NCBI GenBank assembly: GCA_964559375.1
Contig: CAZLGE010000003.1
Location: 1 to 36,722, forward strand
Reading direction: 5' to 3'
DNA from: an uncultured Gammaproteobacteria bacterium
GTDB taxonomy: Bacteria; Patescibacteriota; Patescibacteriia; Patescibacteriales; UBA12465
Length of the DNA stretch: 36,722 nucleotides
This document shows, piece after piece, positions 1 through 36,722 of the stretch (position 1 is its first letter; every line of letters begins with the position of its first letter). Both the position numbers and the translations under genes were made by a program. Below the pieces are notes generated by a model. The model made no database searches, was not told where the DNA came from, and worked only from the letters and a program-made list of their open reading frames with translations.

Positions 1-66
1 AACATTCTTGGCTGAAAAGACGAGAATTAAAGATATCCCGATGATTAAAAATGATATTCTCTTCAT
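1..66 (-). CDS. Partial CDS (5' end only, continues off the left edge) with a hydrophobic N-terminus
   Basis: ATG at 66..64 on the minus strand, 3 nt after the stop of the DUF134 gene. It reads MKRISFLIIGISLILVFSAKNV up to the window edge, which looks like a signal peptide or TM segment. Too short to assign a family. Confidence 0.35.
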   Translation of the reverse strand, partial: MKRISFLIIGISLILVFSAKNV

Positions 67-69
67 ATT

Positions 70-345
70 TTATTTTATGATTTTCATTGCCTTGCCATTG
101 ATAAGAGCATCGGCAACTTTTTTGTTGGCCGAGTAAAGAATTCTTTGGTATGTGCTGGGCGAGGTTTGCATTTTTTTTGCCGCCTCTTTCTGGTCAAGAT
201 TATTCAGGTGTCGCAAACGGTATGACTCCATTTCTTCTACCGTCAATTCAATGATTTCTAGATTCCTCATGGGAATTCCCTGGGGTTTGAAATAAGTCAC
301 TGCGGGATCGAATTCAACCCGGCGGCAAAGTTTCGGCCTGGGCAT
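70..345 (-). CDS. DUF134/UPF0251-family small DNA-binding protein (sigma region-4-like HTH)
   Basis: 91 aa starting with ATG. MPRPKLCRRV...F.P.G... followed by LTVEEMESYRLRHLNNLDQKEAAKKMQTSPSTYQRIL is the typical UPF0251 N-terminal motif plus HTH. Confidence 0.85.
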   Translation of the reverse strand: MPRPKLCRRVEFDPAVTYFKPQGIPMRNLEIIELTVEEMESYRLRHLNNLDQKEAAKKMQTSPSTYQRILYSANKKVADALINGKAMKIIK

Positions 346-385
346 GTATATTAAAAATAATTATAAATTTGCTGTCGAATTTCTA

Positions 386-425
386 TAAAAGAAAGCGTTC
401 CGGCCCCTTTAAACGAAGAGGCCGG
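386..425 (-). terminator. Candidate intrinsic terminator after the DUF5320 gene
   Basis: In the minus-strand RNA, 425..400 folds into a 10-bp stem (ccggcctctt/aaggggccgg, one G-U pair) with a 6-nt loop. A T-rich tract (ctttctttt) follows after a 5-nt gap, so the U-tract is imperfect. Confidence 0.4.
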
Positions 426-440
426 CTTTAGCACCTTCTT

Positions 441-683
441 TTATTCTTGGCTTTTTAGAGACTTTTGTTCAGTTTTGACCGCCTCAAGATCGGCTAAGAG
501 GGCTTTTTCTTCTTCTTTCAGAGCTTTCAAGCGATCAGCCGGAGATAGATTAACGTTAAATCCCCCCCTGCCCATCAACCGTCTTCCGCACCAGAACATT
601 CTTTCTCCGCTGGCGCAGCGCCCTAACCCTCGGCCGGTTTGTGGTCCTTGGCCCATTGGTCCGGTCTTATTCATGTTAGGCAT
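441..683 (-). CDS. DUF5320-family protein (Gly-rich N-terminus, C-terminal coiled coil)
   Basis: 80 aa. MPNMNKTGPMGQGPQTGRGLGRC matches the characteristic DUF5320 N-terminal P-x-G-T-G-P-x-G-x-G-P-x-T-G-R-G-x-G-x-C signature. The C-terminus, LKALKEEEKALLADLEAVKTE, is coiled-coil-like. Confidence 0.8.
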   Translation of the reverse strand: MPNMNKTGPMGQGPQTGRGLGRCASGERMFWCGRRLMGRGGFNVNLSPADRLKALKEEEKALLADLEAVKTEQKSLKSQE

Positions 684-742
684 ATATTTAAGATTAGTGA
701 TTATTATACAGGCAACTCGACCTTTATTTATTGTCTATTATG

Positions 743-771
743 AGTATATACCCATAATGACTACGTGTCAA
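743..771 (-). promoter_or_regulatory. Sigma-70-like promoter for the DUF5320/DUF134 genes, with the -35 box inside a palindrome
   Basis: The minus strand reads TTGACA (771..766), a 17-nt spacer, then TATACT (748..743), about 55 nt upstream of the ATG at 683. The -35 hexamer lies inside the inverted repeat ACGTGT-ca-ACACGT at 763..776. Confidence 0.5.
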
Positions 772-937
772 CACGTTTTGCCTGTTTTTTGATTAAACTA
801 ATGACCCTGTTGAAATTTATTAAATAGTACGACTTAGCGTTTTTTTGTCGATCAAGAGGATGTTCCTCGTATTTTGGATGAAAACGTGCCTGTCCCGGTA
901 GCCATCGTTTGAGAGTTCGTTTGATGAGGCGCCAATT

Positions 938-965
938 AAAAACTCCGGTTTTGGCCGGAGTTTTT
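938..965 (-). terminator. Intrinsic (bidirectional-looking) terminator after the CaCA exchanger gene
   Basis: aaaaa-ctccgg-ttttgg-ccggag-ttttt: a 6-bp GC-rich stem flanked by an A-run and a T-run, 18 nt downstream of the stop at 983. Confidence 0.6.
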
Positions 966-982
966 AAGTTGGTAAGTTTAGG

Positions 983-1927
983 CTAGAGATGGAGCGGATC
1001 AGAACGGAATTGGAGGATCATAAAAAGAAGATAAACGGCCAAGAGAGCAATACCTTCCCAGCGGGTGAGCCTCTTGCCACTGCGATAAAAGATCAGGAGC
1101 AGGATTGCAAGCGCAATTAAAAAGATGAGTGTGACCCAGTAATTATAATTGTTATTGAAAGTAAAAGTTTTGATAGTCACCAGAACGCCGATCATCAGGA
1201 CGTTGGCGGCCGATGAGCCGAGCAGATTACTGAAAGATAGTTCTTTGTCGCGACGGCGCCAGGAAGCGATCGCTACAGTCAGTTCCGGTAGGTTGGTGCC
1301 GATCGGAAAGAAGAGTAAGCCGATCAGGAAAGGAGAAAGTTTGTACTGTTGGAGTAAGTCTCCGGTCATATTAATGATGAAATGGGAGGTGAGCAATATG
1401 AGGACTATGCCGCCGAGGACGATTAGCGTTTCGCGGACGACCTTAGTCTCGTTGACAAGAGCGATCTTTAAGCTGAACATCTGGTGATTGAAATGGTAAA
1501 GGCGAGCCATTAGCATGAAGTAAAGGATGATTAAAAAGATGCCGTCCACATAGTTCAAGCTGCCTTTTAGGGCGAGTGCCAGGGGCATGATAAGGTAGCC
1601 GAAACACAGTAGTAGATAGCTCAGGCGGCCGTCATTAGTGATCTCCTTATTCAGGATAATGCCGATTCCTAAGATTAAAGAAAACATTACGATTATACCG
1701 CCGAGTAGATTGCCGATTGACAGACCCTGGACATTGCCGATCATCGCATTGATGGCAATTGCTCCTTCTGGAAAAGAAGTTAGAAGACCCAGAACTAGCC
1801 CCAGGAGAAAAATTGGCAAGCCGAGCTTGACCGCCATGACCCTAAGGTTTTTGGCAACCTGGTCAGCGGACAGGCTGAGGATTGCGAAGAGGATGACAAG
1901 CAAGCTGAAGGAGACGAGGACAGGCAT
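983..1927 (-). CDS. Na+/Ca2+ (cation/Ca2+) exchanger, CaCA/YrbG-like membrane protein
   Basis: 314 aa and polytopic. Two alpha-repeat signatures are present: GNLLGG in the first half and GTNLPELTVAIASW ... GSSAANVL in the second. Confidence 0.85.
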   Translation of the reverse strand: MPVLVSFSLLVILFAILSLSADQVAKNLRVMAVKLGLPIFLLGLVLGLLTSFPEGAIAINAMIGNVQGLSIGNLLGGIIVMFSLILGIGIILNKEITNDGRLSYLLLCFGYLIMPLALALKGSLNYVDGIFLIILYFMLMARLYHFNHQMFSLKIALVNETKVVRETLIVLGGIVLILLTSHFIINMTGDLLQQYKLSPFLIGLLFFPIGTNLPELTVAIASWRRRDKELSFSNLLGSSAANVLMIGVLVTIKTFTFNNNYNYWVTLIFLIALAILLLIFYRSGKRLTRWEGIALLAVYLLFMILQFRSDPLHL

Positions 1928-1998
1928 GATTGATGGTAATTAGTGTTTTATATTTCTACTTTACCTGATTTGCCGAGGTTTTGTCCATCCCCGGACAT

Positions 1999-2029
1999 AA
2001 AAAACAGCCCCGACCGCGGGGCTGTTTTT
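1999..2029 (-). terminator. Intrinsic terminator after the 547-aa membrane protein gene
   Basis: aaaaaa-cagccccg-accg-cggggctg-ttttt: a perfect 8-bp GC-rich stem and 4-nt loop, with A- and T-runs on either side. It lies 22 nt downstream of the stop at 2051. Confidence 0.7.
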
Positions 2030-2050
2030 AATCTGTTGAGATGAGCGGGA

Positions 2051-3694
2051 TTATCTTAATATCGATGGAGCCGGTTCGGTAGACGGAGCTGTTTCTGACA
2101 TGATAATTGGCTGATCGACGCCGCGGCCGTCAATCGGCAGAGGCCGGATCTGTGGTTGTTTATTCAGTTCATCGAGCATTTCTTTGACGAGCGGGACGAT
2201 GACCATGCGCGGGCCGTAATACATGTCGGACGGTGGGTTTATAATTGGGAAGATTAGAGACGGCACCAGGAGTTCATCGTTACGGCCGCCCGTGTAGTGC
2301 CAGAGCTGTACGTAGGTACGCTCCGGCGTACCGAGTTCTAGAGTGTTGATATTTTCATTACCGCCGAACCAACCATGGTTCCAGCCGCCGTTTTCTGCCG
2401 CTTTTATGATGCTTTCGGCAGAAGTCTCTAATTCATAAGAAGATGACTGGTAGCGGTAAGGGGCCAGGCCGCTTAGGCCTGAGGCGGCCTTCTGGAGCAG
2501 ATTGATCGTTACCCGTAGTCCGGTGTAGGAACCGCTCTGATCGCGGACCGGTTCGCCGTCGAGAAGGAACGGATAGATAACGGTCGAGTATTCAGGGATA
2601 TAGAAGTTATTTTTGTCCGGCATCTGGGCGTATACTTCGCGCCAGGCGTTATCTACTTGCGGTTCGCCGTAATGCTCACGACTTATTTTGTGTTCGGATA
2701 AGAATTTGTCAGCTAAAGCAATCAGCTCATTATCGGCTGGCACATCCGACAATTGTAGACGGAAGCGGTCCCAGCAGGCCTGGTCGCCATTACATGATTC
2801 GCGTTCCATGATGCGCCATTTCTCCCAGTTTTCGGAGATGTAGATATTATCTTCGTTGAAGTCAAAGTTGACCATCAGCCCCTTATCCTTATCTTCAACA
2901 AGCGAGAGATTGGTCGCTCTGAGGTTACTGAATGTGCTCAGATCAAGTTCGGACAGGTTCAAGCCGCGGACCAGGTTAGCGAGCGCCCGCCCGGATTCCC
3001 CGTCGCCCTTTAGGCGTCGGTAGACGCTAACAGCAGCTTCACCCAGTTCGAGCGGAGCGCCGGTATATTTATATTTGTAAGAGAAGTAAGGAGCGATCAT
3101 TTTTGACTCGACAGCCAGATCGTTGGAAATGATGCTAGCTGTGCCGTCACTCCCGCTTTGGGAACGGGCCGCTAAGGCGCCACTTTCTGCACCGCCGCCT
3201 AGTCCCAGAGGAGCTGGCGTGCCGGCGGCTAAATTACTGCCGTCTCCGCCGGCATTATTAGCGCTGTTACTTAGTAAGGCCAAGCTTCCGAATGCTCCGG
3301 CTGGAAGCTGGCTGATTGTCTCGATAGAACCGCCTGGAGTCTTCAGGCCGGGGCGGAGGACGGTCGTTGCCAGGATGATCACGACCGCCATGACGGCCAC
3401 AGATCCGACGGCGAAATAAATTTTTTTATTCATAAGATTAATATTAAATGATTTGGACTTATTTGTTTGATCTTGCGGCGGGGCGATCGGCTTGACTGTT
3501 CCGTACGCGTTAGCCGGTGTTTTACTTAGCAATTGTATTTTTAACTGGGCCGCAAAAGCAGGCTCGAATTTCGTATCCGGCTTCAGGTCCGACATCCGCG
3601 CGATGAGCTGGCAAAGAGCTGCTTCATGTTCTTTTAGTTCCGGTTCCAGACGGTATAGTTCCGCGAGTATGTTGCGTAGTTCGGTGCTAGTCAT
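2051..3694 (-). CDS. Single-pass membrane protein with a large extracytoplasmic domain; putative anti-sigma partner of the upstream ECF sigma (inferred from context only)
   Basis: 547 aa. It has a short helical N-terminal cytoplasmic segment, one TM (IYFAVGSVAVMAVVIILATTVL), a Gly/Ala/Ser-rich linker, and a C-terminal domain of about 350 aa with no motif I recognise. Its ATG at 3694 lies 4 nt after the sigma gene stop at 3699. Confidence 0.55.
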   Translation of the reverse strand: MTSTELRNILAELYRLEPELKEHEAALCQLIARMSDLKPDTKFEPAFAAQLKIQLLSKTPANAYGTVKPIAPPQDQTNKSKSFNINLMNKKIYFAVGSVAVMAVVIILATTVLRPGLKTPGGSIETISQLPAGAFGSLALLSNSANNAGGDGSNLAAGTPAPLGLGGGAESGALAARSQSGSDGTASIISNDLAVESKMIAPYFSYKYKYTGAPLELGEAAVSVYRRLKGDGESGRALANLVRGLNLSELDLSTFSNLRATNLSLVEDKDKGLMVNFDFNEDNIYISENWEKWRIMERESCNGDQACWDRFRLQLSDVPADNELIALADKFLSEHKISREHYGEPQVDNAWREVYAQMPDKNNFYIPEYSTVIYPFLLDGEPVRDQSGSYTGLRVTINLLQKAASGLSGLAPYRYQSSSYELETSAESIIKAAENGGWNHGWFGGNENINTLELGTPERTYVQLWHYTGGRNDELLVPSLIFPIINPPSDMYYGPRMVIVPLVKEMLDELNKQPQIRPLPIDGRGVDQPIIMSETAPSTEPAPSILR

Positions 3695-3698
3695 ATGT

Positions 3699-4289
3699 TT
3701 ATTGTTTAACTGTCAGAGATAAGAGGCCGGGCCAGATCAGGAGCAAGAAAGACAGAGGAATCTTGGCTTTCAGACGGACAAGCGCCCGTCCGAAGGCCAT
3801 TTTTACAGCGCCTTCCTGTTGTCTGAGCTGTAGAGCAATTTCTTTAAAAGGCAGGTCCAGCCAGAGACGAAGAATAATGATTTCCCGTTCGCGACTTTTA
3901 AGGCTGCGCAGCCCTTCTCTGATGGTGTCCAGTCTCAGTCGGTCATCAAGTTCTTTAATAAAGTCGCAGTCGTCGGTCAGATCCCAACAGTCATCGATAT
4001 CGATGAGATTCTTTTGTCGTCGATAATAATCGATGACGGCGTGTCGGGCGATGGTATAAAGCCAGGCGGGGAAGCTGTCACCCTGGAACTGGGAGATATT
4101 TTTCCAAGCCTTCATGAAAACTTCGCTCGTGATATCCTCAGCAGTATCCCGGTGCATCGTCTTATAATATATGAAGCTGTAGATTTTTTTAATGTAGACA
4201 TCATAAAGCTGCCCGAACGCGGAGGAATTGCCTCCCTGAGCCTCGCGAACCAGATTAAGTTCGTGTGTCGATTCTAAGATTTTGGCCAT
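3699..4289 (-). CDS. ECF-type sigma-70 family RNA polymerase sigma factor
   Basis: 196 aa. Region 2 is present (FGQLYDVYIKKIYSFIYYK...AEDITSEVFMKAW, WLYTIARHAVIDYYRR), as is region 4.2 (REREIIILRLWLDLPFKEIALQLRQQEGAVKMAFGRALVRLK). It ends in an unusual hydrophobic 17-aa tail, PLSFLLLIWPGLLSLTV. Confidence 0.9.
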   Translation of the reverse strand: MAKILESTHELNLVREAQGGNSSAFGQLYDVYIKKIYSFIYYKTMHRDTAEDITSEVFMKAWKNISQFQGDSFPAWLYTIARHAVIDYYRRQKNLIDIDDCWDLTDDCDFIKELDDRLRLDTIREGLRSLKSREREIIILRLWLDLPFKEIALQLRQQEGAVKMAFGRALVRLKAKIPLSFLLLIWPGLLSLTVKQ

Positions 4290-4396
4290 AGTCTTACATC
4301 TATTATATCAGACGTAGGTTCGGGGAAAAAGTAACAGGAATATGGACGGACGGTCATTTTTCTGCTATCATTCCATATCAGCCTCTCAAAAAGCTT

Positions 4397-4636
4397 ATGA
4401 ACCCGTTTCTCAAATACCTGGCTCGTTATAAAAAAACCCTGATCGGGGCGCTTATTCTGGCAGCGGTCAATCAGATTTTTCCTCTAGTCACTCGCATCGG
4501 TGAAGGTGGGCTAAAGTTTTCGGGTGGCAAAAAACGGCTTTTGGCCATCGCGCGCGGTGGTTATGATGATCTGCTTAAGGCCGGTTCACTTTATACAGCC
4601 CTGTGGCGCCAGCAACAGGCGCAGCAAATTTTATGA
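4397..4636 (+). pseudogene. In-frame relic of an ABC exporter (MsbA/multidrug type) collapsed to 79 codons
   Basis: The ORF joins three recognisable pieces. The first is a TMD N-terminus (LKYLARYKKTLIGALILAAVNQIFPL). The second is a degenerate ABC signature (IGEGGLKFSGGKKRLLAIARG, compare LSGGQ(K/R)QR(I/L)AIARA). The third is the typical C-terminal tail (GGYDDLLKAGSLYTALWRQQ). The Walker A, Q-loop, Walker B and about 500 aa are missing. Confidence 0.55.
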
Positions 4637-5670
4637 GATATCGCCTCTATACCACTTCCCACCAGGCTTGGGATGGAATGTTCAAAGCGATGGCGACGGC
4701 TGTCAGCTCTATCTATATAGAGATGTATACCTTTTTGGATGACACCGAGAAAACGCATGATTTTTTAACGTTGCTCAAGGATAAGGCCCGGTCCGGAGTG
4801 GAAGTTGTGGTCATCGCCGATGTTTATGGCAGCCTGTCGCTGCGTAGTGCGGCGGTGAAGGGACTGCGCGAAGCCGGTGCCGAATTTTTTTATTTCAGTC
4901 GTTGGTTTCGGCGCACACATCGTAAGATCCTGATTATCGATAATAAGATCGCTTTTTTGGGCGGAGTCAACATCGTTGAAGAAACGCGGCATTGGTTCGA
5001 CTTGCAGATCGAACTGCGTGGTCGTATTATTTTGCCCATTCTTCGTTCCTTCGCTTACGCTTACGAGATGGTTGGCGGGAAAAAGGATTCGATTCTCCAT
5101 CATCGGCGTCTGGCATTTATACCGCGCATCAAATCCTGGATTACCGACAATCTGCCGGGTACAGCACGCAAATACTATCTCAATGATTATTACAAAAAAA
5201 GAATAATCGCCGCCAAGCGATCGCTTCGGATAGTGACGCCCTACCTGTTACCGCCGCGTTGGCTGATTGCGCTTTTAGATGACGCTTGTCGTCGCGGTGT
5301 GAGCGTGGAGATCATGGTGCCAAATGATACGGATATCAAGGTTGTCAATAAGGTTAATTATCTCAATGCCTGTCGGCTGGCCGCTCTAGGCGTTCGCTTC
5401 TACCTGCTCCCGATGATGAACCACGCCAAGATTATGCTGATCGATGGCGAGGAGGGCGTGATCGGCTCTCAGAATATGGATGTCCTATCCTTCAATTGGA
5501 ATATTGAAGTCGGTGTTTTTTTCCGGCAGAAAAAACTTGTTCAGGATTTGGAAAAAATCACTGAGCACTGGAAGAAGGCGTCGATTGATTTCTCAGCGGC
5601 CAAGCAGAAGATTACCATTGGTGATCGGTTTTTGATTGCCGTATTGAAACTTTTCTATCCTATTTTCTAA
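4633..5670 (+). CDS. Phospholipase D / cardiolipin-synthase-like protein with two HKD motifs
   Basis: The two HKD motifs are HRKILIIDNKIAFLGGVNI and HAKIMLIDGEEGVIGSQNM. I prefer the ATG at 4633 (MRYRLYTTSHQAW...) to the GVG start at 4603 given in the track. The ATG overlaps the relic's stop as ATGA. Confidence 0.85.
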   Translation: MRYRLYTTSHQAWDGMFKAMATAVSSIYIEMYTFLDDTEKTHDFLTLLKDKARSGVEVVVIADVYGSLSLRSAAVKGLREAGAEFFYFSRWFRRTHRKILIIDNKIAFLGGVNIVEETRHWFDLQIELRGRIILPILRSFAYAYEMVGGKKDSILHHRRLAFIPRIKSWITDNLPGTARKYYLNDYYKKRIIAAKRSLRIVTPYLLPPRWLIALLDDACRRGVSVEIMVPNDTDIKVVNKVNYLNACRLAALGVRFYLLPMMNHAKIMLIDGEEGVIGSQNMDVLSFNWNIEVGVFFRQKKLVQDLEKITEHWKKASIDFSAAKQKITIGDRFLIAVLKLFYPIF

Positions 5671-5672
5671 TC

Positions 5673-5701
5673 TTGTTTTTTTGTGAGCTTTCCGCTATAA
5701 T
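5673..5701 (+). promoter_or_regulatory. Candidate sigma-70-like promoter for uvrA
   Basis: TTGTTT (5673..5678), 17-nt spacer, TATAAT (5696..5701), 33 nt upstream of the uvrA ATG. The -10 is perfect and the -35 is weak. Confidence 0.4.
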
Positions 5702-5733
5702 ATCTGCGATATTAATTATTATTTCTATGACTT

Positions 5734-8223
5734 ATGGCTGGTAATTCCATCAAGATCAAGGGCGCCCGCACTAATAATCTTAAAGATGTCAGTCTGGATC
5801 TGCCGCGGGACAGCCTGGTGGTAATTACTGGTTTATCCGGTTCAGGCAAGTCTTCACTGGCGTTCGATACTGTCTATGCCGAAGGGCAGCGCCGTTACGT
5901 CGAATCTCTCTCGTCTTATGCCCGTCAATTCGTCGGCCTCATGGACAAGCCCGATGTCGATCTGATCGAAGGTTTGTCACCCGCTATTTCCATTGATCAG
6001 CGCACCGTCGGCCATAATCCGCGTTCCACGGTCGGTACGATTACCGAAATTTATGATTATTTACGTCTTCTCTACGCTCGTGCCGGCGTTCCCAACTGTT
6101 TGCATTGTGGCCGGAAGCTGAAGAAGGAGGCCGAGCAGAAGAAGACCGTCAAGATCGTCCGCGGCCGGGAGAGCAAGACGACTAAGAGAGAGACATCCTT
6201 TGTCTGCGCGGCTTGTGAATATCGGCGCGCCGAGCCCGAGCCCCGGGATTTTTCGTTCAACTCCGCCCGCGGCGCTTGCCCGGACTGTGGCGGTCTGGGG
6301 ACCCAGTCGGAAGTGGATCCGGAACTAGTCTTTAATCATAATCTGAGCATCCCTGAAGGGGCGCTTAAACCTCTATCGCACGCTAACTTGAGCGCTAGCG
6401 GCCTGCTTGATGAACTTGAGTCACTGGCCGAGCGCCACAATTTTAGTCTGCGGCCGGCCATTAAAGATCTCGCGCCGGAAGAGAAAGAATTGATTTTGAA
6501 GGGCGATCAGGAATTTAGCGGTTTGCTTGCTAAGCTAACTGAAAAGTATCGCGAAACAAAATCTAGCTTCGTTAAACAGGAGATTGAAAAGGCGATGCGG
6601 ACGGCTGTCTGTTTGGGTTGCCATGGTGCCCGCCTGCGCTCCGAAGCTTTGGCCGTGAAGATTGGTGGTCTGTCGATCATCGACGTGACCGACCGCAGCC
6701 TTGAGGATCTCGCGACTCTTTTGGAATCCTGGTTAAAAGACAGTACTCTTCTTAACGGCCGAGCGGCCATCATGGAACCAATTATCAAGGAAGTCCTGAA
6801 GAACCTGGTTTTCTTAGCCAATGTCGGTTTAGGGTATTTGACCCTCAGCCGTTCGGCGTCGACCCTGTCCGGGGGCGAAGCACAGCGTATCCGGCTGGCT
6901 TCGCAGGTCGGGTCGACCTTAAGCGGGGTTTTATATGTGCTTGATGAGCCGTCAATCGGCTTGCATCAGCGCGATAATGATAAACTGATAGAGACCTTAA
7001 AAAAACTCCGTGACAATGGTAATACTGTCATCGTTGTGGAGCACGATGCCGCGACCATGCTAGCAGCCGATTGGCTTGTGGATATCGGCCCAGGAGCAGG
7101 TGATGCAGGGGGCCGTGTCTTATATGCCGGCGCGCCCGAAGGGATACGGAAGGTGGCCGAGTCTTTGACCGGTGCTTACTTGGCTGGCAGGAAAGCCATT
7201 AAGATGCCGGAACGATTCCGGCCTGGCAACGGTCAGGTGATTTGCATTAAAGGAGCGACCGAACATAATTTGAAAAATATTGATGTTGAGATTCCTCTGG
7301 GCAAGCTGGTGGCGATTACCGGCGTATCAGGCTCAGGGAAGTCCACGCTCATGAGTGATATTCTAGCGAACGCTCTGAGCCGCAAGTTTTATCGTGCTAA
7401 GGTTGAACCCGGAGACCATAAGCTCCTGACTGGGCTTGAGTATATCGACAAGGTGATCGATATTGATCAATCACCGATCGGTCGGACGCCGCGCTCGAAT
7501 CCCGCTACCTATACCGGCCTGTTCACTTATATCCGCGATCTGTTCGCGGCTCTGCCGGAAGCGCGAGTTAAGGGTCTGGGCGCCGGTCATTTTTCTTTCA
7601 ATGTTCCCGGTGGCCGCTGTGAAAATTGTTCGGGCGACGGGGTGATCAAGGTGGAAATGCAGTTTTTGTCTGATGTTTATTTAACCTGTGAGGTTTGCGG
7701 CGGGCGTAAGTTCCAGCCGAAGGTTCTTGATGTTCAGTATCAGGGCAAGGATATTTCCGAAGTGTTGGAGATGACCGTGGCTGAAGCCAAGGATTTTTTC
7801 AAGAATCATTCAGCCATCAGTCAGAAACTCAAGACTCTCGATGAGGTTGGTTTGGGATATATCAAGCTTGGCCAGAGTGCCACGACTTTTTCCGGCGGCG
7901 AAGCACAGCGCATTAAGCTGGCCACGGAACTCTCTCGTCGGGCCACCGGCAAGACCCTCTATATATTAGATGAGCCGACCACTGGCCTACATTTTGCCGA
8001 TATTGACCGTTTGCTCAAAGTTTTGAACATGCTGGTCGATCAGGGTAATACTGTCCTTATTATCGAGCATAATCTCGATGTCATTAAATCCGTGGATTGG
8101 ATAATCGATCTTGGCCCGGAGGGCGGTGACAGCGGCGGTTATTTGGTTGCGGTCGGTACGCCGCCGCAGGTGGCGGCGACGGATAAGAGCTATACGGGAC
8201 AATACTTGAAGAAAGTCATCTAA
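5734..8223 (+). CDS. uvrA: Excinuclease ABC subunit A-family protein, short form lacking the UvrB-binding domain
   Basis: 829 aa. Two ABC modules are present: Walker [10 protein letters not shown] and GVSGSGKST, and signatures [12 protein letters not shown] and [12 protein letters not shown]. Zn-finger cysteines are CPDC, CLGC and CENC...CEVC. The segment between CLHC and CAAC is only about 40 aa. Confidence 0.9.
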
Positions 8224-8248
8224 TATTTACAACCCATAAGTGGTCCAC

Positions 8249-8281
8249 AAAAAACTCTTGATCTAGCTTCAAGAGTTTTTG
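8249..8281. terminator. Bidirectional intrinsic terminator between convergent uvrA and the IMPase-family gene
   Basis: aaaaactcttga (8250..8261), loop tctagct, tcaagagttttt (8269..8280). The 12-bp inverted repeat is perfect and includes the A/T runs. Confidence 0.7.
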
Positions 8282-8309
8282 GCTTTTTAGTGCCGGACAG
8301 CGGTCTATT

Positions 8310-9095
8310 TTAGATGCCAACTTTCTTAATGATAGCTAGGAGGAGCTTATGATCGGCTGGACTGGAGGCGAGGAAATCCTGACCCTTGATGTGCCACTCG
8401 TGGCCGCGGAAATCGGTGACGAGGCCGCCGGCTTCGCGCACCAGGAGCGCGCCGGCGGCCACATCCCAGGGCCAAGTACCGGGGACGAGGATGGAGGCGA
8501 GTCGTCCTGCTGCCACGTAGGCACATTCGATGGCGGCACTACCCAGTTGGCGGCAGTCGAGAGCGTGAAGTTTCTGATAGGTATGATATTTTATCGCCCG
8601 TTTTATATTGGTCCGTCCGCTTCCGTGGCAGAAGGCATTGATCCGGCGCTTTTCGCTGTTAGGGCTGACTCTCAAGCGGCGTCCATTCAGGTAAGCGCCC
8701 TGACCGACTTCGGCAAAATATAGTTCATCAACGAGAGGGGCGTAGATTGCTCCCATGATCAGGCGCCCTTTATGGGCGAGAGCGATAGAGACGGCCCAGA
8801 GAGGATTGTGGATATAAAAATTAGTCGTCCCATCAAGTGGATCGACTATCCAGAGATAGTCATGATTTTTTTGGCTGAGGCCGGATTCTTCGGAAAGGAT
8901 TTGATGATTAGGAAAATTCTTTTTTATTTCCCGAAGAATGATGCGTTCACTTTTTAAATCAGCAGGGGTGACCAAGTCATGCCGGCCCTTCAGTCGCGCT
9001 TCACGCTGGCGGAAGGTTTTGTAGCTACTCAGTAATGATCGTCCGGCTAAGTCGACGGTTCTGAGCAGGATTTTTTTGAATTTAGCGTTTTCCAT
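8310..9095 (-). CDS. Inositol monophosphatase family protein (SuhB/CysQ-like)
   Basis: 261 aa with motifs WIVDPLDGTTNF and WPWDVAAGALLVREAGG. Confidence 0.85.
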   Translation of the reverse strand: MENAKFKKILLRTVDLAGRSLLSSYKTFRQREARLKGRHDLVTPADLKSERIILREIKKNFPNHQILSEESGLSQKNHDYLWIVDPLDGTTNFYIHNPLWAVSIALAHKGRLIMGAIYAPLVDELYFAEVGQGAYLNGRRLRVSPNSEKRRINAFCHGSGRTNIKRAIKYHTYQKLHALDCRQLGSAAIECAYVAAGRLASILVPGTWPWDVAAGALLVREAGGLVTDFRGHEWHIKGQDFLASSPADHKLLLAIIKKVGI

Positions 9096-9114
9096 ATATT
9101 TATAGTTCGCTTTT

Positions 9115-9612
9115 TTATAATTCCGCCAATATTTTAAGTTCTAATTTTCCCGACTCGGTATCTAGTGCGGCAAAAGTTGCCTGATGGAAAGTGCCGGACA
9201 GGTTGCCAGGATTGGCGACGATCATTGGCCCTCTTTTATCCAGCCAAGGCTGGTGCGTGTGGCCATAGAAGATAAAATCTGGTGTCTGACTAGAAAGAGT
9301 TAGGACCTTTTTGATATTTACCGGTTCATGGCAGAAACCGATTGGGCATCCGTCCAGTTCCTGGTAGCCAGCCCGGCCGTGATAACTGATGTTCCGATAG
9401 GAATTAAGGCGGTCAGGTTCAAAAAGTTCGCCGTTACCACTGACCATAAAAATCTCGCCGCTAAATTCTCGGGCGAGATAAGACAAAGTCTCTTCGGTTG
9501 TGGTATCGCCGCAAAAGATGATCTTTTTTACCTTATTATGACGACACCAATCCAGGCATTTCGCCAGGTTCGGGATGTTGTCGTGGATGTCAGAGATGAC
9601 GGCGATCAGCAT
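9115..9612 (-). CDS. YfcE/MJ0936-family metallophosphoesterase
   Basis: 165 aa. Calcineurin-like motifs are in the canonical order: ISDIHDN, CGD, GNGE, GHTH. Confidence 0.8.
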   Translation of the reverse strand: MLIAVISDIHDNIPNLAKCLDWCRHNKVKKIIFCGDTTTEETLSYLAREFSGEIFMVSGNGELFEPDRLNSYRNISYHGRAGYQELDGCPIGFCHEPVNIKKVLTLSSQTPDFIFYGHTHQPWLDKRGPMIVANPGNLSGTFHQATFAALDTESGKLELKILAEL

Positions 9613-9636
9613 AATATTGAATACGCCGTTTACTAC

Positions 9637-10212
9637 TTACTTCTTGCCACGGAGCTTGATTTCATAAGCCATCTGTTCGAGTTTGCGCAGGTGCCCGCGG
9701 GCCTGGTCGTATTTGGTGCGCAGATAACCGGTCAGGTCGAAATCAACGAGCTGGGACATGATCTCTTCGGCCAGTTTTTTGATTTTAGCCACTTCGCTGA
9801 AGCGGCCGTCTGCCGCCCGGTTGGTGGCATAGCGTACGAGTTCGCCGATCAAGTCGCAGATGCCGCCTAGGTAACTCTCATAATCCAGGGCCAACCCGGC
9901 CACCGGAGAAACCTGCTTATCTTTTATGACATCATAAAAAGTACGGCTCTCCAGATATTCCTCTGCCGCCGCCCGGTAGCTGCCTTCGCGACGTAGACGG
10001 TCTGCTCCGAAGCGCGCTTCTAATTCGCTGAGTGCTTTTTCCACGTCCTTCAGCTTGGCCGCCGCCGTTTTTATGTCGTCCCGCTGCAGGGCAAAGATAG
10101 TTTTCTTGGCTTCGAACAAAATGTTGTTGGCCGCGGAGTTTATTTGCCGACGCTCAGATTCATTAGCTTGGTAATCGGTCTTGAGACGGTCTAATAGTTT
10201 CTTATCTATCAT
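9637..10212 (-). CDS. Translin-family (TRAX/C3PO-like) protein
   Basis: 191 aa and all-helical. YLGGICDLIGELVRYA and the C-terminal LRTKYDQARGHLRKLEQMAYEIKLRG line up with eukaryotic translin/TRAX (YL.G..DLTGEL.R ... LRK.YD......KKVE...Y....RG). AEEYLES matches the TRAX QEYVEA helix. Confidence 0.7.
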   Translation of the reverse strand: MIDKKLLDRLKTDYQANESERRQINSAANNILFEAKKTIFALQRDDIKTAAAKLKDVEKALSELEARFGADRLRREGSYRAAAEEYLESRTFYDVIKDKQVSPVAGLALDYESYLGGICDLIGELVRYATNRAADGRFSEVAKIKKLAEEIMSQLVDFDLTGYLRTKYDQARGHLRKLEQMAYEIKLRGKK

Positions 10213-10247
10213 AGGTAGAGATTAGTTTATTCAAATTAGGCCGATCT

Positions 10248-13200
10248 TTAAATGACGCGGAAAACCTCTTCCAAACTGGTCTCGCCGGCGAGAGCCTTGA
10301 GGACGCCATCCTGGAGCATGGTTATCGTGCCGCCGGCTACTGCTGCTTCCTCTATTTCCGTGTCGGTCACATTATCAGTCTGGATCAGTTTCTGGATGCG
10401 GCTGTCCATGGGAATAGTCTCGTACAGACCGAGTCGTCCTTTATAACCGATCTGTCCGCATTTATCGCAGCCGACAGCCTCGTAGAAATTTAACTTCGTG
10501 GGGACGGTAACAGCCGGATTCTTGATGGCCACCAGGACAGCCTTGACTCGGTCTAGATCGGCAGGAGCCGGCTGGGCAGCCTTCTTACAATAAGGGCAGA
10601 GCTTGCGGACCAAGCGCTGACCGATTGTGAAATCGATGGCGTTGGCCAGGGTCTGCCGGTCGAGGCCTAGTCCGGCGATGCGGGAGATGGCGCCGGCGGC
10701 ACTGTTGGCATGGATGGTAGACAGAACAAGATGGCCGGTCATCGAGGCCTCCATGGCGATTCTCGCTGTTTCGCTGTCGCGGATTTCGCCTATCATCATG
10801 ATATTCGGATTCTGCCGGAGCAGTGAGCGCATGGCGGACGCGAAAGTATAGCCCCGCTCTTCGTCAATCTGGGTCTGCATCACGCCCGGCAGCTGGTATT
10901 CGATCGGATCTTCGACAGTGATTATCTTAACGTCCGGTTTGTTTAATTCATTTAGAATACTATAGAGGGTGGTAGTTTTTCCGGAGCCGGTCGGTCCAGT
11001 AGTGATGATAATTCCGCGGGTTTTCTTCATGGCCAGTTGTAGGGAATCGTAAGCCACGGAAGTGATGCCTAGCTTGGCCATATCGAGGTCGGAAGCGGAA
11101 GTGGTGAGCAGGCGGACGACGATGGTCTCGCCGTATCCTCCGGCGATGATGGATAAGCGGCAGTCTATTTTCCGCTCGGGCAGATAGATTGTGAAGCGGC
11201 CATCAAAGGTAGCCCGCTTGATGTTAGTCGGAGCGCCGGCCAGAATTTTAATTTCGGCGAGAAGTGGCAGATAACTGGTTTTGGGCAGGTTGAGGATGTC
11301 CTGGAGGACGCCGTCGATTCGGAAGCGTACTTTAACGTCGCGATCGGTCGGTTCGATGTGGATATCGCCCGCATCCGTGGCGGCGCCCAGCGCCATGACT
11401 AGCCCGATCAGCTCGGCGCTCGGGATTTCTTTGGCGGCGGCGGCGATATCCGTTAGATCGTGTCCCAACTTTTTAGCTTTAGCCAATACTTCCTGGCTGA
11501 TCTTGACGCCCCGTCCGATCGTCTGAGAGATAACCACGTCGTAAAGCTCGTTCACGTAATCAAAATTGCCGATGACGCGGTAGACTTCGTCGAGCGAAGT
11601 GACTCCTTCAAGAACTTTTAGGACGCCGTCCTGGAGCATCGTGATCATGCCGTCTTCAACCGCCTGTTGGAGTATCTTGAAGGACGGCGCTTGATCGACC
11701 GTCAGTTGTTTTATTTTGTCGTTAAGGGTGAATATCTCATAGATTCCGGTCCGTCCCTGATAACCGATGCCGTTACATTTTTCACAGCCAGGTCCGGCGG
11801 TGTAAATCTTTGGCAGGGTAGCCGGGATGTTGAGGCCGGCTTTTGGAGAGATGACTCCTAGTATTTTATTGACTTGTTCGTTTTCGAGCGGACTGAGTTC
11901 ATGTTCAAGGCGGCAGTTGGTGCAGAGCTTACGAACCAGGCGCTGGCCGATTACGGCATTGATCGCAGGCACCAAAAAATAAGGTTTGACGCCGATATCG
12001 ATGAGTCGCGGAATAGTGCCGGCCGAGTCGTTGGTATGGAGAGTCGAGAGAACCAGATGCCCGGTCAAGGAAGATTGGACAGCGATTTCCGCCGTTTCCA
12101 GATCGCGGATTTCACCGATCATAACTATGTTGGGATCTTGGCGCAGGATCGATCGCAGTCCCGAGGAAAATGTATAACCCCGTTTCACATCGACCTGGCT
12201 CTGGTTGATGCCGGCCAACTGATATTCGATAGGATCTTCTAGAGTGATGATTTTTGTTCCCGGGCGATTGAGCTGATTGAGTATTGAATAGAGGGTGGTG
12301 GTTTTACCTGAGCCGGTTGGGCCGACAGTTAAAATGAGGCCGTTTGGCTTGGCAATCTCTCTTTCCAGTATTGGCCTTATTTCTGGCCGGATGCCCAGTT
12401 CAGAGAATTCGACTGCCGCCGCCGCCGAATCAAGCAGGCGCATGACGACGCTTTCGCCGAAGGCGGTAGGCAGAAAAGAACAGCGTACCTCAATTTTTTT
12501 GGCCGTCAAATATATGGTGAATCGCCCGTCCTGCGGTTTGTCGGTGATATTAATTTTAACGCGCGCCAGAATCTTCAGGCGGGCGATGATCCGCTGCCAT
12601 TTGTCCGCTTTGACAGTGGCCGCTTCTTGGAGGACACCGTCGATGCGGATGCGGATCGCCACGCCAGCTTCCTCGGCTTCTATATGGATATCGCTGCCGC
12701 CCACCTTGAGAGCGGTGGCCAGTATCAGGGTAATGATATCGGTTATGTTCACGCGGTTAACTTCTTCGTCCAGACTCTTATAACTGGAGATCGCTTTTTG
12801 GAATTTTTGGAGGTCGGCCTCAGTAATCTCGACTCCGGAATCAATCTTCTTAGTCTTGGAGATAGATTTATAGGCTTCAATCGCGTGGTCGAAACTATTG
12901 GGCGAGATCAGATAGAGCCCCACTTCGGCGAAATATTGCTCTTTCAGACGATCCAGTTCCTCTATTACTTCGTCCGTTGGTTCGACGCAACCCAGGCGGA
13001 TATTAGTTCCATCATAGTAAAAAGGCGCCGCTTGGAGGAGGCGGGCTTGCTGTTCGGGGATGAGGATAAGCGCTTCAGGGCTCAGGGGGAAACGGGCCAG
13101 GTTTACATACTCTAGCCCGAGTGCTGCTGCCGCTTCCTTTGTTTCTCGTTCAATCTCTTTAAGATTGATTTCTTCTTGTTTTTTTGCAAAACGACCGGCG

Positions 13201-13259
13201 ACGCTCTCTTCGTCATCGGTCGGATCGGTCAAATTTTTGATGGAAGCAAAATCACTCAT
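10248..13259 (-). CDS. Tandem (double-module) type II/IV secretion-family ATPase, PilB/GspE-like
   Basis: 1003 aa. Module 1 (aa 1-563) has a GSPII_E_N-like domain, an N2 domain, Walker A GPTGSGKT (12300..12323), VMIGEIRD, GHLVLSTLHTN and CTNC...CEKC. Module 2 (aa 564-1003) has an N2 domain, Walker A GPTGSGKT (10974..10997), MMIGEIRD, GHLVLSTIHAN and CPYC...CDKC. Both modules end ...E(V)(Y/F)RVI. Confidence 0.9.
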   Translation of the reverse strand: MSDFASIKNLTDPTDDEESVAGRFAKKQEEINLKEIERETKEAAAALGLEYVNLARFPLSPEALILIPEQQARLLQAAPFYYDGTNIRLGCVEPTDEVIEELDRLKEQYFAEVGLYLISPNSFDHAIEAYKSISKTKKIDSGVEITEADLQKFQKAISSYKSLDEEVNRVNITDIITLILATALKVGGSDIHIEAEEAGVAIRIRIDGVLQEAATVKADKWQRIIARLKILARVKINITDKPQDGRFTIYLTAKKIEVRCSFLPTAFGESVVMRLLDSAAAAVEFSELGIRPEIRPILEREIAKPNGLILTVGPTGSGKTTTLYSILNQLNRPGTKIITLEDPIEYQLAGINQSQVDVKRGYTFSSGLRSILRQDPNIVMIGEIRDLETAEIAVQSSLTGHLVLSTLHTNDSAGTIPRLIDIGVKPYFLVPAINAVIGQRLVRKLCTNCRLEHELSPLENEQVNKILGVISPKAGLNIPATLPKIYTAGPGCEKCNGIGYQGRTGIYEIFTLNDKIKQLTVDQAPSFKILQQAVEDGMITMLQDGVLKVLEGVTSLDEVYRVIGNFDYVNELYDVVISQTIGRGVKISQEVLAKAKKLGHDLTDIAAAAKEIPSAELIGLVMALGAATDAGDIHIEPTDRDVKVRFRIDGVLQDILNLPKTSYLPLLAEIKILAGAPTNIKRATFDGRFTIYLPERKIDCRLSIIAGGYGETIVVRLLTTSASDLDMAKLGITSVAYDSLQLAMKKTRGIIITTGPTGSGKTTTLYSILNELNKPDVKIITVEDPIEYQLPGVMQTQIDEERGYTFASAMRSLLRQNPNIMMIGEIRDSETARIAMEASMTGHLVLSTIHANSAAGAISRIAGLGLDRQTLANAIDFTIGQRLVRKLCPYCKKAAQPAPADLDRVKAVLVAIKNPAVTVPTKLNFYEAVGCDKCGQIGYKGRLGLYETIPMDSRIQKLIQTDNVTDTEIEEAAVAGGTITMLQDGVLKALAGETSLEEVFRVI

Positions 13260-13287
13260 AGAGATAGGCGGGATTAGGGGCAGGCAC

Positions 13288-14271
13288 CTAGGCCGAGCGG
13301 CGGCCGAAGAGCCGCTCTAATTTGGCTTGTCCGCCTTTTTCAGTCAGGCTCAGGAAGAGATTGGTCCAGGCGGCGACTTGGAAAGTGGTGAGAGCCGAAC
13401 CAAAGATGACGACAACCAGGATCGCTAGGAGTAGGATGAGTATGGCTAGCCAGCTACTGCTGGAGATGAGGGCGAGGACGAAGATCGGCAGGAAGAAAAT
13501 AGCGAGGATGATGAGCAGCACGGCACTCGCCAGAAAGTTTATGATGAACAATATTATGGCTGCTTCTAGGCTGACCAGCCAATTTTTCCGAAATAATTTT
13601 TCTCCGGCCTCGAGAGCGATGAGAGCGGATTTATCATCGAGGACTCTATAGGCAATCGCATATTTGATGATAAGTGATAGGCTGACGGCGACCGGTATGA
13701 AGATGACAAAGAGGACGGTGTAGGCGATGGCCAAGAGATTGGTATCATTCCAGGCCATAAACAAGAGCGGTAGGCTGACAATAAAGAAAGCTAAGGTAAC
13801 CAAGAATTTAATCAGTATATTTAAGCCGAGAAGAGACCAAAAATGGCCGTGGCCGCTTGTTAAACCGTCGCGAATGGTAAGTGATTGATTCTTTTTTCGA
13901 GGGCTAAGTATTTTTTTCACTTCTCCCACGAGGGCGGCCTGCGCGGTGACAGCCAGCCAGAGGAAGAAGATGAGGAGGGCGCCGGTTATGATCATAAGTG
14001 ACAGGCCACTGAGGATAGTCGCGAAGTCATAGCGGAAGAGATCGCCCAGACCGAACAAAAAATCACGACCTAGATCGCCGAGCGCCAAGATGTTATTCAG
14101 GCGGAAATATGAGCCCTCGATGAGCCCCTGGCTCAGACTTTGTGAAAATATCTGGTATTCCCAGGAGCCGCTGCCGGCGACAACGGCGGCGAACAGACCG
14201 AAAAACCACAGATATTTGTGTTGCCAGGTTACGAGCCAGGCCTGTTTGAATAAGATTCTGTAAGAGAACAT
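13288..14271 (-). CDS. Polytopic integral membrane protein, function unknown
   Basis: 327 aa with about 6-7 hydrophobic helices and no motif I can assign. It sits 28 nt upstream of the tandem ATPase gene on the same strand. Confidence 0.7.
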   Translation of the reverse strand: MFSYRILFKQAWLVTWQHKYLWFFGLFAAVVAGSGSWEYQIFSQSLSQGLIEGSYFRLNNILALGDLGRDFLFGLGDLFRYDFATILSGLSLMIITGALLIFFLWLAVTAQAALVGEVKKILSPRKKNQSLTIRDGLTSGHGHFWSLLGLNILIKFLVTLAFFIVSLPLLFMAWNDTNLLAIAYTVLFVIFIPVAVSLSLIIKYAIAYRVLDDKSALIALEAGEKLFRKNWLVSLEAAIILFIINFLASAVLLIILAIFFLPIFVLALISSSSWLAILILLLAILVVVIFGSALTTFQVAAWTNLFLSLTEKGGQAKLERLFGRRSA

Positions 14272-14407
14272 AAGTTTAGAAAGCTAAATTTTTTCGTTTT
14301 AGCTCCTTTTATTATTTATTTAAAGTTAATTGAAAAAATTAGAAAAGTCTGTTAAGATTATAGCATAAACTAGCGATTAATGCCAAATTGAAAGGCAATA
14401 ATAATGT

Positions 14408-15631
14408 ATGGACCAAGTCGTAATCGACAAGAAAAAGATTGCTGAGCTGCTTAGCCGGGGAGTGGAACGCATATTTCCTAGCCGTGAACTACTGGCCAAG
14501 AAATTGGCGAGTGGTGAAAGGCTGCGGCTCTACTGTGGATTTGACCCGACGGCGCCGGCCCTTCATATCGGCAACGCGATCGCCCTTAATAAACTTAGTC
14601 AGTTTCAGGCGCTTGGCCACGAAGTGATATTTCTGATTGGCGATTTTACCGGTCTGATCGGTGACCCGACGGATAAGAAAGCTGTTCGCCGCCAGATGAC
14701 ACGCGAAGAAGTCCTGGCGAACGCCAGAGATTACCAAAAACAGGCCTCAGCCTATTTGAAGTTTGACGGCAATAATCCAGCCCGCGTTTCTTATAACAGC
14801 GCGTGGAATGAAAAATTGAGATTTTCCGACCTGATCAAATTGTCTTCGCACTTCACCGTTCAGCAGATGATCCAGCGCGATATGTTCCAGGCCCGACTCA
14901 AGGAAGAAAAGGCAATTTATCTTCATGAGTTCCTTTATCCCTTGGTTCAGGCTTACGATAGCGTCGCTCTTGATGTCGACCTTGAGGTCGGCGGCAATGA
15001 TCAGATGTTCAATATGATGTGCGGCCGTGATCTCCTAAGTGTCGTTAAGAAGAAAGAAAAGTTTGTTATGACCCTTAAGCTTCTGGCCGACAGTAGTGGG
15101 CAGAAAATGGGTAAGAGCGAGGGGAACGCTGTGTTTCTCGATACGGTGGCCGATGACATGTATGGCCGGATTATGTCTTGGCCCGATGGCGTGATCAGTC
15201 CCGCCTTTGAGCTTTGCACGGCGGTGCCAAGTGAAGATCTTAAGCGCATCGCCACCTCTCTGGCGGCCGGCACTAATCCGCGCGACCTGAAGGCGGAGTT
15301 GGCCTGGGAAATCACGAAGATAAACCACGGGCCGGCGGCCGCTGATCAAGCCCGCGCTCGGTTTATCAGCACGTTCCAAAAAAAGGAAACGCCAGTTGAG
15401 ATGAAGGTTTGGCAGGCTAAGCAAGCGCGGTATTCTCTCGCCGACCTTTTGGTAGCTACCGGTTTGGCTGAGACCAAGAGTGAAGCGCGCCGTTTGGTCG
15501 AGCAAGGCGCTATCAAGATTAAGGAAGGAAGGGATTTTATTGCCGCCACTGATGCCAAACAGGAGCTGAGCGTCAAGACGGAGACCATCATCGCCCGGGG
15601 CAAGCGCCAATTCATCAAGGTAATCCGTTAG
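14408..15631 (+). CDS. tyrS: Tyrosine--tRNA ligase
   Basis: 407 aa. Class I motifs GFDPTAPALHIGN (HIGH) and KMGKS (KMSKS) are present. The C-terminal S4-like domain is SLADLLVATGLAETKSEARRLVEQGAIKI. Confidence 0.92.
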   Translation: MDQVVIDKKKIAELLSRGVERIFPSRELLAKKLASGERLRLYCGFDPTAPALHIGNAIALNKLSQFQALGHEVIFLIGDFTGLIGDPTDKKAVRRQMTREEVLANARDYQKQASAYLKFDGNNPARVSYNSAWNEKLRFSDLIKLSSHFTVQQMIQRDMFQARLKEEKAIYLHEFLYPLVQAYDSVALDVDLEVGGNDQMFNMMCGRDLLSVVKKKEKFVMTLKLLADSSGQKMGKSEGNAVFLDTVADDMYGRIMSWPDGVISPAFELCTAVPSEDLKRIATSLAAGTNPRDLKAELAWEITKINHGPAAADQARARFISTFQKKETPVEMKVWQAKQARYSLADLLVATGLAETKSEARRLVEQGAIKIKEGRDFIAATDAKQELSVKTETIIARGKRQFIKVIR

Positions 15632-15644
15632 TCTTACCGCTGAT

Positions 15645-17339
15645 ATGATATTAGAAGAATTAAAAGCTAAGATTGTCGCTGCCCTAAAACTCTCTAAAGC
15701 CGAGTTTAGCTATCCGCCCCGTCCGGAAATGGGTGATATTAGTCTGGCCTGTTTTGATTTGGCCCAGGAGCGCCAGTTGTCCCCGGCGGCTGTCGCCGCC
15801 GAGCTCGCCGAGCAAGCTCGTGCCGACGAAGGATTGAAGGTGTATTTTAAATCGATCGAGCCAGTCGGCCCTTATCTTAATTTTTCGATCGCTGTTGAGT
15901 GCCTAGCCCGTCAGGTTTTGGACGAGGTTGGCCGTCGCCAAGGAGATTACGGCTCCAATCAGGTGGGTATCGGACGGAAGGTGATGATTGAATACTCAAA
16001 CGGCAATACGCATAAGGAGTACCATGTTGGGCACTTGCGCAATATCGCTTATGGCGACGCCGTCTGCCATCTTTTGGCTGCTAGCGGCTGCGAGGCCATT
16101 CCGGTTTCCTATGTCAATGATTTTGGTATCCACGTGGCTAAGACGATTTGGCAGTGGCAGCGGAACAAAGAATATCGCGATCGAGCCGGTTCCCAAGGCT
16201 ACCTTCTGGGTCAGTGTTATGCCGATGCCAGCCGCGCCCTCGCTGCCGACCCGACCGCCCATGAAGAAGTGGGCCATATAATGAAGCAAATTGAGAGCCG
16301 CATCGGGGAAAGTTATCAGACTTGGAAAGAGACCCGGCTCTGGAGTATCCGTTATTTTGCCGAGATCTATAAGGAGTTGGGCGTTAAGTTCCGGCATATT
16401 TTTTATGAGAACGAAGTAATCGGCGCGGGACTCAAACTGGTAGCGGAATTGACGGAGCGTGGTATCCTAAAAAAAAGTCAGGGAGCGATCATCGCCGATC
16501 TGGAAGAATACGGCCTGGGCGTCCTGCCCGTCGTTCGCTCGGACGGTACCGCTCTGTATGCGGTAGCTGATTTAGCGCTTGCTTCGGAAAAATTTCGTAA
16601 GTACGGCCTAGACGAATCGGTTTATATCGTTGATGTTCGGCAGAGCCTTTATTTTAAACAGCTCTTCAAGATTTTGGAATTGGTTGGTTTCCGCCAGACG
16701 CTCGTTCATCTGACCTATGATTTTGTGACGCTGCCTGAGGGCATGATGGCCTCGCGGACCGGCAATGTGATAAGCTATCAGGAGTTGCGCGATAAGGTCG
16801 TTGCCAAGCTGACCAAGGAGACGGCCATGAGGCACAGCGATTGGTCGTCGGCTCGCATTGCGCGCGTGGTCCATACGTTGGCGGTGGCTTCGATGAAATT
16901 CGAGATGTTAAAAGTCAGTCCGGACAAGACCATAACTTTCAATATTGAAGAAGCGCTCCGTTTTGACGGCTATACGGCCTGTTATCTGGAATACGGCTAC
17001 GCCCGTTTTTCCAGTATCATCCGCAAGCGGGGCTTCCGTCTGTTTAAAGAGACTCTAGACCCAGCCCGTCTCACGGAGGCGAAAGAGAAAGAACTGCTTA
17101 TCAAGATCGCCAAATATCCCAAGACCGTTTGGCTTGCCCGCGAAAATCATAATCCCAGCGAGATCACCAAATATCTGTTCGAACTGGTCCAGTTGGCTAA
17201 TGATTATTATCATGAGATCAATATTCTGAAAGCCGATCCGCCTGTTCGCGCCGCCCGGCTAGCGCTTACGCGATCAATCGTCCAGGTGCTTCGGAACGGA
17301 TTTACTCTTTTAGGCATCAAGCCGTTAGACGAGATGTAA
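15645..17339 (+). CDS. argS: Arginine--tRNA ligase
   Basis: 564 aa. It has an N-terminal Arg_tRNA_synt_N-like domain, the HIGH region SNGNTHKEYHVGHLRN, and a DALR anticodon-binding C-terminus ending in the typical terminal Met. Confidence 0.92.
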   Translation: MILEELKAKIVAALKLSKAEFSYPPRPEMGDISLACFDLAQERQLSPAAVAAELAEQARADEGLKVYFKSIEPVGPYLNFSIAVECLARQVLDEVGRRQGDYGSNQVGIGRKVMIEYSNGNTHKEYHVGHLRNIAYGDAVCHLLAASGCEAIPVSYVNDFGIHVAKTIWQWQRNKEYRDRAGSQGYLLGQCYADASRALAADPTAHEEVGHIMKQIESRIGESYQTWKETRLWSIRYFAEIYKELGVKFRHIFYENEVIGAGLKLVAELTERGILKKSQGAIIADLEEYGLGVLPVVRSDGTALYAVADLALASEKFRKYGLDESVYIVDVRQSLYFKQLFKILELVGFRQTLVHLTYDFVTLPEGMMASRTGNVISYQELRDKVVAKLTKETAMRHSDWSSARIARVVHTLAVASMKFEMLKVSPDKTITFNIEEALRFDGYTACYLEYGYARFSSIIRKRGFRLFKETLDPARLTEAKEKELLIKIAKYPKTVWLARENHNPSEITKYLFELVQLANDYYHEINILKADPPVRAARLALTRSIVQVLRNGFTLLGIKPLDEM

Positions 17340-17365
17340 TAAGCGATATTTATAATATACTACTT

Positions 17366-18760
17366 ATGAAACAGACCGCTGATAATTCCCTGGATAAGAT
17401 AGTGGCCCTGTCTAAGCGCCGCGGCTTTGTTTTTCCCTCCTCGGAAATATATGACGGCTTCACCGCCGTTTACGATTTTGGACCTTACGGCGTGGAACTC
17501 GCCAACAATATCAAGAAGGAGTGGTGGCGATCTATGACCCAGCTCCGTGATGATGTTGTCGGGTTGGATTCGGCTATTTTCATGAGTCCGAAGATCTGGG
17601 AAGCCTCCGGTCACGTTACCGGATTTTCTGATCCGCTTACTGAATGCCGGAAATGCCACAGTCGTTTGCGGCTCGATGCTCTTTTGGAAGAGGCCGGTAT
17701 CTTGGCTGATGAAAAGATGGGTGAAGAGGAAATCAATAAGATTTTTGATGAAAATCGTGCTCAGATAAAGTGTCCGGTCTGCGGAGCGACGGATTTTACT
17801 CCCGGACGAAAATTTAACCTGCTTGTCCAATCTAATCTGGGAAACTTTACGGGCGATTGGTCTAAAGAACCGACTTATCTGCGCGGTGAGACTTGTCAGG
17901 GGATCTATGTCAATTTTAAAAATGTCATCGACACGGCCCGGGTCAAGATACCGTTTGGCATCGCGCAGATCGGCAAAGCTTTCCGCAACGAGATTACGGC
18001 GCGCCAGTTCATTTTCCGCACTCGCGAGTTCGAACAGATGGAAATGCAGTACTTTGTGAAGCCAGGCGACGACAAGAAGTATTATGACCAGTGGAAAGAG
18101 GAGCGCTGGCGATTCTATCTTGACCTTGGACTCAAAGAGAAAAATTTAAAATGGCATAAGCATGAGAATCTCGTCTTCTACGCGAAAGAAGCTTATGACA
18201 TCGAATACAATTTTCCTTTTGGTTTTAAAGAACTGGAAGGCATCCACGCCCGTGGTGATTATGACTTGACTCAGCATAGCCAGCACTCCGGACAAAAGCT
18301 CGATTACCTCGATCCGGTGACGGGCGAGCGATTCGTCCCGCATATCGTTGAGACTTCGGCCGGTGTCGGACGCACCTTCCTGGCCGTCCTTTCGGAGGCT
18401 TATCAAGAGGAAGAAACAGGGGCGGGGGAGAGCCGGATTGTCTTGAAATTAGCCCCTAAACTGGCTCCCATCAAGGTGGCGGTTTTCCCGCTTCTCAAGA
18501 ACAAGCCGGAGCTCGTCAAGAAGGCGCGGGAGATCTTCGATCAGCTAAAATTATCTTGGCGCGCAGAGTTCGATGATAATGGTAACATCGGTAAGCGTTA
18601 CCGCCGGCAGGATGAGATCGGCACTCCTTATTGTGTCACTGTCGATTTTGATAGCCTTGATGCCGATGACGTCACGGTGCGTGACCGCGATAGCATGGAG
18701 CAGCAGAGAATAAAGATTTCCGATTTGAAAATTTTTCTGGAAAAGAAGATTAGGGCGTGA
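17366..18760 (+). CDS. glyQS: Glycine--tRNA ligase (homodimeric alpha2 type)
   Basis: 464 aa. The N-terminus is LSKRRGFVFPSSEIYDG, class II motifs are FRNEITARQFIFRTREFEQME and ETSAGVGRTFLA, and the C-terminal anticodon-binding domain contains GKRYRRQDEIGTPYCVTVD. Confidence 0.92.
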   Translation: MKQTADNSLDKIVALSKRRGFVFPSSEIYDGFTAVYDFGPYGVELANNIKKEWWRSMTQLRDDVVGLDSAIFMSPKIWEASGHVTGFSDPLTECRKCHSRLRLDALLEEAGILADEKMGEEEINKIFDENRAQIKCPVCGATDFTPGRKFNLLVQSNLGNFTGDWSKEPTYLRGETCQGIYVNFKNVIDTARVKIPFGIAQIGKAFRNEITARQFIFRTREFEQMEMQYFVKPGDDKKYYDQWKEERWRFYLDLGLKEKNLKWHKHENLVFYAKEAYDIEYNFPFGFKELEGIHARGDYDLTQHSQHSGQKLDYLDPVTGERFVPHIVETSAGVGRTFLAVLSEAYQEEETGAGESRIVLKLAPKLAPIKVAVFPLLKNKPELVKKAREIFDQLKLSWRAEFDDNGNIGKRYRRQDEIGTPYCVTVDFDSLDADDVTVRDRDSMEQQRIKISDLKIFLEKKIRA

Positions 18761-18774
18761 ACTTTACAATGATG

Positions 18775-18812
18775 ATTCCGCCGCGGGTTACATCCGTTGG
18801 CGGAATTTTTTT
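18775..18812 (+). terminator. Intrinsic terminator of the tyrS-argS-glyQS unit
   Basis: attccgcc (18775..18782) pairs with ggcggaat (18799..18806), followed by a run of 7 T. It starts 15 nt after the glyQS stop. Confidence 0.75.
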
Positions 18813-18830
18813 GTTAATGTCGAAAAACTA

Positions 18831-18859
18831 TTGCTACTTGTTTTGAATAGTTATATAAT
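18831..18859 (+). promoter_or_regulatory. Sigma-70-like promoter for the lysine-rich micro-ORF
   Basis: TTGCTA (18831..18836), 17-nt spacer, TATAAT (18854..18859), about 97 nt upstream of the ATG at 18956. Confidence 0.55.
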
Positions 18860-18955
18860 ATAAGCAAGGTATAAAATTTTGTCTTTCTTTATCGGACGAC
18901 AAGATATTTACCCGATAAGATGTTTTAAAAAATTTTTAAGAAAGGAGGTGATAAT

Positions 18956-19069
18956 ATGGCTAAGAAAAAAGTTGCGAAGAAAGCGGTAAAGAAGATCGCC
19001 AAAAAGAAGGTGGCTAAGAAGCCGGTGAAGAAGGCGACCAAGAAGGCTGCTAAGAAGCGCAAAAAATAA
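18956..19069 (+). CDS. 37-aa lysine-rich, histone H1/Hc1-tail-like small basic protein (not in the supplied ORF track)
   Basis: ATG at 18956 is preceded by aAAGGAGGTGataat, a near-perfect Shine-Dalgarno with 5-nt spacing. The product is MAKKKVAKKAVKKIAKKKVAKKPVKKATKKAAKKRKK, with 20 K and 1 R, no acidic residue, and an (A/V)KKx period. TAA stop at 19067..19069. It is flanked by its own promoter and terminators. Confidence 0.65.
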   Translation: MAKKKVAKKAVKKIAKKKVAKKPVKKATKKAAKKRKK

Positions 19070-19143
19070 TTTTTTAGAATTTATCCGCGGCGGACTTGAT
19101 CCGCGGCGTCCATAAATTTTTTAGTTTGAAAATTATACAAAGG

Positions 19144-19169
19144 CCGTCCCAGGAATCGGGGCGGTTTTT
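19144..19169 (+). terminator. Intrinsic terminator after the lysine-rich micro-ORF
   Basis: ccgtccc (19144..19150), loop aggaatc, ggggcgg (19158..19164, one G-U pair), then ttttt. A weaker CCGCGG/CCGCGG hairpin plus T-run lies at 19085..19127. Confidence 0.6.
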
Positions 19170-19178
19170 GTATCCACG

Positions 19179-19198
19179 CCTTCAGCCGTCCTTCAGCC
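19179..19198 (+). repeat. Tandem 9-bp direct repeat CCTTCAGCC-gt-CCTTCAGCC (11-bp period) in the -35 region of the ComEC-MBL gene
   Basis: Exact copies at 19179..19187 and 19190..19198, 10 nt upstream of a TACAAT -10-like hexamer (19208..19213). Confidence 0.5.
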
Positions 19199-19219
19199 CC
19201 GACCCGCTACAATGGGTTT

Positions 19220-20074
19220 ATGAGAAGATATTTATCGGAAAATAGGTTGAAAATAGCGGCAATTATAATAGGTGCCATTTGTTTGTTCTGGATTTTTTGG
19301 TTCCCGGAGGAGGCGTTTCCCGCGGTCATCTTCTTTGACGTCGGCCAAGGTGATTCCGCCCTCATCCGGACGGGCTCGGGCCCGCTCGTTCTTATTGACG
19401 GTGGTCCGGATAATCGCGTCCTAGGCCAGCTCGGTGAAAATCTTTCCTATCGCGAGAGAGGGATAGATTATCTTATCATCAGCCATTTTCATGATGATCA
19501 TATTACCGGTCTCATCGAGACTCTTAGACGTTTTCAAGTCGGTCGCCTGATTTATGCGCCACCCATCCCGTCATCTCCCCTGGGCGAAGAGTTGTTAGCT
19601 GTTACACGGGAGAAAGCCGTTGAATTGGTGCCGATCAAGAGGGAGGCGGCAATTGGTCTCGGCCCGGATTGCGGACTAACAATCATTAATCCCGATATCC
19701 TCGGAGTCCCAGCCGATGAAAATAATTCTTTGATCGTTCGTTTTTATTGTTCGGATCTCAGGATATTATTTACCGGCGATAACAGCGCCCGGGTGGAGAC
19801 CGCTCTCTTGGCGAGCGATTACGAATTATCAGCCGCGGTTCTTAAGGCAGCGCATCACGGATCTAAGACGGCCAGCGGTGATGCATTTTTGCGAGCGACC
19901 GGGGCAAAATATCTGATCATTTCTTCTGGTGCAGACAACCGTTTCGGGCATCCCCATCCGGAAGTATTGGCTCGAGCTGTTTCTCTGGGAATGATTATCG
20001 TCCGGACGGACAAAGAGGGGAGTATCCGTGTGTCGGCCGATCAGCTACGGGCGGGAAAAAGAGCCGCAGATTAG
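19220..20074 (+). CDS. ComEC/Rec2-type metallo-beta-lactamase domain protein with one N-terminal TM and no competence channel domain
   Basis: 284 aa. The TM is IAAIIIGAICLFWIFWF. The ComEC-MBL signatures are FFDVGQGDSALI, ISHFHDDHITGL, FTGD, AAHHGSK and NRFGHPH. Confidence 0.8.
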   Translation: MRRYLSENRLKIAAIIIGAICLFWIFWFPEEAFPAVIFFDVGQGDSALIRTGSGPLVLIDGGPDNRVLGQLGENLSYRERGIDYLIISHFHDDHITGLIETLRRFQVGRLIYAPPIPSSPLGEELLAVTREKAVELVPIKREAAIGLGPDCGLTIINPDILGVPADENNSLIVRFYCSDLRILFTGDNSARVETALLASDYELSAAVLKAAHHGSKTASGDAFLRATGAKYLIISSGADNRFGHPHPEVLARAVSLGMIIVRTDKEGSIRVSADQLRAGKRAAD

Positions 20075-20108
20075 GGGTTTTTTCTTGTGTTTTAAGCCAA
20101 GATTCCTG

Positions 20109-20137
20109 TTGACCGACCCCTGACAATCTGATATAAT
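20109..20137 (+). promoter_or_regulatory. Sigma-70-like promoter for the UPF0173-ndk unit
   Basis: TTGACC (20109..20114), 17-nt spacer, TATAAT (20132..20137), 44 nt upstream of the ATG at 20181. Confidence 0.55.
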
Positions 20138-20180
20138 CAAAACAGGTTTGAAAGCCGTTTTTATTGTTTTATAGAGATAT

Positions 20181-20825
20181 ATGATTATTACTTGGCAGGG
20201 TCATTCTTGCTTTAAAATACAGGATAAGATTGGTCCCGACGGCGTTACTGTCGCGACTGACCCCTTCGATAAGAAGGTCGGCCTCAAGGTGCCGAATTTT
20301 GAAGCAGACATAGTGACTATTTCTCATCAGCATTACGATCACAATAACTCTGGCGCCTTGCGCGGCAATCCTTTTGTCATTGATACCCCGGGCGAATATG
20401 ACCGGCGAGGTGTGCTGGTCGAGGGGATAGATTCTTATCACGACTCTCAGAGCGGCGCCGAACGCGGCCACAACATTATTTTTCGTATCGAGCTGGACGA
20501 CATATCGATCGTCCATCTGGGCGACCTCGGGCACACACTTGATAATTTCCAGCTCGAGAGGCTGGCCGGCACCGACATCCTCTTGATTCCGGTGGGCGGT
20601 AAATATACGATCGACGCGGGTCAGGCGGTAGAAGTGATTGCTCAGATTGAACCCCGGATAGTGATCCCCATGCATTACAAGACTAAAGATTTGCAGATTG
20701 ATATCGAGGGTGTGGACCGATTCGTGAAGGCGATCGGACTGACGCCGACCTATGAGGAGAAGCTGAAGATTTCTAAACGCGACTTGCCCGCAGAGGAGAT
20801 GGAATTAGTAATATTAAGTCTTTAA
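20181..20825 (+). CDS. UPF0173-family metal-dependent hydrolase (MBL fold)
   Basis: 214 aa. The family-typical N-terminus MIITWQGHSCFKIQ is present, along with ISHQHYDHNN, HLGDLGH and IPMHY. Confidence 0.8.
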   Translation: MIITWQGHSCFKIQDKIGPDGVTVATDPFDKKVGLKVPNFEADIVTISHQHYDHNNSGALRGNPFVIDTPGEYDRRGVLVEGIDSYHDSQSGAERGHNIIFRIELDDISIVHLGDLGHTLDNFQLERLAGTDILLIPVGGKYTIDAGQAVEVIAQIEPRIVIPMHYKTKDLQIDIEGVDRFVKAIGLTPTYEEKLKISKRDLPAEEMELVILSL

Positions 20826-20834
20826 ACAAATAGT

Positions 20835-21437
20835 ATGATTAACCCCAAGATAGAACGGACGCTTGTAATCTTGAAGCCTGACGCCGTTCAGCGCGGACTT
20901 ATCGGTGAGACCATCCGACGGATTGAGAACACCGGGCTCAAGCTGATTGCCCTCAAGATATCTTCCGCCGCTGAAGACCAACTGTGGAAGCATTATAATA
21001 AAGATGAAGCCTGGTTTATCCAGAAGGGAGAGCGCATTGTCGAAGAGCGGAAAGCGGCTGGCATGCCAGTCGATAAGGAGGCGCTCGAATACGGTAAAGA
21101 CATCATCCGGGCGCTCGTCAAATTTATGAGCGCTGGTCCTGTCGTGCCGATGATTTGGGAAGGCAATCAGGCGGCCGGCATCGTTAAGAAGATCGTCGGG
21201 TCCACCGAGCCGCTGTCTTCGGACGCTGGTACGATCCGCGGCGACTATACTTTAGATTCATATGAGCTGGCCAGCCTTGATGAACGCGCTGTTCGCAATC
21301 TTGTTCATTGCTCCGACCCCGCTGAGGATGCCTTAAGGGAAATTCCGCTCTGGTTTTCGGAAGAAGAGATTTTGAAGTACCGGCTGATCGCGGAGCAGAT
21401 ATTGTACGATATTAACTTGGACGGCCTGAAGGAATAA
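20835..21437 (+). CDS. ndk: Nucleoside-diphosphate kinase, long variant
   Basis: 200 aa. NDK landmarks are ERTLVILKPDAVQRGLIGE, MSAGPVVPMIWEG, GTIRGDY and NLVHCSD (catalytic His retained). Compared with ~140-150-aa NDKs it has an insert of about 30 aa and a C-terminal extension. Confidence 0.85.
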   Translation: MINPKIERTLVILKPDAVQRGLIGETIRRIENTGLKLIALKISSAAEDQLWKHYNKDEAWFIQKGERIVEERKAAGMPVDKEALEYGKDIIRALVKFMSAGPVVPMIWEGNQAAGIVKKIVGSTEPLSSDAGTIRGDYTLDSYELASLDERAVRNLVHCSDPAEDALREIPLWFSEEEILKYRLIAEQILYDINLDGLKE

Positions 21438-21462
21438 ATCCTCGGGCTGTCTTTAAATCATT

Positions 21463-21930
21463 ATGACGGAAGAAGAACGCCGGCGGAAGATTTTTTGGTT
21501 GCGCCTCGCGACAGCCACGATTACCGTGCTTGTCCTGTTTATCTGGGTCGCAAATTTGAAAAACATCTGGCGCCAGAGCGAAGATCTGTCACCGGCTGTC
21601 CCGGATTCCCAGTGGGCGGACTTCCGGGAAGAACTAAATCGGTCGTTGAGTGATATTCAAGACAACCTAGAGCGGCGTAGTGCGGCTTCAAATCCGGCTT
21701 CGACGACTCCTGTCACTCCGATCAGCGATGAGGAGCAGCTTATTCTTGAAGATATCCTGAAAGAAACGGTGGAGAAAGCCGCCTCTAGCGCTACTGGGAC
21801 AGCTGAAGTGAGGAGACAGTCGTGTCCGGAATGGATAAATTGTATGCCGACCTTTGGCGATCCCGGTGGCGCTACGCGTGCCTGCATCGTCCCGCCCGGT
21901 TGTGAAGATATCACTCAGATCGCCTACTAA
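21463..21930 (+). CDS. Hypothetical membrane-anchored protein with a Cys-rich C-terminus
   Basis: 155 aa. The N-terminal TM is [16 protein letters not shown], followed by an acidic low-complexity linker. The C-terminus, [35 protein letters not shown], carries 4 Cys. Confidence 0.6.
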
Positions 21931-21941
21931 AGATAGTATTT

Positions 21942-24449
21942 ATGCCCAAAGAACCCAAAGATAAGCCGGTCCCGACTCCGGCGGCCAGTTCCCGACAGCA
22001 GACAGCCTACGGCCTGGTCGAAGATCAACCAATCGTCGATGAAATGTCCAAGTCATATCTGGAATACGCGATGAGCGTGATAGTTTCACGGGCTCTTCCG
22101 GATGTTCGTGACGGCTTGAAGCCGGTCCATCGCCGCATCCTTTATGCGATGTGGAGCATCGGCCTCCGGGCCACCGCCAAGTTTCGTAAATCAGCGACCG
22201 TCGTCGGTGAAGTTTTGGGTAAATACCATCCGCACGGTGACAGCGCTGTCTACGATTCGATGGTTCGCATGGCTCAAGACTTTTCGATGCGCTATCCGCT
22301 TGTGCGCGGTCAGGGTAATTTTGGTTCCATGGACGGCGATAACCCAGCAGCTATGCGCTACACGGAAGCCAAGCTGGCGGCGGTGGCCGAAGAAATGCTT
22401 TTTGATATCGATAAGGATACGGTTGATTTCATCCCGAATTACGACGGTAGCCATAAAGAGCCGCGCCTTCTGCCTGCTCGTTTGCCCAACCTGCTTTTAA
22501 ATGGCACGATGGGTATCGCGGTGGGCATGTCGACTAACATCCCTCCTCACAACCTCCGCGAGCTGGCCGATGCTATTGACTATCTGATCGCTAATCCCGA
22601 AGCAACCGTTGAAGACTTGATGCAGTTTGTTAAAGGGCCGGATTTCCCGACCGGCGGCATAATCTATGACAAGAAGGAGATCCAAGCTGCTTACGCTACG
22701 GGTAAGGGGGGCGTAGTCGTGCGTGGCCGCGCCGAAGTCGAAGAAGAGAAAGGCGGCGGTTGGCGCATTATCATTTCCGAGGTGCCTTTCCAGGTCAATA
22801 AGGCTGACCTGGTCGAAAAGATTGCCGATTTGGTTAAGGACAAGAAGATTGAGGGCGTAAAAGCGCTCCGCGATGAATCTGATAAGGACGGTGTGCGCGT
22901 GGTCATCGAGCTCAAGAAAGATTCCTACCCTAAAAAGATTTTAAATAGCCTCTATAAGCACACTTCTCTCCAGACTACTTTCCACATGAATATGTTGGCG
23001 CTCGTTGACGGGCTCCAACCGAAAGTCCTGACTCTTAAGATGATTCTGGAGGAGTACATTAAACACCGTGAGACAGTGGTCCGTCGCCGCACCCTGTTCG
23101 ATCTGAATAAGGCTAAAGACCGCGCCCATATATTGGAAGGTCTCATGATTGCGCTCAAGAATATCGACGACGTCATAAAGACGATTAAGGCTTCTAAAGA
23201 TAAAGAAGTGGCTAAGGCCAACTTGATGAAGAAATTCAAGTTGTCTGATCGGCAAGCGGTCGCCATCTTGGAGATGCGTTTGCAGGGCCTGGCTAATCTT
23301 GAACAGCTCAGGGTAGAACAGGAGTTCAAGGAAAAGCAGAAACTGATCAAGGAACTAGAGAACATCCTGAAGTCGGCCACCAAGATCCGCGGCATCGTCC
23401 GCGATGAACTCAAAGTGTTGGCTGATAAATTTGGCGATGAACGTCGCACCCAGGTGGTTGCGCACGGCATCAAAGAGTTCAGTATGGAGGATCTAGTTCC
23501 CAACGAGGAGACGGTTGTAATGATGACTCGGGATGGCTATATCAAACGGCTTGAGCCGAGCACCTTTAAGGTCCAGGCGCGCGGTGGTAAAGGCGTGATG
23601 GGCCTCACGACCAAGGAAGAAGATATGGTCGAGTTCATGTTTACATCTCAGACGCATCATGACGTCCTTTTCTTCACGACCAAAGGACGGGTTTTCCAGC
23701 TTAAAGTTTATGAAATTCCCCAGGCCTCACGCGTCGCTAAAGGTACGCCGGTTGTAAATTTCCTCCAGCTCATCGGCGGCGAACAAGTCTCGTCTATCCT
23801 GCCGCTCGATAAGACGGTGTTTAGTAAGTATTTCTTTTTTGCCACCGAAAAAGGACTGGTTAAGAAGGTTGAGATTGGGGCCTTCGCTAATGTCCGTCGC
23901 AGCGGACTAATTGCCATCAAGATCAAGGAGGACGACAAGTTGATCTGGGTCAAACCCACTTCCGGGAGCGATCATGTTCAGCTTATTACGGCCCAGGGAC
24001 AAGTAATTCGTTTCGCCGAAACCGACGTTCGGGATATGGGCCGCGGCGCCGCTGGCGTCCACGGTATCCGGTTACATAAGAATGATCTCGTGATCGGCAT
24101 GGGCGTCGCTAAAATGGACAAGGAAAAGAAGCGCCGCTATCAGATCCTGACCATCATGGCTCATGGTTTCGGAAAGAGAACTGATCTGAGCGCGTATAAG
24201 GTCCAAGGCCGGGGCGGCAGTGGCATCAAGACCGCCAAGGTTACCACTAAGACCGGCGACATTACGAATGCTTTCCTGATCAACGCCGATTCTATGGAAG
24301 GACGCGATCTGATAATCATCTCTTCTAAAGGTCAGGTAATCAGGACACCTTTCAAGTCCGTCAGTCTTCTTGGTCGCGATACCCAGGGCGTCCGGATTAT
24401 GCGTTTTAAGGACGCGGGCGACAAGGTAGCCGGCGTAACCTGGATCTAG
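21942..24449 (+). CDS. gyrA: DNA gyrase subunit A
   Basis: 835 aa. [27 protein letters not shown] is present, as is the active-site AAMRYTE. The GyrA-box-like QARGGKG in the first blade of the C-terminal beta-pinwheel supports GyrA over ParC. Confidence 0.92.
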
Positions 24450-24467
24450 TTAGTTTTTAGCAGCCTT

Positions 24468-24893
24468 ATGAAAAAATTTCTTCAAGAATTCAAGGAGTTT
24501 GCCGTCAAAGGCAATGTTATCGATCTGGCGGTCGCCGTTATCATCGGCGGCGCCTTCGGCAAGATAATCTCTTCGTTCGTCGCGGATGTAATCATGCCGC
24601 CACTTGGTCTCCTGATGGGCGGTATTAATCTGTCAGATCGAAAATGGCTCCTTAAAGAGGCAGTCGGAGATCGGCCGGCCATCATCATGAATATCGGCGC
24701 CTTCTGGCAGAACGTTCTAGATTTTCTCATCATCGCTCTGGCGGTCTTCCTGATGGTTAAAGCTGTTTTGGTCCTGAAGGAGAAAGTAAAAAAAGAGGAT
24801 AAACCAGACGAACTACCGGTGGCGACTTTGACGAAAGATCAAGAATTATTAGCGGAAATAAGGGATCTCTTGAAGGCAAAAGATAGTCGTTAA
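24468..24893 (+). CDS. mscL: Large-conductance mechanosensitive channel
   Basis: 141 aa. FKEFAVKGNVIDLAVAVIIGGAFGKII...PPLG is the canonical MscL TM1 and loop. Confidence 0.92.
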   Translation: MKKFLQEFKEFAVKGNVIDLAVAVIIGGAFGKIISSFVADVIMPPLGLLMGGINLSDRKWLLKEAVGDRPAIIMNIGAFWQNVLDFLIIALAVFLMVKAVLVLKEKVKKEDKPDELPVATLTKDQELLAEIRDLLKAKDSR

Positions 24894-24896
24894 GAG

Positions 24897-24919
24897 AAGG
24901 GGCCCCGTGCCCCTTTTTT
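24897..24919 (+). terminator. Intrinsic terminator after mscL
   Basis: aaggggc (24897..24903), loop cccgt, gcccctt (24909..24915), with the T-run continuing to 24919. It starts 4 nt after the stop. Confidence 0.7.
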
Positions 24920-24961
24920 GATACTATAAAAAAATCCCCGCATACTCTATAATCTAAGTAT

Positions 24962-26050
24962 ATGGATAATTTTTTTACTATCGCTTTACTACTCGTTTTG
25001 ACCGTCGGCATCATCGCCGTCATTTTCTTGCTACTCCGTCAGAAGGGGGGCGGCTCGGACGAGAAGATGGGCGCGCTCCTTGAGAGACTAGAGATGCTCC
25101 GTCAGCAGAATAATGAGCTTCGTCAGGAGATGGACAAGAAACTCTCAGAGACACATCGAACTAATCAAGAGCAGTTCGGACAGAACGCTAAGATTGTTCA
25201 GAATATTACTTCTCAATCGGCCAAACTGATTGCCGAGGTGACTGAGCGTCTGACCAAACTCGACGAGACGAACAAGCAGGTGGTAAATTTTTCCGCCCAG
25301 CTCCAGGGTTTGCAGGATATTTTAAAGAATCCCAAGCAGCGGGGCATCTTGGGGGAGTATTTCCTAGAAGAAACTTTAAAAAATGTCTTGCCGCCTAGGT
25401 CCTATCAGATGCAGTACCCTTTCAAGGACGGTACGATCGTCGATGCGGTGGTTTTCGTCAAGGACAAGATCATTCCGATCGACGCCAAATTTTCGTTAGA
25501 AAATTACGAGCGGCTCATCAACTGCGATGACGTCGAGACACGCAAGAAACTAGAGCTGCAGTTCAAGCAGGACCTAAAGAACCGGATTGATGAGACTGCC
25601 AAGTATGTAAAGACGGCGGAAAATACCCTGGAGTTCGCCTTCATGTTCATCCCGTCTGAAGCGATCTACTACGATTTGCTCGTTAATTCCGTGGGCGCCG
25701 TTAAAGTGAATACCCGCGACTTGATCGAATATGCCTTCCGCGACAAGAAAGTAATCATCGTTTCGCCGACCTCTTTCCTGGCTTACCTCCAGACCGTCCT
25801 CCAGGGCCTTAAAGCCATGCAGATCGAAGAACAGGCTAAGGAGATCATTGCCAAGATAGAAAAGCTGCAGAAGCACATGGGCAGCTATGACGAATTCATG
25901 AAGAAACTTGGCGTTAGCATGTCAGCGACGGTCAACCATTATAATAATGCCTACGTGGAGTTTAGGAAGATTGATAAGGACGTGACGAAAATCACGGATA
26001 CGGAGAGCCGGATCGAAGTCCTAAAGATCGAACGGCCGAAGGCCAACTGA
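24962..26050 (+). CDS. rmuC: DNA recombination protein RmuC
   Basis: 362 aa with an N-terminal TM and a coiled coil. The RmuC core is RGILGEYFLEE...LP, IVDAVVF, IPIDAKF and FMFIPSEAIY (PD-(D/E)xK-like). Confidence 0.88.
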   Translation: MDNFFTIALLLVLTVGIIAVIFLLLRQKGGGSDEKMGALLERLEMLRQQNNELRQEMDKKLSETHRTNQEQFGQNAKIVQNITSQSAKLIAEVTERLTKLDETNKQVVNFSAQLQGLQDILKNPKQRGILGEYFLEETLKNVLPPRSYQMQYPFKDGTIVDAVVFVKDKIIPIDAKFSLENYERLINCDDVETRKKLELQFKQDLKNRIDETAKYVKTAENTLEFAFMFIPSEAIYYDLLVNSVGAVKVNTRDLIEYAFRDKKVIIVSPTSFLAYLQTVLQGLKAMQIEEQAKEIIAKIEKLQKHMGSYDEFMKKLGVSMSATVNHYNNAYVEFRKIDKDVTKITDTESRIEVLKIERPKAN

Positions 26051-26054
26051 TTCT

Positions 26055-26933
26055 ATGGCGGATATGTTCCCGATAAACGCCGCGTCGCTTCCGGAAGCGG
26101 TCATCAAGACGATCGCTTTCTTCGATTTGTTTGATTACCCGCTTACACCTTTAGAAATTAGGAACTATTTAGGAGAAGATAGGCCTCTTAGTGACGTCCG
26201 TCGGATCTTAAAGAGCACTGATCGGTTGGCCGAGAGGCAGGGCTTTTATTTTTTGGCCGGACGGGAGGAGATCGTCGAAATCAGGCAGCAGCGCCATAAT
26301 TACGCCGCTCGGAAGATTCGGATCGCGCGACGTTTCGCTCGTTTATTTAGTCTCTGCCCCTGGGTGAAGAGTGTTGCCCTCGCTAACTCGATCGGCGCCT
26401 TCAATCTACGCGACGGAAGCGATATTGATTTTTTTATCATCACCGCACCGGGTCGGATCTGGCTCAGCCGTTTGTATTGCACCGGATTGGCCAAGCTGCT
26501 AGGCCGTCGTCCGACCGCTCGGGAGAAGCGTGACAAGATCTGTCTCAGCTTCTATTTGTCGGCTGATCGCCTGGCTATAGGCGATTTGCGCTTAGCAGGA
26601 GCAGATCCATATTTTGATGAGTGGCGTCGTCAGTTAGTTTTATTGTATAATAAAAATAATACTTACGAATGTTTCCTGGCGGCTAATAGACTTTTACCAG
26701 TTGAGGCCGCCGTGGTTTCTGAAACACCTAATCTCAGTAACAGTTTTTTAGAAAGCGCGGCGCGTTTTTGGCAGCTCAGGATAATGCCCGCGGAGTTAAA
26801 GGCCGCCAATCATAGTTCGGACGGAGTGGTGATCAGTGATCAAGTCCTTAAATTTTATCAGCGCGATCGGCGTCGAGAGTTTAGAGAAAAATATGTTCAA
26901 AAAATTCAGGAACTTTTTAAAAAAAACGATTGA
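26055..26933 (+). CDS. Hypothetical protein, possibly nucleotidyltransferase-fold
   Basis: 292 aa. VALANSIGAFNLRDGSDIDFFIIT resembles the pol-beta-type NTase G-S ... D-x-D motif. The functional call is weak. Confidence 0.55.
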   Translation: MADMFPINAASLPEAVIKTIAFFDLFDYPLTPLEIRNYLGEDRPLSDVRRILKSTDRLAERQGFYFLAGREEIVEIRQQRHNYAARKIRIARRFARLFSLCPWVKSVALANSIGAFNLRDGSDIDFFIITAPGRIWLSRLYCTGLAKLLGRRPTAREKRDKICLSFYLSADRLAIGDLRLAGADPYFDEWRRQLVLLYNKNNTYECFLAANRLLPVEAAVVSETPNLSNSFLESAARFWQLRIMPAELKAANHSSDGVVISDQVLKFYQRDRRREFREKYVQKIQELFKKND

Positions 26934-28203
26934 ATATTCTTTTTATTTGTTTGTCTTCCTCTTGCCGTGGCAGACAAAATTGATCTTTCGGCCCGGCGAG
27001 ACAAATTTTACGGAAATTAGTCTCTACCTGAGTCACCTCCTTCTCCTCCTAATCTTGATCGCTTTTTTCATCTGGCAGCTATATCGCCGGGAAGAGGCGG
27101 AGCCCATTTCACCGCTCTGGCTGGCGCTTGCTGTTTTTGAGCTTACCGTCCTCATCTCTTTCTTTTTTGCTCCTGACCAAATTCTGGCTTTTTACCATTA
27201 CGCCCTGCTCCTTATGGGGATAGGTCTTTTTTATATGTTGCGGGCGGGGACATTCAGTTACAGCTATGAAGACAGCCGGCTCGATAGCGCTAAAGTGATC
27301 GGCAGTCTTTTGGTTAGTCTTTTCTTTCAAGCCTCTCTGGGTCTTTATCAATTTCTGATGCAGAGCGCACCGGCCAATAAATACCTCGGTTTGGCAGCGC
27401 ATTATGCCGATATGTCCGGAACGGCTGTCATTGAGACCGCCTCTGGTCGTTGGTTGAGAGCATATGGTGGTTTAGATCACCCCAATATACTGGGCGGAGT
27501 TTTAGCGATTGCTCTCATCGTAACCGCCTATCTTTTGGCCAAGCGTAAGATGATTCGTTCCCGTCGGGAGGCGTTCTCATCGGTTCTCTTGTTTATTTTT
27601 TATTTCATCGCGCTCGCTGCTTTATTTTTCAGTTTTTCCCGTAGCAGCTGGTTAGCTTATTTAATTGGTCTGGCGGTTTTGGCGGTGACGCTTTTTCTAG
27701 CTAAGGATCGTTGGATCTTGGGCCGCTTCCTAGTCCTCCTGTTCTTTTCCGCTTTGATGTTGTTTATCATCGCCTTTCCTTATCGCGAGCTAGTTTTTGC
27801 CCGGACAGCCGGCGTCTGGCAGGGCAGTCGGTTGGAACAGCGGTCGCTTGATGAGCGACAGGAGTATTTGGGCCAGGCGGGAAACATCATTAGGGAAAAT
27901 TGGTTGTTCGGCGTGGGGACAGGCAATTATGTAAAATCGCTGGCCCAGCGCGATTTGGTCCTAAAGGAGGCCTGGTCTTATCAGCCGGTTCATAACTCCT
28001 TCTTGCTTCTCTTAGCGCAAAGTGGCCTTTTGTCTCTTGTTTCTTTCTTGGCTTTTCTCTATTTCTTAATTAAAAAAGACCGCCGAGCGGTTTTTAGCGG
28101 AGCGGTCCTAGCGGGACTGATTGTAATAATGCTTTTTGACCATTGGCTGGTTAGCCTGCCTTTTGGGGTGCTCTTTCTTTTTCTTGTCCTTTCTTGGCTA
28201 TAG
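26893..28203 (+). CDS. O-antigen ligase/Wzy-like polytopic membrane protein
   Basis: About 10-12 TM segments. Wzy_C-like motifs are FSFSRSSWLAYLIG and HNSFLLLLAQSGLL. I chose the ATG at 26893 (MFKKFRNFLKK...) over the track start at 26836. It overlaps the upstream gene by 41 nt. Confidence 0.75.
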   Translation: MFKKFRNFLKKTIEYSFYLFVFLLPWQTKLIFRPGETNFTEISLYLSHLLLLLILIAFFIWQLYRREEAEPISPLWLALAVFELTVLISFFFAPDQILAFYHYALLLMGIGLFYMLRAGTFSYSYEDSRLDSAKVIGSLLVSLFFQASLGLYQFLMQSAPANKYLGLAAHYADMSGTAVIETASGRWLRAYGGLDHPNILGGVLAIALIVTAYLLAKRKMIRSRREAFSSVLLFIFYFIALAALFFSFSRSSWLAYLIGLAVLAVTLFLAKDRWILGRFLVLLFFSALMLFIIAFPYRELVFARTAGVWQGSRLEQRSLDERQEYLGQAGNIIRENWLFGVGTGNYVKSLAQRDLVLKEAWSYQPVHNSFLLLLAQSGLLSLVSFLAFLYFLIKKDRRAVFSGAVLAGLIVIMLFDHWLVSLPFGVLFLFLVLSWL

Positions 28204-28310
28204 CTGATACCGGTTGTCCATCTTCATCAATACGGCCAACGATTTGGTAACGGCTATGTTAGAACGTAAGATTATTCTCTGTGTCTTGTAGGGTTTTGAG
28301 TAAGAGTCTA

Positions 28311-28332
28311 GTCCGGCCAGCCGGGCTTTTTT
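28311..28332 (+). terminator. Intrinsic terminator about 108 nt downstream of the Wzy-like gene
   Basis: gtccgg-ccag-ccgggc (6-bp stem with one G-U pair) followed by tttttt. Confidence 0.65.
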
Positions 28333-28492
28333 AATCTGTTCTTTGACGGAGTTAAGGATAGCGGCAGCCCCCCAAAATAGCTGTTATTCTCGATGTGGCG
28401 TTTTGAATATTGATATTTCCCTTAGGAGATCTTGGTCTTTTGAATTATACCGAGGATTGTGGTAAATTTAAACCACGTTAAACCCTAAATTT

Positions 28493-29758
28493 ATGAATAA
28501 ATATAAAGTAACTCGCCTGTCAAATAAGATTCCGCTCATCGTCGTACCAGTCAAAGGGGCGGCGACGGCGACTGCTCTGGTGATAGTCAAGACCGGTTCG
28601 AAATACGAAAAGCGGAGTATCAACGGACTGTCCCATTTCCTGGAACACATGTTCTTCAAGGGGACAAAGAAGCGGCCCACCGCTCTTGCGCTCTCAAGCG
28701 CCATGGATATCTTGGGTGGAGAGTATAACGCCTTTACTTCCAAAGAGTATACCGGCTACTTTGTAAAGGTCGCTTCGTCAAAATTGAGTCGCGGTCTGGA
28801 AATAATCAGCGACATGCTGCTTCATTCTAAATTCGAAGAAGAAGAGATTGAGCGGGAAAAGGGAGTCATTATCGAAGAGATAAACATGTATGAAGATAAT
28901 CCTCGCCTGCACATCGAAGATGTTTTTGAAGCCTGCCTCTATGGCGACTCGCCGGCTGGCTGGGAGACGATTGGTTCTAAGAATAATATTCGTCGGTTCA
29001 AGCGCGCCAATTTTGTAGATTATTTGGCTCGACAGTATGGGTCCAAGAGTATTAGCCTCATCCTGGCCGGGAATATCCGGGCTGCCGACAAAAAGACCGC
29101 GAGCCGGCTCTTCTCCGCCTTCGGTTCTAATCCCTGGCAGCCTAGCGCCCCGACGCCGGATAAGCAGCGGTCTCCTCGCTTGCGCGGGGCCTACAAGAAG
29201 ATCGATCAGACCAACCTTTCGCTCGGTGTCCGCACCTATCCGATCGGGCATCCCGATGAGTTTAAAGTAAAACTTCTATCGATTATCCTCGGCGGTTCTA
29301 TGAGTTCCCGTTTGTTTATTAGCCTACGCGAGCGGCGCGGATTAGCCTACTCCGTCCACACACTTACCGAAACATATCGCGATGCTGGCTATCTGACGAC
29401 CCAGGCTGGCGTGCCGCGCGCCAAGACTGGCGAGGCTATAAGTATCATCATGGACGAGTACCGGCGCATCAAGGAAGAGTTGGTCCCGGAGAAAGAGCTT
29501 AGGCGGGCTAAAGACATGCTGCAGGGTAAGTCGCTTCTCCAGCTGGAAGCGACGGATAATTTGGCTAACTGGTACGGCCGTCAGTCAGTCTTGCGCTCGC
29601 AGATAATCACGCCGGGAGAATTCTTGCGTCGCGTGAGAGGTGTAACAGCGGCCCAGTTGCGCCAGACTGCCCGGAAAATCTTCGTGAATCGCGGATTGAA
29701 TCTGGCTCTTATCGGTCGCGAGCCGGCCCAGAAATTTAAATCGACTCTTAAATTTTAA
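28493..29758 (+). CDS. M16-family (pitrilysin-like) zinc peptidase
   Basis: 421 aa. The inverted zinc motif HFLEH is followed by MFFKGT and the downstream Glu region (EREKGVIIEEI). Confidence 0.88.
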   Translation: MNKYKVTRLSNKIPLIVVPVKGAATATALVIVKTGSKYEKRSINGLSHFLEHMFFKGTKKRPTALALSSAMDILGGEYNAFTSKEYTGYFVKVASSKLSRGLEIISDMLLHSKFEEEEIEREKGVIIEEINMYEDNPRLHIEDVFEACLYGDSPAGWETIGSKNNIRRFKRANFVDYLARQYGSKSISLILAGNIRAADKKTASRLFSAFGSNPWQPSAPTPDKQRSPRLRGAYKKIDQTNLSLGVRTYPIGHPDEFKVKLLSIILGGSMSSRLFISLRERRGLAYSVHTLTETYRDAGYLTTQAGVPRAKTGEAISIIMDEYRRIKEELVPEKELRRAKDMLQGKSLLQLEATDNLANWYGRQSVLRSQIITPGEFLRRVRGVTAAQLRQTARKIFVNRGLNLALIGREPAQKFKSTLKF

Positions 29759-29760
29759 TC

Positions 29761-32700
29761 ATGGCGGAGCTCCTTAGCCAACTGAACCCCGCTCAGCATC
29801 AGGCCGCCACCCACGAGGACGGGCCGCTACTTATCGTTGCTGGGGCCGGGACGGGGAAGACGACAGTTCTTGTGAACCGCCTGGCTTACCTGGCGGTAGA
29901 GAAGAAGATCCCGACGGACAATCTTCTTCTTTTGACTTTTACGGAGAAAGCCGCTGGTGAGATGGAAGAGCGAGCCGATAAGATTCTGCCGTACGGCTAC
30001 GTCGACCTTTGGATCAGTACCTTTCACAGTTTCGGGGAACGCGTGCTCAGAGAGTTCGGGCTCGACATTGGCCTGGGTGCCGGCTTCCGGCTGCTGACCG
30101 AAACCGACCAGTGGGTGCTCATCAAGAAGAATCTCGACCGTTTCCGTCTCGATTATTATCGTCCACTCGGCAACCCCACCAAGTTCATCTCCGAACTCAT
30201 CAAGCACTTTTCCCGCCTCAAGGACGAGAATATTTCGCCGGCCGAATATCTGAAACACGTTGAGGAGTTGGAGTCTGACCAGGATAACCGACTGGGCGGA
30301 CAGAGCATCGGCAAGCGGGCGCCGGCCGAAGGTGAGGCAATGGAGATCGGCCGCCTCAAGGAGCTGGCCGAAGCTTATCATACTTACAACGAGCTCCTAG
30401 TCGAGAACAATCTGCTAGATTTTGGCGATTTAATCCTTTATACTTTGAAACTTTTTAGGGAACGGCCCAACATCCTAGAGTTTTACCGACGGAAGTTCCG
30501 CTATATCATGGTCGACGAATTTCAAGATACGAATTGGGCACAGTATGAGCTGGTCAAGTTGCTGGCGGCGCCCGGAAACAACCTGGTCGTGGTCGGAGAC
30601 GATGATCAGTGCCTGCCTGGCGATACTTTAGTCTTGACCAAGCAGGGAGAGAAAAAGATCAGGATGATTAAGACCGGGGATGAAGTGGCTACGGCCGTCG
30701 GTCGGGGCAGTTTGGGCTATAGTCGTGTTAATCAGGTCAGCCGTAATAAAAAGACGGCTCGGTTTTTGACTTTTACCACAAAGTCAGGGCGGAAGATTAC
30801 CGCGACTGATAATCATAAGTTTTTTTGTTTTACGCCGCGCATATCCGGCCGCAAACACTACTATGTCTACCTGATGTATAAACAGGGCTTAGGTTGGCGC
30901 TTAGGCATGACGAGCGACCTGGCCACGCGCCTCCGCTTGGAAAGGGGAGGCGATAAGATAATAGCGGTCAGTCATCATAATATTCTCGAAGAAGCCAGAT
31001 ACAACGAGGTATTCTTGTCGCTGAGTTATGGTATCCCGACCGGCTGTTTTCAGGAGAGAGACGGCATAATGGATAAGAAAAAATGGAGTGAGCGTCTTTA
31101 TAAAGAATTAAAAACAGAAGATGGAGTTCGGCGCCTGGCCCGTGATTTGCATATCGATTTGGCTTCGCCACCCTATACCCTGGAAGCGGTGAACCGCGGC
31201 AGTAAGTTGCGCCTCAAGATAAATTTGGAAATGTGTCATCGCAATTACCCTTCTAAAACAGCCCGTAGGGGCTGGATGTCTGCCCCGCAGATATCTCATA
31301 ATTTAACGATCGATACCAGTGACCAGATGGCCATCTTAAAGTTAGAAAAGATGGGTTTTAAGTTGAAAAAAAGTATCGCTGGAAAAAGACTGCGTCTGTA
31401 TGACAGAGATCTAAAATATCTAGGCAAAGTCGCTCGCCAGATACAACAGGAGATTGGCGGGTTTATTGAGCCGCAGATGCGGATCGCTAGAGTTAAAGAA
31501 AAATATTTAAAAGCCCTGGTTATCCCGGCCAAGAATATTTTTCCCGGCATGTTTTTGCCGGTCGTGACCGGTGAGGGTTTAGTATATGAAGAAGTGGCGG
31601 GGCGGGTGGAAAAGAGGCGGACGGCTACTGTTTATGATTTAGAAATCGAGCGAACCCATAATTTTATAGCTAACGGCATTGCGGTCCATAATTCCATATA
31701 TAAATTCAGGGGCGCTTCTTTGTCCAACATACTACAGTTTAAAGACGATTATCCATCCACCCGAGAGATAGTTTTAAGTGAGAATTACCGTTCTCGTCAG
31801 GAGATCTTGGATCAAGCCTATGATTTTATCCAGCACAACAATCCTAATCGTCTGGAAATAAAACTGAAAACTTCTAAACGCCTTTTGGCTAAAGGGCTTG
31901 TCTCCAAGAAGATATGTCCGGAGCCGGGGGTCCAATATTTAAATTTTGATTCCCACGCTGACGAAGTCTCTTACGTCGTGCAGAAGATCGCCGCTCTCTA
32001 TGAAGCGGGCCAAGCGGAAGGAACTAGTTGGTCGGACTTTGCCATCTTAGTCCGGGCGAACGATACAGCTGAGGCCTATGTTAAAGAATTGAGCCGCCGG
32101 AATATTCCCAATCAGTTCATGTCCTGGCGCGGCCTCTATTATAAGCCGCTCATCCTCGATATCCTGGCCTATTTTCGCCTGCTTGATAATTACCACGAGT
32201 CGGCCGCCCTGTTCCGTGTCCTGAATATGGAAGCTTTTAAGGTTTCCCATCCGGACCTTATTACGATTAATAAGATGGCGGCGCGCAAAGTCTGGTCGCT
32301 CTACGAAGCGCTTAAGAATGTGAATGCGATCCCGGCTGTAGACGCTAAAAGCGTGAACAATATAAACAAACTACTGTCGCTTATCGAGCGTCATTCGCAG
32401 CTAGCGGCGACGGCTAAGCCGACTAAGCTCTTTTTACACTTTGCCTATGACTCTGGCTTGCTTGCCAATTTGGATCGCGATCGAGATGTCGAGCTGTTTT
32501 CTTATCTCAACCAATTCTATCAGAAGATCAAGAAGTTGGAGGAAGCCGAGCCAGATTTGCGACTTAAAGATTTTTTGGCGACCATCAATTTAGAACTTGA
32601 GGCGGGCGAGACTGGCGCCCTCAAGCTCGACTTCGCGGACAGTGACACTGTCCGCATCATGACTGTTCATGGTGCCAAGGGGCTGGAATTTCCTTATGTA

Positions 32701-33864
32701 TTCCTTGTGAACCTGGTTGATAAGAAGTTCCCGACCATCACTCGGAGTGAGAAAATTTCCATCCCCGATGCCCTGGTCCGGGAGAAGATCGCGGCGGAAG
32801 CGAAAGAAAGAACAGCCAGCCACTGGGAAGAAGAACGGCGGCTATTCTATGTCGCCTTAACCCGCGCTAAGATTGGGCTCTATCTAACTGGCGCTAAAGA
32901 TTACGGCGGTCTCCGGGAGAAGAAACCCTCGCGATTCATAACGGAGCTGGGGATAGCGAGCGGAACAGTGCCGGAATTACTGCTTAGCGAGAAGAACGAA
33001 TTCCTGCGCGATCTCCATCACTTGAATTCGCGCCCTCTTACTCTGAGTCGTCCCCAGGCGCTGGAAGACAAGTATCCTTTGCCGGAAAAATTTTCCTTTT
33101 CGCAGTTGGCCGCCTATTCCACTTGTCCGCTCCAATATAAATTCGCTTTCGTTCTCAGGGTACCGGTTCCCGGCGACAAGGCCTCGTTCATTTTTGGTCG
33201 TGTCCTCCATAACACCTTGTACAATTTTTTCTTACCGCTTCTGGACGAGCGTCGCCAAGCGAACTTATTTTCCGGTTTAGCCGAGACGAACAAGAAAGCG
33301 GTCCCCGAGCTTATCAGTGAGAAGCGTCTTCTGGAGATATATTCCGAGTTCTGGCAGCCCGACGGTTACGCTTCAAAAGACGAACGGGATAAATATCAGG
33401 CCAAGGGGCGGGCCGCTCTCCAGAAATTCTGGGAATCATATCGTGCTGCGTCCGCTCCGGAGATTATGTTTCTGGAAAAGAAATTTTCTTTTAAGCTAGG
33501 AAGCGACGTCATCAAGGGGACGATTGATCGCGTCGACAAACTATCCGACAGTACTCTCGAGATCATCGATTACAAGACGGGCCAAAGCAAGGAGAAGTTA
33601 GAATTTGCCGATAAGCGGCAGCTCATCCTCTATCAGCTATTTTTGGAAGAGTTTCTGGGTAAGCCAGTTAGCGTACTCAGTTTCTATTATCTGGAGAGCG
33701 GCGAGAAGCTTAGTTTTCAGGCGACCGAGAAGGACTTCACCAAGCTCCGCCTAGAGATGACGGCTCAGATTGCCGCGATCAAGCGGCGGGAGTTTGCCCC
33801 GACCCCGTCACTCATGTGCCGCTACTGTGATTTTCGCGATATTTGCGAGTTTCGTCAGGTTTAA
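29761..33864 (+). CDS. UvrD/PcrA-type SF1 helicase fused to a C-terminal AddB/Cas4-type PD-(D/E)xK Fe-S nuclease, interrupted by an intein
   Basis: 1367 aa. Helicase motifs are I (AGAGTGKTT), Ia (TFT), II (VDEFQDT), III split as VVGDDDQ | [11 protein letters not shown] ([18 protein letters not shown]). The nuclease domain (aa ~1110-1367; 33088..33861) has C1122, IDRVD...[13 protein letters not shown] and [10 protein letters not shown]. Without the intein the protein is 1006 aa. Confidence 0.9.
30610..31692 (+). mobile_element. Intein (361 aa) inserted in helicase motif III
   Basis: In frame and bounded by ...DDDQ | [10 protein letters not shown] ... NGIAVHN | SIYKFRGA. Cys1 is at 30610, block B TxxH is ITATDNH, block G is [13 protein letters not shown], and the +1 residue is Ser at 31693. 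Removing it restores the canonical [14 protein letters not shown]. Confidence 0.88.
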
Positions 33865-33878
33865 GATACAATTATTAT

Positions 33879-34901
33879 ATGACTACCACTAATGACCGCC
33901 TGATCAGCCCCATCGAACGTCAGGGTGACGAGACCCTGGATACTTCTTTGCGCCCTAAGACCCTGGCGGAATATGTCGGCCAGGAGAAGATCAAAGAGAA
34001 TCTAGCGATTACAATTGGCGCGGCCAAGAAACGCCAGGAACCGATTGAGCATGTCCTCCTTTACGGTGCGCCCGGTTTAGGTAAGACAACGCTTGCTCAT
34101 GTCATAGCTAAAGAGATCGGGGCGGATATCCGGGTCACTTCGGGGCCAGCCATTGAGAAGAGCGGCGACCTAGCTGCCATTCTCACCAACCTGGAGCAGG
34201 GCGATATCTTGTTTATCGACGAGATCCATCGCTTGCCCAAGGCTGTTGAAGAGATTCTTTATCCGGCGATGGAAGATTATGCTCTCGATATTATCATGGG
34301 TAAGGGGCCGAGTGCCCGCACCTTGCGTCTCGATCTCCCGAAGTTCACGATTATCGGCGCGACAACTCTCGCTAGTCTGTTGTCCTCTCCTTTGCGCGAT
34401 CGTTTTGGCATCACTTATCATCTCAATTTCTACGAAACGGCCGATCTTTCCCGGATCATTGCCCGGAGTGCGGGCATCTTAGGCGTAGAGATCGACGATG
34501 ACGCCCGCGAGGAGATCGCTCGGCGTAGCCGGCGTACCCCGCGCATCGCTAATCGCCTCTTGAAGAGGGTGCGGGACTATTGCGATATGAAGGGCGACGG
34601 GCGCATTTCTCTAAAAGACAGCCTGGAAGCGTTTAAGATGCTCGAAGTGGATAGCCTGGGGCTCGATCTCGTGGACCGGCGCATCTTGGAAACGATCGTG
34701 AACAAATTTCAGGGTGGACCGGTTGGTCTGAATACTCTGGCCGCCGCGACTGGGGAAGAGATGGACACCATTGAGAACATATACGAGCCTTATCTGATGC
34801 AGCTCGGCTTCCTCGACCGCTCACCGCGTGGTCGGCTTGTGACCGCCTTAGGCTACCAGCACTTGGGGCTCAAGGAGCCGGGGACGGTCAAATTGGTTTG
34901 A
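33879..34901 (+). CDS. ruvB: Holliday junction branch migration DNA helicase RuvB
   Basis: [19 protein letters not shown], Walker [10 protein letters not shown], Walker [10 protein letters not shown] and sensor GATT are present. I chose the ATG at 33879 (MTTTNDRL...) because the track start at 33843 overlaps the helicase gene. Confidence 0.92.
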
Positions 34902-35935
34902 TTATGGATTACAGAGTCGAAGATTTCAATTATTACCTTCCTCCGGAACTGATCGCTCAGACACCGGTTAAACCGCGGGACCACTCGCGGCTTTTGTTGC
35001 TTGATAAGAAAAAAGGGAAGACGGATCAGGCTCATTTTTATGACCTACCTGATTATCTGCAGGCCGGTGACGTTCTGGTCCTTAATGACTCTAAAGTTTT
35101 TCCCGCTCGGTTGATCGGCCATAAGGCCAGCGGCGGCCGGATAGAGATTTTTCTCCACCAGCCCATTAGAGGAGCGCTCTGGGAGTGCCTGATTGGCGGA
35201 CGTATCAGGGAGGGGATCAAGGTCATGTTTTCCAGCGGGCTGTCGGCGACGGTGGCTAAGGATAATGAAGACGGTACGTGGCAGGTAAAGTTTGATCGGA
35301 GCGGTGCCCGCTTCTGGCGAGTGATCAACCGCATCGGTCTTGTGCCACTGCCACCCTATATCAAGCGCCCCATCAAGACGGTAAGCGATAAGGCGGACTA
35401 TCAGACGGTTTTTGCGGATCCGGCGAAGGCCGGTTCGGTTGCGGCCCCGACGGCAGGTCGGCATTTTACCAGACGTCTACTCAAGCGCCTGGCCGCGCGC
35501 GGCGTAAAGATTGTATATGTTACCCTGCATGTCGGTTTGGGTACTTTCGCGCCTGTCAAAGTCCAGAAGATAAGCGACCATAAGATGCACAGCGAGCTGG
35601 CCGAAGTCGGTGTGTCAGAGGTTCGGACTATCCGTCAGGCCAAGGCCGAAGGGCGACGGATAGTTGCCGTAGGCACGACGAGCGCCCGGACGCTGGAATC
35701 GCTTGATCTGGCTAAAACTAGGAAGCAGACCTTCCGGACCGATATCTTCATCTATCCGGGTTATAAGTTCCGGCTAGTCGATGCCCTGATCACCAATTTT
35801 CACTTGCCACAGTCTACCCTTCTTATGCTCGTGAGTGCTTTAGCAGGAAAAGCCAATATTGACAAGGCTTATCAGGAAGCCATCCGTCAGCGCTATCGCT
35901 TCTTCAGCTACGGTGATGTGATGTTTATTTACTAA
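34898..35935 (+). CDS. queA: S-adenosylmethionine:tRNA ribosyltransferase-isomerase
   Basis: [49 protein letters not shown] and [18 protein letters not shown] are present. The start is either TTG at 34898 (overlapping the ruvB TGA) or ATG at 34904. Confidence 0.9.
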
Positions 35936-35955
35936 TATAAGAGTAAATAAGCCAT

Positions 35956-35984
35956 TTGATTTTTTTATGATTTTCTGATATAGT
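35956..35984 (+). promoter_or_regulatory. Candidate sigma-70-like promoter for lepB
   Basis: TTGATT (35956..35961), 17-nt spacer, TATAGT (35979..35984), 45 nt upstream of the ATG at 36029. Confidence 0.45.
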
Positions 35985-36028
35985 AGGAGACGTTATCAGC
36001 CGTTACTAGGTGTTTTTAATATATAGAT

Positions 36029-36610
36029 ATGAAAAAATTTGTCGTATTTGTCTGGGAAATAGCAAAAGTCGTGGCCATATCTTTGGCGATAATCCTGCCG
36101 ATCCGTTATTACCTGATTCAGCCGTTTTACGTGAAGGGCGCCTCGATGGAACCCAATTTCTTCGATCACGAATATCTGATTATCGATGAGATCAGCTATC
36201 GTTTCACGCCGCCCGAGCGCGGACAGGTCGTCGTTTTTCGTTATCCCCGTAATCCCCAGGAATATTTTATTAAAAGAGTAATCGGGCTGCCTGGCGAAGA
36301 AATCCAGATCAAAGACGGACAAGTCTGGATATATAATGAGGAGAGTCCGGACGGTTTCCGGCTTCAGGAAGATTATTTGCCGGCTGATCTCATGACTTTT
36401 GGACAGTCAACGGACATCCAGAGCGACCGGGTCACTATCGGACTGGACGAATATTACGTCCTTGGCGATAATCGTAATGCTTCTAAAGATTCTCGTAGTT
36501 TCGGACCGGTTAGTCGTAATTTTATAACCGGTAAAGTGCTCTTGCGCGGTTGGCCTTTCGATCGTGTGACCGTCTTTGACGGAAGTTATTGGCCTCAATA
36601 TAATAATTAA
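36029..36610 (+). CDS. lepB: Signal peptidase I
   Basis: 193 aa with an N-terminal TM. Box B is GASMEPN (catalytic Ser), box D is KRVIGLPGE (catalytic Lys) and box E is GDNRNASKDSR. Confidence 0.88.
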   Translation: MKKFVVFVWEIAKVVAISLAIILPIRYYLIQPFYVKGASMEPNFFDHEYLIIDEISYRFTPPERGQVVVFRYPRNPQEYFIKRVIGLPGEEIQIKDGQVWIYNEESPDGFRLQEDYLPADLMTFGQSTDIQSDRVTIGLDEYYVLGDNRNASKDSRSFGPVSRNFITGKVLLRGWPFDRVTVFDGSYWPQYNN

Positions 36611-36631
36611 TGCCTTTTTAGGATAAGCGTT

Positions 36632-36722
36632 ATGCCGAGAAGAAAAAAAACCTCCATCGAACTAGCCAAGAAGAACGAGCGCCGGACGGATAAGACCCCG
36701 GCTCGTCTGTTGGGTATGAAAG
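36632..36722 (+). CDS. Partial CDS (5' end only, continues off the right edge), basic N-terminus
   Basis: ATG at 36632, reading MPRRKKTSIELAKKNERRTDKTPARLLGMK to the window edge. No family assignment is possible. Confidence 0.3.
   Translation, partial: MPRRKKTSIELAKKNERRTDKTPARLLGMK

Follow-up and report, generated by a model that had tools for sequence, protein, structure and literature searches.

All members of the PilB/GspE (EpsE, PulE)/PilF group of assembly ATPases whose structure has been solved are single-module proteins. Enlargement by internal duplication is known from Thermus thermophilus PilF (6F8L; ~890–913 aa), a long PilB-type motor in which the N-terminal GSPII domains are repeated and the ATPase core is single. 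Two ATPase modules of the same family in one chain, with genetically distinguishable sites, are found in KaiC, ClpB/Hsp104, p97/NSF and EccC, that belong to other clades (AAA+; RecA-like in the case of KaiC) and represent an analogy rather than a homology; the natural examples stack two rings, those of KaiC, ClpB, p97/NSF and the T7SS EccC being double rings built from tandem ATPase domains. Covalently linked ClpX rings have been engineered and used to probe subunit coordination.

How firing is ordered among the six sites of a PilB-type motor (a C2 rotary cycle or another scheme) is hard to test directly, because a mutation introduced in a homo-hexamer hits all six sites. In published PilB hexamers the symmetry is C2 and the pattern CCOCCO, of period 3; opposite subunits are equivalent, and the pore turns in 60-degree steps. 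The alternating OCOCOC (C3) pattern, by contrast, is a conformation of PilT (PMC6858323).

Layout of the tandem ATPase

The gene considered here, carried by an ultra-small bacterium, occupies positions 10248..13259 of the (-) strand (stop codon 10248..10250) of the window, i.e., of the whole stretch of 36,722 nucleotides that was analysed, and consists of one ORF with a single terminal stop, encoding a tandem PilB/GspE-type ATPase of 1003 aa. Its layout is N1 – (N2+CTD) – conserved linker – (N2+CTD), that is, a covalently doubled PilB/GspE-type motor ATPase. Pairwise alignment of the two halves (11571..13259 and 10251..11570) yields 45% identity across 444 aa (E 6e-128), and a profile search of the 1003-aa protein finds two stretches matching Pfam T2SSE (PF00437; E 4e-226) and one matching MshEN (PF05157). 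These are exactly the counts anticipated by the original prediction, which had placed two full modules in an uninterrupted 1003-codon ORF, only the first of them endowed with an N-terminal domain.

All the parts lie on the (-) strand. The N-terminal peptide (aa 1–25; 13185..13259), whose mean column identity is 0.88 among 120 relatives, is predicted to be disordered (pLDDT <50 at residues 1–16 of the AF2 monomer model) and might be a partner-binding peptide. It is followed by the N1/GSPII_E_N (MshEN-like) domain (aa 47–132; 12864..13121; PF05157, E 3e-8), which belongs to module 1 only. The N2 domain of module 1 (aa 171–290; 12390..12749), bearing the Arg fingers RxRxDG and QDGR, can be aligned with the N2D of the PilB structure 5TSG, and the subsequent ATPase core or CTD (aa 291–563; 11571..12389) contains the Walker A (12300..12323), the Asp box, the Walker B GEIRD, the His box and four Cys. 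In module 2 the N2 domain (aa 621–733; 11061..11399), with the Arg fingers RFRIDG and FDGR, can be aligned with that of GspE (4PHT/1P9R), and the ATPase core (aa 734–1003; 10251..11060) has its own Walker A (10974..10997), Asp box, Walker B, His box and four Cys; the catalytic Glu accompanies the Walker B of each module and both have the same ...EV(Y/F)RVI end. The modules are joined by a linker (aa 564–620; 11400..11570), the first 21 residues of which (11508..11570, GNFDYVNELYDVVISQTIGRG) are nearly invariant, with G564, F566, Y568, L572, Y573, V576–T580 and G582–G584 being invariant and residues 567–580 predicted to be helical in the AF2 monomer model. In the alignment of the halves the linker corresponds to the N1 tail and N1–N2 linker of module 1; module 2 retains no more than a vestige of the final N1 helix, located in the linker, and the full N1 is present once per protein.

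Both halves match solved PilB and GspE (E 1e-87 to 1e-101; 37–43% identity for each module), the best solved relatives of module 2 being GspE 4PHT (E 6.5e-91) and PilB. The N2D+CTD fold of the single modules reaches a target TM of up to 0.90 (5TSH, 5OIU, 5IT5), the Foldseek values for PilB structures being 0.87–0.90 (module 1 vs 5TSH/5OIU). The likeness extends to the Walker A/B, the Asp and His boxes, the Arg fingers, the tetracysteine zinc motif and the single N-terminal N1/GSPII domain. On the other hand, the tandem protein has two modules per chain with a conserved linker, all solved members being single-module (TMq ≤0.36), carries N1 on only half of its modules and, in the loci examined, lies apart from any pilC, pilM or pilin gene. 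The model of a six-site homo-hexamer of identical single-module chains cannot apply as such to a chain with two modules. Searches of the PDB with Foldseek found no solved structure spanning both modules, and no description of a tandem or fused PilB/GspE, that would make this an already characterised family, was found in the literature searches. Thermus PilF matches the query with E 3e-92, but only its residues 382–884 align with module 1; in the tandem protein it is the ATPase core itself that is doubled.

The NCBIfam equivalog cut-offs are 630 bits for TIGR02533 (GspE) and 676 bits for TIGR02538 (PilB). Each module scores below them (481 and 480 bits, respectively, for module 1; 425 and 391 for module 2), and the entire protein passes both (895 and 861 bits) solely by summation over two sub-threshold modules; the lesson for annotation is that a whole-protein equivalog score can exceed its threshold in this way alone.

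A fusion of PilB with PilT, i.e., of extension with retraction, was considered and rejected: PilT shares the superfamily fold, but both tandem modules are PilB/GspE-like, having the tetracysteine and scoring 182 (module 1) and 149 (module 2) with TIGR01420 against a cut-off of 319 bits, and the AIRNLIRE-like motif of the PilT/PilU type was not found in any member of the tandem family. Likewise rejected was a regulation by c-di-GMP through MshEN, whose binding motif is a tandem of the 24-residue RLGxx(L/V/I)(L/V/I)xxG(L/V/I)(L/V/I)xxxxLxxxLxxQ; its relaxed form (PMC5013675) was found in 0 of 120 family members.

Proposed arrangement of the modules in a ring

The explanation that we favor as a whole, to which we would attach a probability of about one half, is that of a doubled motor of Falkowbacteria in which three chains make up one six-module ring that probably serves a type IV filament. 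The three chains would close into a pseudo-hexamer that passes through its six sites in the sequential rotary manner usual for PilB, a mode of operation in which neither module could decay; the N1 domains and N-terminal peptides available for binding partners would number only three each per ring, and the conserved linker would be a structured strut setting which modules neighbor each other. Such a trimer-of-dimers ring is plausible; the AF2 monomer model has a pTM of 0.48 and does not fix the packing between the modules.

The residues corresponding to the interface switch T411/H420/R455 of PilB-Gm are kept in both modules: T399, H408 and R443 of module 1 are found in 120/120 relatives, as are H850 and R885 of module 2, while T841 is found in 119/120. 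Since both modules thereby retain the residues for the closed (T-H) and for the open (T-R) subunit interface, it can be argued that each site runs the full cycle, and the retention of all six sites fits the PilB rotary model. One expectation was not supported, namely that the fusion would hard-wire the alternating asymmetry of PilB-type hexamers: OCOCOC, the pattern behind this idea, belongs to PilT, whereas the PilB states have period 3. The covalent period is 2, and the two do not match because opposite positions of an A-B-A-B-A-B ring hold different modules. A natural covalent dimer of this kind would render every second site of the ring genetically addressable, and evolution has shown the doubled layout to be workable, inasmuch as it has arisen at least four times and has been kept under very strong constraint.

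Somewhat unlikely, in our estimate, is an assembly of two rings, in which six chains would form separate module 1 and module 2 hexamers, stacked or tethered by the 57-residue linker. Such rings could do different jobs, with, for instance, only the N1-bearing one docking to membrane machinery. Tandem-duplicated ring ATPases usually give stacked rings; moreover, the linker (~40–57 residues) is long enough for either geometry, the N1 domain resides on module 1 only, and specialized rings would fit both the separation of the lineages of module 1 (m1) and module 2 (m2), each with 200/200 bootstrap, and the consistent differences between them at some positions (QDGR vs FDGR, HTN vs HAN). However, no stacked double ring is known from the PilT/VirB11-like family, and Foldseek finds no PDB chain that spans two modules. 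Furthermore, the nearly invariant and predicted-structured start of the linker suggests a fixed neighbor relation instead of a loose tether, and recent duplications, like that of P0127, would function at once as in-plane neighbors. Finally, it is N2D(n)+CTD(n+1) that forms the rigid unit of PilT/VirB11-like ATPases, whose ring has two tiers to begin with (PMC6858323). None of these arguments against the two-ring assembly is decisive.

Genomic setting and possible cellular role

The gene directly upstream of the tandem ATPase (13288..14271, (-)), co-oriented with it and 28 nt away, encodes a polytopic membrane protein of 327 aa and occupies this position in 85/85 loci. The protein has no Pfam or NCBIfam match, its relatives matching DUF7544/DUF7847 weakly; its model is all-helical (pLDDT 81) and, when compared with the PDB, gave no significant match and no resemblance to PilC/GspF. 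The possibility that it is a divergent PilC/GspF platform thus found no support in either profile or structure comparisons. The gene of the closest single-module relative, P0143, likewise follows one for a homologue (25% identity, E 3e-17), so that the pairing of the membrane protein with the ATPase predates the fusion. In other tandem lineages it is replaced upstream by a cytoplasmic DHH-like protein, an assignment that is weak (~40–50 bits vs a cut-off of 350).

Downstream and co-oriented is a translin-family gene (9637..10212, (-); PF01997, E 3e-20), found in 81/85 loci and missing at those of the more distant tandem and single-module relatives, followed by a gene for a YfcE-family metallophosphoesterase (9115..9612, (-); Metallophos_2, E 7e-24; TIGR00040 yfcE above cut-off), present in 79/85 loci; these two genes are conserved neighbors of the tandem ATPase.

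The closest single-module relatives of module 1 are “orphan” PilB-like ATPases (P0143, P0145, P0147; ~55% core identity), which are uncharacterized as well, have one module in 554–584 aa and occupy the same type of locus, adjoined by tsaE, a DHH-like gene or polA. This shared synteny shows the tandem gene to be the orthologue of the orphan single-module gene found at the tsaE/DHH-like/polA locus of other Patescibacteria. The finding points to an unstudied PilB-like locus conserved across Patescibacteria and to a candidate new membrane partner.

As originally noted, the 36.7-kb window contains no pilC, pilM or pilin gene. PilC/GspF, PilM/GspL and (pseudo)pilin genes are likewise missing from the 85 related loci and from those of the other tandem and single-module relatives; no pilD was found in the window, and neither pilD, pilC, pilM, pilin nor a prepilin motif in ~1.3 Mb of related loci. 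None of the ~95 loci examined places the gene in a pilus operon; in cultured Saccharibacteria, by contrast, pilC and pilM/N/O lie beside both pilB genes.

The episymbiotic life of Patescibacteria depends on surface filaments, and motor genes away from pilin genes are known, as in the case of Thermus PilF. The likeliest job of the tandem ATPase would be to power type IV filament assembly, the pilins and platform being encoded elsewhere and the upstream membrane protein possibly being a membrane partner specific to the lineage; that a type IV filament is involved at all is our assumption. Pilins do exist in Falkowbacteria (PMC8179133).

An orphan PilB-like ATPase could instead work with its conserved neighbors and, rather than being a pilus motor, drive another membrane-linked process, such as nucleic-acid uptake or handling; this we regard as unlikely. 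The neighbors in question are the DUF7544-like membrane protein here and DHH/NrnA-like proteins in sister lineages, often near translin, YfcE phosphodiesterase, polA and ruvB, and these auxotrophic cells depend on nucleic-acid uptake or handling. The ~95 loci devoid of pilus genes, set against the Saccharibacterial operons, speak for this alternative, as do the antiquity of the membrane protein/ATPase pairing, the recurrence of neighbors tied to nucleic-acid metabolism and a conservation exceeding that of the adjoining aminoacyl-tRNA synthetase genes, which suggests a core function. Nevertheless, synteny within one family-level lineage is weak functional evidence and the immediate upstream gene varies between the membrane protein and the DHH-like one, the matches of the latter being as weak as mentioned above; structure comparison of the membrane protein yields nothing informative, and the ATPase has kept the PilB/GspE-specific tetracysteine and N1, its best matches being true PilB and GspE.

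More doubtful still is a further reading: a pseudo-hexamer of three chains would have C3 symmetry, its module 1 and module 2 neighbors would have become functionally non-equivalent, and it would dock, by way of the three N1 domains and the N-terminal peptides, to the conserved DUF7544-like membrane protein and not to a PilC/GspF platform. If true, this would be an essential, Patescibacteria-specific membrane machine, derived from a type IV filament motor and no longer a standard pilus system.

Conservation of the two modules and origin of the doubling

Throughout 120 relatives there is little or no variation, in either module, at the Walker A Lys, the Asp box, the Walker B Glu, the His box, both N2 Arg fingers or the four Cys. 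In the N2 domain of module 1, R203, R205, D207, G208 and D244-G245-R246 are invariant in 120/120. Also invariant are R645, R647, D649, G650 and D686-G687-R688 in that of module 2, the catalytic E383 and E825 (120/120 each) and the tetracysteines (C446, C449, C492, C495 and C888, C891, C931, C934, respectively). Thus, neither module lacks the catalytic Glu or the Arg fingers, and the claim that each possesses its own full set of motifs and is apparently active stands: both look catalytically competent and are predicted to keep everything needed to bind and hydrolyze ATP.

It is very improbable that only one module works as an ATPase, the other being a structural or regulatory pseudo-subunit in a ring of three active and three inactive sites like that of F1 α3β3. 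Module 2 is somewhat further from the single-module relatives (mean identity 41% vs 44% for module 1), and some distant tandem lineages have a decayed module: in P0140 the Walker A Lys of module 1 is changed to Thr, and module 2 has lost one Arg finger in P0131 and the zinc cysteines in P0132. In the query family, however, the catalytic and interface residues are invariant or nearly so in both modules, which are equally conserved (~0.86 mean column identity, 120 members), and dead sites would not be tolerated by a sequential six-site rotary cycle. Judging from the identities, the tandem ATPase is more tightly constrained than the aminoacyl-tRNA synthetase genes next to it, its median identity being 70% as compared with 57% for ArgRS, and higher in 65/65 genomes.

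The two-module layout is rare, being found in ~14 of 15,674 related clusters (clustered at 50% identity), and the family is characteristic of Candidatus Falkowbacteria. Two other assemblies encode a protein nearly identical to the query; the best 120 database protein clusters are 1003–1007 aa long and 70–100% identical to it, and, of the 288 matches to GTDB species genomes, the best 80 all extend over practically the whole protein, with closed chromosomes (CP066698.1 and OW818634.1) among them. The tandem frame runs through unbroken at 84 of 85 independent loci, the lone exception being cut off by the end of a contig. Having 84 independent intact copies makes a stop or frameshift at 11400..11570 very unlikely, which answers the concern that a stop, frameshift or chimeric join might hide at the junction.

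Identical peptides had been said to use different codons, and the Walker A codons quoted in support, ggcccaaccggctcaggtaaaacc at 12300..12323 (module 1) and ggaccgaccggctccggaaaaact at 10974..10997 (module 2), proved exact. Between the Walker A and the His box the two modules share 71 of 96 residues (74%), so that the earlier figure of about two-thirds was slightly low; the DNA of this stretch is 69% identical, and only 32 of the 71 shared residues have the same codon. Given this codon use and a longest exact DNA match of 12 nt between the halves, the duplication is neither recent nor an assembly repeat. That the tandem should be an artefact, whether a mis-assembled repeat or adjacent genes merged by sequencing error, is extremely improbable and is rejected in view of the DNA divergence of the halves even in their most conserved stretch, of a frame found intact across many projects and assemblers and of the strong purifying selection on the linker itself, no supporting evidence having been found; the gene is genuine and has been passed on by vertical descent in Candidatus Falkowbacteria-type Patescibacteria.

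In neighbor-joining trees of the modules (200 bootstrap replicates) the m1 clade and the m2 clade of the query family are each recovered in 200/200, in keeping with the old duplication originally proposed. A single ancient duplication for all tandem proteins is nonetheless rejected: over all of them the m1 and m2 sets are not monophyletic (0/200), and in P0127, P0128 and P0140 the two modules of the same protein pair as sisters, the halves of P0127 being 74% identical, the mark of a recent independent duplication. The linker motif G[DN]xxY[IV]xxLY..RG is common to all main-clade tandem clusters and absent in these three. By the evidence of trees and motif, doubling is shown to have taken place once anciently, with the shared linker motif as its mark, and independently at least three more times. 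The single-module proteins falling inside the m2 clade could have indicated a free-standing m2 paralogue, a possibility that was mostly rejected since P0141, P0144 and P0134 are fragments of tandem genes; P0171 is the only genuine single-module protein within that clade.

Two modules in one gene

The tandem ATPase gene (10248..13259, minus strand) is a single open reading frame of 1003 codons in which the sole stop is the terminal one, and the two halves of its product, module 1 (aa 1-563) and module 2 (aa 564-1003), taken with the boundaries of the original prediction, align end to end over 444 residues with 45% identity (E 6e-128), thereby bearing out the claim of one uninterrupted frame with two complete modules. 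As expected, the Pfam search yields two stretches matching PF00437 (T2SSE; E 4e-226 for the 1003-aa protein) and one match to the N-terminal MshEN/GSPII domain (PF05157, aa 47-132). The Walker A codons of module 1 (12300..12323) and module 2 (10974..10997), both on the minus strand, are exactly those quoted earlier as evidence that identical peptides are written in different codons; indeed, between Walker A and His box the same codon is used at only 32 of 71 identical residues, and exact DNA matches between the two halves of the gene reach 12 nt at most. From Walker A to the His box, protein identity between the modules is 74% and DNA identity 69%, so that the earlier figure of two-thirds was slightly low, all other details of that observation being correct.

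The reality of the gene is supported by a near-identical 1003-aa protein encoded in two further assemblies (one ENA, one JGI) and by the best 120 clusters in a collection of 5.8 billion proteins, all of which are 1003–1007 aa long and 70–100% identical with full coverage and, where named, are called “GspE/PulE family protein” of Patescibacteria or Candidatus Falkowbacteria. When one genome for each GTDB species was scanned, 288 relatives came up, the best 80 of which are all essentially full length (63–78% identity) and include proteins from the closed chromosomes CP066698.1 (977 kb) and OW818634.1. The frame is uninterrupted in 84 of the 85 loci compared, the remaining one being cut by a contig end, and the continuity of the junction between modules is therefore established through many independent assemblies. 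The Patescibacteria-specific gene cluster, in Falkowbacteria-like synteny, is also carried by dozens of metagenome-assembled TPA genomes that bear the title “uncultured Gammaproteobacteria bacterium” (loci L007, L011, L014, L019 and ~35 others); the organism label of these genomes looks like a placeholder or an error.

Among the 120 best relatives the Walker A lysine, the Asp box, Walker B with the catalytic Glu, the His box, the two N2-domain arginine fingers and the four zinc cysteines vary hardly or not at all in either module, the mean column identity being ~0.86 in modules 1 and 2 alike. In PilB of Geobacter metallireducens the closed subunit interface is formed by T411-H420 and the open one by T411-R455 (PMC6858323); alignment with this protein identified the equivalent residues as T399, H408 and R443 (module 1) and T841, H850 and R885 (module 2), each kept in 119–120 of the 120 sequences. 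The doubled ATPase is strongly constrained and, judging from these motifs and interface residues, each module seems capable of ATP hydrolysis and of passing between the open and closed states, in keeping with the earlier proposal that both are active.

Taken alone, each module matches solved PilB, GspE and PilF with E values of 1e-87 to 1e-101, and the AlphaFold model of the tandem protein (mean pLDDT 77.5) superimposes on PilB chains with a target TM of up to 0.90. The NCBIfam equivalog cut-offs of PilB and GspE are passed by the whole protein only, because the scores of two individually sub-threshold modules add up; neither NCBIfam nor Pfam holds a model specific to the tandem form. The sequences are already public, generically named; full-text literature searches brought up no account of a tandem or fused PilB/GspE, and hence no sign of an already characterised family. 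No PDB chain covering both modules emerged from a structure search with the AlphaFold model (TMq at most 0.36).

Frequency and origin of the tandem layout

When 1.84 billion cluster representatives were searched exhaustively with HMMER (E <= 1e-30), 15,674 clusters were retrieved; among the best 150, only 14 consist of two-module proteins (978–1047 aa, 35–62% identical to the query), one of these clusters including KKU82539.1 from a Parcubacteria genome. In a neighbour-joining tree of the separated modules (200 bootstraps), module 1 and module 2 of the query family each form a clade with 200/200 support. In the tandem clusters P0127, P0128 and P0140 the two halves of each protein pair as closest relatives (support 200, 178 and 177 of 200, respectively), the halves of P0127 being 74% identical to each other; these clusters represent independent duplications, or possibly copies homogenised by gene conversion. 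The second modules of the remaining 11 clusters group weakly with that of the query family (108/200), a grouping backed by a shared derived motif at the start of the linker (aa 564-620), G-[DN]-x-x-Y-[IV]-x-x-L-Y ... R-G, which occurs in the query family and in these 11 clusters but in no other tandem protein. This distribution of the motif, the weak module 2 clade and the self-paired halves together show that fusion took place once in the distant past and at least three more times thereafter. In the module 2 clade, most entries that seem to have a single module are in fact pieces of tandem genes.

In distant tandem lineages one module has sometimes decayed: module 2 has lost an Arg finger in P0131 and the cysteines in P0132, while module 1 of P0140 (1047 aa, a tandem of putatively independent origin) has a Walker A reading GPTGSGTT, with Lys changed to Thr, and an altered Asp box, and is probably non-catalytic. 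No module decay was seen in the 120 members of the query's own family.

Assembly of the motor

For the tandem ATPase a “trimer of dimers” is a reasonable assembly and the most likely one, in which three chains would build one closed six-module ring. A ring with a sequential cycle could not afford dead sites, and modules 1 and 2 have indeed kept all their catalytic and interface residues. The chief competing model has six tandem chains forming two rings, the customary outcome for tandem ring ATPases; the AlphaFold monomer model (pTM 0.48) does not separate the two arrangements.

In the published model, PilB works as a C2-symmetric hexamer with the interface pattern CCOCCO (C, closed; O, open), whose pore turns in 60-degree steps, so that each site passes through every state (PMC6858323). 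The original prediction that the fusion hard-wires the alternating asymmetry of PilB-type hexamers disagrees with the literature: the PilB pattern has period 3 with equivalent subunits at opposite positions, whereas an A-B-A-B-A-B ring puts different modules there, and the state that does alternate, OCOCOC, has been described in PilT rather than in PilB (PMC6858323). Within the single six-module ring, the fusion would determine which modules lie side by side, through the linker, the first 21 residues of which hardly vary and have a predicted helical structure, and would halve to three per ring both the N1 domains and the N-terminal peptides (aa 1-25; 13185..13259, minus strand). Few parts of the protein are as well conserved as these peptides (0.88 column identity), but the prediction for them is disorder (pLDDT below 50), a combination that is the hallmark of a short linear binding motif. 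As a natural covalent dimer, the protein offers a means of dissecting the coordination among motor sites.

Genomic context and the process driven

The window, with its tRNA synthetases, gyrA, a uvrA-like gene, ruvB, queA, signal peptidase and a sigma factor, is ordinary chromosome; it gave no tRNA or Rfam match. As originally noted for pilC, pilM and pilins, profile searches found no pilC, pilM or pilD in the window, and no prepilin-type signal motif occurs there or in ~1.3 Mb of related loci. Directly upstream of the ATPase gene, on the same strand, lies a gene for a 327-aa polytopic membrane protein (85/85 Falkowbacteria loci); directly downstream are a translin-family gene (9637..10212, minus strand; 81/85) and then a YfcE-type phosphodiesterase gene (9115..9612, minus strand; 79/85). 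The NCBIfam models nearest to the translin gene are oddly titled “haloacid dehalogenase superfamily protein” and score under their cut-offs. The tandem ATPase is more conserved than ArgRS in all 65 genomes compared (median 70% vs 57%).

The membrane protein has no Pfam or NCBIfam match, its relatives matching DUF7544/DUF7847 weakly, and its model, all-helical with pLDDT 81, finds no significant counterpart in the PDB and is unlike PilC/GspF; the protein is a candidate new membrane partner. A homologue (25% identity, E 3e-17) precedes P0143, the closest single-module relative of module 1. The distant tandem clusters P0122, P0123, P0125 and P0127 occupy a different, mutually conserved locus, in which polA and tsaE are followed by a DHH/NrnA-like protein of ~385 aa and the tandem ATPase, with ruvB further on, and P0147 and P0145, among the closest single-module relatives, lie in the same kind of locus. 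These shared neighbourhoods mark the tandem gene as orthologous to an “orphan” PilB-like gene found in Patescibacteria, an unstudied motor locus thereby brought to light. In TM7x, a cultured Saccharibacterium, on the other hand, both pilB genes are within pilus loci, adjoining pilC and pilM/N/O (PMC12206443). The DHH-like protein (8823..9974 in locus L086, 8710..9879 in L091, 7736..8872 in L094) matches the NrnA model weakly (39–53 bits, cut-off 350), lacks the DHH tripeptide in its L086 copy, as judged by eye, and may be a non-catalytic DHH-fold partner.

Falkowbacteria encode type IV pilins (PMC8179133), so that a filament system must exist somewhere in these genomes, and the default reading is that the tandem ATPase drives a type IV filament encoded elsewhere; a serious alternative is that it powers some other process, in which the conserved membrane protein takes part.

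Three other genes of the window, all on the plus strand, deserve mention. The UvrA-like protein (5734..8223; 829 aa) has two ABC_tran stretches and a UvrA DNA-binding domain; it is smaller than the canonical protein and conserved in position among relatives. The nucleoside diphosphate kinase (20835..21437), found at the same position in the related loci L001, L003 and L005, has 200 aa instead of the usual ~140, and the Pfam NDK profile matches two separate stretches, which suggests an insertion or extension. The AddA/UvrD-type helicase-nuclease (29761..33864; 1367 aa; UvrD-helicase, UvrD_C, PD-(D/E)XK) contains an intein within its helicase domain (~aa 282-644; Intein_splicing E 1e-14, Hint E 6e-7). 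In almost all 1-kb bins the GC skew is positive, and its cumulative curve climbs steadily; although both strands carry genes, the window thus appears to belong to a single replichore.
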